64,000 nucleotides of DNA, from the sequence record OQ992562.1. One strand, given 5' to 3'. Both the position numbers and the translations under genes were made by a program. How positions within the stretch are numbered: position 1 is the first letter of the stretch; each line of letters starts with the position of its first letter. This document shows, in pieces, positions 1 to 64,000 of the stretch. The notes beneath the pieces were generated by a model. It searched no databases. It saw only the letters and a list, made by a program, of their open reading frames with translations, and was not told the origin of the DNA.

Positions 1-1881
1 ATGGCTGTTAACGAAAACGAAATCGGCACCGTTCAAACTCAAGCTACTGCTCCTGCTCCGCAACCCACTGCACAGCGTCAAGCTCAACGTCCTACTGGCG
101 CGCCTGGGTCTACTACTGGCATTAACCATCTAATGCGTCGCTCTGGTCGACTAGATGGCTCTGATGCTCGTTCAGCAGATGCCCTACAAGTATTCACTAA
201 AGTAAAAGAAGAAGCAATCCGCCATCAGGACCTACCTGATGACTTCGATATCCATCGTTTCGATCGTGATGCGCAACAAGTTGGTATGGCTGGTCTACTC
301 ATTGTTAAACTAGCTAAAGATATCAATGGTTCCATGAAGGCATTCGTTCGTACTCTAGTACTCGATAACCTACCTGGTACTCGCATCCGTCCCCGTACCC
401 ACAAAATCAACAATGGTCTAACCGACGACATCATTGAAGAGAAGGTACTACCGCGTGATGTATTCACTGCTCAATACTGGAGCAAGATCGGCGAGTTCCT
501 ACGGAACCGTTACAACATCCCTGGTCTAGAAGTACTATCTGCCGGTCCCCGTGCAGTGTATGCTGACTTCGACTTCAAAGATGAACTAGCTGTTAAGAAC
601 CTACTAGTTGAATCTGTTAACATCTGTGAAGATGCTATTGCACGTCGTAACAATGAGACTCCGTTCTCTATTGCGACCCACATCAAAGCAGAAAACGAAC
701 AGCTTACCTGCAACCTAGACTACAATGGTATTCCGGTTAAAGATAGCTGTGGTAATCCGATCCGTTCTGACATGGTCATCTCCACTAGCCGTGGTAAGAA
801 AACCAACGTACCTGAGAACGAGTTCTATGATACCGATAGCCAGCTAAACCAAGTTAGTCTATTCGTAGATCTACATTGGACTCCGACCACTGGCCAGCAA
901 CAAGGTATGTTTGGCGTAACTCTACCTGGTGCAGCTCTACCTCCGCAGTTCACTCCTTACATCGTTATCACTGACGTTCGTAAGGCTTCCTGGATCCAAG
1001 CATGGACTCTAGAAATGTGGCTGTTCGCACTTGGTAATGCGTATCGTGCAACTGCATCCCAGGCATGGGCTCGTACCCTAATGCCGAAGATCGCTACCAG
1101 CAAGATGCGTGATATTGGTGCACTTGGTTATTACTCAGAGCTAGGTAAAGCGATTGAAACTCGCACCGAAGCATTCATGGCAGACGACAGCAACTTCGTA
1201 ATGCTAATGAACAAGATGGTTAACCAGAACCCTGCATTCCAGATCGATATCGATCCGATGGGTGACAACTCTGCTCTTGAGCAAGTAGTCCTAGATGCAG
1301 CTGGTGGCGTAAACCAAGCTCGTGCAGTTAGCCTGATCTTCCAAGCTCTAACTAACCTATATGGCACTGATTTCCGTCAGTTCTATAACCTAGCTGAAGC
1401 TGGTCCGATCATCTTTGACAACCATCATGAAGTAGACCTCGGTCACTACACTGATGAGCATGGCGAACTAAGTGACCGTCGTGATCTTGACGTTCTAGGT
1501 GCCATGAACATGTCTGAAGGTAACGATCAAGAGTGGAAGACCTGGTATGCTACTCAAGTAGGTAATGACCACATTGTGCGTCGTATGAATAACAGTAAAG
1601 GCTTCGACAAGATGTACCTAGGTAACGTTACCTATACTGGTCGTGCTCGTCGTCTAACCTTTAACCCGAAATTCATCACCGCAATGGATGCCGCAGCAGC
1701 AGCAGCTGGTGTAACTGTAACCATGGAAAACCTAATTACCAACTTCGGTCAACAGCGCTTCGCTGGTTACACCGGTATGGGTAACATGGCTGTTTCTGGT
1801 AGTGCACAAGTTGGCATGGCTGGCGGCATGGGTCAAACTTACGGCGCTCCTTCCTATAATGCACCGGGTACCTGGTACTAA
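1..1881 (+). CDS. chmA: Chimallin, major phage nuclear shell protein (phiKZ gp54 ortholog)
   Basis: 626 aa with extended N- and C-terminal arms; sequence recognised as phiKZ gp54-like; lies directly upstream of the nvRNAP beta-prime gene as in phiKZ-like phages; extreme codon bias typical of a highly expressed gene. Confidence 0.9.
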
Positions 1882-1889
1882 TAGGAAAT

Positions 1890-2205
1890 ACCTCGGTAGA
1901 TAGGGATGTTAAATAAGTAACATCCCGATTCTAATACTGCGACCCTGGTTCACTTCGGTGATAACGGTTAGGAGTAGGTTCCGTGAAGTAATCGACTAGT
2001 GGACTTAGTCTAGGTCGACCTATCACTACACGAGGATGATAGATCACTTAACCGAAAGGAGTTACTCAAAAGGTAACGTGTGATCAAAAACTACAATGGA
2101 TGGTAAATGAGACTAGTGCCGGTATGCTACAAAGAAGAGCGGAGGTTAAGCTTTGTAGATGACGCTAGGCTCGGGCCAGGCTCCGTTGGTGGTCCATTGT
2201 AAAAA
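1890..2205 (+). ncRNA. Candidate structured RNA or long structured 3' UTR downstream of chimallin
   Basis: No ORF in the track; at least eight stems by eye, e.g. 1903-1910/1919-1926, 2042-2047/2080-2085, 2092-2100/2193-2201, 2127-2134/2151-2158, plus cUUCGg and GAAA tetraloops. Confidence 0.55.
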
Positions 2206-2207
2206 CT

Positions 2208-2250
2208 GATATAGCGGCTCCTTCGGGGGCCGCTTATATCTCCTTTTTTT
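2208..2250 (+). terminator. Rho-independent terminator after chimallin and the structured RNA
   Basis: GC-rich stem GCGGCTCC-TTCG-GGGGCCGC followed by T7. Confidence 0.9.
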
Positions 2251-2275
2251 GTTAATCGATAAATAGGAGTTTGGT

Positions 2276-3412
2276 ATGGGTCTTTATGCCAAAGTTGTTG
2301 ATCATGATGAAGTACATGATCAATTTACGGGTAAACGTATTTATGCCAATGATTACAATACGAGTAACTCAGATGAGAAAGAAGAATTTGATAGGCATTT
2401 CTATTCTCATTTCCAAGATTCAGAAGCAATTGAAAGTAGCGTAAGTTGTGATTGTCGAGCAATCGAAGACGCACATAAACTCGGAGTAATCTGTGATATT
2501 TGTAATACTCCAGTTGTCAATACTTCTAGCCGCCCTATCGAACCATCAATGTGGGTTCGTACACCAAAACATGTACGTAGTCTAATTAACCCACGTTTAA
2601 TCATTATGCTAACCGGATATCTAGTAACTAAAGAATTCGATTTCTTAGCATATCTAACTGATACTTCTTATCGATACGATGTGGAATCTATTGGTTCTAA
2701 AGAAACACGCAGAAAAGTAGATAGGCTACTGCATCGAGGATTTGAAAGAGGATTAAATCACTTCATTGATAATTTCAATGAGATCTTCCAATTCCTACTA
2801 GATGCAAATATTATTTCTAATAATAAATCCGAATTCGCTCAATTCGTTGCTCAGAATAAAGATAAGTTATTCCCTAAATATTTACCAGTTCCTTCTAAAC
2901 TCTGTTTCGTAGCAGAATCAACCACATCTGGTACTTACTTAGATAAACCAATTGAAGCAGCAATTGATGCTACCTTAACCTTCGCTAGTATTGATGCATC
3001 ATCTGTACCACTTAGTCCAATTAAAGCTCAGAATAGGACTATGCGAGGACTAAGACTATATGGCCAGTTCTACGAGATCTACGCAAAATCACGAATTGCT
3101 CAAAAGCCTGGTCTTGCTCGGCGTCACATGTTTGGTGCTCGTCTCAACGCTACGGCACGTGCAGTAATCACTTCTATTAGTGACCCGCATGATTATGATG
3201 AATTACATATCCCTTGGGGAGTAGGTTGTCAATTATTAAAGTATCATCTAACTAACAAGTTAAAAGCTAAGTTTAACATGACAACTCGTGAAGCATTCTC
3301 ATTTGTATATGAGAATGTACTTCAATATAACCAAATCATCGCTGATCTATTTAAAGAGTTAATTGCAGAGGCCGCACCATATAAAGGAATGGGTTGCACT
3401 TTTCACCGAAAT
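2276..3412 (+). CDS. Non-virion RNA polymerase beta-prime N-terminal subunit (phiKZ gp55-56.1 ortholog), exon 1 of 3; join(2276..3412,3718..3825,4319..4537) = 487 aa
   Basis: Zn-finger CDC..CDIC; ends at FHRN, which joins in frame to PTLQR of exon 2 (beta-prime NRxPTLHR motif); RBS AATAGGAG at 2262-2269. Confidence 0.9.
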
Positions 3413-3717
3413 TAATTTGTATATTAATACTAAATGGTTTCCTTGTAATAGAAATATTACTCGACAAAACTCCTTTAATTGCTGGGACATCTCATTGAGA
3501 CAATCAGCAGCGAAGCTTTCCAGAAATGGATTGAACGTTCAACGACTATCGAAAGGCACGAAAGTGAACCGAGTAGAGTAGAGTCAAGTGACTCGAAATG
3601 GGGAGCACCTTACTGGGTAATGCCAAAGGTGAAGATATAGTCTGGTCTGCATGGTGACATGCAGCTGTCTATTATTAATAGACGGGATAAGCTTAACGAA
3701 CTTATCTGAACACAACG
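3413..3717 (+). mobile_element. Group I intron 1 (305 nt, no ORF) in nvRNAP beta-prime
   Basis: P1 exon GAAAT/GTTTC (3437-3441) with U3412.G3437 wobble; P7 GACTAT (3544-3549)/ATAGTC; S element AAGATATAGTCT at 3632-3643; ends CTGAACACAACG with terminal G; removal restores the reading frame. Confidence 0.92.
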
Positions 3718-3825
3718 CCGACCCTTCAACGTGGATCTACTCAACAATTCTTTATTACTAAAGTAAAAGATGACATTAATGATAATTCAATCAGCATGTC
3801 AGTATTATGCCTTAAAGCGCCTAAT
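3718..3825 (+). CDS. nvRNAP beta-prime exon 2 (108-nt micro-exon, PTLQRGSTQQFFITKVKDDINDNSISMSVLCLKAPN)
   Basis: Manual translation; not in the ORF track; supplies PTLQR and the N of NADFDGD. Confidence 0.9.
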
Positions 3826-4318
3826 GGACAACTAACTAAATAAGGTAAAAACAATGGAACAAAACGGAGTAGTGTCCGTCTTTGATCCGGCTTCATTTAA
3901 AATTGAATATGAAGTGCTTGATAAATACCTTATTAAGTTAATCAAGTCTAGTTCCCCCAGTGAGTAATCATTGGGGTGAGTTTTCTCTAATTGCTGGGAT
4001 ATCCTGTTAAACTAATCTACCACTGCGAGTCGAAAGACAAAGCCAAGGTTTGAAAAAGATTAGGTAGGGCCAATCAGCAGCCAAGCTCCGTAACATTCCA
4101 TTTAGGAATAGGAGAAGGTTCAACGACTATTACGGTATCAGGTGCACCGGTCCTAGAAATAGGATGTAGGGTCAAGTGACTCGAAATGGGAGACACCCCA
4201 CTCCGAAAGGAAGGGTGAAGATATAGTCTGGTCTGCATGGTGACATGCAGCAGGTGGTAATTATCATGTGGTAATTATACTACCGGGTATGGATTAACGA
4301 CCCATACTGAACATAACG
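3826..4318 (+). mobile_element. Group I intron 2 (493 nt) splitting the catalytic N|ADFDGD motif
   Basis: TAATTGCTGGGA 3988-3999, TTCAACGACTAT 4119-4130, AAGATATAGTCT 4218-4229; ends CTGAACATAACG; removal gives AAT-GCG-GAT-TTT-GAC-GGC-GAT (NADFDGD). P1 not clearly resolved by eye. Confidence 0.92.
3854..3967 (+). pseudogene. 37-aa mini-ORF inside intron 2, probable remnant of a homing endonuclease gene
   Basis: RBS TAAGG at 3841-3845, ATG 3854, MEQNGVVSVFDPASFKIEYEVLDKYLIKLIKSSSPSE*; no nuclease motif left; remnant status is inferred from position. Confidence 0.5.
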
Positions 4319-4537
4319 GCGGATTTTGACGGCGATCAATTGAATTTAACGTTAATGCCTGATGTGTATTTAACTAAAGCAACTGAACGCATTGCTCCAC
4401 ATACATGGGTTCTATCTATTGATGAACCACATGAAATCTCAGGTAACCTTGAATTACAGGGTCCTGTTGTAGAAACGATTATTAACTGGGCGCATGAGAA
4501 GTATTTACCACCATTAGAAGAGTGGTTGAAGTCGTAA
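4319..4537 (+). CDS. nvRNAP beta-prime exon 3 (ADFDGDQLNLTLM...), phiKZ gp56.1-like
   Basis: Track ORF 4340..4537 extends upstream to GCG GAT TTT GAC GGC GAT, the Mg-binding DFDGD motif. Confidence 0.92.
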   Translation, partial: ADFDGDQLNLTLMPDVYLTKATERIAPHTWVLSIDEPHEISGNLELQGPVVETIINWAHEKYLPPLEEWLKS

Positions 4538-4547
4538 TAATAAACTT

Positions 4548-4580
4548 GCCCCTACCACTTATGTAGTAGGGGCTTTATTT
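4548..4580 (+). terminator. Rho-independent terminator
   Basis: GCCCCTAC/GTAGGGGC stem plus T-rich tail. Confidence 0.8.
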
Positions 4581-4628
4581 CCTGTTATGGCAGCGCCTAA
4601 CTATGGATGTAAAGTTCCACTGGATTTA

Positions 4629-4646
4629 ATTTCAGATTTATATCAC
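4629..4646 (+). promoter_or_regulatory. Early (virion RNAP) promoter-like motif
   Basis: TTTCAGATT-TATATCAC; matches the phiKZ early consensus TATATTAC and five other intergenic copies in this window. Confidence 0.65.
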
Positions 4647-4677
4647 TAAGATGCAATAGTGATAAGGGGAATACCCA

Positions 4678-4866
4678 ATGTCTAATATTCGTGAAATTAT
4701 TCGACGTAACCCGGAATGTTTATCACAAGTCGAACGAGATGAACGTGAAGCCAGATCGGTAGCCGTATTCACTAAGAGATATATTACTCGCGGGAATGGT
4801 GATGTAGTGGTAAACAGAAGGTTTGTCGATGCATATGTCGAAATGATATCTAAGCTTAATGATTAA
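4678..4866 (+). CDS. Hypothetical protein, 62 aa
   Basis: ORF with RBS AAGGG, directly after the early promoter motif. Confidence 0.7.
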   Translation: MSNIREIIRRNPECLSQVERDEREARSVAVFTKRYITRGNGDVVVNRRFVDAYVEMISKLND

Positions 4867-4926
4867 AAGCAAAATAAATTAATAGGGGAGTTTGAATCCA
4901 CCTATTAATTCTTTGAGGCTGGTAGT

Positions 4927-5310
4927 ATGCATGATTTAGTTATCTATTGGAAAGCCCATGATGGTTACTACATACAAGATGAATATGGCGAACATCCTGT
5001 AACTTTCCAATTCGCAGAAATTAATTGGAATTTCACTGGAGCGTATGTATACGGTGGTTCTGAATTAATTGATGATCACTTAAAATTTGGTATAGATTTC
5101 AAAGTACGTGATATTGAATGGCAAATTAGGTTTGATTTAGACGGTAAATTTACTCTGTACAATATGTCAAATAATGATCGGGATGATACCTTTGTAATTC
5201 CAGTTACTTCAAAATTTGCCCAATTCTTTAAAAAGACAGGCAAACATGTAGTTACTAATGAAGTTATCACTATCCCAGTTAATTGCTCTTTTGATAAGCA
5301 AATTTATTAA
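4927..5310 (+). CDS. Hypothetical protein (phiKZ gp57 position)
   Basis: 127-aa ORF, RBS GAGG, operon context. Confidence 0.75.
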   Translation: MHDLVIYWKAHDGYYIQDEYGEHPVTFQFAEINWNFTGAYVYGGSELIDDHLKFGIDFKVRDIEWQIRFDLDGKFTLYNMSNNDRDDTFVIPVTSKFAQFFKKTGKHVVTNEVITIPVNCSFDKQIY

Positions 5311-5322
5311 AGGTAAATAAGG

Positions 5323-5748
5323 ATGAATAGTAAATGTAATGAATGTACTAAGCAAATTGATAATTCCCACGATATGCCAAAAACACTTGGCATCTGCCAT
5401 AAGCATTATCGGTTCAATGTATTTGGGGATAATGATTTACTTAAAGATTCTGATAAACTGGTTACATTTGAACTTAATAAAGAAACTAATCTATTTGAAT
5501 GTATTCTAGAAAATACTAAAGGTGAATATACTGGATTTCATCATCCTAAGTTTGGATTCCGTATTAAACATGATGATCCAATCACTATTGTGGTGACTGC
5601 ACCTGAACATGATATCTATGTTGAATTAACTGTAACTGTTGAAGGTGTTACAAAAGCTGTCAATTGGTGCGGTCAGGAACTAGACACATTTAATTTACCT
5701 ATGCAACATCCGTTTAATCTATGCTGGTCATATACGGCCAATAACTGA
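5323..5748 (+). CDS. Hypothetical protein (phiKZ gp58 position), N-terminal CxxC...C-H
   Basis: 141-aa ORF, RBS AAGG. Confidence 0.75.
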   Translation: MNSKCNECTKQIDNSHDMPKTLGICHKHYRFNVFGDNDLLKDSDKLVTFELNKETNLFECILENTKGEYTGFHHPKFGFRIKHDDPITIVVTAPEHDIYVELTVTVEGVTKAVNWCGQELDTFNLPMQHPFNLCWSYTANN

Positions 5749-5756
5749 GGTGTATA

Positions 5757-6368
5757 ATGATTGTAGATGCACATGGTGTGGACCTCTTGGACATCTGTGC
5801 AGGTGGCCATCTTACACAGCAAACAACTCAATGGTTGGGTGAGCGTAGTCAGGCACTTCGTTCAACTATGTCAACTGCCGCTGCTAGCTTTTTCAATACT
5901 GCACAAAATATGTACAGTATGATTAGTGAATCAGCTGCTGTTCAAGCACTGCGGAATCTTACCACAAAGAAAGATAACTTATGGCAGTCGAACAACATTG
6001 TGTATCTTGAGACATTAGCTGAACTACAAACAGCTGGTCCGATTATGCAACGTTGGGTTATGGCACATGAGCGTCTAAGAACCATGTATCTTAATAATGA
6101 AGTTGATGGATATGGTGGTTCTTATAATAACATCCAAGGTGATGCGGTAGGTGAACGACAGTTTGATTATCGTCGCGTGATGGATGGAGTTATGTATACC
6201 GATAAGAAAGAATTCGGTTATAAAAACTATCACGAAGATATCAAGAGTGATCGTAAACTTAGCCTGCATGAAAAAGTTGACATCCTCCGTATGTGGAATG
6301 CTATTGATGGGCATCTAGACGCAGGCGAGGAAGATCCAACTTCAGTCGTAGGTAATCTTCTAGGTTAA
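5757..6368 (+). CDS. Conserved chimallivirus protein (phiKZ gp59 position; reported as nuclear import factor Imp3)
   Basis: 203-aa ORF, RBS GAGGTG; assignment by gene count between gp55 and gp68 and recall of the literature. Confidence 0.6.
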   Translation: MIVDAHGVDLLDICAGGHLTQQTTQWLGERSQALRSTMSTAAASFFNTAQNMYSMISESAAVQALRNLTTKKDNLWQSNNIVYLETLAELQTAGPIMQRWVMAHERLRTMYLNNEVDGYGGSYNNIQGDAVGERQFDYRRVMDGVMYTDKKEFGYKNYHEDIKSDRKLSLHEKVDILRMWNAIDGHLDAGEEDPTSVVGNLLG

Positions 6369-6374
6369 ATAAAT

Positions 6375-6400
6375 GAGAGTCCCATATAGGGACTCTCTTC
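6375..6400 (+). terminator. Terminator hairpin
   Basis: GAGAGTCCC-ATATA-GGGACTCTC. Confidence 0.75.
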
Positions 6401-6419
6401 TATCATTTAGGAGAGATCT

Positions 6420-6755
6420 ATGTCAATTGATCTACTCGTACCAAATAAACTAAAGATGTTTCAAAAAAGTCCAGATGGTACGGGATATATGTACTTTAAT
6501 AGTACAGATGGAATAGAACTTAAACACGACAATCAAACACGACTATTGTATCTTCCTGATAATGACTATGTAACTGGTGATTATGTTTCACCTGATGCTA
6601 AATTTATTTTCACAGTTATTGAAGGTGAAGTGGTCTCTATTAAATTAGATACTGGCGAGGAAATACATAGTTATAGTTTTTGTGATGAGAGTCCATTGTG
6701 GAACCATCCGCATATTGCTTTTTACGTTAAGGAAAATACTGATGCTATTAATTAA
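6420..6755 (+). CDS. Hypothetical protein (gp60 position)
   Basis: 111-aa ORF, RBS AGGAG. Confidence 0.75.
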   Translation: MSIDLLVPNKLKMFQKSPDGTGYMYFNSTDGIELKHDNQTRLLYLPDNDYVTGDYVSPDAKFIFTVIEGEVVSIKLDTGEEIHSYSFCDESPLWNHPHIAFYVKENTDAIN

Positions 6756-7194
6756 GAATAATAACTCATCAAAGCCACTACACCCTATCCTTAAATTAAC
6801 TACTGCTGTGGTTGATTCAACTCGTTTTAATCTTGAAGAATATTCTTATCTTAAAGAAGCATTTAAGAATGGTACTCTACGTATCTATGTGACTGGATAT
6901 GACTACGCTTACCCATCTGAAGATGGTCATCTTGTTATTAAAAACGACTATCCTAATGTGTCTAGCAGGCCACCATTTGTACATGTTGGTAGGGATCCAA
7001 ATGGGTTAACTGATGATACCCAGTTATATGTAGCCACAACTCATTTTTCAGGGACAAGTAGTGAAATTACTACCAGACCCACTAGTGTACATGCATGTGT
7101 TACTGAACACGATATCGTTTTAACAAGTACACTCAAGAAAAAAGAAGGTGCTGTTATCGTGTATCACATTGAATTAATTGCATGTAAATATTAG
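6742..7194 (+). CDS. Hypothetical protein (gp61 position); start re-called at ATG 6742
   Basis: RBS AAGGA at 6729-6733; same frame as track ORF 6682..7194. Confidence 0.7.
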   Translation: MLLIKNNNSSKPLHPILKLTTAVVDSTRFNLEEYSYLKEAFKNGTLRIYVTGYDYAYPSEDGHLVIKNDYPNVSSRPPFVHVGRDPNGLTDDTQLYVATTHFSGTSSEITTRPTSVHACVTEHDIVLTSTLKKKEGAVIVYHIELIACKY

Positions 7195-7242
7195 TATACT
7201 AGTTAATGTAAGTATTTAACTGTATGTATCAAGTAATATAAA

Positions 7243-7260
7243 GGGAGCCATTTGGCTCCC
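7243..7260 (+). terminator. Terminator hairpin
   Basis: GGGAGCCA-TT-TGGCTCCC; a T-run follows at about 7273-7280. Confidence 0.65.
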
Positions 7261-7267
7261 ATCTTAA

Positions 7268-7711
<444 letters not shown>

Positions 7712-8269
7712 ATGACTAGTGAAGTTGAACAAAATGAAAGCGAAGCTATGAACTCCATGCTATTAAAACGAATTCATATGCTAGAAGTAACAGTTAGGAA
7801 TCTAACGAAACATGCTAAAGTTATAGATGAGTCTTTCCAACAATTGGTAAAAGTTAAAGCTGAAGAAACTGCAACATTTAATATTCGCGTTAGTCGAGTT
7901 CTTGCAGATATTCTTTGCAATATGGGTGAAAGTATTCGGCGTGAAGTTGATGACGCAATGCGAGCTATCAATGGTGATACTAAACCAGTATTCTCACTAG
8001 TTGAAGTAGATGGAGTTAATCAGAAAGAACATATGGACTCGGTCATTGTTCGTAAAGGCGGTGATAAAGGTTATATGTTTGCTACTGTTGGAACACCTAA
8101 TAAGTTCACTACTGAAAACTGCGATGCGTTGATTGATTACCTAAATAGTAATCCTCAACTAATGGAAAACAAAGAAGAAGCTCGTTTTAATATCATCACT
8201 ACTCTGACTAAACAACAGATTGAACAAGTTATGGGTAAAGAAGATGGCAACTCCGGAACCGAACACTAG
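7712..8269 (+). CDS. Hypothetical protein (gp63 position)
   Basis: 185-aa ORF abutting the upstream stop codon. Confidence 0.75.
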   Translation: MTSEVEQNESEAMNSMLLKRIHMLEVTVRNLTKHAKVIDESFQQLVKVKAEETATFNIRVSRVLADILCNMGESIRREVDDAMRAINGDTKPVFSLVEVDGVNQKEHMDSVIVRKGGDKGYMFATVGTPNKFTTENCDALIDYLNSNPQLMENKEEARFNIITTLTKQQIEQVMGKEDGNSGTEH

Positions 8270-8852
8270 AGTTACAGATAGCGATAACATGATCATGGAT
8301 GCAATGCAAGCCATGGTTAGCATTCATCAGAAAGAGATACCTATTGTCCATGAGGACGTTTTTGTAAAGAATATATTACCGTTACTTGAATGTCCATGGG
8401 CACCAGGTGCATTAGATGAATATCGTAAATATGTTCATGAGCTATCAAATCCATTACGTGTAGCAAGTGTTAATACCAAAGAAGCAGTTGTACTTTTTAC
8501 AGTTCCAGCACTTTATCCTCGTCCAAGTGTTGCAATCTCATCTGGTGAGAATGTTGCTAGTATTTCTAATGTAATGGATTATTATAATAAAGAACATAAT
8601 CGCAATCCACGTGGTGGGTTTGCTAAAGAAGCGGCTCAATTCCTAGAGCGGTGTATTTATAATGAACCATTAGAAAAACAACTTCTACAAGTGTTAATCC
8701 AAATCTTAGCAGCATATGGTCGGGTATTAAAAAATACTGATGGTACTCCGTTATATGAGTTACCGAATGCATCTTCATCTAAATCTGGAGGTGTGCAAGT
8801 AGATACACCTGAGAATGATGAATGTGTTTACGGTGACGAATATGAAGACTGA
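8244..8852 (+). CDS. Conserved hypothetical protein (gp64 position); likely start ATG 8244
   Basis: In frame with track ORF 8220..8852; acidic C-terminus. Confidence 0.75.
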   Translation: MATPEPNTRVTDSDNMIMDAMQAMVSIHQKEIPIVHEDVFVKNILPLLECPWAPGALDEYRKYVHELSNPLRVASVNTKEAVVLFTVPALYPRPSVAISSGENVASISNVMDYYNKEHNRNPRGGFAKEAAQFLERCIYNEPLEKQLLQVLIQILAAYGRVLKNTDGTPLYELPNASSSKSGGVQVDTPENDECVYGDEYED

Positions 8853-9981
8853 TAAAACAAAGAAACCTGGCATATTTCGATATTTAACAGTAGGCGATGT
8901 CCATATGGGGCATCGCCAAACCCCTACTGAATTAATCATCAATAACTTTTGGAAAACTGTCCCTGATACAATTTTAAAAGATATTGATATGCTGATTATT
9001 ACAGGGGATTTATTTGATCGTCAATTAAACAATGGCGATCCAGCTGCATACGCAATTGATAGATTTATTACAATACTTCTCTACAAATGTGAAATGTATA
9101 ATGTAATGATCCGTATTGTTGAAGGGACCCCATCACATGACCGTGGGCAAATGCAGTTTTTCGTAGAACAAAAAAATAATGCAAATATTAAAGTTGATTT
9201 GCATTATTCAAAGATTCTCGATATTGAGTATATTGAGAAACTAGATGCATATTTCCTTTATGTCCCTGATAAATGGAATCCATCCACATCAGAGACTTTA
9301 AATCAAGTAAAAGATTTAATGCATAAGAAAGGTATATCTCAAGTTGACTTTACTATTTTACATGGTGCATTTAAACATCAGCTACCAAGTATTGTGGAAG
9401 AGCCAACACATGATCCAGACGAATATTTAGCATTAACTAAATATATGATCAATGGTGGACATGTTCATGAGATGTCTATCTATGAACGCATTTTAGCTGC
9501 CGGTGGATTTGATCGATTAAGTCACAACGATGAAATTCCAAAAGGATTATTTGATGTTGTGGTAAAAGAAAATGGCGAATGGACTGCTACATTCCTTGAG
9601 AATAAGGGTGCGCGTAGATACGATACTTTGAATGTCCATGGAATGGATACTAAGCAACTTAATTACACTGTTAAAGAACATATCAAGACACTACCAACTA
9701 ACTCTGCAATTAGGTTAAGATGTAATCCAGGTGATGTAGCTACTGGTGATCTCGATACATTTCAAAATGAATATCCTAATTTTTCATGGAGTATCTTAAT
9801 TGAAAAAGTTACTACAAAGAAAAATACTGTGTCAGATAGCCTAAAGAATTTTGATTTATCAGAATTTTTGGATATAACTCCAGAAAGTATTTCTGATTTA
9901 ATTATTCCAGATATTGAAAAATTTACAGCGGACGCTGCTCAGATCCAACGGGTATTGGGATTATTGACAGAGTTCAAATAA
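8842..9981 (+). CDS. SbcD/Mre11-like metallophosphoesterase nuclease (gp65 position)
   Basis: Motifs GDVH, GDLFD, GTPSHD, HG and GHVH of the calcineurin-like phosphoesterase fold. Confidence 0.85.
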   Translation: MKTDKTKKPGIFRYLTVGDVHMGHRQTPTELIINNFWKTVPDTILKDIDMLIITGDLFDRQLNNGDPAAYAIDRFITILLYKCEMYNVMIRIVEGTPSHDRGQMQFFVEQKNNANIKVDLHYSKILDIEYIEKLDAYFLYVPDKWNPSTSETLNQVKDLMHKKGISQVDFTILHGAFKHQLPSIVEEPTHDPDEYLALTKYMINGGHVHEMSIYERILAAGGFDRLSHNDEIPKGLFDVVVKENGEWTATFLENKGARRYDTLNVHGMDTKQLNYTVKEHIKTLPTNSAIRLRCNPGDVATGDLDTFQNEYPNFSWSILIEKVTTKKNTVSDSLKNFDLSEFLDITPESISDLIIPDIEKFTADAAQIQRVLGLLTEFK

Positions 9982-9993
9982 AAGGCAATAATA

Positions 9994-10824
9994 ATGGATA
10001 TTATCGAGAGAGATGTAGGTGCTAATATTCCAATTAGCATTGGAACTTCTTTTGCTCTCGAAGGGCTTATAGGAACACATCCACAAAAGCCTAGACAACC
10101 AACTGATGTTAAGTCTATTAAAGAAATATGGATTAATGTCCGTACTCTTGCAAGAAATATGTGGCAGGCTATGAAGTCTGAACAACAAACTAATATTAAC
10201 TTGGTTGCAGCAGTCGATGTTTTATTTCAAGAAGCACAAACAATCCCGGTTGCTTTACGGCAATCGGGGATAAAAGCAACTGTAAAATATTACATTACTG
10301 GTCGAGATGCAGTGAAGTGGTTATTCCCTAAAGCTACATTTAAAGTATCACGAACACCGCAACAATTAGCTTATGATGTTTATGAACGATTTGTATCAAT
10401 TGAACTATATCAGAAGTTAAAAGATACAGATTTAATTACAATGGAAATATCTAATAAACCTCCAAAGGTTGAAGGTACTGTTTTACTATTAACCCATTTC
10501 CCACATGAATTATTATGGAAACCCCATTTTAATAGACTTCTTTTATTGGAATCCCATACGGGCAAAATAAAGACATACAACATGTGGTATACTAAACTAA
10601 ATGGTTTAAAAGAAGATACTCCATTTCCTTTTACATCATTTGCTATACAGATATTTGGCGATAAACAATTACTTGAACCACAAGACAAAGCTATTCGTGC
10701 ACAGTTAAAACAATTGGCACAATCTAGAAAATGGACAGGATTAACAACACCAGATAAAGTTCATCATGACATTACTGCTTATGGTTCTAAAGAGTTAAAA
10801 GAAGCATACAAGAAATTCAAATAG
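9994..10824 (+). CDS. Conserved chimallivirus protein (gp66 position)
   Basis: 276-aa ORF; position between the SbcD-like gene and ChmC. Confidence 0.75.
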   Translation: MDIIERDVGANIPISIGTSFALEGLIGTHPQKPRQPTDVKSIKEIWINVRTLARNMWQAMKSEQQTNINLVAAVDVLFQEAQTIPVALRQSGIKATVKYYITGRDAVKWLFPKATFKVSRTPQQLAYDVYERFVSIELYQKLKDTDLITMEISNKPPKVEGTVLLLTHFPHELLWKPHFNRLLLLESHTGKIKTYNMWYTKLNGLKEDTPFPFTSFAIQIFGDKQLLEPQDKAIRAQLKQLAQSRKWTGLTTPDKVHHDITAYGSKELKEAYKKFK

Positions 10825-10911
10825 AAGAAATACTTGTTGCGATAATATTACGTAGAAATCATTTCCCATCTAGTTAAAAAGAATCTAGTTTTAATTTGGA
10901 GTTATCACATC

Positions 10912-11652
10912 ATGTCACAACAGCAGTCTAATGCACCCGTAGTTAACCCTTTTAATGTAATGAATACTTGGCTACATGCCAAACCATGTGAGGGTTCTCA
11001 AAAACGACCGACGCTGCGTTTTGGTCTGTTTAAAAACCAACCACGGGTTACTGTTCGTACTAATGTACCTGGTGATAAAGACCATGGTAAAATTGAGTTC
11101 AATACTGACCTAGCAACCTTTGCATGTTTCATTAAGTTTGCAATGGACTTAATTGAAGGTAAAACTGAAGATACTGAACGTGTCTTTGTTTACCGCAATA
11201 ACTTCGTAGCTGGTAAGAAGCGTGATAATTTTATTGAGCTTTCTAAGCTACATGTTGGCCGTGCACAAGATGGTCGAATTTACATCGCAGTGCTAAGCAC
11301 TCAACCTGATCGTCCAAAGATCAAATTCTTCTTTGGCCCATCCCAATTCCATGATATCCGCAAAGCAGATGGTAGTCAACTATCACCTAAGGAAATGTCC
11401 GATGCTTATGCATACGGTTTCCTAGACCCCGCATATAAACTAGTAATGCATCTTCTAGTAACTGAATTCGATCCAGATGCTAAAGGTGTATCTAACCCTG
11501 CTAATTTCAATCAGGGTAATGGTAATAGCGGCGGTTACAATAACGGTGGTCAGCGCAATAACTATAACAACGGCGGCAATAATAGTTATGCTAAGCCGGC
11601 TAATAATAGTTATAATGACTCAGCTTTTGATGAGGATATGCCTTCCTTCTAA
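10912..11652 (+). CDS. chmC: ChmC-like nucleus-associated RNA-binding protein (Whirly-like fold with N/G-rich tail; gp67 position, also reported as Imp6)
   Basis: 246 aa, beta-rich core then GNGNSGGYNNGGQRNNYNNGGNN tail and acidic DEDMPSF end; immediately upstream of the sigma-like and PicA genes. Confidence 0.65.
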   Translation: MSQQQSNAPVVNPFNVMNTWLHAKPCEGSQKRPTLRFGLFKNQPRVTVRTNVPGDKDHGKIEFNTDLATFACFIKFAMDLIEGKTEDTERVFVYRNNFVAGKKRDNFIELSKLHVGRAQDGRIYIAVLSTQPDRPKIKFFFGPSQFHDIRKADGSQLSPKEMSDAYAYGFLDPAYKLVMHLLVTEFDPDAKGVSNPANFNQGNGNSGGYNNGGQRNNYNNGGNNSYAKPANNSYNDSAFDEDMPSF

Positions 11653-11654
11653 AA

Positions 11655-11693
11655 CATATTTCGGTGCTTACTCTCGAAGTAGGCACCGATATG
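11655..11693 (+). terminator. Terminator hairpin flanked by CATA/TATG
   Basis: TCGGTGCTTACT-CTCGA-AGTAGGCACCGA at 11661-11689. Confidence 0.75.
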
Positions 11694-11727
11694 CCCTCAG
11701 TACTAAATGCCGTTATACTAAAAAAAA

Positions 11728-11744
11728 TTTGAGATCTATATTAC
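11728..11744 (+). promoter_or_regulatory. Early promoter upstream of the sigma-like nvRNAP subunit
   Basis: TTTGAGATC-TATATTAC, exact phiKZ early consensus core. Confidence 0.8.
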
Positions 11745-11777
11745 TAACATGTATCTACATTGGTAAAAGAGGTTAAA

Positions 11778-13343
11778 ATGCAAATCATCGTTACAGGAGT
11801 TCAAGGTACTGGTTTTACTGAAGTGGCTACAGAGCACAATGGTAAACGTTTAACTTGGACAACTACGGCTTATAGTAAAATCCGTGTACAAGATCAACAA
11901 CGAGTATTCCAAGAAATCAATGATTATTGGAGTGGCCTAAGTGCTGAGACACAACAACATATCTGGAATTGTTATGTAGAAATTCGTAAGATCATGGATA
12001 TGGCTATGGATCCGATGAGGATTGCAATGAGTCTATCCTATTACATCAAAGAGATGTATAAAGCCATGCCGATGAATAGTTTTCGGCGATGGCTACTAAC
12101 TATTGGTAAACTTTATATTCCAGTAGATATTGAAGAAGTTATCACTGATGATTCACGATATAATCGACCAGATCAAACATATCTGAAACATGACTATATT
12201 AACCTTGCATCTGTATCACTAGCTCTTCGTCCATTAGTACCTATTTGGGGCGAGTTTATTGATCAGGGCACTTCTCAGGAAATGCATAAAGAGTGTGAAG
12301 TAATTAGTCTCATCTCGGATTGTGAGGTTAACCATTGGCCTGTTGATGAAATATCAATCGATGGAACTCCAGTAGAAACAGCTTATGATAAGCTAAGTGC
12401 ATATGTTAAGTTTTGTGTAGAAGATGAAGCACCCACCTTAGCCAACCTTTATAGGGGTATGAGTTCAGCTGAAGTGCCGGATATCTTACAGGCTAAAGTT
12501 ATGGTTAGGCGATTAACCATCCTACCATTAAACGATGTCACCTCACATTCCATCGTTTCAAATATGTTTAGATATGTTAAGTCAAATCTAAACCCTGCGG
12601 AGCGATCAACTGCTGACCGGGTTAATGATAAACGGCCAGATAAAGGTGGTATTGATGATGATGATAAAACATCATTTATCGAATCGCATAAAACTAAACA
12701 GCGAGTTACTCCTGGTGATATCGTAGCTTATAACTTAGATGCTCTTGATGTAGTTAAACTGGTTCACAAAATCGATGACACTGTCCCAGTAGAGTTAATT
12801 CAGGAATGTCTAGATTGCGTTGCAGTTACAGCTACTAAAGATATCTATCCACACCAGATATTACTTGCACAATGGGTGATGCACAAAGCTTTCCCTGCAA
12901 GAGCATTCAGCCACATTAATAAAAATGCAGTTAACCATTTGTTGGCAGCAGCTCAGTCACTAATGTGGCATTGGGGTTTCCAACAAGTTGCTGTATTTAT
13001 GCAAGTAGAGTTGTATTATAGTGGTGAACATGCAATGTCCATTCAACCACGTAATAGTACACGTATTCAAATTAAATATAAGGACGTAATGGATGAGCTT
13101 TATCCACATCAACGACAACAGCGAGCTATTAATGGTGTTCCAGTAGCACCTGTAAATATTGCGGGCATTGCTGTGCAATCTGCACATGCATCCATTAGAT
13201 CTAGTAACTGGATCTATCATGGACCCGATCGTTTATTCAAAGAAGCAGAACAGGTAACTCAGAATAAAGTCCTTGTTGTACCGGCCACAATTAAGTCGGT
13301 GATCACCGAACTGGTAATTCATCTGGGTAAACTTAATCAGTAA
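11778..13343 (+). CDS. Sigma-like promoter-specificity subunit of nvRNAP (phiKZ gp68 ortholog), 521 aa from ATG 11778
   Basis: RBS GAGG at 11769-11772; size and position match gp68 as I recall it. Confidence 0.8.
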   Translation: MQIIVTGVQGTGFTEVATEHNGKRLTWTTTAYSKIRVQDQQRVFQEINDYWSGLSAETQQHIWNCYVEIRKIMDMAMDPMRIAMSLSYYIKEMYKAMPMNSFRRWLLTIGKLYIPVDIEEVITDDSRYNRPDQTYLKHDYINLASVSLALRPLVPIWGEFIDQGTSQEMHKECEVISLISDCEVNHWPVDEISIDGTPVETAYDKLSAYVKFCVEDEAPTLANLYRGMSSAEVPDILQAKVMVRRLTILPLNDVTSHSIVSNMFRYVKSNLNPAERSTADRVNDKRPDKGGIDDDDKTSFIESHKTKQRVTPGDIVAYNLDALDVVKLVHKIDDTVPVELIQECLDCVAVTATKDIYPHQILLAQWVMHKAFPARAFSHINKNAVNHLLAAAQSLMWHWGFQQVAVFMQVELYYSGEHAMSIQPRNSTRIQIKYKDVMDELYPHQRQQRAINGVPVAPVNIAGIAVQSAHASIRSSNWIYHGPDRLFKEAEQVTQNKVLVVPATIKSVITELVIHLGKLNQ

Positions 13344-13359
13344 TAATTGAGGTAGTTCT

Positions 13360-15033
13360 ATGTTAGGTTTTAATAATTCAGCAATGGGTGGTAATACTGA
13401 AGTACAGATTGAATCATTCATTCTAGTACAGACTGGTACTTATCAACCTGAGCATGTTCGACCATTTACGGTAGAGGTCACTGAGAACTCTATTGAACGT
13501 TTAAAAGAAGCAACTAATGATGGTCGTAATCTAGGTGTTGCAGCTGTGCAGCAAATTGCAGCTGATGTGATTGCACCACGTGCTCAAACTCAAGGTGAAG
13601 TCCCTATCGTCAATGGTTGGGGTGAGCGCCGGTTTAGGTTCATGATGAAAGTATGGGAGAATAACCGTTTCTTTGGTAATACCCGTACTTGCCGGATTCT
13701 ATTTGGTTGCTCTGACCATTGCTCTATTAGTCCGCTTAGCAATAGTCTAGATCCTAACATGCGTATCTATTTTAATAGTGAAACTGTTATTGTAGAGCGC
13801 CAACGACCAACTGAGTTCGGTGTAGTCAAACAAGCACATATCCTAGGTTCTAACCAGATCCTTGCACCCGTCGATATCATGAGTGATATTACTATCCCTC
13901 AGAACGGGTTTAGCATGTATACTGGAACTTCATCATATCTCCAACGACCAGAAGATGTTTTCCAAATTCAGCAAACGATGCAAGTAGCTAAACGCATTGA
14001 ATCAACTGGACTACATCAAGGCGTATTTGACCGGATCATTGACCAACGCTCCAGTGTTGGTGAAGCAGGCACTTTCCAATATTCAAATCGCCGTGATACT
14101 TCTCCTACTCGTTATCTATCTAGTACTCTTAATGCATGGCAGCATTCTGTTAAAGAAGCTGAGATGGCTAATAATGATAACGATAATATCTTTGGAGGTG
14201 TCTCTGATGAAGTGATGCTAGGCGATGCATCTGCTGTACTTCGAAATCAAGATATCCATTCCAATATGTTCATGCGCATTCTAAAAGAACGCTGCAATTA
14301 CATGGAACGTGGCTTTGTTACACTGGCTGACCTACAACGAGTATTCCCTGAACTACTGGTTGATGGTGTAGTTAAAGCTGGTATGGATAATGGTAATTCT
14401 CAACGCTTCGTTAACCGAGCAGAGCATTCCATGCATTGGGGTGGTGCAGATCATCACACTGTTGCAGCATCTCTACTTGCACAAGTAGTTCCAGCAATCA
14501 TGATGGATAACTATTTCCGGGTAACCTCCTTTGCAATTACAAATGGACATGGAGCGAATAACTATCTATTCGAAATGCATCCAAATGGTACCAGGAGTAT
14601 CATGGATGGAATTGATATGACTCCACAGATTAATGACTTTGAACGTCGTCTTATTACCGATGCGATTAACAGTATCTCTTATGGTAACCAGATTCCGTTT
14701 AAAATTTCCATGCACTCTGACTTAGCTGGTGATACTGTTATTGATATCAGTCTAAATCATGAATCGGTAGAACGATTCATCGCACCGACCTTCATTGATA
14801 GTCTGTTTAGTCCAGTCATTACTCGGGATGCATCTGCACCGGCTATGATCTCTAATGACCTTACCTATCTTGTTAAGAATGTTATCCCAACTAAGACTCA
14901 ACAAAACATTCTAAACAGTAGTGGTCAGCCGGTTAACATGCAACCGTATCAACATCCTGTAGCTCAACCTGCTCAAATCAATCCTAAATTTGGTGATAAC
15001 AATGCCTACGATTTCTCTTTCCAAGTTCTATAG
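13360..15033 (+). CDS. picA: PicA/Imp1 phage-nucleus protein importer (phiKZ gp69 ortholog)
   Basis: 557 aa, directly downstream of the sigma-like subunit as in chimalliviruses; RBS GAGG. Confidence 0.75.
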   Translation: MLGFNNSAMGGNTEVQIESFILVQTGTYQPEHVRPFTVEVTENSIERLKEATNDGRNLGVAAVQQIAADVIAPRAQTQGEVPIVNGWGERRFRFMMKVWENNRFFGNTRTCRILFGCSDHCSISPLSNSLDPNMRIYFNSETVIVERQRPTEFGVVKQAHILGSNQILAPVDIMSDITIPQNGFSMYTGTSSYLQRPEDVFQIQQTMQVAKRIESTGLHQGVFDRIIDQRSSVGEAGTFQYSNRRDTSPTRYLSSTLNAWQHSVKEAEMANNDNDNIFGGVSDEVMLGDASAVLRNQDIHSNMFMRILKERCNYMERGFVTLADLQRVFPELLVDGVVKAGMDNGNSQRFVNRAEHSMHWGGADHHTVAASLLAQVVPAIMMDNYFRVTSFAITNGHGANNYLFEMHPNGTRSIMDGIDMTPQINDFERRLITDAINSISYGNQIPFKISMHSDLAGDTVIDISLNHESVERFIAPTFIDSLFSPVITRDASAPAMISNDLTYLVKNVIPTKTQQNILNSSGQPVNMQPYQHPVAQPAQINPKFGDNNAYDFSFQVL

Positions 15034-16381
15034 TGATCAAGTATTACCTGCTTTCCGATACAAAGTAGGTGAAGAGGATATGATCAGTATTCTCGATCCA
15101 CTTGGTCGACCTGCACCTGCAAAGGTAGATGGTAAGCGACTAGTGGTACCTACTAAAGATTGGCTTCGTAAAGGGCTAGGCGATGATTACATCGCCTTCC
15201 ACCCGCTATCTGAAAAGATCTCTCGGCTAGGTACTTCTCAAGTACTACAGCATATGCAGCGTCAAGTTAAGGCTAATCTAATGTTTACTGTGAAGTATCT
15301 TACTTCACGTATTTTAGAAGTAGCTGCCGACTCCACTCTGCATAAAGACATTCCACCAGAATGTTCAGACTTCCTAAAGAAACTATCCGGTGCTAAGCCA
15401 GATACCATTGAGTGGTTTAATAAGGTTGTCAAAGCTGCTGAAAAACGTTCACGTTTTGTAAGCGTGTATCTAAAAGCAAATGGTAAATTTGATGGGAAGA
15501 CAGTTAACCGTATCTGCGTTATTCGGTTCCCTATCGTAGAGGATCTTTATTCTAAAGATGATATCCTTGGAGTAAATGTACCTAAGAAACAGCGGCCAGT
15601 TCTAATCGAACTATTTAAACTAGTTGTACCATTTGGTGATTCACCAACTGAATATTCAGCAGGAACAGTTGAGCGGGTAGCACCTTATTTTGTATGTCTT
15701 ATCCAGGCATTTAACAAAATCACTACTCAACTAAATAGTGTTATTGATAAGTATCGCCTGATCTTCGATGATGCTATTCAACCTTATTCAAAAGTTGATG
15801 AGAAGGTGATTGCTGATTTTGCAAAGATGCAACGTGAGATCCCCTCTCTTGATGGTAATGAAGGAGTCAGCAATGAAGTAGAAGAAGAAGCTTCTGAAAC
15901 TGTAAACCCAGTTGCCCAAATTCCTGTCCAGAAAAAGGATAGTGTAGTTAAAGTGGGTAATACTGCTAAAGAACAAACTACTTCTACACGTGTACCAGTA
16001 GGCACAACTGTGAATGTTAATCCATCTATGAGTCAAGCTGTAGCAATGACTCAGGCACCTCAACGTCCCGCACAACAAGTTCAAACTAGCAATAAAGCAT
16101 CTATCCAAGATCTTCTAAACGCTGGGCAGAAAAACCAATTTGCTCAACCCGGAATGATGCAACAACCTGTTATGATGAACAATAACTTTGCAATGCCTGG
16201 GATGATGCAGCCACAGCAACCAATGATGGCTAATATGCATCCGCAAATGATGCAACTCATGGGCAATCAAATGCCGATGGGTGGTGGATTTGCACAAGCA
16301 CTAAACCCCGCTCTAGCTGGTAATGGTAACACCGCGATGATGAATCTAGGTGGAAACCAAATGATGGGTCGTCTACTGTAA
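15002..16381 (+). CDS. Conserved chimallivirus protein with Q/M/N/G low-complexity C-terminus (gp70 position); likely start ATG 15002
   Basis: Overlaps the PicA 3' end by 32 nt; tail QPGMMQQPVMMNNN...MMGRLL. Confidence 0.8.
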   Translation: MPTISLSKFYSDQVLPAFRYKVGEEDMISILDPLGRPAPAKVDGKRLVVPTKDWLRKGLGDDYIAFHPLSEKISRLGTSQVLQHMQRQVKANLMFTVKYLTSRILEVAADSTLHKDIPPECSDFLKKLSGAKPDTIEWFNKVVKAAEKRSRFVSVYLKANGKFDGKTVNRICVIRFPIVEDLYSKDDILGVNVPKKQRPVLIELFKLVVPFGDSPTEYSAGTVERVAPYFVCLIQAFNKITTQLNSVIDKYRLIFDDAIQPYSKVDEKVIADFAKMQREIPSLDGNEGVSNEVEEEASETVNPVAQIPVQKKDSVVKVGNTAKEQTTSTRVPVGTTVNVNPSMSQAVAMTQAPQRPAQQVQTSNKASIQDLLNAGQKNQFAQPGMMQQPVMMNNNFAMPGMMQPQQPMMANMHPQMMQLMGNQMPMGGGFAQALNPALAGNGNTAMMNLGGNQMMGRLL

Positions 16382-16387
16382 CACGGC

Positions 16388-16420
16388 ATAAACCAGGGGG
16401 CCTAAGGGTCCCCTGGCTTG
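16388..16420. terminator. Bidirectional terminator between convergent genes
   Basis: CCAGGGGGCC-TAAG-GGTCCCCTGG. Confidence 0.75.
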
Positions 16421-16422
16421 CT

Positions 16423-16797
16423 TTAAAACTTTTTAGTTTGATATAAGCTAACGAGGTGTTGAATCATGTCGTTATTCGGTATGATTAAATAGCTGGTGTA
16501 ATCATTAGCTGAAGGATCCCTTAGAACTTTACCAAAATCATAAGGGCTAACTAAACCATTAACACGCATTTGAATCCACCACATATCAGGATTGACACGG
16601 CGTTCTGCCATGTATCCATAAAAGTTTCCTTCGAACTGGTAATACAGTTCAGGTGGAATCTGAATACGTGTGGATCTGACATTACGTAAGATATTCAAAT
16701 GAGTCTCAATAATTAATCTGAACCCTGGTTCATAATAAACAGATTCACCTGAATCTGGCTGATTAGCTAACAGTGTGAATGCCATAATAAATTCCAA
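16423..16797 (-). CDS. Putative baseplate wedge protein, T4 gp53/LysM-like
   Basis: WWIQMRVNGLVSPYDF...LIIP resembles gp53-family motifs (by eye); ORF sits between a promoter region and a bidirectional terminator. Confidence 0.55.
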   Translation of the reverse strand: MEFIMAFTLLANQPDSGESVYYEPGFRLIIETHLNILRNVRSTRIQIPPELYYQFEGNFYGYMAERRVNPDMWWIQMRVNGLVSPYDFGKVLRDPSANDYTSYLIIPNNDMIQHLVSLYQTKKF

Positions 16798-16806
16798 TAA
16801 ATTTTA

Positions 16807-16823
16807 TTTAAGATCTATATCAT
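16807..16823 (+). promoter_or_regulatory. Early promoter-like motif for the nvRNAP beta operon
   Basis: TTTAAGATC-TATATCAT. Confidence 0.65.
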
Positions 16824-16849
16824 TGATTTGTAATTAGTAAACAGGAGGT

Positions 16850-16969
16850 ATGAGATTGGTGATACCAGACATTGAAGTCTTACAAAAGGCTATATCTAAA
16901 AACAGCGCAAATAAGAAATATAGTAGTACTGCATCTTGTCTAATTAATGGTGATAAACAAAATGGCTGA
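16850..16969 (+). CDS. 39-aa leader ORF overlapping the nvRNAP beta start
   Basis: RBS AGGAGG at 16843-16848, ATG 16850, stop TGA 16967-16969 within ATGGCTGA; below the track size cutoff. Confidence 0.6.
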   Translation: MRLVIPDIEVLQKAISKNSANKKYSSTASCLINGDKQNG

Positions 16970-18140
16970 ACTAGGTAAACGTGAAATTGATCTAACCCTA
17001 TTAGGGCATACTGGTTTAGATCCTTGGTATGGCACTACCTCATCTGCACGGGGTGCTATGTTTGTAACACATATTGGCCAGGCACCAGAAGTAAATGGAA
17101 ATGAATCGCGTTATTTCCTAACGGGTGCTGAATTAGAGTATGCCAAGTATACACATGATGTTCGTTTTCCTGAGGATTGTCGTGTACTACATGTTCTTAG
17201 AAAATATCCAACGGGTATTGGTAAAGACAGTATTAGATCTAACCCGGTAACAACTATTATCTACGAAAACTATTTTGACAAATATAAAACCATTGGTGTC
17301 TTACATGTTCCCGAGTACATGAGTCATCACCAAGACTTTGGTTATGAACTTGTAAAGAATCGAGAAGTGTGGGAAACCATTGCCCCAAATGAAATGTTCT
17401 CTAAAGACACAGTGATTGCACAGTCTGGTGCAGTTAAGAAAGACGGTACTTTAGGGATGGGTGTTAATGCTAATGTTGTATTCCTATCTGCCGCTGGTAC
17501 CATTGAAGATGGATTCGTAGCTAATAAGAATTTCCTTAAAAGGATGATGCCAACTAGTTATAGCACGGCTGTAGCTAATGCTGGTAGGAAAGCTTTCTTC
17601 TTAAACATGTATGGCGATGATAAGGTCTATAAACCATTCCCAGACATTGGCGATGTTATCCGACCAGATGGTGTAATCTTCGCCATCCGTGACCATGATG
17701 ATGATCTAGCTCCTGCCGAGATGACTCCTAGGGCACTTCGTACACTAGATAGAACTTTCGATAGAGCTGTTATTGGCACACCTGGTGCGAAGGTTATTGA
17801 TATTGATATTTGGCGTGATGAGCGTGTAAATCCATCCCCTACTCCAACAGGAATGGATGCACAACTAGTTAAATATCATACTCATCTTAGCAGTTATTAT
17901 CGAGAACTATTAAAGATCTATCGTGGTCTATTAGCACGTCGTAAAGATGATCTACATATCACTGAGGAATTTGAACGTCTTATTGTAACTGCACAGATGT
18001 TCCTACCTCAACCTGATAATGTCCGTAAACTATCTCGATTCTATCGACTAGACCCACTAGATGAATGGCGAGTCGAAGTAACTTACAAAGCCCAAAAGAT
18101 GCCTGCTGGTGCTTTCAAGATGACTGATTTTCATGGTGGT
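16962..18140 (+). CDS. nvRNAP beta subunit (phiKZ gp71-73 ortholog), exon 1; join(16962..18140,18448..19371) = 700 aa
   Basis: Beta motifs such as GTIEDG; ends at FHGG, which joins KGVICK (RHGNKG-type motif); alternative start 16947. Confidence 0.9.
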
Positions 18141-18447
18141 AATTAATATCCATCCATCTCTCAGGAATGGATATTGTCAAATTGCCTGCTTGATCTCGAA
18201 AGAGTCAAGTAAATCCTCTCTAATTGCTGGGACATCTCAATGAGACAATCAGCAGCGAAGCTTTCCAGAAATGGATTGAACGTTCAACGACTATCCGGTT
18301 ACGCGGAGTACACTCAAGCGAGTGGAAATGGGAGGGACCTGACCACCTAGGGTGAAGGTTAAGATATAGTCTGGTCTGCATGGTGACATGCAGCTGCCTG
18401 CAATACGAGAGGCGGGGTAAGCGTAGCGAACTTACCTGAACATAACG
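18141..18447 (+). mobile_element. Group I intron 3 (307 nt, no ORF) in nvRNAP beta
   Basis: P1 GGT|AATT pairs with AATTGCC (18180-18186), placing the U.G wobble at U18140; TTCAACGACTAT 18283-18294; AAGATATAGTCT 18361-18372; ends CTGAACATAACG. Confidence 0.92.
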
Positions 18448-19371
18448 AAGGGCGTCATCTGTAAGGTAATGGAAGATGAAGATATGCCTATTGACGAAAA
18501 TGGTAATAGGGCAGATCTAATTATCTTTGGTGGTTCAACCATGCGTCGTTCAAATTATGGTCGAATTTATGAACATGGTTTTGGCGCAGCTGCACGAGAT
18601 CTAGCTCAACGCCTACGCGTTGAAGCTGGACTAGATCGACATGCCAAACCAACCCAGCAACAACTAAATAGTGTAATGGGTAATACGCAATGGGTTGATT
18701 ATGCATTTAAAGAACTATTAGGTTTCTATGAGATCATTGCTCCAACAATGCATAGTAAAATGATGGAACACCCAAATCCAGCAGAACATGTTAAAACAGT
18801 ACTAATGGATGGATTCCCATATATCTACGCACCAGTTGATGATCCAGTGGATCTAATGGCAGCAGTCAACAAATTAATTAATAGCGATAAGTATCGACCA
18901 CACTATGGGAAGGTATCTTATCGAGATCAAGCTGGTAAGTGGGTAACAACTAAAGATAATGTCTTAATGGGTCCACTTTACATGATGCTACTAGAAAAGA
19001 TTGGTGAAGACTGGTCAGCAGCAGCATCTGTAAAAACACAACCATTTGGTCTACCTTCTAAGTTAAACAATGCTGATAGGGCTAGCACACCTGGTCGAGA
19101 AACAGCTATCCGGTCATTCGGTGAATCTGAAACTCGGTCATATAACTGTACAGTTGGTCCAGGTCCGACTGCTGAAATCTTAGACCAAACTAATAACCCA
19201 TTGGCGCATGCTGCGGTTATCGAGTCTTGGCTAACAGCAGAAAAACCTTCATCTGTACCAGTTGCAGTTGATCGTGAAAAGATTCCATTTGGTGGATCTC
19301 GCCCAGTAGCTATGTTTGATCACCTGCTTGAATGTAGTGGTATTGCATTAGAATATGCCCCTGATCATTGA
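18448..19371 (+). CDS. nvRNAP beta subunit exon 2 (KGVICKVMEDED...)
   Basis: Track ORF 18469..19371 extends 7 codons upstream to the intron end; motifs RSNYGRIYE, GPLYMMLL, RSFGESE. Confidence 0.9.
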   Translation, partial: KGVICKVMEDEDMPIDENGNRADLIIFGGSTMRRSNYGRIYEHGFGAAARDLAQRLRVEAGLDRHAKPTQQQLNSVMGNTQWVDYAFKELLGFYEIIAPTMHSKMMEHPNPAEHVKTVLMDGFPYIYAPVDDPVDLMAAVNKLINSDKYRPHYGKVSYRDQAGKWVTTKDNVLMGPLYMMLLEKIGEDWSAAASVKTQPFGLPSKLNNADRASTPGRETAIRSFGESETRSYNCTVGPGPTAEILDQTNNPLAHAAVIESWLTAEKPSSVPVAVDREKIPFGGSRPVAMFDHLLECSGIALEYAPDH

Positions 19372-19401
19372 TCAGGGGTTTAATAATACAAGAGGTAAAT
19401 A

Positions 19402-21435
19402 ATGAATCTTAATCGTTATAAAGCGCGTGATCTTCTAAATCTAAGTTATGATGATTTATGGTCACTCCCTTCAGAATGGCATCTAATCGAATTTGATGAT
19501 GGTAAAACGGTTGTGTCAGTTGACCGTATTACCAAATTATCCGTTCTGTGTTGGTATCCTCTTAAACATTATAAAGATTGCCCAATTCCATCTGATCACC
19601 ATATCGATTTCAATCGCATCTTAACTGATAACCCTAAAGATTATCTAAATGTTGAAGGTGGCCGAGTAACATCTAAGGCCATGGTTAAGCATTTAAATAA
19701 GGCTATTTGGAACATCTATGATTGGTCAGGTGAAACAGTAGATCCTGAAGTACTATCTAAACTGGCTATTGAAGGTAAGAACTGGCTGTATAATCAGACC
19801 ACTGTGAAACTGTCTGAATATCTAGCAACCTTGTCGATGTTTGATATTGCTGAAGTATATAATCATCCCAAGGTACGTGAGGCTAACCATAATATCGAAC
19901 CAACTACTTATGGTATCGAAAAAATTAGTTATGGTAAAGTCAAAGAAGTATTTAATGATCCTACCCAATTCATTGGTAACAGCATCATTGAAGGTCTTCG
20001 TTCTGGTACTCAGAAAACTGAACAGCTTCTACAAGCATTTGCTTGGCGGGGCTTTCCAACTGACATTAACTCAGATATCTTTAAATATCCGGTAACAACT
20101 GGTTATATTGATGGTATTTGGAATCTGTATGAGAATATGATTGAATCTCGTTCAGGTACTAAAGCACTACTATATAACAAAGAACTACTGCGAGTAACTG
20201 AATACTTTAACCGGAAATCTCAGCTTATTGCACAATATGTCCAAAGGCTACATCCTGGTGATTGTAAGACCACAATCTTAGCTGAGTATCCTGTAACTAA
20301 GTTAACTTTAAAAGCATTCAAAGGAAAATATTATCAAAAAGAAGATGGTAAACTAGACTGGATCCGTGGAAATGAAACACACCTAATTGGAACTAAACAG
20401 AAATTCAGGTCTGTATTTGGATGTAATCATCCAGATAGTCAGGGTATCTGTATGACTTGTTATGGCCGACTAGGTATCAATATTCCAAAAGGAACTAATA
20501 TCGGTCAGGTTGCTGCCGTATCGATGGGTGACAAAATTACTTCAGCAGTATTGTCTACTAAACACACCGATGCGTCTTCTGCTGTAGAACAATATAAACT
20601 TGGCAAAATTGAAAGTAATTATTTAAGAACAGGTGAAATCCCAGAGACACTATATCTAAAGAAAGAACTTACTCAGAAGGATTATCGTTTAGTAATCGCA
20701 CGGTCAGAGGCAGAAAACCTTGCTGACATTTTAATGATTGATGACCTTACTGCATATCCAGCTACTTCAGCTACTGAACTAACCAGCCTGGCCCTAGTCT
20801 ATGATGATGAGGTGAATGGTGAATGTGGTGATGTTCTGACTGTGTCGCTGTATAACCGTAGGGCTAGTCTATCTATTGAAATGCTAAAGCATATTAAGAT
20901 GGTCCGTTGGGAACTAGATCAGCGAGACAATATCGTCATTAGTCTTCGTGGTTTTGATTTTAACCTACCATTCTTAACGCTACCAAATAAGCACGTAAAC
21001 ATGTATGAAGTAATGAAACGATTCCAAAGTTTCTTACATTCCGGTAGTGACTCAGCCGAGGCAGGTAAACTAAGCACTGAGAAAGTTGGATATACGTCTA
21101 AAACGTATCTTAAAAACTACAAGTCACCAATTGAAGCACTACCTGTATTTGCAACAATGGCTAATGAAAAGATTAGCCTTAATATTTCCCATTGTGAGAT
21201 CTTGATATACGCTATGATGATCCGTTCAGCTCAATATCGAGACTATCGCTTACCTAAACCCGGTATTAATGGCCAATTTGAAAAATATAATAGGCTAATG
21301 CAATGTCGTAGTTTAGGTGGTGCGATGGCTTTCGAAAAGCAGCATGAGCCACTAAATAACCCAGGCAGTTTCCTTAACAAGATGAGGAATGACCATCCAT
21401 ATGACTTACTAGTTAAAGGTGGTAAACTGCGATAG
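19402..21435 (+). CDS. nvRNAP beta-prime C-terminal subunit (phiKZ gp74 ortholog)
   Basis: ESRSGTKAL, Zn site C..C..CMTCYG, trigger-loop-like VGQVAAVSMGDKITSAVLSTKH. Confidence 0.88.
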   Translation: MNLNRYKARDLLNLSYDDLWSLPSEWHLIEFDDGKTVVSVDRITKLSVLCWYPLKHYKDCPIPSDHHIDFNRILTDNPKDYLNVEGGRVTSKAMVKHLNKAIWNIYDWSGETVDPEVLSKLAIEGKNWLYNQTTVKLSEYLATLSMFDIAEVYNHPKVREANHNIEPTTYGIEKISYGKVKEVFNDPTQFIGNSIIEGLRSGTQKTEQLLQAFAWRGFPTDINSDIFKYPVTTGYIDGIWNLYENMIESRSGTKALLYNKELLRVTEYFNRKSQLIAQYVQRLHPGDCKTTILAEYPVTKLTLKAFKGKYYQKEDGKLDWIRGNETHLIGTKQKFRSVFGCNHPDSQGICMTCYGRLGINIPKGTNIGQVAAVSMGDKITSAVLSTKHTDASSAVEQYKLGKIESNYLRTGEIPETLYLKKELTQKDYRLVIARSEAENLADILMIDDLTAYPATSATELTSLALVYDDEVNGECGDVLTVSLYNRRASLSIEMLKHIKMVRWELDQRDNIVISLRGFDFNLPFLTLPNKHVNMYEVMKRFQSFLHSGSDSAEAGKLSTEKVGYTSKTYLKNYKSPIEALPVFATMANEKISLNISHCEILIYAMMIRSAQYRDYRLPKPGINGQFEKYNRLMQCRSLGGAMAFEKQHEPLNNPGSFLNKMRNDHPYDLLVKGGKLR

Positions 21436-21493
21436 ACGTGGAGGACGTGAGGTTTGGGGAGCACTGCTCCCCTTACCGATCGTTGATTTTTTT

Positions 21494-23032
21494 ATGAAAC
21501 CGATTCTTACAGCAGAACGATACACCCATGGTGTTCGTTTATCCGGTTACGATCGGGAAACATACTTAAAGATGACTGGATATCTTAATAAACTGGTTTT
21601 AAAAGAACCTAAGAAGATACCTGGTCAACGCACCATAATGGAAATAAAGAAAAAATATTATGGTGAAACAGAAGATGGTAAATCTGTATTCATCCATCGT
21701 GAATGTCTTCAAGAACTTATTAATTATCTAGCCGATAAGAATATACCATCTACTAGAATTGAAATTGTAGATATTCCTGTACCAACAGCTGTTAAAGTAG
21801 ACTATACTTTATTTGAACATTATGTTCTAAGGGATTATCAGGAAACCATCCGCGAAGATATTCTAAGACCACATTTACATTCAGCACGTGTTGATTTACA
21901 GACTGGTAAAGGTAAAACCTTAACTAGTTTAGCTTCAGTTGCAGTAATGAAAGAACGTGGTGTTGTTATGATTCCACCTAAATATTTCGGTATTTGGGAG
22001 AAAGCATTAAAAGAAACATTTGTTGGTTATGAAGATCAGCTAGGTATAAAATATTTAAAAGTATCTGGATCTGCTGAGTTACAGAATCTAATTAATCGCG
22101 GACTAGAGAATGATTTAGAGGGTGTTGAAATTATTCTCATTAGTTCTACAACATACCGTGCATATATCGATACTTTTGAACGATTAGGTGAAAAAATCGA
22201 TGTAGTTGGATTTAATGTACCACCACCTAGATTCCATGAGGTTATTGGAGCAGGTTGGCAGATCAATGATGAGATTCAAGAAGATCCAGGATTAGTATTT
22301 CGTACTGATCTATATACCAATGTCAATAAACAAATCTATTTATCAGCTACTCCATACACTGGTAATCAGTTTGTTACTAAAATGATTGATGTCATGCTAC
22401 CTGCCACTACAAAGTGTAGGTTACCTGCATATGACTCATACATCAATGTTATTGGCTTGTTATATAGTGAACCAACTATTAAACCTAAGGACTATTTAAC
22501 TCCATTTAAAAATACATATAACCATGCTCGTTATGAAACAGTAATGATGAAGAATCCTAGGCGACTAGACTTCTATTTAAAGATGGTTAAACGTATTGTA
22601 GATGGCGTTTATATAAAGGATCGTATTGAAGGTCAGAAATGTTTGCTATTATGCGCGACTGTAAACTTTATCGATGTACTGACAGCTTATCTTAAGAAAC
22701 AATATCCAGATCTTCAGATTAATAGACATGTTTCGGGTAGTCCGTATGATAGATTAATGACTAATGATATCACTGTATCAACTATTAAATCATCTGGTAC
22801 TGGTGTTGATATTAGGAATTTAAGGGAAGTTATTCTATTACAAGCAACTGACTCTAAAAAGGACAGCATCCAAATTCTTGGACGACTAAGACCATTGAAG
22901 AACTGGCCTGATGTAATACCAAGGTTAACATTCATGGTTTGTAATAACATACCTCATCATTGCAGATACGCTAGAAATAAAGAAAATCATTTCATGGGTA
23001 AAACTAAAAGTATGCGCATGATGCGTTTATAG
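21494..23032 (+). CDS. SF2 helicase, UvsW/DEAD-like (phiKZ gp75 ortholog); likely start ATG 21494
   Basis: Walker A TGKGKT, motif II NDEIQ, motif III SAT, motif VI QILGRLR. Confidence 0.85.
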   Translation: MKPILTAERYTHGVRLSGYDRETYLKMTGYLNKLVLKEPKKIPGQRTIMEIKKKYYGETEDGKSVFIHRECLQELINYLADKNIPSTRIEIVDIPVPTAVKVDYTLFEHYVLRDYQETIREDILRPHLHSARVDLQTGKGKTLTSLASVAVMKERGVVMIPPKYFGIWEKALKETFVGYEDQLGIKYLKVSGSAELQNLINRGLENDLEGVEIILISSTTYRAYIDTFERLGEKIDVVGFNVPPPRFHEVIGAGWQINDEIQEDPGLVFRTDLYTNVNKQIYLSATPYTGNQFVTKMIDVMLPATTKCRLPAYDSYINVIGLLYSEPTIKPKDYLTPFKNTYNHARYETVMMKNPRRLDFYLKMVKRIVDGVYIKDRIEGQKCLLLCATVNFIDVLTAYLKKQYPDLQINRHVSGSPYDRLMTNDITVSTIKSSGTGVDIRNLREVILLQATDSKKDSIQILGRLRPLKNWPDVIPRLTFMVCNNIPHHCRYARNKENHFMGKTKSMRMMRL

Positions 23033-23039
23033 TAAATGG

Positions 23040-23090
23040 CATAAATGATCCCTCCCTTAGTTGGGAGGGATTATGCTTTTTTTATTTTTT
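23040..23090 (+). terminator. Rho-independent terminator flanked by CATAA/TTATG
   Basis: ATCCCTCCC-TTAGTT-GGGAGGGAT plus long T-run. Confidence 0.85.
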
Positions 23091-23103
23091 GTATTTAAAG
23101 CAT

Positions 23104-23120
23104 TTTAAACAGTATATCAC
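23104..23120 (+). promoter_or_regulatory. Early promoter
   Basis: TTTAAACAG-TATATCAC. Confidence 0.75.
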
Positions 23121-23149
23121 AAATGTGATAAAACTATAGGGTATTTACA

Positions 23150-23215
23150 ATGAAGAAAAAATTGATTATGATTACAATTGTAGTTATAGCTTATAAACTA
23201 TGGGAGTGGAAATAA
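23150..23215 (+). CDS. 21-aa hydrophobic micro-ORF (MKKKLIMITIVVIAYKLWEWK)
   Basis: First ATG after the early promoter; TAATG coupling to the next gene. Confidence 0.5.
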   Translation: MKKKLIMITIVVIAYKLWEWK

Positions 23216-23472
23216 TGTATACAGTTGATCAGATCTTTGGTGCAACATGGCTTCTAGTCAGTACTTTGATCTTAGTTGATATTCTTCTAACATGCATGCT
23301 GATATTTATTATTAAAACATATCTTGAGTTTAAAGATATCTTTAATAAAAGTGCATGCCAGTACGCTATGCTTTTTCTCTCCGTAAGCATTGTATTAGTT
23401 ACCATATGGGTAAGTACTATTGTTAGTTGCTGGACTAACTATTCACTGACATGTACAACTTATCTATTTTGA
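23215..23472 (+). CDS. Small two-TM membrane protein; start re-called at ATG 23215
   Basis: Two long hydrophobic segments; TAATG overlap with the micro-ORF. Confidence 0.7.
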   Translation: MYTVDQIFGATWLLVSTLILVDILLTCMLIFIIKTYLEFKDIFNKSACQYAMLFLSVSIVLVTIWVSTIVSCWTNYSLTCTTYLF

Positions 23473-23484
23473 TGAGGTGTCTAT

Positions 23485-23676
23485 ATGGCTCGGGTATTGT
23501 TATTTTTAGTACCACTATTAATTGCATTTAGTGGATTAATAACTTCAATTATATTTCTTGCTGCTGCTGAAACAATCAAACAAAAAGCAATGATTGTAAG
23601 TGGCTTGATTTGCAGTATGTTTACCCTTATGTTAGGGTTGTGGTTATTTAATATGATAATCATGCATATTAAATAG
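23485..23676 (+). CDS. Small two-TM membrane protein, 63 aa
   Basis: RBS GAGGTG; two hydrophobic helices. Confidence 0.7.
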   Translation: MARVLLFLVPLLIAFSGLITSIIFLAAAETIKQKAMIVSGLICSMFTLMLGLWLFNMIIMHIK

Positions 23677-23731
23677 ACATGCTATGTAAGAACAATTGAT
23701 CATTGTTCTCTAATAATAAGAGCATCCCACT

Positions 23732-23926
23732 ATGGTCTTTTTGTGTCAACTTATAGTAATAGCCCTTGTGGCTAGTATGGGATATAAAAGTTATCAGATT
23801 TATCTTTATGTCAAGTTTGACTTAGATAAAGATAGTATTAAATCCCGGTATGTTCGCCAAAAGACACTGCTTGTTGTTTTATATGGCTTCTTTGCTTTAT
23901 TCCCATTAGGATATCTGATGGTTTAA
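23732..23926 (+). CDS. Small two-TM membrane protein, 64 aa
   Basis: Hydrophobic N- and C-terminal helices around a basic loop; followed by a terminator. Confidence 0.6.
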   Translation: MVFLCQLIVIALVASMGYKSYQIYLYVKFDLDKDSIKSRYVRQKTLLVVLYGFFALFPLGYLMV

Positions 23927-23929
23927 TAA

Positions 23930-23962
23930 ATATTACCCCGCCTTTTATTGGTGGGGTAATAT
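23930..23962 (+). terminator. Terminator hairpin
   Basis: ATATTACCCCGCC-TTTTATT-GGTGGGGTAATAT. Confidence 0.75.
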
Positions 23963-24021
23963 GCCATCTTTATATCAAAAGACTTTTGAATATCATATCC
24001 CACCCTGATAAGGAGTAGACC

Positions 24022-24165
24022 ATGCAAGTACGAATTGAGGTAATCAATAGTGAGGGCAATCTGGATATCGAAGAACGGGTTGATATCCGCCCAATGAAGG
24101 GGTTAACGGCCTGGATGGTCGCTCTAGCTATCAAAGGTCTTGTAGCTAGCTTTGCACGTAAGTAA
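24022..24165 (+). CDS. 47-aa hypothetical protein missed by the track (MQVRIEVINSEGNLDIEERVDIRPMKGLTAWMVALAIKGLVASFARK)
   Basis: RBS TAAGGAG at 24009-24015; ends just before the terminator at 24171. Confidence 0.65.
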   Translation: MQVRIEVINSEGNLDIEERVDIRPMKGLTAWMVALAIKGLVASFARK

Positions 24166-24170
24166 GGCGA

Positions 24171-24215
24171 CATAAACCCCTCTCCATGTGGAGAGGGGCC
24201 TGTCTTTATTTTTTT
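24171..24215. terminator. Bidirectional terminator
   Basis: CCCCTCTCCA-TG-TGGAGAGGGG with T-run; lies between convergent genes. Confidence 0.8.
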
Positions 24216-24713
24216 TTATTTAGTTAACGGCTTGTTTAATTCATTTAACTGGTTATTGTTATTAACAGCTTCATTATGGGTAATATTTCTACATAATTCA
24301 ATTATGTATTCTACCTCAGAATAAGCTAATTCAAAGAATTCAGTTAATGACATATTAGATAAGCTACCTACTTTATACTTGAAGAAATCTCTAGTCAGTC
24401 TCCTTCTCAACCCACCTTCGATAAAGTCCTCTTTAGGATTTACCTTATTTAACCACATGGGTCCGTTTTCTGGTGAACCGATATCGTAATCAAGTAGATA
24501 TGCTTCTCTTGTTAAACGTGCTGCTGTAGACGGTCTTACTGCCCCTACTGTCGATAATAGTCTATCTAAGTGTGTATCATCTTCATTTAACTTATCATAA
24601 CCAAAGTTTGGATGTAGGATGTGACCACTATCTTCCTTGAAAGTGGCCTCAAGACGACTATATCTCAGATCATTAACTACACCATCCGGTTTGACTTCGA
24701 GGCCGCCAAAGTA
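24216..24713 (-). CDS. -1 frame extension of the gp77-like gene (putative tail assembly chaperone, P2 E+E'/lambda G-T type)
   Basis: Frame is open from 24731 to stop 24216 with no ATG/GTG/TTG until 24458; entered by a -1 slip at T TTT TTT (24719-24713); C-terminal MSLTEFFEL resembles P2 GpE-family MSLTEL (by eye). Confidence 0.65.
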   Translation of the reverse strand, partial: YFGGLEVKPDGVVNDLRYSRLEATFKEDSGHILHPNFGYDKLNEDDTHLDRLLSTVGAVRPSTAARLTREAYLLDYDIGSPENGPMWLNKVNPKEDFIEGGLRRRLTRDFFKYKVGSLSNMSLTEFFELAYSEVEYIIELCRNITHNEAVNNNNQLNELNKPLTK

Positions 24714-26278
24714 AAAAAAGTTGACAGCATGTCAATAGGGATTAGGTGTGGGAAACGTTCTTTAAATTTAGTAGCGGCAGGTGACTCACATACTGGACAA
24801 TTCCAACTTGTAATTGCAATCATTCCAATTAGTTGTGAATCAATGAAGTTACTCACCGCATTAATAAAGCGGTCATTATATTCCGGTGTGGATAGAATAT
24901 TAGTTAAGAACTTTTCAATAGTTTCACGATTAGTGGTTGCAGTACGAATATTGTCTTCAGAACTTTCACCATCGTCATCTTCACGTACTTTAATTTCTTT
25001 AACAAAATGTGAGAACTGACGGGCAATAGAGATCTTTTGTAAACGTGCAATATACTGAGAACGTTGCGGACCATCGACTGGTTCATTAAAACTACCTTGA
25101 GTCATATCGATAATTGAGTTAATCCAACTATCACCAGACTCTCGGCGATCAGCAATTGTACACATCTCAAGAACAACACCAACGTCACCAAACATTTCAG
25201 TTACTTGAGTATCAATACGGAATCCTTCTTTATAAGTCTTAAGATCAGATTCAGTGCATGCATTAAACTTACGTGCAATATATTTCTTTTGTTCTTCTGA
25301 GAATGCCAGTAGATCATATTGAACAAGCGTTGACATATTAAGTTTCGCTGTTTCAATATGGTTACATGTATTGGCATCTGCAATACATGGATAACTATAA
25401 TTAAATCCATCTGGGTACATAGTCGCTGCTAGTGCATGATGTAAGAATGGTTCATCAGCTACTGAGATAACATGCTCTAGGTCAGTTGGAGTGTTGAACT
25501 TATAGTTGGATTGAATAACACATGCAAGTGCTAAACTACTAACCATGTTAAGTAACACAGCTGCCATGTTTGAGAACAGCATACCTTTTGATTCAGCGCC
25601 TAGCCGGATCTTTAATTGTGCTAGACGTGCTTGTAGGGCAGCTACTTCAGTACCAGTAGGTGCACGTAGTTTTACCCAAATACCTGAATGAGGTAGGAAA
25701 GTATCATATGGCGTACCGATGTTAGCTTTACGTGTTAGGAAAACTAGAGTTTCATCATCGGTCATTTTACGACCATTGGTATTAAATACAGGTCGGCCAG
25801 GTCGAATGATCTTTTCACCATAAGGAATTTCACTAGACCATTCAGAACCTTCTCGGGCAGTTGCACCGATTGGTGCATCTTCAACAATAGAGTGAGCTAA
25901 GCCTTCCAGAATAGCAGCTGTCCACTTTACACCGTCACTAGTGTCATCTACTTTATTATCAGCAAATGCTTTAAATAGTTCTTTATTGTGATCCAGGAAA
26001 TTATAAACAGTCTGGGGATTCTCACGTAGTAAAGTAAGAATGCTAGCACTGTCTTTAATAGCCGGTTCAGAAGCATCCCGAATATTTCCAGTTTTAGCAT
26101 TACGTGGAATACGTAGTTTAATTTCTTTTTGATCAGGAACGAAAGGTGGAGTTTCCACCTCGTCATTATTTTCAATACTAGAGTCAGGATCGTGTTGCGC
26201 ATTGATCTCATCAATTTGATCTAGTAGATTCTCTTCTGGAGTATCATCGTACTCATTATCGAAGTCAGCAGTAGCCAT
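24677..26278 (-). CDS. Putative tail/baseplate assembly chaperone (phiKZ gp77 position), CPxC motif near the C-terminus
   Basis: 533 aa; acidic N-terminus; YPC..C and CPVC Cys pairs; slippery heptamer 11 codons before the stop. Confidence 0.6.
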   Translation of the reverse strand: MATADFDNEYDDTPEENLLDQIDEINAQHDPDSSIENNDEVETPPFVPDQKEIKLRIPRNAKTGNIRDASEPAIKDSASILTLLRENPQTVYNFLDHNKELFKAFADNKVDDTSDGVKWTAAILEGLAHSIVEDAPIGATAREGSEWSSEIPYGEKIIRPGRPVFNTNGRKMTDDETLVFLTRKANIGTPYDTFLPHSGIWVKLRAPTGTEVAALQARLAQLKIRLGAESKGMLFSNMAAVLLNMVSSLALACVIQSNYKFNTPTDLEHVISVADEPFLHHALAATMYPDGFNYSYPCIADANTCNHIETAKLNMSTLVQYDLLAFSEEQKKYIARKFNACTESDLKTYKEGFRIDTQVTEMFGDVGVVLEMCTIADRRESGDSWINSIIDMTQGSFNEPVDGPQRSQYIARLQKISIARQFSHFVKEIKVREDDDGESSEDNIRTATTNRETIEKFLTNILSTPEYNDRFINAVSNFIDSQLIGMIAITSWNCPVCESPAATKFKERFPHLIPIDMLSTFFTLAASKSNRMV

Positions 26279-26289
26279 TTAAAACTCCA

Positions 26290-26784
26290 TTATTGTTGAA
26301 TTAGTTTTTCGTCCCAACCAGCTTCTCGAAGAGTGCTGATCATCGCTAGGATTACACCATCAATACCGCGTTCAATAGCACCTTCAATACCAGTATATTT
26401 AGTAACAAGCTCACCGATGAGTTTTAGCTCATCTTCATTATTTGCCGGACCAACCTTACCTTGATGTTGTGCATATAGGACACTGATAATTTTAGTTAGT
26501 CGATTAAGGTCAGCAATAACTGTTTGTAGGTTCTTTTGGAATCCAGTAGGATCAGATAACGTCGGAATAATTTCATTGATCTTATTAATAACTGGATTAA
26601 TGAATACTTCAGTTTGTAGAATACGCTTACCTACAGAACCTGCTAGTACATTGACAACATCCCAACCATCGCGGTTAAGAATATGATCAGCTGCGGCAGC
26701 TGATGCTCCAACTGCACGTTCAAATAGACGTAGCGTCTTTTCCTGTTCTTTAGTTAGAGTTGGTTCTTTAGCTTTATTTGACAT
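26290..26784 (-). CDS. Hypothetical helical protein (gp78 position)
   Basis: 164-aa ORF, same operon as the gp77-like gene. Confidence 0.75.
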   Translation of the reverse strand: MSNKAKEPTLTKEQEKTLRLFERAVGASAAAADHILNRDGWDVVNVLAGSVGKRILQTEVFINPVINKINEIIPTLSDPTGFQKNLQTVIADLNRLTKIISVLYAQHQGKVGPANNEDELKLIGELVTKYTGIEGAIERGIDGVILAMISTLREAGWDEKLIQQ

Positions 26785-26954
26785 CTTGTTATACTCCGAT
26801 AGAGGCTTAATTTAATATTTGCCAATATAAATTGACAAATGAAAAAATGATTAGTTCAACATATATTTAACACATTTGGTAATTTTACACTATATTAAAG
26901 AATAACTATCTGTCCAACCCTATGTTAATAATTCCGTATAAAAAGGATATCGTC

Positions 26955-27812
26955 ATGAAAGATTTCATTGATAGTTATCTTACGCCTCTTATACATGAAG
27001 AGCGTAAAGAAGTTATCCTAGACTGCGTAGCATCTTTTGAAAAGATTAATTATGTTGCAGCTCTAGATGAACTAAATACAGTATGTCAGATTCAATCAGG
27101 TATCTCAGATAATGCAATGCTTCTTTCTCGCATTGATGATATCATTCGCATTGCACAAGATGAAATTCTAAATGAGCATCTTATTAAAATTAGTGATGAA
27201 GCAACTCAGGCTGAGCGGCAAGCTGTTGTTAATACACTCCTTAGTTTAGAAGATTACATTATTCCAGATGAAGTGAATGATATTCTGTTAGCCGAATATT
27301 CACCCGAAGAGACGTTAGCACATCTGGTAGAACTTATCGATACAAGTGTAGATTTCTTAAATATCATTGACTTAATTGAAAGTGTATCACCAACACTTAT
27401 TAGTAATATTACATCATTTATTCAGTCAGTACTTACTACCCGTGGTCAAGCATATGGCAATGTAAGTAATGTCGAACGGATTAATTTAATTAATCGCCTT
27501 ATTCGTATTCATACGCGGGCATCATTTAAGTTAGCTATGGAACTAGTTAATGCAGGATTACGTGTTGGTAAAAGGAATATTGATGACCTATTACAAATTT
27601 CATTTGGCCCATTAGATGCTATGACGCCTATTGAAGTTGCTAAAGAAATTGTCGGATTGGTATTAATTTCAAATACTGAACAGAATGAAATTAGTAGAAC
27701 CGTAATGAGTATTATAGATGATTTCACATCTAACAATATTGAACGATCTATTATGGAAAATGAAGCTAAAAAGATTTTAAATAGCATAGGTGATACTAAT
27801 GAAATTACGTGA
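26955..27812 (+). CDS. Hypothetical or virion-associated protein (gp79 position); likely start ATG 26955
   Basis: RBS AAGGA at 26943-26947. Confidence 0.75.
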   Translation: MKDFIDSYLTPLIHEERKEVILDCVASFEKINYVAALDELNTVCQIQSGISDNAMLLSRIDDIIRIAQDEILNEHLIKISDEATQAERQAVVNTLLSLEDYIIPDEVNDILLAEYSPEETLAHLVELIDTSVDFLNIIDLIESVSPTLISNITSFIQSVLTTRGQAYGNVSNVERINLINRLIRIHTRASFKLAMELVNAGLRVGKRNIDDLLQISFGPLDAMTPIEVAKEIVGLVLISNTEQNEISRTVMSIIDDFTSNNIERSIMENEAKKILNSIGDTNEIT

Positions 27813-29148
27813 TTATTTTCTAATGGGTATCAATGCTGGATTAGATAAGAAACGAGCATGGGTTAACGTTTTATTTAATATCGTTTATAACCCAAATGAT
27901 GGTGGTGAATATCTATACAAGCCATATTTCAAAGATGGTAAAATGTTCTTCTATAAAGAAGGCGATTCTAATGATGAAGTTGTTTATATCGACGATTATA
28001 TTGAAGGTAAACAACCATTAGCATTTCGAGATGAATTCATTTTACAACCTGGTGAAATTGAAAACTATAAAGGACCAGGTGCATTAAGAACAACTTATGG
28101 TAACGTTTTTGTTAACCATTTAGTATTATGTTTACCTTTTGGTGATCTGTTCCCATTCCAATCTGGTTATTTCGATATTGGTAAAGTTGAGAAAGAAATT
28201 CTTAACCGCATGATCGATGATCCAATTGATGATGATAATCCACCGCGTGCAACTGATGGTAAGTTATATGTATGGCAATATCGGATGTTTGCAGATCATT
28301 GTTTAGCATTGCCAGCATATGCCAGTACCTTGGTAACATCCATTACTGAGAAATCAATGACCTCTGCACCAGACAGAGATAAGTTACGTAAAGAACTAGA
28401 AGAGAAATATAAAGATCGGTTAGATGATCCGGCTGTTATTGCAGAAATGGGTAATGCATTAATCAAGCTAGATGAGGACTATCTAAAAGACGATCCTTCT
28501 TATGAGTTCTATGACACTAAACATAGTAAATTATTTGGTGGCGTGCGTAAGAAAGTATTTGGTATGTTTGGTGGGGAAGCGCCATTCCAAGATGGTACAT
28601 CAGTTGAATATATCGGTAAATCATTGGAAGAAGGCATTGACACTGACCATATGCCAGTAATGAATAACTCATTACGTTATGGTTCATATAACCGTGGTGC
28701 ACAAACAGCCCTAGGCGGTGAGTCAACTAAAACGATTTATCGAATGGTTGGTACAGTCAGGATTATTATGGAAGACTGCAATACATGGATAGGTATTCCA
28801 ACTACTGTTCACCAATTTAATAAGAAAGATTTCATTGGCTTGTCTTATGTTAAGAATGGGAAATCTATCCTTATTGAAGAAACTAATATTGATGAACTAG
28901 TTGGCACTGAGATTGAACTACGTGGTCCAATGACATGTAAGGCCGGTGGTGATCCAGCTAATGGTGTAATAGGTAGAGGTAAGAACGTATGTGCTGTCTG
29001 TATGGGTAAACAAATGTCAGAGAACCCCAATGGCATTCCGGCAGCAGCAGCAGGTGTTGGTGGTCGATTCCTATCCATCTTCATGTCTAAAATGCACAGT
29101 GCTGTTCTTAAGACTGTTAAATGGTCTTATCGCGATCGCATCAGTTAA
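27799..29148 (+). CDS. Virion RNA polymerase beta-prime-like subunit (phiKZ gp80 ortholog)
   Basis: GSYNRGAQTALGG bridge-helix-like segment, Zn site GPMTC..VCAVCMG, trigger-loop-like GIPAAAAGVGGRFLSIFMSKMH; RBS AGGTGA. Confidence 0.85.
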   Translation: MKLRDYFLMGINAGLDKKRAWVNVLFNIVYNPNDGGEYLYKPYFKDGKMFFYKEGDSNDEVVYIDDYIEGKQPLAFRDEFILQPGEIENYKGPGALRTTYGNVFVNHLVLCLPFGDLFPFQSGYFDIGKVEKEILNRMIDDPIDDDNPPRATDGKLYVWQYRMFADHCLALPAYASTLVTSITEKSMTSAPDRDKLRKELEEKYKDRLDDPAVIAEMGNALIKLDEDYLKDDPSYEFYDTKHSKLFGGVRKKVFGMFGGEAPFQDGTSVEYIGKSLEEGIDTDHMPVMNNSLRYGSYNRGAQTALGGESTKTIYRMVGTVRIIMEDCNTWIGIPTTVHQFNKKDFIGLSYVKNGKSILIEETNIDELVGTEIELRGPMTCKAGGDPANGVIGRGKNVCAVCMGKQMSENPNGIPAAAAGVGGRFLSIFMSKMHSAVLKTVKWSYRDRIS

Positions 29149-29153
29149 AATAG

Positions 29154-29179
29154 ATGGAGAAGTTACTCAGCTTCTCCAT
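29154..29179 (+). terminator. Terminator-like hairpin
   Basis: ATGGAGAAG-TTACTCAG-CTTCTCCAT. Confidence 0.65.
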
Positions 29180-29210
29180 TATTTAGATTATAACCCGAAA
29201 GGAACTAGTA

Positions 29211-30632
29211 ATGTCTAAAAAGAATCAACGATTTGGAAAGTTTCCTCAACTCAATCGTTTACCTGAAAAACCTATTGTCAAAGACGAAGTTTTATCAGAA
29301 GTAACTGAAGATAAGCCAACTTCTGAAATTGGTCGAGGATTAACAAATATTGAATTAGTATCTCCTGAGGAAGTATATGCTACAGCAGATGATATTAATT
29401 CTTCAGTTAATACAGTTAACGATACCTCAGAATTAGCTAAAGTTAATGTAAATGCACTGCGTACTGACCATGATATTCCTGAAACATGGACAGATGAAAA
29501 CGTCATTGAATGGTTTACCAATGATGGCATTGCTAAAGGTAAAACTGAACTCGGTAGCTTTGTATTTGACCCAACCCGTAAATATCGTCCTTATGATGAA
29601 TGGTCAGATGATGAACTAATCGATGCTGCTAACCATCGTCTAACTGGTGTAGTTAATGATATTGCCGATATTGCTGATGATATTTTAACTAAAAGGGCTA
29701 AAGAGAATGAGACTACTGAGGAAGTAATTGTACCGGTAGTTAATGAAGATACTCTGAAACAAGATATTCGCAATACTGAAGACAGTATCAAGCTTGAAGA
29801 ATTAGTCAAGCAACTGCGTATTCACACTAGTGATATTCCACTAGATTGGTCTACCCAAGAAGTGGTTGATTTTGTTAAACAAGGTATTACTCCACCAAAA
29901 ACACTACGTGGTAGTTGGGTTAATAGTGTTATTCGTGATAATGCTCCACCTACCGATTGGACGACAGCAGAGCTTGAAGACTGGGCTGAAGGACTTATTA
30001 AAAATAGTAATCTGATAAAAGATTTTAAAATTGCTATTGAGTTACGCGATCGTTTATTCTTACCTACCACTAGTCAAGATATTGAAACTATTGTTGAACA
30101 ATGGAAAGTATTCTCTGGTAAAGATGATATTAAACCAACCGGGGAAGTTAAAATCTTGAATAGTGAATCAACATCTAATGAACCTGTACTTCGTAAAGGT
30201 ATGACCAAAATGAACCAAGTATTTATCGAATCTCGTCTAGAGCAGTTTGCCACTGGTGCTAAACCTGGTGACTATATCACTATCGAACGTGGTGGCGATG
30301 CACAAAAGAAACTAGATGATGTATTCAACTACGTAATGACAATCGAAGATATTGAAGGCTTTAAATCAGGCATGGATATTATCTTTGATTTCGTTAAGAA
30401 AAATCGTAATACTCTATTTAGTGAATCTAACGCACTTCGCTTTGTTGCTACTCTACCTACTCAGAATAACCGTCAAGAAGCACACATTAATCTTCTTACT
30501 CTATTCTGCCTATTTACTAGTGATGTATCAGATGCGCTTTATCAGGTAGATATTAACTATCTTGCACGTTTCATCCCTGAAGGTAAGCGGCAACTCGTTC
30601 TACACTTCTTCCGGCAGAAAGCTGGTATGTAA
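29211..30632 (+). CDS. Hypothetical protein with an internal ~53-aa duplication (gp81 position)
   Basis: 473-aa ORF; RBS AAGGA; repeated DIP..W...V..GI...KT..GS.V...R...W...EL.D unit. Confidence 0.8.
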   Translation: MSKKNQRFGKFPQLNRLPEKPIVKDEVLSEVTEDKPTSEIGRGLTNIELVSPEEVYATADDINSSVNTVNDTSELAKVNVNALRTDHDIPETWTDENVIEWFTNDGIAKGKTELGSFVFDPTRKYRPYDEWSDDELIDAANHRLTGVVNDIADIADDILTKRAKENETTEEVIVPVVNEDTLKQDIRNTEDSIKLEELVKQLRIHTSDIPLDWSTQEVVDFVKQGITPPKTLRGSWVNSVIRDNAPPTDWTTAELEDWAEGLIKNSNLIKDFKIAIELRDRLFLPTTSQDIETIVEQWKVFSGKDDIKPTGEVKILNSESTSNEPVLRKGMTKMNQVFIESRLEQFATGAKPGDYITIERGGDAQKKLDDVFNYVMTIEDIEGFKSGMDIIFDFVKKNRNTLFSESNALRFVATLPTQNNRQEAHINLLTLFCLFTSDVSDALYQVDINYLARFIPEGKRQLVLHFFRQKAGM

Positions 30633-30633
30633 A

Positions 30634-30663
30634 CATATTGCCTCCCCTAGGGGAGGCTTTATG
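30634..30663 (+). terminator. Terminator hairpin flanked by CATA/TATG
   Basis: GCCTCCCC-TA-GGGGAGGC. Confidence 0.75.
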
Positions 30664-30733
30664 CTGATTATTACTTTTACTAGGCACTAATATAGTACGT
30701 AGATAAATATCAATATGTGCTGAGGTTATAGCA

Positions 30734-32650
30734 ATGTCTAATGAACAACAGGTTACAAATAAGAAAAAGATTAAGGGCATTGAAGCCAAACATATTACTT
30801 ATTGTACTGATCAATTTGGTAAGTTTACAGATGCGCATTTCGTTAAAGAACGAATTCATTTTGAAGATGGTACAACTGCAAATAATTTAAGGATGTGGGA
30901 AAACTACCAGCGTCCTTTTTGGATTACCGCAAAAGGAATGCGTAACCATAAAGAAAAGAAAGATTACGAATATGAGCGTAACTTAGTTAAATACATGTCA
31001 ACTCAAATTGACATGAAACGTAAGATTAGTAAAATCCTAGGTGACTATTCGGCTAGATCTCTTCGTCAACTAGCGCGTAGTCCTTACCTATATGGCAGTG
31101 ATGTTAGTTCAACCTGTTATCTGAAGCATGATTATCAAGAACGTTATCCTGGTCTAATCTCTCTAAACACTGTTGCTGGCGGTGACATCGAAACCAACGT
31201 TTATGAAGCTGAGAACGATGGCCAGATTATCTGTATGTCAGTTACACATAAGAACAAAGCTTTCCTAGCCTATTTAAAACGATGGGTTAGTGATATTGAA
31301 GATCCAGTGAAAGAGACATTAGAACAAGCACAAAAAGAAGAGGTATTATCACATCTAATTAAAGAACGTGGTCTAGATATTGAAGTAATGGTTGTTGAAA
31401 CACCAGTAGATATTATTATTGAATGTTTTAAACGACTACATACCTGGAAACCAGATTTCTTCGCATTCTGGAATATTAGCTTCGACATTGGTAGAATCTT
31501 AAAAACATTAGAACACTATGGTGTTAATCCAGCTGATGTTTTTTCTGATCCATCGGTACCTAAGAATTATAGGTATTTCCATTTTAAGATTGATGAACCT
31601 ATGACCACCACTGCATCTGGGGTCACTAAATCTAAAGGACCGGAGGATCAATGGCATTGGATTACAGCACCCTCTAGTTTTCAATGTATCGATTCTATGT
31701 CAACTTATCGAGTAACTCGATTAGCTAAAGGACGTGATCCTAACTATCGGTTAGAGTCTATTCTTAGAAAAGAACTAAACATCGATAAATCCACGACCAT
31801 TAAAAATGATAAGGACTTAGAAGATTTTATTGAAGGTTTTAATAAACAACTAGTTGACCGACCAGGCGGCGTTATTACTAAATATATTAAAAATGTAGGT
31901 AGTAATGAATGGGTACCGGTGGATGATTTTATATTAAATGATAACTTTACCTATGGTGATTCTATTAGATATGTAATGGAATTTGGTAAGTTAACCTTTA
32001 AAGAAACTGCACATCTTGGTGGTATCGATTGGCACCGTGAGATGCAGACTAAGCATAAAATCAAATATGGTCTTTATAACATCATCGACTCCATTCGACT
32101 AGAACAACTTGATGAACAAGTAAATGACCTTGGTCGCTCTATAAGTCTATTCTCTAAGGCATCTGACTATAAGAACTTTAGTTCTAACCCAAAACGACTA
32201 TGTGACGATATGCACTTCTGGTATTTGAATAGACCAGAGCCATGTGTCATTGGTTCAAGTTCAGATCAGATGGTGCATGAACTTGATCAATATGTTATTG
32301 GCCATAATGATTGGATTGTTACACTACCATCATACATGGCAGGTCCAAATGGATTGCAGTGTGTTAAAGATTTACCGAATTATAAAACCTTAATCTTCTG
32401 TCATATCGCCGACCTTGACATCGTGTCGACATATCCTAACGTTAGTCAGATTCTAAATATTGCACGTGAAACATGTGTGATGGAATTCTCAATGATGGAA
32501 GGAATTAGTGAACACCATCGCCGTGAAGTTGGCGTAAACTTAACAGGTGGTAGGGTTAATGCTATTGAAATCACACAGAAGATCATGGGTGCTCCTAAAA
32601 TGGACACCCTGCTAGAGAAGTTTATTAATACCTATAAGAACCCAAAGTAA
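30734..32650 (+). CDS. Split family-B DNA polymerase, exonuclease plus motif-A part (phiKZ gp82 ortholog)
   Basis: ExoI GDIET, ExoII WNISFDI, ExoIII YNIID, polymerase motif A DLDIVSTYP; motifs B and C not seen, so the partner gene is outside the window. Confidence 0.85.
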   Translation: MSNEQQVTNKKKIKGIEAKHITYCTDQFGKFTDAHFVKERIHFEDGTTANNLRMWENYQRPFWITAKGMRNHKEKKDYEYERNLVKYMSTQIDMKRKISKILGDYSARSLRQLARSPYLYGSDVSSTCYLKHDYQERYPGLISLNTVAGGDIETNVYEAENDGQIICMSVTHKNKAFLAYLKRWVSDIEDPVKETLEQAQKEEVLSHLIKERGLDIEVMVVETPVDIIIECFKRLHTWKPDFFAFWNISFDIGRILKTLEHYGVNPADVFSDPSVPKNYRYFHFKIDEPMTTTASGVTKSKGPEDQWHWITAPSSFQCIDSMSTYRVTRLAKGRDPNYRLESILRKELNIDKSTTIKNDKDLEDFIEGFNKQLVDRPGGVITKYIKNVGSNEWVPVDDFILNDNFTYGDSIRYVMEFGKLTFKETAHLGGIDWHREMQTKHKIKYGLYNIIDSIRLEQLDEQVNDLGRSISLFSKASDYKNFSSNPKRLCDDMHFWYLNRPEPCVIGSSSDQMVHELDQYVIGHNDWIVTLPSYMAGPNGLQCVKDLPNYKTLIFCHIADLDIVSTYPNVSQILNIARETCVMEFSMMEGISEHHRREVGVNLTGGRVNAIEITQKIMGAPKMDTLLEKFINTYKNPK

Positions 32651-33018
32651 TATATCAGTGGAAGCGCCGAGGAGGATATGAATGTTCATCTGTTGGTGAC
32701 AAAAGATTCTCGGCTCTTTACGCAAGGCTTCCTGATGGCAGAACAATTGAGGAAGCTTGGCAGTTAGATTGTAAAGGATATCGCATATACTCCAACCATT
32801 GGAAAGCTGGTAAAGGAAAACCACCACTAGACGGGTATAATCCCAAATATGATGATTATAAAAATCTGTGGAAAGTATGGGCGGTATCTAATAAACATCT
32901 AATGGATGAATTGCGTCAGAATGCAAAAGAACATGATAACTATCTTTCTGATGTTTTTGCTTCTACTGATATTTCACAGGCACGTGCTCTAGCAGAACTA
33001 CTTAATGAAGGATATTAA
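32650..33018 (+). CDS. 122-aa conserved phage protein, NADAR-like by motif; only possible start is ATA overlapping the polymerase stop
   Basis: Manual translation (M)YQWKRRGGYECSSVGDKRFSALYARLPDGRTIEEAWQLDCKGY...SQARALAELLNEGY*; in-frame stop at 32635-32637 upstream; missed by the track. Confidence 0.75.
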   Translation: MYQWKRRGGYECSSVGDKRFSALYARLPDGRTIEEAWQLDCKGYRIYSNHWKAGKGKPPLDGYNPKYDDYKNLWKVWAVSNKHLMDELRQNAKEHDNYLSDVFASTDISQARALAELLNEGY

Positions 33019-33087
33019 AAAATGGAAGGTATTCCTAATTAAATATTATCAATTGATCATTACTGCTAACATAAACTTCGACACATC

Positions 33088-33120
33088 ATAAAACCCTCCC
33101 ATTACGGGAGGGTTTATTTC
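33088..33120. terminator. Bidirectional terminator
   Basis: AAACCCTCCC-ATTAC-GGGAGGGTTT between convergent genes. Confidence 0.8.
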
Positions 33121-33121
33121 G

Positions 33122-34636
33122 TTAACTAATTTGGTATTTTAAATTCTGATTACCGTTTAGAACATAAATCTTACCGTCATTATTAAACGTATTGGCAAAA
33201 CCTGCATCCACTAAACCAGTTTCTAAATTACCTAAATTTATCCATCGTGCTAATCGTGGTTCATAATACTTAATTGGTGCGTTATTTTGATTTTCACCAG
33301 CGATTACATAAAGTTCACCAGATGGGCGTATATTAATAGCTGCACCAAGAGGTATACCTGTAGTTATTGGTTTGGACCAATTATTGTTGGTTTGATTGTA
33401 CGATATGATTCCAGTGTTAACACCAGCACCAACCGTACCACCAATAACGCATACGCTATTATTATAAATACTCACTGAATAATCTTGGGTATATTCCCCA
33501 GTATCATTAAATGCTGCACCACTGGTATATGTATCTGTAGTTGGATTGTACATTAATGTAAATCCACGATTATTTGTCGCAGTTGTATCAGCTGCACCTA
33601 ATATGTAGATTAACCCATTAAGACTAGTTCCACGTGCATACCGGCAAGCTATCGTGCCTGGTGATTTTATTTCCCATGTATTAGTTGCAGGATCATAACA
33701 CTGCATATCTTTAGTAAGTACACCATCTGTGGCACTTTCACCACCATAGAAATATACTTTACCATTAAATGCAACAGCCGAGCATTGTTTAACTGCTATA
33801 GGCGTACCAGTTGGTTGTAATGTTGTTAACTTACCCGTGACTAAATTCAGTGTACGTAGAGCAGTATTAGCATTATTCTTACCACCGTAATAATAGACTA
33901 AGTTACCTATTTGGGCACCTGCTGCCATTTCGTTATCAGTTTCAAAATCAGTAAGTTTAATAACATTATCTTTAACGAATGGATATGTACCACTAGCATA
34001 AACCACTGGACGCCAACCTTGGGTTGCAGCACCCGTTTCACTACTTGACGAGCTAGTTATATCAATCGCATAGTAGCCACGATAGAGCTGGTCATTAACT
34101 GGATCACTACCTGGGTCTCTTCCCCAGTTAGTAGTACCATCAGTGCTAATACCACCAGCGACCGCTTGGTTAATACCTAAGTCATTATCTGTAAATTTAT
34201 AAGGCCAGTTAGCACCATTTAAATTAGATACGTGAACATTATAAAGTAACCTTTGCCATTCTGATGTGGCACCAGCCATTGTTAATAAACCAAATTTATA
34301 AATGTTCCCCATAAATCTAACTTCATAGTCACCATTACGGAGTCCGGCATTATTAAGCCGTGATTTTTGTATTGATTTACGAGCTGGTTTCTTTGGTATG
34401 TAACAAGTAACATTTTTATTAGAGAACTTTAACCATGGTTGTCCATCATTGATTACTGTTCCAAATGTCATATTAACTAATTTAGCTGCATCATCATAAC
34501 CAAATAATTCTGAAGATGTTGTTTCACCATACAAACCTAATTCCCTTGTCCCAGCTATCAGTGTTTTAGGACCTGGATAAGGATCGGAATATATAGGCGT
34601 ATTTGTTAGTCCAGAAGACAACAATAACTCAAACAT
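33122..34636 (-). CDS. Virion protein with C-terminal Kelch beta-propeller (gp83 position)
   Basis: Six Kelch-type blades (VYYYGG, VYFYGG, IYILGA, VCVIGG, LYVIAG, IYVLNG) with W at blade ends. Confidence 0.75.
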   Translation of the reverse strand: MFELLLSSGLTNTPIYSDPYPGPKTLIAGTRELGLYGETTSSELFGYDDAAKLVNMTFGTVINDGQPWLKFSNKNVTCYIPKKPARKSIQKSRLNNAGLRNGDYEVRFMGNIYKFGLLTMAGATSEWQRLLYNVHVSNLNGANWPYKFTDNDLGINQAVAGGISTDGTTNWGRDPGSDPVNDQLYRGYYAIDITSSSSSETGAATQGWRPVVYASGTYPFVKDNVIKLTDFETDNEMAAGAQIGNLVYYYGGKNNANTALRTLNLVTGKLTTLQPTGTPIAVKQCSAVAFNGKVYFYGGESATDGVLTKDMQCYDPATNTWEIKSPGTIACRYARGTSLNGLIYILGAADTTATNNRGFTLMYNPTTDTYTSGAAFNDTGEYTQDYSVSIYNNSVCVIGGTVGAGVNTGIISYNQTNNNWSKPITTGIPLGAAINIRPSGELYVIAGENQNNAPIKYYEPRLARWINLGNLETGLVDAGFANTFNNDGKIYVLNGNQNLKYQIS

Positions 34637-34737
34637 TTTGTGTGCGCCTCTTTTATAATACGTAGTGCATAAGATTGAATTCTATACAACGCAGCCTTAT
34701 CTTTATGATTATAAATTAATACTGGTAGAGATATAAA

Positions 34738-35979
34738 ATGCTACATACGATAGAAATCTCTAATGAAGTGTTAGATGTGAATGTTAAGCGTGACTTAGGT
34801 CCATTGATCGAAGAACATCTAACCAAGATTCGTGATAAATTAGATAATCAACAGAGAATAGATATTAATGATTTTAGGTCACTGAGTGATGATGTTTCTA
34901 AGATCCTCAATATGAATATAGAGTTTACACACCTGGATGATCAGGGTATAATGGGTGGTGCATACACATCCTTTACAGTTGGACATACTGGTAGTAAATT
35001 TGACAATATTAATCGAGTTACTTTAGCAACTGAGCAAGGTGTCAATACATTCATTAATATTGATTTAACAAATTTAAAAGTTACGGGTGAGGCTGTTTCA
35101 ACTTTTAAATACAAGGTCGGTTTATCTATTGGTTTATTATCGGCTATTAACCGTGTTAGTATAGCAGAAGCTACTGCCATTACATTACATGAAATTGGGC
35201 ATTGTTGGGAAACACTGGCTACAATGGGTGACTACGTCTATCTTAACTATGCACTTACTGAAGGTATACTTATCTTACAGGGTAGGAAAGCTAATAAGTA
35301 TAAGATTCAATTATTGGATGAAACATGGTTAAAGAAAAACGTTGATCCAGCCGATTATGAGAAGTTTGCTAATGATAGGACTGAAGGAAATATTCGTAAA
35401 GTCATTCTATCATCATTTAAGAAAGCGCAACGTCCGCATTTAACTGGTGATGTTCAATCACGTAAACGCGATGAACAATTAGCTGATTTATTCGCCACTC
35501 GATTAGGTTATGGAAGGCCACTGGCAACGGCATTAACTAAATCAGGTCGGTATTATAATGACCGTGAATATAAATCTGTTTCTAGCCATATTACTGCTGA
35601 GGTATTCAAAGGTCTATTTATGATCATTGGTTTACCTGTTACACTAGGTATCATTGCCGGTAATTTAAAAGTTGGATATGATCCAATTAGTTCACGTTAT
35701 GACAAACAACGACAACGTTTAATGAAAATTAAACAAGATCTAGTAGCACAACTTAAATGGGTAAAGGACTCATCACTAAAACCAGGAATTGATGATGACA
35801 TTAAAGTAATTGATTCATTGATAAATGATTTAGCTAATGAGTGGACCATTTTTGATAAAATTTTAGATTTCCTTAGTCCCCAGCGTCGTAAAGATAAACG
35901 GGCTACTGAATTAGAAGATACTTTAGAAAGTCTATTAAATAATGACTTATTTGTAAGAGCCTACCGCTTAACTAAATAG
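34738..35979 (+). CDS. Virion protein with HExxH metallopeptidase-like motif (gp84 position)
   Basis: LHEIGH at 35185-35202 and downstream EQLAD; hydrophobic segment near residue 290. Confidence 0.7.
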   Translation: MLHTIEISNEVLDVNVKRDLGPLIEEHLTKIRDKLDNQQRIDINDFRSLSDDVSKILNMNIEFTHLDDQGIMGGAYTSFTVGHTGSKFDNINRVTLATEQGVNTFINIDLTNLKVTGEAVSTFKYKVGLSIGLLSAINRVSIAEATAITLHEIGHCWETLATMGDYVYLNYALTEGILILQGRKANKYKIQLLDETWLKKNVDPADYEKFANDRTEGNIRKVILSSFKKAQRPHLTGDVQSRKRDEQLADLFATRLGYGRPLATALTKSGRYYNDREYKSVSSHITAEVFKGLFMIIGLPVTLGIIAGNLKVGYDPISSRYDKQRQRLMKIKQDLVAQLKWVKDSSLKPGIDDDIKVIDSLINDLANEWTIFDKILDFLSPQRRKDKRATELEDTLESLLNNDLFVRAYRLTK

Positions 35980-35990
35980 AGAGAAAAATC

Positions 35991-36440
35991 ATGCAACAAT
36001 TAGGTTTTGAACTTTCCCGTATTCTAAAGCAACTGCCTAACTTAGGTGGTTCTGATCGTAAAACCCGCGCAATGCTCCTAGCTAATGCGGTGGCATTACA
36101 GATTCCATTTGAGATTTTACTTGATTTCAATGAACAACAGGATAAAGCTGTTGCTAAATTTAAGAAAATCTTAAGTAAAGTTAATGAGAATATTGCAGTT
36201 GATACTAAACTAGCCGTAACATATTTTAACAATATTCTTCGCATTCGCCAAAGTCTTATCAACGGTATTACTGATCCATGTCTTGTCAAAGCTGTACTGA
36301 CATCTGATACCGCTAATGATTATCTAACTGTCGATGATATCAATATTGTCTCTGCCGTTGTTAATGGCCCAGATTATAACCGTATCCAAGCAGACATGGG
36401 TAATGCATTAAATCAATTAATCGGTAGTATTGATGAGTGA
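35991..36440 (+). CDS. Head protein (gp85 position)
   Basis: 149-aa ORF in the late head operon. Confidence 0.7.
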   Translation: MQQLGFELSRILKQLPNLGGSDRKTRAMLLANAVALQIPFEILLDFNEQQDKAVAKFKKILSKVNENIAVDTKLAVTYFNNILRIRQSLINGITDPCLVKAVLTSDTANDYLTVDDINIVSAVVNGPDYNRIQADMGNALNQLIGSIDE

Positions 36441-37719
36441 GGTTAAACCCATGTCTCATGTTAAAGAAGTAGATGTCGAAGAGGAAAAACTTTTCTTTGA
36501 TGAGAACCAACCAGAGATGGTTGAAGGCGAAGAAGAGACTGTTTCAAGTGCCTCGGCTCCTGAAATTTTAGCTAAGATGTGTGTAGCTGTCGAAGCGATT
36601 CATCAGCTATCTGATATTTATGCAATCACTAAACTTGAAGGCGTATCAAAACCAGATGTTGATGGTATTCGAGCATTAGTTAAGCGCATGAGCACTGAAG
36701 GGTTTGAAGCTCCTAAGAAAGCAGTAGCTTCACTTGAGCAATATGCTTCTATGTTTACACCAACCCGTAGTACTCTTAATGTGACTATTTCTCAAGAGGC
36801 AGTGATGGCTACCATCATTAATACTCTTAAGACTTGGTTTGAGAAACTAATGGAACTATTTGCTAAGCTGATGCGTTGGATTAGTGATTTTAAGAAGCGT
36901 GATGTTGTTGTAGCAACTCGTTATGGAAAGATTGTCCGGGCAGTTGATCAAGCACGTACTCTCTTTCAAGAGTTACTAGTTAAAAATCGATTAGGTAATC
37001 GAAAGGATGCATTACTAGAAAAGTTTGATGCAATTGCACAATCAATCATTGATGATCCTAAAATCCTAGCTAGTCGTGTATATGCTGCTGCATTTGGTAG
37101 TGTATACTACCAGAAAGAAATCATTAATATTAATAATGAAGCACGTACTGAACTAGGTACAATGGAAAAGCTAGTTGGCACTATCATTGAATATGTTAAT
37201 TACAATGGTGATGATTATCGTGCACTTATGCCTATCGCTAATATCCGTGAGATTGGTAAACTAGCTACCCGGTGCAATGAACTATCTACAGTGTATCCTG
37301 ATCGTTCAAGCATTCCAGATTTCCCTGATAAGAATTTCTGGAAAAACTCACATCTGTTAAAAGATCGTTTTGTCGCACCACTTGATGATTTGTTAAAAGC
37401 ATATCGCAATAGCAGTGATACTCTACGTAAGTTAAAGCAACTATCACGTAATTATAGTCAAGAAACTATTGATGCTATTGGTGAGTCTGTTCAATTAATC
37501 AACACTTCCCTTGAAGGTATGCGTCGTATTACTGATACGATGTTTGAATATTCTCAAGCACAATATCTAGCAGCTAGTTGCGTACTTAACTATTATGGTA
37601 AGTGTGCACAAGTAGTTAGTGAAGATTATAAGATCCATGGCTTCAATGATGCTATTCGCGAATGGCAGCGTCGATTTGATAAAGTCATCGATGACTTTAA
37701 ACGTGGTTATGCAATGTAA
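36433..37719 (+). CDS. Internal head protein with acidic propeptide (gp86 position)
   Basis: Acidic N-terminus; STE and SLE prohead-protease-type sites. Confidence 0.75.
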   Translation: MSEVKPMSHVKEVDVEEEKLFFDENQPEMVEGEEETVSSASAPEILAKMCVAVEAIHQLSDIYAITKLEGVSKPDVDGIRALVKRMSTEGFEAPKKAVASLEQYASMFTPTRSTLNVTISQEAVMATIINTLKTWFEKLMELFAKLMRWISDFKKRDVVVATRYGKIVRAVDQARTLFQELLVKNRLGNRKDALLEKFDAIAQSIIDDPKILASRVYAAAFGSVYYQKEIININNEARTELGTMEKLVGTIIEYVNYNGDDYRALMPIANIREIGKLATRCNELSTVYPDRSSIPDFPDKNFWKNSHLLKDRFVAPLDDLLKAYRNSSDTLRKLKQLSRNYSQETIDAIGESVQLINTSLEGMRRITDTMFEYSQAQYLAASCVLNYYGKCAQVVSEDYKIHGFNDAIREWQRRFDKVIDDFKRGYAM

Positions 37720-37726
37720 AATACAA

Positions 37727-37757
37727 CATAATGCCCTCCCCTAGGGGAGGGCTTATG
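37727..37757. terminator. Bidirectional terminator flanked by CATAA/TTATG
   Basis: GCCCTCCCC-TA-GGGGAGGGC between convergent genes. Confidence 0.8.
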
Positions 37758-37760
37758 ACC

Positions 37761-41732
<3,972 letters not shown>

Positions 41733-41768
41733 TTATAACTCTCTGCAAACCCATATAGGAAGAGAAAA

Positions 41769-42932
41769 ATGCCATTACCTGTAATCGCCGGAGCAGTTAG
41801 TTCTGCTCTGATGACTGTTGCTGCTGATCAAGGTGTACGTGGTCTAATGCAGACTGTCCTACAAGCCACTAAAAATGGTGTAGAGATTTCTTCTCTAACC
41901 GATCTAGCACGTCCAACTCGTGTTGAACCATTGGTCATCGTAGACCAAACCTTAGTTGATCAACCTTACATGAAAGACGTTATGAAATTTGTTTCATCGT
42001 CTTTTACTGGTTATTATCTACAAGCTGTTAATATGCTTCTAGGTGTGGATAAGATTGATACTTTAAAAGTATTCGATACTATTAATCCTAACCGTACAGG
42101 TGTAACTCGCACTAGTGTATTCTCTGCCGAAGAGTATTCTGATGGTCTTCCTTCATTAGAGTCTTTTGAGAAGCCTGTGCATTTACCAAATATCGTCGCT
42201 GAACACTCACATGAGCGTTGGGTAGCTTCAATGGAAGCGAATGACGAAAGTACAAGTGCACAAAGTATTTCTAGTGGTGATACACAAAAGATTTATGAAG
42301 TTGAAAACCTTGCCGTTGGTAAGCTGGTTAACGTTGATGTTAAATCAGGAAAGCAGAAAGCTAAAATTCCTGTTATGATCCGTTTAATTCCAGCCGCTGT
42401 TAGTCCTCAGATTATTGCGCACATCTTTAGTGCTGGTGGACGAGATACTTGGCTACATCGCCTATTTCTAGTAAAAACTGGTCAAATTAAATTCTGGCGT
42501 GACTTCGTTCTAGGTCAAGATATGATCGATGAACATTATCGCATTCTAATGAATGATAAATCAGGTGTTTATAAACAAATCACCGATCGCCGCCGTAACA
42601 ACTGGAAACAATCAGTTCGCAGTGGTACGGTTTCATTAGCAGATGCATCAAATATCGCGATTGTATCAACTTCAACTCTTAAAGCTGCTTCTAATTCTCT
42701 TTATGGTCGTATTGATGATTTCGCCACTCGGCAAAAGATCTTTGACAATAGCTATCTAATGATGCTTGTTGTTATTGATGACCGTTATGAGCGAGTAACT
42801 ATTTATCATCGTGGGGTTGATCTATCTACATCTCACCGACTTGATGAAATTAAAATGGCTGAAAAGAATAAAGGTCCGGATATCACTGAGATCTTTAAAA
42901 TGATGAATAAAACCATGTCTACCAATATTTAA
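41769..42932 (+). CDS. Inner-body/head protein (gp89 position)
   Basis: 387 aa; SAE, SLE and SME processing-type sites. Confidence 0.7.
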   Translation: MPLPVIAGAVSSALMTVAADQGVRGLMQTVLQATKNGVEISSLTDLARPTRVEPLVIVDQTLVDQPYMKDVMKFVSSSFTGYYLQAVNMLLGVDKIDTLKVFDTINPNRTGVTRTSVFSAEEYSDGLPSLESFEKPVHLPNIVAEHSHERWVASMEANDESTSAQSISSGDTQKIYEVENLAVGKLVNVDVKSGKQKAKIPVMIRLIPAAVSPQIIAHIFSAGGRDTWLHRLFLVKTGQIKFWRDFVLGQDMIDEHYRILMNDKSGVYKQITDRRRNNWKQSVRSGTVSLADASNIAIVSTSTLKAASNSLYGRIDDFATRQKIFDNSYLMMLVVIDDRYERVTIYHRGVDLSTSHRLDEIKMAEKNKGPDITEIFKMMNKTMSTNI

Positions 42933-42939
42933 GGACTGA

Positions 42940-43872
42940 GTGATGAGAATTATTGATTATGTACGTGAACTCGCACCAGTTACTGAACGTCGTGAACTAT
43001 TAAATCAAATCCGTTCATTACGTGAAGAATATGATGCAACTCTCGCACCAATTATTGACGATGTAGGTGAAGTATTTGGTAATATGCAACTTAAATCAGA
43101 TTTAGGTATGCGGTTATCTACTGAACTACGGCGAGCGATTAGTTTTAATACTGAACCGATTAAACTAGTACTGGATACTCTTTCAAATATTCGTGGTAGC
43201 TTTGATATGATCGAAAGCGAAATCCGGCGTTTATTTGCTATTCAGTTTACTAACTCTAATCTAACCTTTGACCGTGCAAACATGTTACGTTTTGTTGATG
43301 GTCTTAGTTTCTATATTCGTTATGGCCGTAAACTACTACTAAATCTAATTGCACAAGAAGCAATGAAATTAGGTAAGGCTACTGAATTAAAATCATCTCG
43401 TGCTGAGAAAGAATGGCTATACACTAATATGGCGCAATTCATTACTCTGTATCCAGCAATGAGTCTTAAGACTAATGAACTGAAACAACGCTTAAGCCGT
43501 GCATCTAGTGCTGAAGTCAATGAAGGTACTTATGATGTAGCTGTGAGTGCTCTCTCTATAGCTCAACGTGATCCACTTAACATGGATGGCTTCTCACCTC
43601 GTCAGAACCCGTTCGTGCTATTTGGCAAGTTCTTAGCTGAGTATCAGGTTGAACGTTTTAAAGAAGCTGAGCAAGAATTCCTTGCACTTCAGCTACGTTT
43701 ACAAGAAATGCGGGAAATGCAAAGCAATGGTAAAGTGGATGCACGCCTACAGAAGCTTATTAAAGAGTATGAAATTCGTATCTCTGATTATAACTATCGC
43801 CTAGGTATGATCCAAGATCGCGCATCTGAGTTCTTTGCTAACCATCGTGATCTACTATCTCTTGGTCACTAA
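42940..43872 (+). CDS. Head protein (gp90 position)
   Basis: 310-aa helical ORF; RBS AAGGA. Confidence 0.7.
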   Translation: MMRIIDYVRELAPVTERRELLNQIRSLREEYDATLAPIIDDVGEVFGNMQLKSDLGMRLSTELRRAISFNTEPIKLVLDTLSNIRGSFDMIESEIRRLFAIQFTNSNLTFDRANMLRFVDGLSFYIRYGRKLLLNLIAQEAMKLGKATELKSSRAEKEWLYTNMAQFITLYPAMSLKTNELKQRLSRASSAEVNEGTYDVAVSALSIAQRDPLNMDGFSPRQNPFVLFGKFLAEYQVERFKEAEQEFLALQLRLQEMREMQSNGKVDARLQKLIKEYEIRISDYNYRLGMIQDRASEFFANHRDLLSLGH

Positions 43873-44417
43873 TGGAGGGCATTGATATGCCAGCAACTAA
43901 TGCTGTACGCCCATTTGGTCGTAATTACTCAGGTGGTCAACAACAGGCCATTTCACGGTTCACTGCTCGTCCCGGTGATCCTCAAGTTGAAGAACTATAT
44001 CTTATCTTTACCAACTTTCCTGCACAAACTGCATATTGGGAATTCCATAAGAAAGTTCTAGCTTGTGCTATTCGTCTTTTTAGCGGAAACTATAATTGGT
44101 TTATTCTACAGGACAATAATAGTAATATTGATAGTTATAATTATCAATTCCTATTTGATACTGTTCGATACATTGCTACGGGTCATCGACGTATTTCAAT
44201 TACCCAATGGCCAATGTTACTAGCTACTGAACCAGATGCTGGTGCACAACTCATTGAACCGCGCGCTGAAATTGCTACTCTCTTTAATGAGTTAAAATTA
44301 GATCTAGATACTGTTTCAATGATCCAGAATTGGGTTAAACACAAAAACGGTATGAATGATCTAATGTATACCCTACATCTACTATTTGGATCTGTAGAAG
44401 TAATAGATAAGGACTGA
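43872..44417 (+). CDS. Hypothetical or structural protein (gp91 position)
   Basis: TAATG coupling to the upstream gene; 181 aa. Confidence 0.7.
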   Translation: MEGIDMPATNAVRPFGRNYSGGQQQAISRFTARPGDPQVEELYLIFTNFPAQTAYWEFHKKVLACAIRLFSGNYNWFILQDNNSNIDSYNYQFLFDTVRYIATGHRRISITQWPMLLATEPDAGAQLIEPRAEIATLFNELKLDLDTVSMIQNWVKHKNGMNDLMYTLHLLFGSVEVIDKD

Positions 44418-44426
44418 GGACTATCT

Positions 44427-45749
44427 ATGACTAATAATTCACTTAGTCATTCGGTCTTACTTGAATCAATCGACGGGGACAGCCCCGTCGATATGATCGC
44501 TACATGCGATGGATATCTAAAAGAATTATTGCCATCAATTGAAGATATTCAAAGTAGATTAGAATGCACTGAAAAAGACATTTTAGTTAAAACCTATACC
44601 GATGGCTTATTTCAAAAATATGCAGATAACCAAGATGTTGTTAGTGAACACATTCTAAAAACTGAGAATGTGTCATTAGAAGACCTATCTAAGACAGCAC
44701 GAAATACCTGGGATGAAATGAAAAAATCCCAAGCAAAGCATCGAGATGAGTTAAAAGAGTATGCACGTGTTATTACACAAGGTAATCAACGTACTCTTGA
44801 ACGAATAAACATGCTTTTAGAAAGAGCTGAAAATATTAAGCATGAGCCATTTAAGCAAGAATTAAAATTTAAAAATACTAAACGATTTAGTATTGATGGT
44901 AAATTCGAACCGACTACAGTTGATCCGATACTCATGCAAGTTAACAACTTGATAGCTTTCTATGATAAATCCCTACTCTTGTATATCCAATCTGTAGCGG
45001 ATATCCTTAGGAAATTATCATTTGATGAAAAATGGACTGATAGAGCTGCACAAGACTTTAGTAAGTTTAATGTTAAGAACTGGATGAAGGGTGCAGTACC
45101 TATTAAGAAAGATGATAGATTTAGAGTAAGTTCTACAGTTTATCGTAGTATGCCAGTTCAAGGTAATAAGACTTTATTTGGCGCAGGGCCAACTGAAACA
45201 CAGACTGAAGAGATCAGGGATTGGGATTTTTTAGTAAATACTGTCCGTGATTTTGCCTTTAAGTTTTATACTATTCCTACTATGAAGGATGCACCTGAAG
45301 GTAACAATACCTTTAAGGTTAATGATACGAGTTCAATTGGAAGACGGTTAGTATTATTAAGCGAAATGGCTAAACGTATAGATGCTAGAAAAGATTATGC
45401 AACTAAACTAGATTTTGAATTTGGTAGGTTAATGCAGTTAGCCGAGACTAATCGTCAACAAGCTGGTAGGATTCGGGCACAACAATCTAATATGCGAAAT
45501 CGTCAAGCAAAAGTTCAAGATCCTGATGCACCTGATGGCATCCCTGCTATCTCAAATATCATTAATTCAATTACATTAATGATCAATAATGTAAGTCGCG
45601 TTGTAACAGATTTTAGTAATGCTCTTGCTGGTTTAGTCAGAGTAATGGGTCGACTAGTATTCGTGACCGAGTTAGAATTAAAAGCTTACCAGCGTCCAAT
45701 TCAAAGACCTACGCAAGAACAAGTAAATAATCCCTCCCAGGTAAGGTAA
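44427..45749 (+). CDS. Internal head protein (gp92 position)
   Basis: 440 aa; SLED processing-type site near residue 85. Confidence 0.7.
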   Translation: MTNNSLSHSVLLESIDGDSPVDMIATCDGYLKELLPSIEDIQSRLECTEKDILVKTYTDGLFQKYADNQDVVSEHILKTENVSLEDLSKTARNTWDEMKKSQAKHRDELKEYARVITQGNQRTLERINMLLERAENIKHEPFKQELKFKNTKRFSIDGKFEPTTVDPILMQVNNLIAFYDKSLLLYIQSVADILRKLSFDEKWTDRAAQDFSKFNVKNWMKGAVPIKKDDRFRVSSTVYRSMPVQGNKTLFGAGPTETQTEEIRDWDFLVNTVRDFAFKFYTIPTMKDAPEGNNTFKVNDTSSIGRRLVLLSEMAKRIDARKDYATKLDFEFGRLMQLAETNRQQAGRIRAQQSNMRNRQAKVQDPDAPDGIPAISNIINSITLMINNVSRVVTDFSNALAGLVRVMGRLVFVTELELKAYQRPIQRPTQEQVNNPSQVR

Positions 45750-45754
45750 TTAAC

Positions 45755-47062
45755 ATGTCTCTACTTAAAATGCTAGACAAACTATCACTTGAATCAATTG
45801 AAGATCAAGGCACTACGATTCATGGTGATGTTGAATTAGTCGTTGAAAATAAAACTTCTGCTGATGTATCATCCGTTTTAGCAGAAGTAGATCAGATTGA
45901 AAATAATCCCGTAGAAGAAGTTCTTGATGCAGATGATGCTATTCAACCAACTGCATTAGATACTGAAGTAACTATTGTTCAAGCTGAAGATGAATTAGGG
46001 CTAATTGAAGATGCTAAAGAAGCACTTGAAAAGTTCCAAGGTCTTTTACTTCAAGCTGGTGAAGATGGTATCTCTCGACAAGCAGCTGCCTTCATGCATG
46101 TTGGCATGGAATCAATCGATCGTATCCTAGGTATTGAAAAATCTGGACTCACTGCCGCGCTTGAGAATTACGATGCTTCTCCACGCAGCGCTATTCAGAA
46201 AGCAGCTGTTATCTCTCTTGAGGATCTCAAAGAGAAACTAAAAGAAGCAGGTAAGAAAGCTTTAGAGATTATCAAGAAAATTGTTGCAATGATAAAGCAG
46301 AAGATTAAAGATTTTAATCCTAAGCTGATTGCACTCGATATGCGTATTACTAAAACTATTGATGCTATTAAATCACTCAAAGCCGGTGATCTAAAGAAAG
46401 AAGAGATTAAGTTCACTCCTTCTGAGTATATGGTATCTAGTAGTGGCTTTATTGCAAATAATCCGAAGACTATTGCAGACTTCATGACTGTATTCTCAAC
46501 TCAGTATGTATCTGCTCTTAGGAAATATGGCGAACTTGGAGTACGTTATCTCAAAGGTGACAAGTCTATTGATATTGATCAAGTCACCAGTGATTTACAA
46601 GCTAAGATGGCTGAAGATATTAATAAAGCCGTTGAGAAAGCTCCTGGTAATGTTAAGTTAGAAGTTACTTCTTCTAAGTCAGGTGTGAATAAGTGGGAAG
46701 TTGTTGAGGGTGATGGGGAAACGGATCTACATGAAGTTGAAGTTGATGTCCGTGCACCGAGTAAAATCTTAGCACATCTTAATATTCTTAAAGGTCTTGT
46801 TATTAAACTACAGGACTTTAATAAGATTGATTACAAGATTGCTGAGAATCTTGAAAAGGCCCTAGCTGATTGGAATCCTGACGAAGCAGGCATGTCAAAA
46901 GAAACAGCGCGTGATGCACTGAATATTGGTGGTATTGATAATAGTGCACTAGTTAACTATATTGCTAAATGCATCGCTGCGCAGTATACATTTATTGTTA
47001 AACATGAATTAGCTGCGTACGGCAAAGAAACTTCTAAAGCATCTGAGAATGATGAGAAGTAA
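45755..47062 (+). CDS. phiKZ-like internal head protein, paralog family (gp93 position)
   Basis: Shared family segment GISRQAAAFMH...ALENY...SLED. Confidence 0.8.
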   Translation: MSLLKMLDKLSLESIEDQGTTIHGDVELVVENKTSADVSSVLAEVDQIENNPVEEVLDADDAIQPTALDTEVTIVQAEDELGLIEDAKEALEKFQGLLLQAGEDGISRQAAAFMHVGMESIDRILGIEKSGLTAALENYDASPRSAIQKAAVISLEDLKEKLKEAGKKALEIIKKIVAMIKQKIKDFNPKLIALDMRITKTIDAIKSLKAGDLKKEEIKFTPSEYMVSSSGFIANNPKTIADFMTVFSTQYVSALRKYGELGVRYLKGDKSIDIDQVTSDLQAKMAEDINKAVEKAPGNVKLEVTSSKSGVNKWEVVEGDGETDLHEVEVDVRAPSKILAHLNILKGLVIKLQDFNKIDYKIAENLEKALADWNPDEAGMSKETARDALNIGGIDNSALVNYIAKCIAAQYTFIVKHELAAYGKETSKASENDEK

Positions 47063-47066
47063 CAAA

Positions 47067-47099
47067 CATAATGAGGAACCCTTCGGGGTTCCTCTTATG
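47067..47099 (+). terminator. Terminator hairpin flanked by CATAA/TTATG
   Basis: GAGGAACCC-TTCG-GGGTTCCTC. Confidence 0.85.
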
Positions 47100-47131
47100 C
47101 TATGTAATTAAGTATTCTTGAGGAATTGTAA

Positions 47132-48649
47132 ATGAACTTAAATAAGTTACTTGATAGTTTAGAAGGTTATGGTGTTGTCGAAGTAAAAGAAAAAGTCGCG
47201 AAAGCCAAACTAAAGCACGCTGCTACAGACGACAAGCAAATATCTAAAGAACCAGAAGAAGCTGCCAAATTAATTGATGAATTACCAAATGATGTAAAAG
47301 CAACTAATAATGGGTTAGATGTTGAAGAAGCACATAAACCTAATATCCATTGGAAATCAGATCGTGGTTTAGTTACTGAAGTTGATTCATTTGGTAAAAC
47401 ATACGTCGCATCAGAAGAATATCCAGCATCACCCCATGATACCCGAGAAAGTCCTGATAATAGACCTACACCAGTGGATGGTAAAGATTTAGATAGTGAT
47501 GATGATCATTTAAATATCTTTGCGTATGATGCACCTCCATCTCAAAACATGACATATCAGCTAAATCAATTACTGCATGCGCGTACTAGTTTAGAATGTT
47601 TTATAGATTTATTAAATACCGCTGGTGATAGAGGTATTACTAAACAATCAGCTGCTTTTATGCACGTTACATTAGAATCAATTGATAAGCTTATCGGCTT
47701 TGAAAAGATTAGTATTGAAGATTTTAATGCAACCCCTAGCAGCGCTATGCGTTTTGTAAATATTTCTCAAGAAGAAATAAAAGAACGTATTGAAAGTATA
47801 GGTAAAAAGATACTTGCTTTAATAGTCCATGTTATTGAACAAGCTAAAGTAGCGGCACAGCGTGTACTAACTGGAATCAAATCAGTTGAAGATAAAACTG
47901 ATGAGTTAATTGAAAAAGCGAAAAGTTTAATCAATAAGCCAACTGTATCAAATGAAAGGGTAACACCTGATTTTGATATGTCAATTAAAATTGACAATCC
48001 TAAAATGTTATTCATTGGTGATGAATTTGTTTTAGACGATTTAACTAATGAAACAAAAGTTAGTCAATTTCTAGCTAAAGAATGGCCAAATATAGCTAGA
48101 TCAAACATTGATAAAGTAGTTAAATTAATTAAAGACTACGACTTAGAAGATAATGAACTAGATAAGTTTAAAGAGGCTTTTGAATTTATTGGTGAAGCTA
48201 ATCAGTTAGATAAAGTAAAAGATACTTCTCTACCTGGTAATAGTAAACTTATATTCCAGAAAGATAAATATGCTCCACGACTTGGTGAAGATAAACATGG
48301 TGATGGTCCAGATACAATCACGATCGAGCCAAGGCCGCCTGTTGAAGTGCGTAAAACATTAGAAGTTAATAAAGAAGCTATTCGTCGTTTAGGTGATCTA
48401 TTTAAAGCTGAAAAAGATGTCCTTGAACAACTGAAGAAGGTTGCACAGGGCATTGAGGACATGGAGCTACGTAGGTCTAAAGCTATTTGGAAAGGTGCTC
48501 GTGATGATGCAAATGAGATTATATCTTTAGTTAATGGCTTTATTACCGATATGTCACCAGAATACGCAACACTAATTAGTTACCTATTACGTATTGCAAA
48601 GCAACGAAATGCTGTTTGTAATATGGAATTAGAAAGATATGGCCAATAA
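47132..48649 (+). CDS. Internal head protein paralog (gp94 position)
   Basis: GITKQSAAFMH...SIEDF...SQEE segment homologous to the gp93-like protein. Confidence 0.8.
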   Translation: MNLNKLLDSLEGYGVVEVKEKVAKAKLKHAATDDKQISKEPEEAAKLIDELPNDVKATNNGLDVEEAHKPNIHWKSDRGLVTEVDSFGKTYVASEEYPASPHDTRESPDNRPTPVDGKDLDSDDDHLNIFAYDAPPSQNMTYQLNQLLHARTSLECFIDLLNTAGDRGITKQSAAFMHVTLESIDKLIGFEKISIEDFNATPSSAMRFVNISQEEIKERIESIGKKILALIVHVIEQAKVAAQRVLTGIKSVEDKTDELIEKAKSLINKPTVSNERVTPDFDMSIKIDNPKMLFIGDEFVLDDLTNETKVSQFLAKEWPNIARSNIDKVVKLIKDYDLEDNELDKFKEAFEFIGEANQLDKVKDTSLPGNSKLIFQKDKYAPRLGEDKHGDGPDTITIEPRPPVEVRKTLEVNKEAIRRLGDLFKAEKDVLEQLKKVAQGIEDMELRRSKAIWKGARDDANEIISLVNGFITDMSPEYATLISYLLRIAKQRNAVCNMELERYGQ

Positions 48650-48736
48650 ATATATCTAAGTGTTCATTTTTATCTAAGTACCTAATTCTATGGTTTATTG
48701 TTAAACGCGCGCAAAGAAATTCCTTGAGGAAATAAC

Positions 48737-50380
48737 ATGACATTTAAACTCAATGAGTATCTAGATAGTCTAGAAGACTATACTGAGGTACCTATTCCTG
48801 AAACAGCAGTTGATAAAGTAGCAGCCATGACTAGTGGCGATTGTATTTCTGAAGACGCTGTACCTGAAAATACTATTCAAGATGTGACTGACAATAATGT
48901 TGGTGTAACACCAACTGCACCAGTGGATGCAGATACCACTATTGTTAATACTCCTAATAATGGCGTTATTGTTGAGACTCCAGCTGCTACTCTAGTTGAA
49001 CAACCAGCTGTACCAGTTACCGTAGTTGAAACAGATGTAGTAACAGAAGTACCCCCTATTCCTGAACAACCTAATATTGCTGTTGAAACAGTTATTCCAG
49101 CAGGTGCCGAAGGAGAGGAACCACAAGGTGGTGAAACAGTAACTCAGCAAATCGCTGATCAGGCTGCCAAAGATAGTTCTATTCCACTAGCGCATAATGG
49201 CGTGGTGCCACAGATCGCTGTTGCAGTGGATATGGATAAACCTACTGATTTCATGGACATTGGTAATGCACAAGTAGTTACTACAGCAGTGCAAGATATT
49301 AATCAAGGTCTAAATACCGCATATGCCCTAGAGTCGATTAAAGCTCTTGTTCGACAAGCTGGTATTAATGGTATCAGTCAAAGTACAGCTGCATTTATTC
49401 ATTCTGCACTCTTACCACATCGTCATGTACTTGGTGATAATACTTTAACTAGCTCATTAGAAAACTATACGACTGGTGGTAAAAGTCATTTATATCCAGT
49501 TAAGATTTCAACTGAGGATATTAAAGAGTTAAGTCGTAAGGCGCTTGCTTATATCAAGAAAGCTATTGCTAAACTACGTGAAATTATTAGCCACGTATGG
49601 GATAGTCTTAAGAATAGTGTACCGCGTGTGAGTGTAAAAGTTGATGAACTCATTTTAGCTATCCAAAATGCTAAGTTTGAAAATATACCCAGTGAATTAA
49701 CGGTTCCTGTTAAAAATGGTGGACCCGTATTTGCTAATGGTAAATTCATTCAGCCTTCAGCTAACGTTGGATATGGCCCTATCGTTAAATGGATGGCATC
49801 TGTATATGCAAAAGACTATGCTACCTACCTAACGAATATTGGTACTGTGCTTAAAGCTTGGGATCCAGAGCGTAATGATGCTAGTGAACTAGTTGAGAAG
49901 ATGGACAAACTTCAAGATGGACCTCTCAAACACTACGCTAGTACATCTAACACTTTACCGGGTAATAAGCTTGTAACTACGACTGCTACTCAAGTATATC
50001 TAACGGATGATGAGACAGCCGCAGAACCTGGCACTGAAGTGACTTTAAAGAACTTTGATAAGAGTCAAGCTAAGAAAGAAGCGGTAGCTCTACGTAATCT
50101 GGTTGATGATGCAGCTGATGTTATCACTGGCGGTCGGAATATTGTTAAAGCCATTAAGCAACTTGAAGATGATGTTGATCAACTTTCACGGAAACTAGAG
50201 AGTGATAAAATCGACGATGTTTCTAAAGAACAGATCGAAGAAGTATCACGTAAGGTAGCATCTATTATTACAGATAGTGCACCTAAACATGACTCCATTA
50301 TTCGTGAAGCAATGCGTTACGCAAATACTGCAACTGGACTTTATAATAGTGTAATTAACACTAAATTCCAAGCAGAATAA
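48737..50380 (+). CDS. Internal head protein paralog (gp95 position)
   Basis: GISQSTAAFIH...SLENY...STED segment; Pro/Val/Glu-rich propeptide. Confidence 0.8.
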   Translation: MTFKLNEYLDSLEDYTEVPIPETAVDKVAAMTSGDCISEDAVPENTIQDVTDNNVGVTPTAPVDADTTIVNTPNNGVIVETPAATLVEQPAVPVTVVETDVVTEVPPIPEQPNIAVETVIPAGAEGEEPQGGETVTQQIADQAAKDSSIPLAHNGVVPQIAVAVDMDKPTDFMDIGNAQVVTTAVQDINQGLNTAYALESIKALVRQAGINGISQSTAAFIHSALLPHRHVLGDNTLTSSLENYTTGGKSHLYPVKISTEDIKELSRKALAYIKKAIAKLREIISHVWDSLKNSVPRVSVKVDELILAIQNAKFENIPSELTVPVKNGGPVFANGKFIQPSANVGYGPIVKWMASVYAKDYATYLTNIGTVLKAWDPERNDASELVEKMDKLQDGPLKHYASTSNTLPGNKLVTTTATQVYLTDDETAAEPGTEVTLKNFDKSQAKKEAVALRNLVDDAADVITGGRNIVKAIKQLEDDVDQLSRKLESDKIDDVSKEQIEEVSRKVASIITDSAPKHDSIIREAMRYANTATGLYNSVINTKFQAE

Positions 50381-50393
50381 TGATAAGTGACGA

Positions 50394-50428
50394 CATATCG
50401 ACGGGGCTCGGAAGAGTCCCGTCTTATG
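50394..50428 (+). terminator. Terminator hairpin flanked by CATA/TATG
   Basis: GACGGGGCTC-GGAA-GAGTCCCGTC. Confidence 0.8.
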
Positions 50429-50441
50429 TTAGGAGTTAGCA

Positions 50442-51557
50442 ATGGAATTAATTGATATTTATAAAGATACTCCAGATGAAATGATTATTGATCTTGATGA
50501 ACCTAAAAGACTTGCAGATTTATTATCAGGCGATGAAGCGTTAGCTAGGCGAGTGATGGATCTATTAGGCGGTATGGAAGATTATAATCAGATCCAAGGG
50601 GTTATCAAAGAATTAGAGGATGTTGTATCTACTGAAGATATTAGTGATACTATTAAACATGTTATTGATCGAGTTATAAAACTATTTGTTACCACTATTG
50701 AGAAACTGATGGATAGTGGAGTAGTGCTAGCAGCTACTGCTGAATATGTTGCAATTCGAGCAGAAAACTTACGAGTTAACAGTCGTGCTAGAACTCGTAA
50801 AAATAAGAATCCTACATTTCTAATTACAACTCGTATTCAGAACTTAAGTGTTAGATATAAACCTATTACCAATAGTGCTAATTTGTTATCTCACTTACGC
50901 GTATTGGAGACAGTAGTTGATGGGTATATCAATGGATTAGACAATGTGATTCTAAGGCCAGCTAATATCATACCTTCGTATATGAATCCAAATGCTAGTC
51001 CAGATGCTTTAGCAGAACTACTATTAAATAGTGCCCCAACTAAAATAACCACACCATCTGTTTATCGCGATCAAGGTAATCGATTTGTATCATTGCATTT
51101 GCTAGGTAATCATCAAATTGTAATTAACTATAATCCCGATAAGAATGCAAGTGCTTATGATCAGTGTAGGGATATTTCTTCACGGTTAGTTCCATCTGAA
51201 GAAACCCCTAGACCACTACCAGTCGAAATAGAATTTGAACATTTCAACCATCAAGTTACTGAAAGTATTATTGATCGAGTTGTTAAGGTAGTTGATAAGA
51301 TCAATCGTGCAAATGCTGCATCAATGCGTACTCGTCGAAATGAACGGTTAAGGACTCTTAAAGGTGCATTAATCAGGTTTAGAGATGAACTAACACGTGC
51401 TCGTAATGAAGGGCGACCTGATAGAGAAATACAAGAACTTGTTTCATTGGTAGAAACATATGTTGATTGGTTGGCTATTCCTTATCACGACCTATTTAAA
51501 TTAACATGTCGTAATTTGACTGCCATACTCAATGTATGCGATGAAAATCTAAAGTAA
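50442..51557 (+). CDS. Head protein (gp96 position)
   Basis: 371 aa; GMED and STED sites; RBS AGGAG. Confidence 0.75.
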   Translation: MELIDIYKDTPDEMIIDLDEPKRLADLLSGDEALARRVMDLLGGMEDYNQIQGVIKELEDVVSTEDISDTIKHVIDRVIKLFVTTIEKLMDSGVVLAATAEYVAIRAENLRVNSRARTRKNKNPTFLITTRIQNLSVRYKPITNSANLLSHLRVLETVVDGYINGLDNVILRPANIIPSYMNPNASPDALAELLLNSAPTKITTPSVYRDQGNRFVSLHLLGNHQIVINYNPDKNASAYDQCRDISSRLVPSEETPRPLPVEIEFEHFNHQVTESIIDRVVKVVDKINRANAASMRTRRNERLRTLKGALIRFRDELTRARNEGRPDREIQELVSLVETYVDWLAIPYHDLFKLTCRNLTAILNVCDENLK

Positions 51558-51656
51558 GATTCCAGCGCAATATTTTGAATGTTAACGTTCGTCGCTTGGA
51601 GTTATGACTAAGACGAATAGCATAACTCATAAACTCTGTACAGAAGGTATATTAAC

Positions 51657-54107
51657 ATGATGGTAAATATTCACAAATATGTAGCCAGCCTTGAGAACCA
51701 AGATGGTACGGCTGTGGAACAGGATGTATCCAAAGTCGAGACATCTGTTAAAGATGATCATGAACTAGTTCAAGATTTAAAGAAAGATAATGATGCATCT
51801 GCAACTATTGAGAATGAAACTGTTAAAACAGATACTGATATTATCTCTGCTGAAGAACATGAAGAAACAGCACATGCTGCTGATAAGTCAGCAGTAATTG
51901 TTGAAGAAGTTGTACCAGAAGAAACTGTTGTTGAGGAAAGTATTCCTGAACCGCTAGCTACCACTAGTGTCGAAGAAGGCGAAGAAGCAGTTAAAGTTGC
52001 TGAAGCTGAAATCGCTGAAGAAATCGGTACAATTTCTGAAGGCGGTAAAGAGGTTTTAGATTCAACCACTGAAATTATTGAAGCTGCACAAGATGCGGCT
52101 GATGATACTGAACTAGTACCTGTTGCAGAAGCACCTGGTGAAACAGCAGTGGAATTAACCCCCACTGAAGAAACCCCACTTGGTGACGAAACTCCACCGC
52201 CTGCACCACTATCTGAGGAACTTCCAGCTGGTGATGAACCTGTTTCATCAACCATGGATACACTACCAGATGAAGTGTTAGATGCTGGTGAAGTTGTAAG
52301 TGAAGCAGTCCCTGGTATTGATGACGATGTAACTCCTGAAGAAGCCGGTGCTGAGCAAACAACTGCTGATGAAAGTTCCAATGATGAACCTGAGACAGAG
52401 ATCACTGAAACAGAAGAAGTCGAAATTACTGAACCAGCTGTAGCTGATGCTGAAACAGAAGTTGTTGAAACCGTAGAAGATACGCCGGATACAACTGATA
52501 GTGAAGTAGCTGAAGTAGTAGAGGCGGAATCTGAAAGTGTTCCTGCTGAAGCTGAACCAGATGAAATCGTAGCAGTTGATGAAGAAGTAGCTGTAACTGA
52601 TCCAATTGTAGAAGAAGCTGCCGAAACAGCAGAAGTAGCTGAAGAAGGCTTAAGCGAATTGGAAGAAGTTCGGGATGAAGCTGAAGAAGAATTAACTAAT
52701 GATGACAGTGATTCTACTGATGTATTAATCAATGAAGCTGAAACTGAAGAAACAGTTGCTGAAACCGAAACGGCATCTACTATTTCCGAACCAACAATTG
52801 AAGAAGGTGCTGTTGAAGACGACAGTGAAACAATTGTTGCAGAAACAGATGATGACGTTTCAGAAGATGACATCGAAGAAAAGTTAGCTGAAGGTGAAAT
52901 TGACATCCCGGATGTTGACGTAGAAGTAACTGAAGATGATGTTGAAGAAGCTGACGAGACTGCTGATGAGGCAGTTGAAGAAGCCGATAAGCTTGAAGAT
53001 GACATTGAAGATGGTAAGAAAACCATTGGTCAATTACTTGAAGAGCAGGCATCAAATGAATCCATGCTTGAGATTCTACATTATGGCCTAGAACATAAGC
53101 AATATAGTCCTCAGTTCATCGTACATGCTAATAGCTGTTTAGAACGCCTGCATAACGCCTTTGATGTCTATTCACCTGGTGTTCCAGCAATGGAGGATTA
53201 TGGTTATGGTAATCTAGAAGATTACTATAAGGCGATGGTTACTTCGCTAGAATCATTTAATAGCACTATTGGTAAGTTTGTTCGAAATATTATCGACAAC
53301 ATTGCTGAAGGTGCAAATGCATCCATCCATGTTAAAGCTAACCAAAAAGAACTAGCCGCAGCTAATACTAAAGCTGACCAACTTCTAGTTAAGCTTAAAG
53401 ATACTGATAATTTTGAAAATAAAGAAATCAAAATTAATGGTATTCTAAAAGGTGATGATAATCTAGTACGCGGTGTTGCTGGAGAAGTTCGTCGTATTAG
53501 CGATATTATTAACAAATGCTTCAAAATCGATGGTGAATACATCGAACGTTTAGTTGGTCACCTATCAACTGCTATTGAAGCTGATAGTGAAGAAGCTATT
53601 GATAAGGCTCTAGAAGAAGCAACTAAATTAGAAGTACCTGTTAAGAAATATCCTGAGAGTTCATTTATCAGTGGAAAACTAGAAGGTAGTTTTACCTTCG
53701 AGAAGTCTGGCCGTGATGTAACTGGTCGCACTAGTAAAGATATTGAACGATTAGCTGCTATTGCACTTCCAACTGGTGAATGGGGTGCTACCGGTACTGC
53801 TACTGCTAAAGTTAGCCGTAAGGACGTTACTGAACTAATGAAACTTTCTAAAGTTCTAATTGGTCTTGGTAATGCCTCTCTAAAAGTTAGCGGTAACCGC
53901 GGTGTACGTCGTCTTGACCAAGCTAACCGTGATATCTCTAAAGTGGCTAGCATGGATAGTAAAGCCGGTAAAAAGAAAGTCCGGCAACTAGCTAGTGCAG
54001 TATGGGAAGTTGTTGGCCAATCGGCTGAAAACCACACCGTTCTAGTTGATTACATTGTAGCTCTTACCAATGCAATTAACACTGCTGTGAATCGTGCCAT
54101 TAAGTAA
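51657..54107 (+). CDS. Inner-body protein with very long acidic propeptide (gp97 position)
   Basis: 816 aa; about 450 D/E-rich residues, then AMED and SLES sites and a basic mature domain. Confidence 0.8.
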   Translation: MMVNIHKYVASLENQDGTAVEQDVSKVETSVKDDHELVQDLKKDNDASATIENETVKTDTDIISAEEHEETAHAADKSAVIVEEVVPEETVVEESIPEPLATTSVEEGEEAVKVAEAEIAEEIGTISEGGKEVLDSTTEIIEAAQDAADDTELVPVAEAPGETAVELTPTEETPLGDETPPPAPLSEELPAGDEPVSSTMDTLPDEVLDAGEVVSEAVPGIDDDVTPEEAGAEQTTADESSNDEPETEITETEEVEITEPAVADAETEVVETVEDTPDTTDSEVAEVVEAESESVPAEAEPDEIVAVDEEVAVTDPIVEEAAETAEVAEEGLSELEEVRDEAEEELTNDDSDSTDVLINEAETEETVAETETASTISEPTIEEGAVEDDSETIVAETDDDVSEDDIEEKLAEGEIDIPDVDVEVTEDDVEEADETADEAVEEADKLEDDIEDGKKTIGQLLEEQASNESMLEILHYGLEHKQYSPQFIVHANSCLERLHNAFDVYSPGVPAMEDYGYGNLEDYYKAMVTSLESFNSTIGKFVRNIIDNIAEGANASIHVKANQKELAAANTKADQLLVKLKDTDNFENKEIKINGILKGDDNLVRGVAGEVRRISDIINKCFKIDGEYIERLVGHLSTAIEADSEEAIDKALEEATKLEVPVKKYPESSFISGKLEGSFTFEKSGRDVTGRTSKDIERLAAIALPTGEWGATGTATAKVSRKDVTELMKLSKVLIGLGNASLKVSGNRGVRRLDQANRDISKVASMDSKAGKKKVRQLASAVWEVVGQSAENHTVLVDYIVALTNAINTAVNRAIK

Positions 54108-54111
54108 CAAA

Positions 54112-54144
54112 CATAACGGGGAGCCTTCATGGCTCCCTTTTATG
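54112..54144 (+). terminator. Terminator hairpin flanked by CATAA/TTATG
   Basis: GGGAGCC-TTCAT-GGCTCCC plus T-run. Confidence 0.8.
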
Positions 54145-54172
54145 CTGTTAGACCATGATCTTATGATCTTAA

Positions 54173-57228
<3,056 letters not shown>

Positions 57229-57232
57229 TACC

Positions 57233-59210
<1,978 letters not shown>

Positions 59211-59222
59211 TTTAGGTGTATT

Positions 59223-59645
59223 ATGGAACAACTATTTATACGAGTTGATGTGAGGTGGTCACAACAATTCTTTTCTGAATTAAAACAATACTTTAATTAT
59301 ACCGCAAAAGATGAAGATGATCTTAACTACTTGATCATTCTTTATATTAAAGAACGACATAATTTCTTTTGGACATGTGTTCCAGATAGATACAATGATG
59401 TAATGTGTAGTTTCTATAAATCAATTTGTGGTTATCCAATAAATCCTAATATCATTGCAAATAGATTTGATCAACTCTATCGTGAGATTATGAATAGCTT
59501 ATTACAAATAAAAGGTATTATCAAAGATATAGTTGCTGTTAAAACAAAAGAAGGGGATATCGAGGGATTCATTATACATTCTGAATCACTACCTAGGTCC
59601 TATCCAAGACCTACTAATTGGAAAGGTGTATTTGAAAGATCTTAA
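59223..59645 (+). CDS. Hypothetical protein (gp102 position); start re-called at ATG 59223
   Basis: RBS AGGTG at 59213-59217. Confidence 0.7.
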   Translation: MEQLFIRVDVRWSQQFFSELKQYFNYTAKDEDDLNYLIILYIKERHNFFWTCVPDRYNDVMCSFYKSICGYPINPNIIANRFDQLYREIMNSLLQIKGIIKDIVAVKTKEGDIEGFIIHSESLPRSYPRPTNWKGVFERS

Positions 59646-59657
59646 ACAGTATATTAC
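59642..59657 (+). promoter_or_regulatory. Early promoter
   Basis: TTAAACAG-TATATTAC. Confidence 0.8.
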
Positions 59658-59684
59658 ACATATGAACTAATGTGGAGTATATAC

Positions 59685-59810
59685 ATGGAAAACATCCCTT
59701 TAAATAAACCTAAACAACCGGTAGTACCTGAAACATGGATAAAACTTCATCATGTGGTCGTGTTATTCATTCTCTCACTAATAGGAACTTTAATCTTCAA
59801 TGGTATTTAG
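59685..59810 (+). CDS. 41-aa single-pass membrane protein missed by the track
   Basis: RBS GGAG; MENIPLNKPKQPVVPETWIKLHHVVVLFILSLIGTLIFNGI*. Confidence 0.6.
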   Translation: MENIPLNKPKQPVVPETWIKLHHVVVLFILSLIGTLIFNGI

Positions 59811-59818
59811 GAGGACAT

Positions 59819-60211
59819 ATGTCATTTATAATTGCTATATGTCTAGCAGTAATGGTAATAGGTATTTTTACTATTGGATCTAAAGTTAGAGCTTTATGGT
59901 ATCTTATAAATGGTAAAACTTTAAATGAGCATAAGAAATGGCGCGCAGACTTCAATGAAGTAATTCAATGGCTTCATGAAGGTGCTTTCTTTACTAAATC
60001 AGGTTTATTTAAAGATCAAGCTATCTCGATTAGATTGTGTGAGCTATCGCGCAGTAAGAAATTATTCCCAATGCTACGGCGTTCTAAGTTCGAAGTTATA
60101 ACTGCTAAGGTATTTAGGGAAATAACTGGTGAGCCTTCAGAGTATAATTATTACTTGAAATTTAATAAGGCTTATATTGGCTTCTACAACGCTAATCCAG
60201 AAATCCAATAA
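59819..60211 (+). CDS. Membrane-anchored hypothetical protein; start re-called at ATG 59819
   Basis: RBS AGGAGG; N-terminal hydrophobic helix. Confidence 0.7.
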   Translation: MSFIIAICLAVMVIGIFTIGSKVRALWYLINGKTLNEHKKWRADFNEVIQWLHEGAFFTKSGLFKDQAISIRLCELSRSKKLFPMLRRSKFEVITAKVFREITGEPSEYNYYLKFNKAYIGFYNANPEIQ

Positions 60212-60291
60212 GCCTGGAAATGCACCCAATCTAATGAGAAGGTCTATGTTTTGATCTTCTCATTAGTACTCTTGTAGAAGGAGCCATTATC

Positions 60292-60780
60292 ATGGCTGAA
60301 TTTATTATAGGTAAAGATATATTCAATGTACCTGGTGATCTTTATCTAATCACTGTTAATGTTGTTGGCGTCATGGGCGCTGGTTTAGCCAAATCGTTTA
60401 AAGAAAAGTATCCTGAACTTTTTGAAAGATACAAACACGATTGCAAAAAGAGAATTATTACTATTGGTAATCCGGTTATTTACAAAGCATCCGATGGTAA
60501 ACGTTTCATGATGTTTCCTACTAAGGATAACTGGCGGAACCCATCTCAAATTAGTTTCATTGAACGTGGTCTAGAGTGGATGATGGAGAACGTATCGGAT
60601 TCTGCGGAAAATGAAGAAGACTGTATTCATCCAGATTGGAAAATTATCATACCACCTCTAGGGTGTGCTAATGGTGGATTAGATTTCTCTGATGTTAGAA
60701 CTATCATTGAAGATTGGTCTAATCACATGCCTAACCAGATTGTGGTTGTTTATCCACCGTGGATAGATTCATCGGTTTAA
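60292..60780 (+). CDS. Macrodomain ADP-ribosylhydrolase, DarG/TARG1-like (gp104 position)
   Basis: VNVVGVMGAGLA, FPTKDNW and IPPLGCANGGLDF closely follow DarG motifs. Confidence 0.85.
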   Translation: MAEFIIGKDIFNVPGDLYLITVNVVGVMGAGLAKSFKEKYPELFERYKHDCKKRIITIGNPVIYKASDGKRFMMFPTKDNWRNPSQISFIERGLEWMMENVSDSAENEEDCIHPDWKIIIPPLGCANGGLDFSDVRTIIEDWSNHMPNQIVVVYPPWIDSSV

Positions 60781-60785
60781 CATTG

Positions 60786-60811
60786 GCCTTCCCTCAGGGG
60801 AAGGCTTTATG
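60786..60811 (+). terminator. Terminator hairpin followed by TTTATG
   Basis: GCCTTCCC-TCAG-GGGAAGGC. Confidence 0.75.
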
Positions 60812-60828
60812 TCGTATATTCAAACCAT

Positions 60829-60845
60829 TTTAAACAGTATATTAC
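60829..60845 (+). promoter_or_regulatory. Early promoter
   Basis: TTTAAACAG-TATATTAC. Confidence 0.8.
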
Positions 60846-60903
60846 ATTTGTGACAATACTGTAAACATTATCATACAACTTAATGTAAATAGGTGGAAAT
60901 AAA

Positions 60904-61350
60904 ATGGCAAAGACTAAAAAGCAGAAAGTGCAAGAGGCGATTACTCGTAAATTGATCAAGTTCTATAGTGATACATTTCCGGAGTTGATGAAAGCTATTG
61001 AAAACTGTGATAGCAGTGGCGAAGAGCATAACCTCCACAATGTATTTGATAATTATAAGAAAACCATTAAAATGGCAGAAGAAGCCAAGGTTGACCTTAG
61101 TCTTTATGGAGTAAATTTAATTGACAAGGATACATACACGAGTCTTTTGTGGTTTATCGAAGGTTGCTATGTATGGGACATGATTAAAAAACTTAACAAA
61201 GCAAAATATGACAATGTTCCTGAACTGGCCAGAATTACACAATGGGATGAACTGGATGACGCAAAGAAACTTCAATTCAATAAAAGTCGAGATTACATCA
61301 TCAAACGACTGAAAGAAGTAACGACTTGTGAACATTTCAGAAACTATTAA
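60904..61350 (+). CDS. Early hypothetical protein, 148 aa
   Basis: First ORF after the early promoter; AATAGG leader. Confidence 0.75.
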   Translation: MAKTKKQKVQEAITRKLIKFYSDTFPELMKAIENCDSSGEEHNLHNVFDNYKKTIKMAEEAKVDLSLYGVNLIDKDTYTSLLWFIEGCYVWDMIKKLNKAKYDNVPELARITQWDELDDAKKLQFNKSRDYIIKRLKEVTTCEHFRNY

Positions 61351-61384
61351 ATAGTTTTAATATTAGTAAATAGGAATATTTATT

Positions 61385-61723
61385 ATGAAATTCAATACGA
61401 TTGCAAAAGGTGTATCTTTTCTTCTGGCTACTGCATCACTGGCTGGAACTGGGTATGTTATCTACAAGAAGGCTAAAGAGACTAAAGCCAACTTTGACAA
61501 ACTCATGGGTTTCAGGGATCAGTTTAAAAGTATTTCAAAAGAGTATGGTGAATCAGATGAGTTCATGATGTTCGTCAATGCTGCAATGACTGAGACAATG
61601 GATAGTGCTGTTGCTGAGAGCAATATTGAAAAACATCGACTGGATGTAATTCGTAATAAGCTGTCGATCATTTATGGCGATGACTATACGAATCAAGTAT
61701 TCGATACAGTTCGTAAGATGTAA
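61385..61723 (+). CDS. Early signal-anchored protein, 112 aa
   Basis: N-terminal hydrophobic helix followed by KKAK. Confidence 0.75.
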   Translation: MKFNTIAKGVSFLLATASLAGTGYVIYKKAKETKANFDKLMGFRDQFKSISKEYGESDEFMMFVNAAMTETMDSAVAESNIEKHRLDVIRNKLSIIYGDDYTNQVFDTVRKM

Positions 61724-61732
61724 AAATGGATA

Positions 61733-61749
61733 GGGCCTCACTGAGGCCC
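61733..61749 (+). terminator. Short hairpin, possible terminator or processing site
   Basis: GGGCCTCA-C-TGAGGCCC; weak T-tail. Confidence 0.45.
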
Positions 61750-61831
61750 CATTCAAATATAATTACGATAATAAAATTATATTTGAATGAGTTTGTTAAA
61801 CCTTCAATTAATCGTAAAAAGGAAAATACAA

Positions 61832-61993
61832 ATGAATATTGATAAAGTTAAACTTCAAAAACTTATCGCGGATGTGCCCGAGGCACCTAAACATAAGAAG
61901 ATTAAAAACGTCATCACCAAATATGCGGAGATAGCACTAGGAGTATATGTTGGTATTATAATAGCTAAACGTGTTCTAAATATCAAGTTTTAA
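61832..61993 (+). CDS. 53-aa early protein with C-terminal hydrophobic helix; start re-called at ATG 61832
   Basis: RBS AAGGA; N-terminus MNIDKV identical to that of 62874..63230. Confidence 0.65.
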   Translation: MNIDKVKLQKLIADVPEAPKHKKIKNVITKYAEIALGVYVGIIIAKRVLNIKF

Positions 61994-62038
61994 TATAATC
62001 AAAATAAATCTACATTCATTAACTAATAGGATATTATC

Positions 62039-62356
62039 ATGCTTTCCATTATCGGTAATGTTGTAAAAACTGGTCTCATGCTGGCTGGTACCATCTATGT
62101 GTTCGAAGTCAGTGTGACTGTTTATAATGAGATTAAATTAGAAAAGAATATCCGTGAAAAAGTAAAGGACTATTCCGATTATATCAAATCTAATTCAGAT
62201 AATACCACCGTGGAAGTAATGACGGACTTTATTGAAGTAGAGCTTATATACGTTATTAATGATGGATTGGATATGTTTAACACCATCAGTGATAAACATC
62301 GAATTAAATCAAAAATCCGTAACTGGATTAAGGATGCAATTAACAATGAACTCTAA
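62039..62356 (+). CDS. Early signal-anchored protein, 105 aa
   Basis: N-terminal hydrophobic helix; TAATAGG leader. Confidence 0.7.
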   Translation: MLSIIGNVVKTGLMLAGTIYVFEVSVTVYNEIKLEKNIREKVKDYSDYIKSNSDNTTVEVMTDFIEVELIYVINDGLDMFNTISDKHRIKSKIRNWIKDAINNEL

Positions 62357-62786
62357 GCTATCTCTTACATTAGGGATGGTAAGTGGAGCCGTACTCGGTA
62401 AGCTTGTTTGGGATTCTAGAGAAAAACTCTATGAATTCTATTATGGACGAATTATTATCCATAAACTGAAAGCTTATCAAAAGACCATGGATGTCGATAA
62501 ACTACCGTTCCATCCAGCAACAGCAATGGCCCATTATCTTAAGGCTAGCATTAATGCATCCAAGGAGACACTTGTGTCACTGGATCTTCTTGAGAGCATT
62601 AATGAAGTAGGGCTTAAATATATTGAATCAGTGCGATGCCGTTATGATACTGCATGGCAAATGAGTCTGCACAGGAGGCTTGTCAAACGGCAGAAAGAGA
62701 TTGAAGAAGAGAATCGTCGTATCGAAGAAGAAGAACGACGTAATCGGAAACAACTTGATCTGTTCGATGATGTGTCAGATGTGTAA
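62346..62786 (+). CDS. Early signal-anchored protein with charged coiled-coil tail; start re-called at ATG 62346
   Basis: MNSKLSLTLGMVSGAVLGKLVW; overlaps the upstream stop codon. Confidence 0.7.
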   Translation: MNSKLSLTLGMVSGAVLGKLVWDSREKLYEFYYGRIIIHKLKAYQKTMDVDKLPFHPATAMAHYLKASINASKETLVSLDLLESINEVGLKYIESVRCRYDTAWQMSLHRRLVKRQKEIEEENRRIEEEERRNRKQLDLFDDVSDV

Positions 62787-62794
62787 CTGATAAT

Positions 62795-62821
62795 GGGAGT
62801 CTTCGGACTCCCTTTTATTTT
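62795..62821 (+). terminator. Rho-independent terminator
   Basis: GGGAGTC-TTCG-GACTCCC-TTTTATTT. Confidence 0.85.
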
Positions 62822-62873
62822 CTACATCGTATTATTTTTTAATCACTTCAATAAACGTAAATAGGTATACAAA

Positions 62874-63230
62874 ATGAATATTGATAAAGTATCACTCTGT
62901 CTTGGTATTTTTGTTGGTTCAGTTACAATGTGTGCAGTTGGTAAAATCTATCATAAAACTGTTATTGATGTAAAAATCAATAAGTTGCGTAATGCTGCTT
63001 CAGTGTCTAATGAAATTCTTACAATGCTTTCTAAGCGTGCCTCTGTTATTCGCGCTGAGGTTATGCCAACCGCAGAAGACTTTATCGATTGTGAAGGTAA
63101 AGTACACAACAAACTCACTGAAGAGTTACAGGACATCGTCGCTGGTTTTAAAGTAGCGCCTGAACACGGGGCTAGTGTTAATACACGTATTAATGATTGG
63201 TTCCTACAAACGTTCCCAACTGTTTACTAA
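62874..63230 (+). CDS. Early signal-anchored protein, 118 aa
   Basis: MNIDKVSLCLGIFVGSVTMCAVGKIY; AATAGG leader. Confidence 0.75.
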   Translation: MNIDKVSLCLGIFVGSVTMCAVGKIYHKTVIDVKINKLRNAASVSNEILTMLSKRASVIRAEVMPTAEDFIDCEGKVHNKLTEELQDIVAGFKVAPEHGASVNTRINDWFLQTFPTVY

Positions 63231-63240
63231 TAGGTGATAT

Positions 63241-63663
63241 ATGTCAAAAGTAGTATTTCCTAATGGTCTACTAATAGCGCTCATGCAAAACTTCGATCAC
63301 ACTCTCGAATGTTTTGATCATGATGTTAGTGTTTTTAAAAAGGCACTCAGTGACCTAGATAATAAAATTAAAGGTGGTATTAAGTCACTTGATAATGATT
63401 ACCCTAATGCTAAAATTGCATTAGAACGCATTCTTGAAGAACTTTTTAAAAGAGGATTACATATCCCTGGGCCTTCTGGAAAAGCATTTGTCATTGAAAA
63501 AGTTCACATTGTAGATAGCACAGGTGTGGCTAAGGCATACCGTGTCAGTTACAATGATGAAAAAGCTATGCCTGAATATGTATCAGCCGATAATGTATGG
63601 GGTGCACTAATTTCATATCAAAAACGTAGTCGTAGTGCAAATCCATTCAAACCAACTGCGTGA
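63241..63663 (+). CDS. Hypothetical protein, 140 aa
   Basis: RBS AGGTGA. Confidence 0.75.
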   Translation: MSKVVFPNGLLIALMQNFDHTLECFDHDVSVFKKALSDLDNKIKGGIKSLDNDYPNAKIALERILEELFKRGLHIPGPSGKAFVIEKVHIVDSTGVAKAYRVSYNDEKAMPEYVSADNVWGALISYQKRSRSANPFKPTA

Positions 63664-63734
63664 AAAGGATCTGATGGTTAAAGCCATAATCCATTATCGT
63701 ATTACATAATACCTGCAAAAGAAGGAATAAGTCA

Positions 63735-63986
63735 ATGAGCGAATCTAAAGAAGTTATCAACATGGTGGAATGTTTTATCAGTGAATCTTACATGGAGCCA
63801 GGTGTTGACCACAATCGTCGGATTTTGATGCGTGAATACGGGATCAACCCTAACAGCGGTATACCACTTCGGGGGAACTGGGTTCTGCGTAACATGCTCA
63901 CTGGGGAATTTATCGACAATGATAAATACCTCAACGATATTGTTGAACGTAATTCCATCCAATTCGAACGCAATACCTTCGTCTAG
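63735..63986 (+). CDS. Hypothetical protein, 83 aa
   Basis: RBS GAAGGA; plus strand consistent with the operon. Confidence 0.7.
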   Translation: MSESKEVINMVECFISESYMEPGVDHNRRILMREYGINPNSGIPLRGNWVLRNMLTGEFIDNDKYLNDIVERNSIQFERNTFV

Positions 63987-64000
63987 CTATAATTAATCCA

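Follow-up and report, generated by a model that had tools for sequence, protein, structure and literature searches.

Stable RNAs derived from the untranslated 3′ ends of phage messages have been described before. In PAK_P3, ncRNA1 and ncRNA2 have no mapped transcription start site (TSS), are attributed to 3′-UTR processing and were confirmed by northern blotting, so providing a precedent for RNAs of this type (PMC10914365). An RNA of approximately 100 nt downstream of PHIKZ298 in phiKZ, named ‘3′UTR_PHIKZ298’, was also confirmed by northern blotting (PMC8545117) and was later reassigned to processing of the PHIKZ297 5′ UTR (PMC10914365); all three RNAs are abundant late in infection (PMC10914365, PMC8545117). 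In the related phage PhiPA3, eCLIP of the RNA-binding protein ChmC gave discrete, short peaks of high coverage between chmA and gp54, which were read by the authors as small regulatory RNAs (PMC11077065). The same study found ChmC on most phage mRNAs, mainly near start codons and with no recognizable motif, and knock-down of the protein trapped mRNAs inside the nucleus (PMC11077065). The single sentence devoted to these peaks (Enustun et al. 2024, PMC11077065) is the nearest mention in the literature of the RNA that we report here. Full-text searches of the phiKZ literature found no description of a chmA 3′ RNA.

Chimallin is the protein that defines the nucleus-forming jumbo phages; its mRNA is a recognized point of vulnerability, attacked with Cas13 as well as with antisense oligomers. 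The window that we analysed, the whole stretch of 64 000 nt from record OQ992562.1, is identical to Pseudomonas phage PhiPizzaParty and, at the region of interest, 99.7% identical to phiKZ (phiKZ position = window position + 45647). Its first ORF (1–1881) matches Pfam Chimallin_Phikzvirus with E = 0, encodes a product 99.5% identical in amino acid sequence to PHIKZ054 and ends in two tandem stops, TAA TAG, at 1879–1884. After a spacer of 394 nt, the next real gene (2276–3415) matches the PHROG ‘RNA polymerase beta subunit’ (PHROG 2987) at 3e-145. The ∼360 bases following chmA are a conserved non-coding RNA, consisting of three folded modules and a terminator, which we refer to as the chmA 3′ element. 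Its consensus fold was calculated with RNAalifold on nine homologues, and the features of the locus are as follows.

1..1881, plus strand: chmA coding sequence (chimallin, the nuclear shell protein); Pfam PF25677 at full length, the window opening at its ATG
1892..2034, plus strand: module D1, a four-way junction (RNAalifold consensus, compensatory changes)
1892–1895/2031–2034, plus strand: D1 closing helix
1897–1900/1930–1933 and 1903–1911/1918–1926, plus strand: D1 arm 1
1935–1944/1966–1976 and 1950–1953/1958–1961, plus strand: D1 arm 2, with a UUCG loop
1983–1988/2020–2026 and 1992–2004/2008–2018, plus strand: D1 arm 3
2042..2085, plus strand: module D2, a small three-way junction (consensus fold, compensatory changes)
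2042–2047/2080–2085, 2052–2059 and 2061–2066/2072–2077, plus strand: D2 helix, CC-GAAA-GG hairpin and second hairpin, respectively
2094..2199, plus strand: module D3, a three-way junction (consensus fold, compensatory changes)
2094–2101/2192–2199, plus strand: D3 closing helix
2109–2118/2163–2172 and 2125–2134/2151–2161, plus strand: D3 long arm, with an invariant apical loop
2175–2179/2186–2190, plus strand: D3 invariant hairpin
2140–2144 with 2181–2185, plus strand: candidate D3 loop–loop (kissing) contact, CGGAG with CUCCG, both pentamers invariant in 12/12 sequences
2208..2250, plus strand: intrinsic terminator, a 14-bp hairpin with a UUCG loop (2208–2240), UCC and U7 (2244–2250)
2265–2269 and 2276, plus strand: Shine–Dalgarno sequence AGGAG and ATG of the nvRNAP beta′ N-terminal subunit gene (gp55 homologue; PHROG 2987)
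3415–3664 and 3930–4250: two group I introns (RF00028) in the same transcription unit as the element

The published phiKZ transcript map defines both ends of the RNA to which the element belongs. ONT-cappable-seq placed a transcription termination site, T025, at phiKZ 47888 (window 2241) and classed it as ‘intrinsic’, at −16.7 kcal/mol (Putzeys et al., bioRxiv 10.1101/2023.10.13.562163), so that the terminator, already named in an earlier note made from the letters alone, is real, with its hairpin at 2208–2240; it escaped a simple consensus scanner owing to the 3 nt that separate hairpin and U-tract. Four TSSs lie 5′ of chmA (44937, 45377, 45490 and 45583), none follows until 49168, and the transcription units that start from the chmA promoters either stop at T025 or read through to T028 at 52650 (Putzeys et al., bioRxiv 10.1101/2023.10.13.562163). 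Because transcription starts nowhere between 45583 and 49168 and the termination site falls at window 2241, the element is the 3′ UTR of the chmA mRNA, one of the two possibilities raised in that note, with no promoter of its own. As expected of an RNA embedded in a 3′ UTR, it has no start of its own, and its 3′ end, at the terminator, is also that of the upstream mRNA. It is therefore the tail of every chmA transcript that ends there, and an internal spacer in the read-through transcripts. The absence of a TSS until 49168 also means that the nvRNAP subunit gene is expressed only by read-through of T025, and its co-transcription with chmA is stated in PMC12571901. Among 30 chimallin loci, the terminator together with the ribosome-binding site (RBS) is the sole block of the spacer common to most, and no part of the spacer other than the terminator is common to most Pseudomonas chimalliviruses.

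When folded as RNA, the region 1882–2250 had a minimum free energy of −123.7 kcal/mol (z = −3.9), and none of 100 dinucleotide shuffles was equally stable. The earlier note had described a large, modular, structured non-coding RNA between the chmA stop codon and the terminator, and this description is borne out by the three modules, the z-score, the compensatory pairs and the lack of a conserved ORF. Nearly all of the stems that it listed agree with the consensus: its cac-UUCG-gtg hairpin falls within the consensus stem 1950–1953/1958–1961, its three-way junction closed by 2042–2047/2080–2085, with a GAAA loop, is D2, the loop being that of the CC-GAAA-GG hairpin at 2052–2059, and its second domain is D3, with helices 2094–2101/2192–2199, 2109–2118/2163–2172 and 2125–2134/2151–2161. 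The exception is the proposed stem 2021–2025/2037–2041, which could form in this sequence but is not shared by relatives; the covarying positions instead support 1983–1988/2020–2026 and the closing helix 1892–1895/2031–2034, which makes D1 a four-way junction. Two repeats had also been pointed out, GACTAGTG (1994 and 2111) and AAAAACT (2086 and 2201). Both are present here but neither is conserved, even inside the phiKZ group, or in Pawinskivirus, and we therefore regard them as lineage-specific coincidences.

D3 is always the module adjoining the terminator, and its loops GGUAAA, AGAGCGGAGG and CCAGGCUCCGUUGG are invariant across very distant phages. The candidate kissing contact between its two arms would join loop pentamers that do not vary in any of the 12 sequences, and covariation is for that reason uninformative about it; the small apical helix 2138–2140/2145–2147 is broken in one relative, in which CGGAG is still kept. 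A tetraloop–receptor role for the GAAA loop of D2 was considered and discarded, the corresponding loop of PhiPA3 not being of the GNRA type.

Comparison with relatives, a check that the earlier note had proposed, gave strong covariation. In a 12-sequence alignment of D2+D3, compensatory double changes were found in 25/50 pairs and 99.3% of cells were paired; this alignment was fitted to the model and so favours the structure, but the margin is large even so, since none of 500 shuffles was as good and slid registers gave at most three compensatory pairs. By helix, compensatory changes occurred in 10/14 pairs of D2 (helices 1–3, alignment A7) and in 15/28 pairs of D3 (helices 4–6, 12 sequences including two metagenomic phages). 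For D1, a plain MAFFT alignment gave 5/47 compensatory pairs, with 99.2% of cells paired compared with 30–44% in the slid controls; the five covarying pairs each lie in a different helix, out of seven in all, and the remaining two helices, 4 and 5, which form the P3 arm, do not vary.

BLAST searches found the element in 47 phiKZ-group genomes at 95–100% identity and in seven Pawinskivirus-type genomes at approximately 85%, part of it in phiHQ, and in PhiPA3 the terminator only (97% identity over 39 nt). The nucleotide identity of the element in phiKZ and Pawinskivirus is 83%, compared with 62% for the last 900 nt of chmA and 66% for the first 900 nt of the polymerase gene, and the chimallin proteins of phiKZ and the Pawinskivirus-type group are 48.8% identical. 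Between genera, then, the element is more conserved than the essential genes that flank it. Taken together with the compensatory changes and the z-score of −3.9, this identifies a selected RNA structure, neither a gene nor a relic.

No known RNA class accounts for the element, as had been anticipated. A search of 1882–2199 with Rfam 15 (4227 models) gave no match even at E ≤ 10, and over 1700–2400 at the same threshold there were five weak matches (13–20 bits, against gathering scores of 45–90), all of them at or beyond the terminator; the corresponding loci of eight relatives gave nothing at E ≤ 1. ARAGORN found no tRNA or tmRNA gene in the whole window. The same Rfam run detected three group I introns in the window (RF00028, 76–87 bits), two of them less than 2 kb downstream of the element, and so contained its own positive control for sensitivity; RF00028 was silent on the element itself, which moreover lies after a stop codon, and a group I intron was accordingly rejected. 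The small coding sequences deposited at 1931–2047 (minus strand) and 2107–2202 (plus strand) are artefacts with no frame common to relatives: the ATG at 2107 occurs in this lineage alone, and the ORF on the minus strand is cut short in PA7 and missing from Pawinskivirus. By inspection, a small ORF behind the GGAGG of a D3 loop was also dismissed, its ATG at 2159 being absent in SL2, PA7 and Pawinskivirus, as was an RsmA/CsrA-type sponge, the GGA motifs not being conserved in PhiPA3. Cyclization of the message through 5′ UTR–3′ UTR pairing was rejected because the best duplex did not stand out from those of shuffled sequences (p about 0.13 and 0.45).

In the 30 chimallin loci, chmA and the polymerase gene are separated by anything between 12 and 681 nt, and the contents of this interval differ widely. 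The phiKZ group and Pawinskivirus share the order D1–D2–D3. In PhiPA3 we find D1 with an insertion, D2 and a last module that is not D3; by inspection, the four-way architecture of D1 is kept there although the sequences of its arms are entirely different, with a UUCG-to-GAAA loop swap and an insertion of ∼170 nt in one arm, and covariance models of D1 and of D2+D3 recovered parts of D1 and D2 from this phage. From two jumbo-phage contigs of metagenomic origin (L026 and L037), with flanks only ∼61–64% identical in nucleotide sequence to phiKZ, the models also retrieved D3 (69 and 86 bits). In phiHQ, whose flanks are 99.7–99.9% identical to PS119XW, an unrelated module of ∼310 nt (module B) takes the place of D1. 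Module B is homologous to the spacer of Psa21 (73% over 156 nt, E = 3e-21) and is itself structured, 11/40 predicted pairs being compensatory between the phiHQ and Psa21 copies. Within the Psa21-like clade, in which the flanks are 82–95% identical, the site is empty in one member (D6, 87 nt) and elsewhere holds module B (Psa21, where a D2-like unit is also seen), D3 alone (L026), a D2-like unit with D3 (L037) or other structured sequences.

Several chimalliviruses have a chmA 3′ spacer of only about 80–90 nt, and some relatives carry small ORFs at the same site. Spacers longer than ∼140 nt are significantly better folded than their shuffles (z from −2.7 to −6.7), with one exception (L036; 150 nt, z −1.1). 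Within the phiKZ species group the element is 95–96% identical and D3 88–90%, in flanks that are 99–100% identical, and the D3 of SL2 and PA7 is nearer to that of Pawinskivirus than to that of this window; these two observations indicate exchange. The modules are thus an accessory cassette that is lost, gained and swapped by recombination between a conserved chmA end and a conserved terminator.

Neither the rest of the window nor the remaining 218 kb of phiKZ contains a second copy detectable with the D1 and D2+D3 covariance models, so that the element is single copy. Pattern scans of IMG/VR for D1, D2 and D3 returned nothing other than PA7, PhiPA3 and two UViGs, in each case 3′ of chmA. A D3 model enriched with UViG sequences (R3) was run on 21 other chimallin loci and detected D3 in none of them; a weak match in Phabio (13 bits) did not recur with this model. 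A bacterial origin or host mimicry of D3 was suggested by a 23-base pattern in four MAG contigs and was rejected as chance, the pattern lying inside GC-rich ORFs with no model match for the fold. Three of the four contigs are orthologues of one Spirochaetia gene. Five metagenome pattern matches to D2 were also set aside: just one had a weak model match (12 bits), and the two that were inspected are ordinary RBS contexts.

With one copy per genome, a fixed position and swappable, non-homologous folds, the function of the element seems to be tied to position and to structure in general. The reading that we prefer, with a probability of roughly 40%, is that it is a cis-acting, decay-resistant, protein-bound 3′ end that stabilizes the chmA mRNA and leaves a stable fragment. 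Behind the terminator hairpin, the compact folds, with D3 perhaps locked by its loop–loop contact, would hinder 3′-to-5′ exonucleases and so prolong the survival of the early and middle message in heaviest use; once the body of the mRNA had been degraded, a stable 3′-UTR fragment would persist, occupied by RNA-binding proteins such as ChmC. Such a protein-bound fragment would explain the ChmC eCLIP peaks of PhiPA3. We favour decay resistance because the modules lie strictly between stop codon and terminator, because non-homologous structured modules fill the same site and because long spacers are, as a class, highly structured. Several observations count against it. The invariant loops of D3 suggest recognition of a partner by sequence rather than generic stability, and the turnover within the phiKZ group, faster than that of the flanks, is more in keeping with exchange or an arms race than with a housekeeping role in cis. 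In addition, several chimalliviruses manage with spacers of 80–90 nt, and the eCLIP data come from PhiPA3, in which the last module is not D3. The phiKZ protein Dip, furthermore, already inhibits the host degradosome.

The same invariant loops, together with the patchy, horizontal distribution of the modules, fit a specific trans-acting partner better than decay resistance in cis, and it is possible, if doubtful, that the modules, and above all D3, are accessory RNA ‘genes’ carried on the strongest early/middle unit, which after processing would bind a host or phage factor as a sponge, a decoy (e.g. in counter-defence) or the scaffold of an RNP. Their moron-like occurrence between the 82–95% identical flanks of the Psa21-like clade, the sharing of D3 by clades with flanks just ∼61–64% identical, the invariance of the single-stranded D3 motifs, the rapid turnover in the phiKZ group and the interpretation of the ChmC peaks as small regulatory RNAs (PMC11077065) all point in this direction. 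The modules nevertheless have no promoter of their own, are invariably linked in cis to chmA, 5′ of one and the same terminator, and were found nowhere else in the phiKZ genome, IMG/VR or bacterial genomes. In its broadest form, which we regard as equally tentative, the chmA 3′ end would be a dedicated ‘landing pad’ where structured RNAs that act in trans are gathered and traded by nucleus-forming phages, D3 being the most widely shared; as passengers on the early message of greatest abundance, they would bind a specific host or phage factor, for instance as counter-defence decoys or as ChmC-dependent tags for RNP formation, export or localization. If this were true, they would constitute a new class of functional RNA specific to the Chimalliviridae. 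The idea that the spacer is merely tolerated, as a degenerate mobile intron or a decayed gene with no function, might draw on the mobile RNAs that abound nearby (of the three group I introns in the window, two lie less than 2 kb beyond the element), on the cassette-like gain and loss and on the small ORFs at the site in some relatives. It is very improbable, given that RF00028 finds three true introns and nothing on the element at E ≤ 10, that compensatory substitutions preserve 99% of the pairs, that conservation exceeds that of the flanking essential genes and that no reading frame is conserved.

Two further readings, both unlikely in our view, would have the element act on the expression or the destination of the message. 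The order of structured RNA, terminator, RBS and gene invites comparison with a leader or attenuator, riboswitch-like or protein-sensing, that tunes the passage of polymerase through T025 into the nvRNAP subunit gene, and the gp55 homologue, having no TSS of its own, is indeed expressed only by read-through (PMC12571901). By inspection, the D3 hairpin loop has at 2179–2184 the same GGCUCC as the 5′ strand of the terminator and could compete for the 3′ strand by pairing with GGGGCC (2226–2231), a possible alternative that is invariant. This candidate anti-terminator, however, has 6 bp, against a 14-bp terminator hairpin; no known aptamer class was matched; unrelated modules substitute for one another; and the terminator and RBS block is conserved in relatives without any module, so that attenuation does not need the modules. 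The earlier note had itself suggested a stable ncRNA or else a zipcode in the shell-protein mRNA; as a zipcode, the tail would use ChmC or ChmA to direct the message through or to the shell, or to localized translation. Being single copy, the element is specific to the chmA message; ChmC is encoded nearby, approximately 9 kb downstream as had been noted (homologue at 10912–11652, 54% identical to PhiPA3 gp61); and the homologous PhiPA3 spacer has ChmC eCLIP peaks, knock-down of ChmC trapping mRNAs in the nucleus (PMC11077065). This proposal has nevertheless been weakened, because relatives with a spacer of 84–87 nt make the same, full-length shell protein, and because the binding of ChmC is unspecific, extending to most phage mRNAs, mainly near start codons, with no motif (PMC11077065). 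The complementarity between 5′ and 3′ UTRs, moreover, is no better than chance. Early chmA mRNA is also made before the shell exists, at the EPI-vesicle stage, which again speaks against a signal for export or localization. That stage is mentioned in PMC12571901.

In all of the deposited genomes that we examined the element is unannotated, or mis-annotated as tiny ORFs, and it is absent from Rfam; ORF calls at the chmA 3′ spacer should therefore cease. It provides a handle on the amount and lifetime of the shell message and on the ratio of chmA to nvRNAP set by read-through, and offers a natural explanation of the unexplained ChmC eCLIP peaks in PhiPA3. It is also a rare case of modular RNA cassettes exchanged horizontally in a lytic phage.

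Folds in viral 3′ UTRs that resist decay are found in the flaviviruses, in which pseudoknotted structures stall the 5′-to-3′ exonuclease Xrn1 and leave a stable fragment that binds proteins. By analogy, the xrRNA/sfRNA modules are, like those of the chmA element, tandem, independently folding and partly duplicated or exchangeable. The threat to the chmA mRNA would, in contrast, come from 3′-to-5′ exonucleases, to which its resistance is putative, and there is no similarity to the flavivirus modules in sequence or in Rfam. Riboswitch and attenuator leaders share with it the arrangement of a structured RNA directly 5′ of a terminator that gates a promoterless downstream gene, although the element differs from riboswitches in having no known aptamer and no convincing anti-terminator pairing, and in that its terminator is conserved in relatives without the modules. 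The group I introns of phiKZ-like phages are likewise large and structured, are close to it in size and share its transcription unit, and they are mobile among related phages; the element, unlike them, lies outside any ORF, is RF00028-negative and has no recognizable P3–P7 core. ROOL and GOLLD resemble it in being big, multi-domain, phage-borne and supported by covariation, but they are 500–800 nt in length, belong to other bacterial phyla and usually lie near tRNA genes, whereas the element is bound to chmA and has no Rfam match.

The chmA 3′ element is thus a new RNA family, and its nearest relatives in kind are the stable 3′-UTR-derived RNAs of phages. Like PAK_P3 ncRNA1 and ncRNA2 and ‘3′UTR_PHIKZ298’, it has no TSS of its own, ends at the terminator of the upstream gene, is structured and is conserved within its genus (PMC10914365, PMC8545117). 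Those RNAs have 100–210 nt and one or two hairpins, compared with ∼330 nt and three junction modules here; and the chmA element is, unlike them, conserved across genera and exchanged as cassettes. It is this combination of size, multi-domain architecture, cross-genus conservation above that of the flanking essential genes and cassette-like exchange that makes the element unusual.

The gene for the N-terminal part of the nvRNAP β' subunit (the gp55 homologue), which follows the structured 3' UTR of chmA, is divided into three exons in this phage. Both of its introns match the Rfam group I intron model (RF00028) and lack an ORF, and a third group I intron was found further downstream in the window, flanked by ORFs at 16947-18146 and 18469-19371; it probably splits a further gene. 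The features concerned, together with the small coding sequences annotated across them in OQ992562.1, are as follows.

2276-4537: gp55 homologue, with exons at about 2276-3412, 3706-3828 and 4319-4531
3415-3664: group I intron within the gp55 homologue (RF00028, 87 bits)
3930-4250: group I intron within the gp55 homologue (RF00028, 76 bits)
18165-18393: group I intron, the third in the window (RF00028, 84 bits)
1931-2047, minus strand: 'hypothetical protein' CDS inside the structured RNA
2107-2202, plus strand: 'hypothetical protein' CDS inside the structured RNA
3417-4866: small 'hypothetical protein' CDSs inside the introns

The record annotates the gp55-homologue region as a truncated protein of 379 amino acids and a run of tiny ORFs on both strands, and small CDSs are likewise annotated within the structured-RNA element in the records of HPP-Temi and HHBS36_1. 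We found no conservation of the small CDSs in the structured RNA and the introns, which are most likely artefacts of the gene caller.

chmA ends in tandem in-frame stop codons, TAA TAG (1879-1884). The gene and its 3' UTR have a G+C content of 45-50%, as against 29-43% in the genes that follow (1-1881 compared with 2276-8000), and CTA leucine codons, judged by eye, are heavily used in chmA; this composition suggests that chmA, a very highly expressed gene, follows a distinct codon regime.

Upstream of the polymerase gene lies a block of terminator hairpin, U-tract and ribosome-binding site (2226-2275). No other part of the spacer is as widely conserved in Pseudomonas chimalliviruses; the block recurs in the chimallin loci L001, L011, L013, L022, L025-L027, L029 and L031. 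Between phiKZ and PhiPA3 it is 97% identical over 39 nt, and such conservation is unusually strong for a terminator. The phiKZ, Pawinskivirus and PhiPA3 genomes that were aligned all keep a short CUCC between hairpin and U-tract, a stretch that differs in the Psa21-type terminator.

The modules preceding the terminator are more varied. PhiPA3 carries a structured insertion of roughly 170 nt (L001, about 1165-1330) within one arm of the four-way junction D1, and a different last module stands in place of the three-way junction D3; neither matched any other sequence compared. A second conserved structured RNA of ~300 nt, module B, can also occupy this site after chmA; it is unrelated to the first and had no match in Rfam. 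It is present in phiHQ, a P. aeruginosa phage (L003, 694-1000), and in Psa21, a P. syringae phage (L011, 3256-3600); 11 of its 40 predicted pairs are compensatory, and the two copies are 73% identical over 156 nt.

Follow-up and report, generated by a model that had tools for sequence, protein, structure and literature searches.

The window analysed here is a stretch of DNA of 64,000 nucleotides, whose bases 2200-4600 match Pseudomonas phage PhiPizzaParty, OQ992562.1, with 100% identity at the same coordinates. PhiPizzaParty is a phiKZ-like nucleus-forming jumbo phage, a viable P. aeruginosa isolate that is lytic and forms plaques (PMC10720484). The chimallin (gp54) gene is found at the start of the window, and no tRNA genes were found within it. 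The interrupted gene of interest, on the plus strand like all features described below, is orthologous to phiKZ gp55, which in the non-virion RNA polymerase (nvRNAP) forms the N-terminal beta-prime-like subunit; it is present as chain A in PDB 7OGP and carries the catalytic, Mg-binding DFDGD motif at residues 417-421 (PMC8287921). Three insertion sites are distinguished in this gene and its relatives, S1 (HRN/PTL), S2 (APN/ADF) and S3 (DFDGD/QLN).

Exon 1 (2276-3412, 379 codons) was taken from the list of open reading frames, is near-identical to phiKZ gp55 and ends in GCTFHRN. The reading frame itself spans 2276-3415 and is closed by a TAA with which the intron begins (3413-3415), so that the initial annotation of this DNA was right in describing a 379-aa ORF that stops directly after HRN. 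In GenBank this exon is labelled as a stand-alone 379-aa hypothetical protein. The S1 intron follows (3413-3717, 305 nt, without an ORF, terminal G at 3717), as delimited by Rfam, the intron-less alleles and the fold. The micro-exon (3718-3825, 108 nt or 36 codons, PTLQRGS...CLKAPN) directly continues exon 1 in phiKZ and 7OGP chain A, and its translation, PTLQRGSTQQFFITKVKDDINDNSISMSVLCLKAPN, corresponds to the part of the double-psi beta-barrel formed by gp55 residues 380-415. It has neither a start codon nor a ribosome-binding site of its own, and the GenBank record leaves 3718-3825 without annotation. The motif 'NRNPT' is kept in the beta-prime of AR9. A second intron at S2 (APN/ADFDGD, 3826-4318, 493 nt) was recognised by Rfam and by its match to the phiKZ intron, from which it differs by deletion of the gp56 HNH gene; the order of 36 codons followed by a second intron is thus as previously described. 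Exon 3 (4319-4537) reads ADFDGDQLNL...EEWLKS plus a stop codon and is the equivalent of phiKZ gp56.1. Only 4355-4537 of it is covered in GenBank, begun at an internal ATG.

Compared with intron-less alleles, this exon layout requires splicing to take place twice, with about 100 nt in between, before the subunit is rebuilt, as had been proposed. In PDB 7OGP the phiKZ gp55 chain is uninterrupted (...FHRNPTLQRGS...LKAPNAD...), which agrees with the spliced reading, and native phiKZ gp55 has been observed at 56 kDa, the size of spliced gp55 plus gp56.1 (PMC4666361). The tryptic peptides expected across the spliced junctions are NPTLQR for S1 and APNADFDGDQLNLTLMPDVYLTK for S2. Searching Pfam at E <= 0.01 returned no family for exon 1, the micro-exon, exon 3 or the contiguous phiKZ gp55, and the identity of the protein therefore rests on the matches to PDB sequences.

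The S1 intron was matched by the Rfam group I model RF00028 at 3415-3664 with 87 bits (E = 8e-21, model positions 1-253, i.e. the full model), where the gathering score is 50. Its identity as a group I intron is far beyond chance. In phiKZ, PA7 (MZ444140), T2P and Wadjak1, exon 1 abuts the PTLQR exon directly at ...CGAAAT/CC.... Since these intron-less alleles abut and the flanking bases differ at each boundary, the boundaries are exactly 3413-3717 and the register is unambiguous; excising this segment restores the reading frame exactly. No ORF of at least 100 aa is contained within 3413-3717. Eight phage genome records that were deposited separately contain the same 305-nt intron, 96-100% conserved, and it is therefore not an assembly artefact.

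The P1 helix (3408-3441) was obtained from a fold of 3404-3445, in which exon bases GAAAU and intron bases UA pair with the internal guide UGGUUUC. Pairing starts with G3408-C3441 and three A-U pairs, reaches the 5' splice site with the U3412.G3437 wobble and runs on through U3413.G3436 to A3414-U3435, where a small loop closes the hairpin. The exon arm of P1 has only five pairs and is A/U-rich, and the P1 fold is not significant against shuffled sequences (z = -1.7). LC and KEN49 have this P1 module too, in S1 introns that likewise lack an ORF. The catalytic core (3467-3664) was assigned from the alignment pair table and the Rfam alignment. It comprises P3 (3470-3475/3600-3605), P4 (3480-3485/3504-3509), P5, P6, the P7 pseudoknot (3544-3548/3638-3642), P7.1/P7.2 (3549-3594, the two hairpins being 3549-3572 and 3581-3594), P8 (3606-3631) and P9 (3647-3664) with a GUGA loop. 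In the periphery, the fold and the pair table place P9.1 at 3665-3685 and P9.2 at 3686-3706, followed by a 3' tail ending in AACG (the whole periphery being 3665-3717). The minimum free energy (MFE) fold of the intron alone has -76.6 kcal/mol (z = -2.8) and recovers P2, P3, P4, P5, P6, P7.1, P7.2, P8, P9, P9.1 and P9.2.

Six paralogous introns were aligned for covariation: S1 of the window, the second S1 lineage, an intron of the beta gene, two S2 introns and one S3 intron. RNAalifold recovered P3, P4, P5, P6, P7.2, P8, P9 and P9.2 from this alignment with compensatory changes in 26 of 50 pairs. In the manual pair table all five pairs of P7 form in all six sequences; P4 and P7 are invariant, and P3, P5, P7.2, P8 and P9 covary. 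We propose a P9.0 pairing of G3645/U3646 with A3715/C3716. J7/9 covaries with the two bases preceding the terminal G (GU/AC, AA/UU and AC/GU in three intron classes), which fits P9.0, and the terminal G is present in 20 of the 20 intron copies compared. For P10, at most one base pair was found for either normal or skipped ligation, and this was used as evidence neither way. Together, the Rfam score, the fold and the intron-less alleles bear out the earlier description of a 305-nt group I intron with intact P1 (U3412.G3437), P7 and terminal G. S1 is predicted to be an intron of the phage-type IA class, assigned by the presence of the extra helices P7.1/P7.2 between P7 and P3'.

Two further group I introns in the window were used for comparison. 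The S2 intron is matched by RF00028 at 3930-4250 with 75.9 bits (full model). Relative to the phiKZ intron it has lost about 896 nt, and what remains corresponds to intron positions 12-88 and 985-1305 there (98-99% identity). A short GAATGG repeat marks the deletion junction and the junction in Wadjak1 differs, so that the S2 endonuclease gene has been lost more than once. A 37-aa remnant ORF (3854-3967), identified from the ORF list and the comparison with phiKZ, consists of the start of a gp56-type endonuclease fused to sequence following the deletion. The GUMS and T2P records call the equivalent 114-nt ORF an 'HNH homing endonuclease'. The other intron is a paralogous ORF-less group I intron of 304 nt (18144-18447) in the gp71/73-type beta gene, placed at FHGGN/KGVICK from Rfam and sequence; RF00028 matches it at 18165-18393 with 84.2 bits (full model). 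For the S2 and gp72-site introns, the MFE folds pair the last exon U with A and not G, and a U.G pair needs a bulge, so that the guides of these introns are approximate. Between S1 and S2 of the window the identity is 85% over 88 nt, J8/7-P7'-J7/9-P9 is identical at 33 of 33 positions, and just one of the last 12 bases is different.

Occupancy of the sites was surveyed in Phikzvirus. S1 is occupied in 18 of 47 GenBank records (about 40%) and empty in 29; nine of the occupied records have an ORF-less intron and nine an intron with an HNH homing endonuclease ORF of 273 or 277 aa. Among 16 genomes S1 is empty in six, whereas the intron measures 305 nt in two, 350 nt in one, 1194 nt in two (277-aa ORF) and 1244-1250 nt in five (273-aa ORF). 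Intron lengths at S1, S2 and S3, in that order and with 0 for an empty site, are 305, 493 and 0 nt in PhiPizzaParty; 305, 1372 and 0 nt in LC; 1194, about 497 and 0 nt in GUMS and Churi; 1244, 1372 and 0 nt in KTN4; 1244, 1389 and 0 nt in ANB1; 1244, 481 and 0 nt in SL2; and about 1247, 0 and 1524 nt in OMKO1 and fnug. KEN49 has all three introns (350, 1373 and 388 nt), leaving an exon of 18 nt that encodes ADFDGD. Where S1 is empty, the S2 and S3 introns measure 1372 and 0 nt in phiKZ, 1389 and 0 nt in PA7 (MZ444140), about 490 and 0 nt in T2P and Wadjak1, and 0 and 1524 nt in PA7 (NC_042060) and Brmt. Of the 16 genomes, 12 thus have an intron at S2, the remaining four use S3, KEN49 uses both, and all 16 have an intron at S2 or S3. 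Rfam found a group I core at every occupied site in the 11 relatives scanned. S1 is uninterrupted in the distant homologues listed for PhiPA3, PS119XW, Psa21, Phabio, Noxifer and Goslar, and likewise in those listed for Erwinia and Salmonella jumbo phages and for AR9.

Relative to phiKZ, whose S1 is empty, the HRN/PTL intron is an extra one, as the initial annotation held; taken as a novelty of PhiPizzaParty, it does not survive the survey. Among the four phages named there for comparison, KTN4 and SL2 are occupied at this site, and phiKZ and PA7 are empty there. Prior annotation of the site throughout the genus had also been considered. In none of the 16 records inspected is S1 annotated as an intron or the CDS joined across it; the pieces are either entered as individual proteins or left without annotation. 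The literature search found no paper describing an intron at HRN/PTL, and the papers searched place phiKZ introns only at gp55/56, gp71-73 (gp72) and gp178-180 (gp179). Pattern scans of IMG/VR with occupied and empty S1 junctions gave nothing new, the single match being a copy of PA7. S1 is a real, undescribed and unannotated intron that is not peculiar to PhiPizzaParty.

The endonuclease ORFs at S1 are housed in the loop of P1: a few intron bases precede them, and the internal guide follows. The 273-aa protein (KTN4-type) contains HNH_3 and NUMOD4, and the 277-aa protein (GUMS-type) contains HNH_3; they share 73% identity with each other and 34% with phiKZ gp56. Two lineages of the intron were distinguished, the cores of which are strongly different (68% identity over 280 nt). 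S1A comprises PhiPizzaParty and LC (305 nt) together with GUMS and Churi (1194 nt), and S1B comprises KTN4, SL2, ANB1, OMKO1 and fnug (1244-1250 nt) together with KEN49 (350 nt).

Within the window intron the best match changes from segment to segment. P1-P2 is closest to S1B (48/54) and so is P3' to P8 (31/33). The segment from P3 to the 5' strand of P7 is closest to the beta-gene intron at 18144-18447 (77/82, vs 59/149 for S1B), and J8/7-P7'-P9 is identical at 33 of 33 positions to both the beta-gene intron and the S2 intron of the window. Because these identities are to differing partners, the window S1 is a mosaic assembled from paralogous introns, which points to an origin by recombination among intron copies, and copies inside one genome appear to homogenise. 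Furthermore, the ORF-less S1 forms of the two lineages have identical first ~23 bases, which suggests that an ORF-less P1 module may have moved by recombination.

Exon sequences next to the sites vary with occupancy. Position -1 is U in all S1-occupied (10/10) and all S2-occupied alleles, as the U.G wobble requires. The S1-empty allele of T2P has C at this position, and the four S2-empty alleles read ...AAG GCT CCA AAC/GCA GAT TTC, i.e. C at -1 with a cluster of synonymous changes at S2. At S3 the exon sequence is GGAGAT, a perfect partner for the S3 guide GGUCUCC, in all five occupied alleles and GGCGAT in all 11 empty ones. These patterns are compatible with co-conversion, with immunisation of the sites or with both; because the genomes share ancestry, the counts are not independent.

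Our main reading, to which we assign a probability of about 90%, is that 3413-3717 is a group I intron that functions by self-splicing in the nvRNAP beta-prime gene, as the endonuclease-less form of a mobile element. The intron lies between codons 379 and 380, where the catalytic double-psi beta-barrel has its conserved 'NR-PTL' motif, and sister phages carry the same ribozyme at S1 with a 273- or 277-aa HNH gene, or the empty site. Close relatives differ in the presence of the intron at one exact site, as is expected of a mobile intron, and the window copy encodes no endonuclease; it is best described as a non-autonomous derivative. Both introns of the PhiPizzaParty gene have lost an endonuclease gene, and therefore neither is able to home alone. 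In S1 the P1-P2 and P8 modules, which are specific to the site, resemble S1B, with P4-P7 and P9 resembling the beta-gene intron of the same genome. Excision of both introns from the pre-mRNA is predicted to give a subunit of 487 residues, and on unspliced RNA translation would end at the UAA formed by the first three intron bases.

S1 most likely self-splices; we infer this from a viable phage, a catalytic subunit and a micro-exon without start signals of its own. Splicing in vivo and homing are likewise inferred. The subunit carries DFDGD (PMC8287921) and the phage is viable and lytic (PMC10720484), so a full-length product must be made. In phiKZ, ONT-cappable-seq gave no reads supporting splicing, even of its three predicted introns (PMC10914365), and direct RNA proof of splicing is thus thin genus-wide. 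For phiKZ itself, this null result (PMC10914365) conflicts with the size of native gp55, which requires splicing (PMC4666361).

The ORF-less intron may also have been kept for what it prevents. Here S1 would persist mainly as a relic that interrupts the recognition site of S1 endonucleases brought in by co-infecting phages of GUMS/Churi or KTN4/SL2 type, and would so protect PhiPizzaParty from being cut by them. Endonuclease-bearing and endonuclease-less S1 introns do co-circulate in phages of the same host, and in a comparable case the intron HNH endonuclease of PhiPA3 damages the RNA polymerase gene of intron-less phiKZ (PMC11620839). The intron at S2 or S3 in 16 of 16 genomes, with synonymous clusters in the S2-empty alleles, is what would be expected if empty, cleavable sites were disfavoured. 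However, emptiness is tolerated at S1 itself (29/47 records), and the intron could equally persist because its exact removal at an essential codon boundary is a rare event. We consider such a protective role possible but doubtful. It would add a function to the self-splicing intron and would not replace it.

Programmed exon skipping was considered as well. The initial annotation had pointed out that the micro-exon is a multiple of 3, so that a skipped product would be in frame and lack PTLQR. This part holds, but the predicted loss of the N of NADFDGD does not: exon 1 also ends in AAT, both 5' exons end in AAU in the RNA, and joining exon 1 to exon 3 gives HRN-ADFDGD. As in Twort and SIOphi, two similar group I introns flank an internal exon that is in frame (108 nt). 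In such a scheme the look-alike introns would cooperate and produce a gp55 without residues 380-415 as an inactive or regulatory form, the 'off-state' product of the initial annotation. Mechanistically this is conceivable, since S1 and S2 have interchangeable determinants of the 3' splice site, given their identical J8/7-P7'-J7/9-P9 and near-identical 3' tails. Precedents are the similar group I introns of Twort, to the extent that these are cited in PMC3073962, and the SIOphi terminase gene, where skipping gives the dominant product (PMC11878797). Against this, the lost segment, from PTLQR to just short of DFDGD, lies in the catalytic beta-barrel and its removal would leave the enzyme inactive, the many interchangeable intron states in the genus fit turnover of selfish elements better than conserved regulation, and neither 3' exon gives a P10 pairing that favours skipping. 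We therefore regard a programmed event as highly improbable.

In phages that have S1A together with S2, such as PhiPizzaParty, regulated skipping would yield a gp55 that has NADFDGD but lacks half of the barrel, and this could assemble into the nvRNAP or block its import or assembly, a scenario that we hold to be very unlikely. If true, skipped gp55 could time the switch to late transcription. Incidental skipping at a low level may occur, as a guess based just on the precedents with perhaps one chance in four. With respect to the route, an intact S1 ribozyme using the downstream 3' splice site would be a more plausible candidate than a hybrid ribozyme. The hybrid, made of the 5' half of S1 and the 3' half of S2, was rejected: its P3 needs a register shift of one base and looks suboptimal.

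That S1 is a dead insertion which no longer splices and leaves the gene split or broken in PhiPizzaParty is hardly credible: GenBank does have only the truncated 379-aa CDS with scattered small ORFs, and the homing endonuclease is gone, but the core elements, P1, terminal G and peripheral helices are intact with compensatory changes, the frames of the micro-exon (itself without start signals) and exon 3 are open and conserved with only synonymous differences from relatives, the 305-nt intron is conserved at 96-100% across eight genome records, and the phage plaques and lyses its host with a subunit that holds the catalytic Mg-binding motif.

The self-splicing S1 intron can be compared with several known systems. 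The closest is the phiKZ S2 intron (gp55/gp56/gp56.1) in the same gene, S1 being located 108 nt upstream. The two are paralogous IA-type ribozymes with identical P4, P7 and J8/7; in PhiPizzaParty P9 is identical too. Where there is an HNH gene it occupies the P1 loop, and in both introns a stop codon is found no more than a few codons from the 5' splice site. They differ in insertion site, internal guide and P2, and in distribution, S1 being found in under half of the records and S2 in 12 of the 16 genomes. The S2 intron, at a site known for long, was reportedly predicted in the phiKZ genome paper, and the PDB entity reflects it. The td, nrdB and sunY introns of T4 (IA2) likewise interrupt essential genes of a lytic phage and have a fold with P7.1/P7.2 and P, Q, R and S elements. 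The ORFs of the T4 introns are in the P6 or P9 loops, as opposed to the P1 loop in the relatives of S1.

Crowding of closely related group I introns in one phage gene, with short exons between them and possible alternative joining, is seen in Twort, so far as the source cited describes that phage; there the phage family and the gene are others, and skipping is experimental, whereas in PhiPizzaParty it is conjecture. In the Bastillevirinae, two to three IA-type introns occur per essential phage gene (the phiNIT1 ribonucleotide reductase and the SIOphi terminase), and in the former gene a small exon between two introns had been overlooked by annotation in the same way (PMC11878797). Unlike PhiPizzaParty, these are Bacillus phages with other host genes, and their splicing was verified by cDNA sequencing (PMC11878797). 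In gp210 of PhiPA3, the virion RNA polymerase beta subunit, a group I intron site is likewise found in a conserved catalytic motif of a multisubunit polymerase of a jumbo phage (Birkholz et al. 2024, PMC11620839). The gp210 intron bears an HNH endonuclease and, like S1, is polymorphic among related phages, in that case co-infecting ones (PMC11620839). The difference is that gp210 belongs to the virion polymerase, as its beta subunit, in another genus, and its intron keeps an endonuclease shown to be a competitive weapon (PMC11620839), whereas the S1 intron of the window has none.

For annotation, this means that in the PhiPizzaParty record and those of its relatives an essential catalytic nvRNAP subunit is cut short to a 379-aa protein, accompanied by small ORFs that are spurious, and the 36-codon exon is missed. 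The joined CDS is needed for knock-down, proteomic and structural work on phages that are therapeutic candidates. The three-site hotspot, with the 18-nt exon in relatives, is somewhat more interesting than the window intron alone. Around the active site, about 130 nt of coding sequence hold three alternative intron sites, and near-identical genomes show each of them without an intron, with an ORF-less one or with one that bears an endonuclease. Obvious candidates for a part in phage competition, in cocktails that mix phiKZ-like phages, are the S1 endonucleases, along with the ORF-less 'armour' alleles. The genus thereby offers a natural series of the homing cycle, covering invasion, loss of the endonuclease, exchange of modules between copies and immunisation of sites by synonymous change.

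The nvRNAP beta-prime gene of Pseudomonas phage KEN49 (PP456877.1, locus L011) carries three group I introns within positions 1715-3951 of that locus, one at each of the sites S1 (HRN|PTL), S2 (N|ADFDGD, the classic phiKZ site) and S3 (DFDGD|QLN). The three introns are 350 nt, 1373 nt and 388 nt long, respectively, and the S2 intron contains an endonuclease ORF. S2 and S3 are separated by an exon of just 18 nt, which translates to exactly ADFDGD, i.e. the catalytic motif. According to the predicted pairing, six bases of this exon are required for the P1 helix of the downstream S3 intron.

At the same third site, a group I intron of 1524 nt enclosing a 386-aa ORF was found in OMKO1 (L012, positions 3090-4613), and likewise in fnug (L013), PA7 (NC_042060, L014) and Brmt (L015). 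The OMKO1 copy of this ORF is broken, having no ATG-initiated ORF of at least 100 aa, and the OMKO1 record annotates a 256-aa CDS. In all four phages S2 is unoccupied, and synonymous changes are clustered at the empty site.

A further ORF-less group I intron of 304 nt interrupts the gp71/73-type beta subunit gene of the window at positions 18144-18447 (...FHGGN|KGVICK), a position where phiKZ instead has the gp72 endonuclease intron. Like the S1 intron of the window, it opens with an in-frame UAA, and the core modules of the two introns are near-identical.

The GenBank record OQ992562.1 places five small 'hypothetical protein' CDS within the S1 and S2 introns (window 3417-4267, both strands): 3417-3581 on the plus strand, and 3584-3715, 3741-3896, 4007-4123 and 4172-4267 on the minus strand, with 3741-3896 additionally reaching into the micro-exon's end. 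All five look like spurious calls made by gene-finding software on ribozyme sequence. On its own strand, the micro-exon is without annotation in this record, and the last exon begins at an internal ATG at 4355.

Splicing of the predicted introns was not seen in a long-read transcriptome of phiKZ (PMC10914365), whereas native phiKZ gp55 (56 kDa) and gp71-73 (74 kDa) have the sizes of spliced products (PMC4666361). There is thus a discrepancy between the transcriptome result and the native protein sizes.

In the S2 intron, the J8/7-P7'-P9 segment has matches of 38-45 nt at 95-97% identity (H136-H142) in unrelated phages of Pectobacterium (phiTE, CB7) and Escherichia (18-1-2, 19-1-2, 24-2-1, TH18). 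These stretches probably indicate that those phages, too, have group I introns from this subfamily. Within S1, the first approximately 23 nt, a P1-loop module, are common to the ORF-less introns of both divergent lineages, S1A (PhiPizzaParty/LC) and S1B (KEN49), with one base differing, whereas the 5' ends of the ORF-bearing S1 introns of both lineages differ. This suggests either that a single endonuclease loss spread via recombination, or that related endonuclease genes independently invaded an empty intron.

Follow-up and report, generated by a model that had tools for sequence, protein, structure and literature searches.

Xu, Hendrix and Duda reportedly found in 2004 that the frameshift of the tail assembly chaperone genes is conserved in long-tailed phages. 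In the lambda G/GT and P2 E/E+E' genes, the slippery run for the -1 shift lies within a few codons of the 3' end of the first ORF, the short form is abundant and the long form rare, the two have their N-terminal part in common, and the arrangement is kept despite sequence divergence. The use of a -1 shift on a homopolymeric heptamer to obtain two isoforms in a fixed ratio from one gene is also seen in dnaX of E. coli (tau/gamma) and in T7 10A/10B.

Here we describe a gene that probably makes use of the same principle, the homologue of phiKZ gp77 in the phiKZ-like Pseudomonas phage PhiPizzaParty. The DNA analysed, referred to as the window, is a stretch of 64,000 nucleotides from record OQ992562.1. 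We propose that one mRNA gives rise to two proteins by programmed -1 ribosomal frameshifting at a T-run, a reading to which we assign a probability of roughly 0.8. An earlier note on this sequence had predicted such a shift, with a product of ~687 aa beside one of 533 aa, and the prediction is now strongly supported, as conservation extends to the site, to the frame relation and to a -1 frame that lacks a start, and the C-terminus of the -1 frame has been detected in infected cells. No previous description of the frameshift site was found in open-access papers on phiKZ, gp77, SPN3US gp39/gp40 or jumbo phages in general.

The locus shares with lambda G/GT and P2 E/E+E' each of the features listed above, including the proposed pairing of an abundant short form with a rare long one. 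Unlike those chaperones, the gp77 products are about four times larger (533 and ~687 aa versus roughly 90-280 aa), the gene is not situated between the tail tube and tape-measure genes, and searches by sequence, profile and fold brought up no match to those families. The proposed long form resembles T7 10B in that it would be a minor, C-terminally extended product, whereas the dnaX shift shortens the protein and the gp77 shift would lengthen it. Moreover, dnaX carries two strong stimulators, a 3' hairpin and, upstream of the run, a Shine-Dalgarno-like element; no counterpart of either was found at the gp77 site, and the dnaX and T7 10A/10B protein families are unrelated to gp77.

The gp77 gene and its second frame

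The features on which the argument depends are as follows, in positions of the window.

26290-26784, minus strand: upstream co-oriented gene, homologue of phiKZ gp78, 164 aa, phrog_14050, no function assigned
24677-26278, minus strand: 0-frame ORF, homologue of phiKZ gp77, cg18, phrog_4585, encoding the 533-aa short product
24713-24719, minus strand: slippery heptamer T TTT TTT, the proposed -1 shift site, in phase, the 0-frame codons being ACT TTT TTT ACT
24216-24713, minus strand: -1 frame extension, 165 codons and a stop, counted from the re-read base 24713
24677-24712, minus strand: overlap zone in which both frames would be read, comprising the final 11 sense codons of the short product with their stop as well as the opening codons of the -1 extension
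24645-24704, minus strand: candidate stem of the earlier note, 8 bp closing a loop of 44 nt and lying 8 nt past the heptamer
24216-24458, minus strand: the one sub-ORF in the -1 frame that begins with ATG, encoding 80 aa and corresponding to PHIKZ076.4
24177-24198, no strand assigned: G+C-rich, terminator-like hairpin immediately past the stop of the -1 ORF, both strands having T-tracts

The identity of the gene is secure, with 99-100% identity to phiKZ-like gp77 proteins and a match to phrog_4585 at E 1.7e-195. In the chimallivirus core-genome table gp077 is entered as cg18 and described as a hypothetical protein. The gp78 homologue lies directly upstream in all relatives examined, and the other neighbours encode a head protein, RNA polymerase subunits and a helicase; the earlier note had placed the gene far from the tube and tape-measure genes. 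Within the gp77 family Phe521-Phe522, the residues encoded by the T-run, are invariant, and Cys298, Cys305, Cys494 and Cys497 are near-invariant. The 533-aa product was modelled by AF2 with a pLDDT of 78 and a pTM of 0.80, and residues 98-165 of the -1 extension are predicted with confidence to form a helical domain.

According to the proposal, most ribosomes would stay in the 0 frame, terminate at 24677 and produce the 533-aa protein, and a small fraction would slip backward by one base as the in-phase U UUU UUU (24719-24713) is being decoded by tRNA-Phe. The slipped ribosomes would continue in the -1 frame for 165 further codons and end at 24216. The resulting long form of ~687 aa would have its first 522 residues in common with the short form, followed by a linker and the helical C-terminal domain. 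We infer that it is the ribosome that slips, and likewise infer the proportion of the two forms and what the protein does.

The slippery run and its surroundings

In the window the run reads as the earlier note had it, ACT TTT TTT ACT in the phase X XXY YYZ, with seven T residues at 24719-24713 and the stop 11 codons further on. Runs of seven T residues are depleted in the window (14 versus 35 +/- 9 expected), and this heptamer is the sole one located within a long ORF. Nineteen named phages were compared, namely 17 GenBank phages, whose hosts belong to Pseudomonas, Xanthomonas, Ralstonia, Klebsiella, Erwinia, Salmonella and Vibrio, together with Goslar and phiKZ; to these were added 71 metagenomic loci from IMG/VR, 70 of which could be assessed, as one contig stops short of the site. 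The frameshift arrangement is present in 19/19 named phages and 70/70 assessable metagenomic loci, and the five phages that the earlier note had singled out (phiKZ, PhiPA3, 201phi2-1, SPN3US and Goslar) all have the T-run arrangement. In every assessable locus an in-phase T-run occupies the aligned Phe-Phe position, with the 0-frame stop 8-37 codons further on, and the arrangement is unchanged in relatives that retain just 20-40% protein identity.

The exact sequence of the run varies to some extent. Among the IMG/VR loci it is TTT TTT or TTT TTC in 66 of the 71, and in four it is GTT TTT or GTT TTT TTG, again in phase. Across 72 distinct sequence contexts an in-phase U_UUY is present in every one, and 48 have a perfect X XXY YYZ heptamer; the heptamer is imperfect in about a third of lineages because the base 5' of the run is A or G. 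Run length extends from T5 in a few lineages up to T8 in several. The codon choice at the site departs from that of the same genes elsewhere: the first Phe codon is TTT in 69/69, while TTT accounts for 29% of the remaining Phe codons, and the second is TTT in 49/69 versus 20.6 expected. In several GC-rich members of the family TTT is used for 0 of the 12-21 Phe codons elsewhere in the gene. Judged from this codon usage, the site is under selection at the nucleotide level, beyond the need for the encoded Phe-Phe.

The earlier note had pointed out that GGCCTCGA (24704-24697) can pair with TTGAGGCC (24652-24645), and this pairing is indeed part of the predicted minimum-energy fold. A stimulatory role for the stem, or for a pseudoknot, is not borne out, as the fold (-20.9 kcal/mol) is unremarkable against shuffled sequences (z = -0.66) and only 1-6 of the 8 pairs can form at the aligned columns of relatives. 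Since it is neither significant nor conserved, the candidate stem is probably not a required stimulator. RNAalifold returned zero pairs for a consensus structure 3' of the site in 29 sequences, and an upstream Shine-Dalgarno-like motif occurs in 4 of the 72 contexts versus a background of 16%. One Psa21-like subclade possesses a stable stem of its own (z -2 to -3.8). The slippery run seems to work alone, with neither a conserved 3' structure nor a Shine-Dalgarno-like element, and for a run that lacks stimulators an efficiency as low as a few per cent is plausible.

In the case of transcriptional slippage, the phage RNA polymerase would sometimes add one extra U at the T-run, and in a minority of the mRNAs the downstream piece would come to lie in frame. 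The protein outcome would be identical, and a homopolymer run that is the sole conserved signal, with no conserved RNA structure or Shine-Dalgarno-like stimulator and with T8 runs in several lineages, is compatible with it; the middle and late genes of phiKZ-like phages are, moreover, transcribed by an unusual phage-encoded polymerase. We nevertheless consider this explanation improbable. Some lineages have just T5 (A or G followed by TTT TTC), a short run by the standards of polymerase slippage in bacteria, and the phase that permits re-pairing of tRNA-Phe is kept in 72/72 contexts, a phase that is irrelevant to a polymerase, although the conserved Phe-Phe could in itself also fix it.

The downstream frame and its expression

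As the earlier note had stated, the -1 frame is open from 24731, continues for 165 codons past the slip and stops at 24216 (24216-24731 corresponds to phiKZ 71442-71957), and it is free of ATG, GTG and TTG for the 85 codons before the ATG at 24458; after this ATG a TTG is next encountered further on and GTG is absent. In the relatives the downstream coding piece is invariably in frame -1, a frame that extends back across the T-run at each locus. Its length past the run is 149-180 codons, with the exception of two loci (one with an extra disruption, one at a contig end), while the +1 frame at the same place is mostly shorter than 20 codons. The -1 extension has homologues in phrog_12109 and in the small downstream gene that the annotations of relatives show, and the -1 pieces of the relatives represent a homologous domain.

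The terminator-like hairpin at 24177-24198 follows the stop of the -1 ORF, and none such is found after the 0-frame stop. It is likely the transcript end of the gp78-gp77 unit, in which case the mRNA would span the whole -1 ORF.

All public annotations treat the two pieces as separate genes or leave the downstream region empty, and it could be argued that they do so correctly, with translation of a second gene starting at the ATG at 24458, at a non-canonical codon nearer to the 0-frame stop, or by re-initiation, and with a T-run that just encodes Phe-Phe. In 201phi2-1 (TTG) and Psa21 (ATG) a start codon does lie at or near the upstream stop, and therefore coupled re-initiation could add to expression in these phages. 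As a general account of the locus, two separate genes appear still less probable to us than a slipping polymerase. The first ATG of the -1 frame is found 18-157 codons past the slip among relatives, with no conservation of its position, the annotated starts of the downstream gene vary in place and include TTG and CTG, and conserved protein motifs of the -1 frame are located 5' of those starts. The 85 codons without ATG, GTG or TTG in the window, the constant -1 relation of the two pieces, with a downstream frame that reaches back across the run at every locus, and a choice of TTT at the site that runs contrary to each gene's own usage all speak against it as well.

The distal part of the -1 ORF is translated in infected cells. 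PHIKZ076.4, whose 80 codons are the final ones of the -1 ORF, was found by MS in phiKZ-infected cells (PMC10914614, Supplementary Table 1). Its log10 iBAQ of 9.08 versus 10.7 for gp77 (PMC10914614) corresponds to ~2.4% of gp77, a figure that rests on the part of the -1 frame 3' of the ATG at 24458 and thus on a part that this ATG could start too, a point in favour of two genes. PHIKZ076.4 has its peak in gradient fractions 4-6, where RNA-polymerase-size complexes run (PMC10914614). A free 9-kDa protein, the product expected from the ATG, is not expected in these fractions, which argues against independent initiation. The estimate of ~2.4% falls within the range reported for lambda.

Some sequencing chemistries are prone to errors in homopolymer runs, and a single 687-aa ORF could in principle have been split by such an error or by a recent inactivating frameshift; this reading we regard as having a negligible chance of being correct, and sequencing error or pseudogene formation is ruled out by 47 concordant, independently sequenced phiKZ-like genomes from many laboratories, which contain both pieces in the identical arrangement (at an offset of 1565 nt in the 12/12 that could be checked), and by the distant relatives that share it, with no in-frame fusion of the two parts among the best 150 of 1,684 family clusters, whose C-termini extend at most ~26 residues from the profile end.

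The protein and its possible role

The earlier note viewed the locus as an instance of the conserved chaperone frameshift of lambda G/GT and P2 E/E+E'; of this view the conserved -1 shift is strongly supported, and the identification as a tail chaperone gained no support, no link having been found at the sequence or profile level. The resemblance of a C-terminal motif to P2 GpE that had been noted by eye also found no backing, as no tail-assembly-chaperone family was recovered from Pfam, PHROGs or the PDB in sequence or fold searches. Neither part matched such a family in Pfam, PHROG, NCBIfam or the PDB; the PHROG families of both parts are of unknown function, and sequence searches of Pfam, NCBIfam and the PDB were otherwise uninformative. 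Foldseek against the PDB gave no informative fold match, the -1 domain retrieved orthologues only in the BFVD fold search, and there was no match of the gp77 parts to solved virion structures. In the 201phi2-1 record a virion-MS note is attached to gp138, and none to gp136 or gp135. The main text of the PCH45 Tn-seq essentiality study makes no mention of cg18.

The one lead comes from T4. Once its own family is set aside, the upstream part has its best fold matches to named proteins (Foldseek, BFVD) in T4 gp26 and gp51, with a probability of about 1, E values of 2e-4 to 5e-2 and a target TM of 0.5-0.56, which amounts to weak fold similarity. An hhalign comparison with PF12322 (T4_baseplate) gave 39-56% probability over just ~50 columns around a CPxC motif, with E values of 1e-4 to 3e-4 versus 0.075 for a reversed control. 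The Pfam profile itself matched 0/30 chimallivirus family members; as positive controls, T4 gp26 scored 216 bits and gp51 178 bits. A T4_baseplate domain split over the frameshift was also considered and rejected, the -1 piece having no similarity to the gp26/gp51 family. T4 gp51 is annotated as a chaperone, T4 gene 26 gives rise to two nested products, 26 and 26', and chimallivirus hubs have been described as similar to the T4 hub (Goslar preprint). Unlike T4 gp26 and gp51, the gp77 protein is twice as long, and the second product of gene 26 arises by internal initiation, whereas the gp77 long form would arise by the proposed frameshift. The faint structural likeness between the predicted fold and T4 gp26/gp51 is the sole finding that keeps a tail or baseplate assembly role for gp77 alive.

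Most likely gp77 acts in assembly as an abundant factor that is not part of the virion, and the baseplate hub is a possible target; by analogy with other phage two-isoform chaperones the minor long form would most likely carry an extra interaction domain. It is a tentative suggestion, and one that we hold to be rather doubtful, that the gp77 shift may be the form which the near-universal frameshift of tail assembly chaperones takes in chimalliviruses, housed in a distant, enlarged relative of gp26/gp51, or else that the role of the long form is specific to the phage nucleus life cycle.

Whatever the role, the -1 frameshift in cg18 is missed by current genome annotations, and more than 200 genome records appear to mis-annotate the locus as two genes, as one gene and a gap, or with spurious ORFs on the opposite strand. 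The chimalliviruses, which include phiKZ, PhiPA3, 201phi2-1, Goslar, SPN3US and RAY, are intensively studied and are therapeutic candidates, and a core gene of theirs, cg18, appears to encode two isoforms. The core gene set would be corrected in that the small downstream gene becomes a domain of cg18 and no separate gene, and the predicted product, a protein of ~77 kDa, can be searched for in existing data. The locus would also provide a clean natural case of structure-independent frameshifting on a U-run, kept even in GC-rich genomes that avoid TTT. A fixed short-to-long ratio kept over very deep divergence would point to a stoichiometry-sensitive factor, which is the hallmark of phage assembly chaperones. 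If a chaperone role is true, the T4-type hub chaperones, which obtain two products by another route, would share the two-isoform logic of lambda G/GT, and the nucleus-forming jumbo phages would gain their missing tail or hub assembly chaperone.

The proposed slip site and its reading frames

The region 24100-26400 is identical, at identical coordinates, to PhiPizzaParty (OQ992562.1, genus Phikzvirus; megablast, 100% identity) and matches 46 further phiKZ-like genomes at 95-99.3% identity (megablast). The earlier note had described an in-phase slippery run 11 codons before the stop of a long minus-strand gene, followed by an open -1 frame, and reading of the sequence and its frames bore out both descriptions. 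The elements are as follows.

26278..24677, minus strand: upstream gene, 533 aa, homologue of phiKZ PHIKZ077
24719-24713, minus strand: slippery T7 run, codons ACT TTT TTT ACT, in X XXY YYZ phase (sequence read)
24731 to 24216, minus strand: -1 frame, opening at 24731, with 165 codons from the re-read base 24713 and its stop at 24216 (frame reading)

The upstream gene is cg18 in the chimallivirus core-genome list, where it is called a 'hypothetical protein' and includes Goslar gp081 and RAY gp267 (supplement, PMC10299810). Eleven sense codons separate the run from the 0-frame TGA (24679-24677). The -1 frame contains no ATG, GTG or TTG before 24458, where codon 85 is its earliest ATG; the first TTG comes after this position, and GTG is absent. 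The 64-kb window has fewer T7 or A7 runs than expected (14 versus 35 +/- 9 in shuffles), and the run at 24713-24719 is the only one within a long ORF. Immediately after the -1 ORF stop, between convergent genes, lies a hairpin that is rich in G+C and has T-tracts on each strand (24177-24198); it is likely a bidirectional terminator.

By tblastn the 533-aa part was found in 227 phage records, with hosts of more than 10 genera, and the -1 piece (the -1 frame from the run to its stop) in 68 Pseudomonas phage records. The junction was read in 17 GenBank phages (PizzaParty, PhiPA3, 201phi2-1, Phabio, Psa21, HHBS36_1, Noxifer, Viktualia, RVTF4, D6, HPP-Temi, Xanthomonas Xoo-sp14, Ralstonia RSL2, Klebsiella FBKp24, Erwinia Ea35-70, SaP7 of the SPN3US species, and Vibrio pir03) and in phiKZ, Goslar and SPN3US. 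In all of these named phages the 0-frame Phe-Phe pair is encoded TTT TT[TC], the 0-frame stop falls 8-37 codons past the run, and the -1 frame stays open from the run onward, as far as the end of a small annotated downstream gene. Relative to the upstream gene this small gene lies in frame -1, the RVTF4 record excepted. From slip to stop, 16 of the 17 GenBank phages have 154-176 codons; in RVTF4 one extra frame disruption, either real or an assembly error, closes the -1 piece after just 58 codons and puts the annotated downstream ORF in a different frame. The arrangement is kept in phiKZ, PhiPA3, 201phi2-1, SPN3US (where the two pieces are annotated as gp39 and gp40) and Goslar, the relatives singled out in the earlier note.

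A scan of IMG/VR with the family alignment gave 71 loci, of which 70 could be assessed, one contig stopping before the slip site. TTT TT[TC] is present in 66 of the 71, their -1 frame staying open for 149-180 codons (except in one locus where the contig ends) and the +1 frame after the run mostly for fewer than 20; four more have an in-phase run in a slightly shifted register (GTT TTT or GTT TTT TTG) and a -1 frame open for 166-186 codons. The arrangement is kept in 70/70 assessable metagenomic loci and in all named phages. The observation of the run and its open -1 frame is confirmed, and no prior description of this site was found in the open-access literature.

A probable frameshift rather than a separate gene

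Comparative evidence and published expression data give good support to the view, also that of the earlier note, that the -1 piece is reached by a -1 frameshift and is not a separate gene. The start position is not conserved across the relatives: the earliest ATG of the -1 frame comes 18 to 157 codons past the run (median 51), and the annotated downstream starts are ATG, TTG or CTG at differing positions. Conserved -1-frame protein sequence is found upstream of these annotated starts, and in the Pseudomonas clade a common series of -1-frame motifs extends from directly after the run to beyond the 0-frame stop. The -1 pieces from all clades align as a single family, and a profile built from them recovers (E 1e-27 to 1e-9) the proteins annotated downstream in Ralstonia, Burkholderia and Vibrio phages; each is shorter than the slip-to-stop length, which shows that start-calling cut it short. 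Codon choice shows selection on the run at the nucleotide level: TTT encodes the first Phe in 69/69 sites and the second in 49/69 (20.6 expected), even though TTT makes up 29% of Phe codons elsewhere in these genes and 0 of 12-21 in several GC-rich ones. Finally, a family HMM search returned 1,684 clusters at E <= 1e-3; among the best 150 of these 1,684 cluster representatives, all end within about 26 residues of the profile end and no in-frame fusion of both parts was found.

In every annotation examined the gene is terminated at 533 aa, and the region past it is left empty or is occupied by an 80-aa ATG ORF (PHIKZ076.4) or tiny opposite-strand ORFs. The GenBank record OQ992562.1 places tiny 'hypothetical proteins' at 24232-24324 (+) and 24379-24489 (+) over the -1-frame coding region, probably spurious calls filling an apparent gap. 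A 288-nt contig encodes a 96-aa protein that carries the label 'Klebsiella pneumoniae, partial' and shares 89% identity with the -1 piece; this is probably phiKZ-like phage DNA within a bacterial assembly.

Both PHIKZ077 and PHIKZ076.4 were quantified by MS in Grad-seq of phiKZ-infected PAO1 (PMC10914614, Supplementary Table 1), from samples pooled over 10-30 min after infection (PMC10914614). Their log10 iBAQ values of 10.7 and 9.08 (PMC10914614) place the distal -1 ORF at about 2.4% of gp77, which fits a low-efficiency shift and, as the detected part is 3' of the ATG, is no proof of one. PHIKZ076.4 peaks in fractions 4-6 of the 10-40% glycerol gradient, as do the phage RNA polymerases (PMC10914614), a position not expected of a free 9-kDa protein; gp77 itself is most abundant in fractions 3-6, and 39% of it goes to the pellet (PMC10914614), which hints at very large or membrane-bound assemblies. 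In RNA-seq at 0-10 min both ORFs are equally low, at 3-7 units versus hundreds for early genes (PMC10914614), and so are co-expressed and not early. At 10-30 min post infection gp77 equals the RNA polymerase subunits in abundance (PMC10914614, Supplementary Table 1).

Slippage of RNA polymerase on the same run would yield an identical protein and is rated below a ribosomal shift, given that some lineages carry T5 only and that the phase of the run is always kept. A sequencing error at the T7 run is ruled out, as both pieces are full length in 47/47 phiKZ-like records and the 1565-nt offset between the starts of the upstream and -1 pieces is constant in the 12/12 records listing both coordinates, and the same in the window.

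Signals around the run

The earlier note had pointed out that 24704-24697 can pair with 24652-24645. The two arms are indeed at these positions and within the predicted minimum-energy fold, but a stimulatory role for this stem was not upheld: the 79 nt after the run fold at -20.9 kcal/mol (z = -0.66 versus dinucleotide shuffles), and of the 8 pairs only 1-6 are kept in relatives when columns are aligned. The mean fold z over 72 distinct contexts is -0.56, RNAalifold predicted no conserved pairs in 29 Pseudomonas-clade sequences, and Shine-Dalgarno-like motifs upstream of the run are rarer than background. The run by itself seems to be the signal. The Psa21-like subclade (7 loci) has a stable long-range stem of its own that begins 4 nt past the run (z -2 to -3.8); it is absent in other clades and may be a lineage-specific stimulator.

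The base preceding the run is T in 46/72 contexts and A or G in 23/72. Because the P-site tRNA-Phe would still re-pair fully on U_UUY even after A or G, tandem and single-tRNA slippage are both candidates.

Identity and possible role of the two products

The arrangement resembles lambda G/GT and P2 E/E+E' in that a -1 shift would occur a few codons from the end of the first ORF, the short form would be abundant and the long form rare, and the organization is conserved despite sequence drift. Compared with those systems, the proteins here are some four times as large and the gene sits in a different genomic setting, and no profile or fold match to either family was found for either part. By any feature tested this is not a member of those families, and the tail-chaperone identity put forward in the earlier note is a lead and not a finding.

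The upstream part gave no informative match in Pfam, NCBIfam or PDB sequence searches; in PHROGs the parts fall in phrog_4585 and phrog_12109, both annotated as unknown function. For neither part was there a match among the solved chains of the PDB sequence set, which includes phiKZ virion chains (gp120 was returned). An AlphaFold2 model of the 533-aa part, built with 20 homologues (pLDDT 78, pTM 0.80; residues 1-41 disordered), has no fold match in the PDB (best E 3.4). In BFVD it retrieves orthologues first (E 1e-26 to 1e-16) and next T4-like baseplate-hub proteins (probability about 1, E 2e-4 to 5e-2, target TM 0.52-0.56), named 'Baseplate hub assembly protein, bacteriophage T4-like', 'Baseplate hub assembly chaperone' and 'putative baseplate hub subunit'. 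T4 gp26 and gp51 are both PF12322 (T4 accession as given in PMC10175313). Comparison by hhalign of 169 chimallivirus-family with 44 T4-type sequences gave a local match only, about 50 columns around a CPxC motif, at 39-56% probability and E 1e-4 to 3e-4 (reversed control 0.075). Two independent methods, model-based and profile-based, point to membership in the T4 gp26/gp51 family, which is unproven. Near-invariant cysteines 298, 305, 494 and 497 of the 533-aa protein form two distant pairs, suggesting a structural zinc site.

T4 gene 26 (10803-11429) has an annotated nested second product, 26', made by internal initiation and not by frameshift; the family indicated by the fold search likewise obtains two products from one gene, though by another mechanism.

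The -1 piece is predicted to comprise about 95 low-confidence residues and then a confident helical domain at residues 98-165; its fold search matches orthologues only, Goslar gp082 included, and comparison with the T4 family found nothing in common. The 201phi2-1 record carries a virion-MS note on gp138 and none on gp136 or gp135, and the gene lies among genes for RNA polymerase subunits, a helicase and a head protein. Tentatively, and at somewhat under even odds, the protein may be an assembly factor that is not itself part of the virion, and possibly one that serves the baseplate hub; the rare long form would add an extra binding domain to it. That the shift has been retained, and the two parts neither fused nor separated, suggests that the two forms, and the ratio between them, are important.
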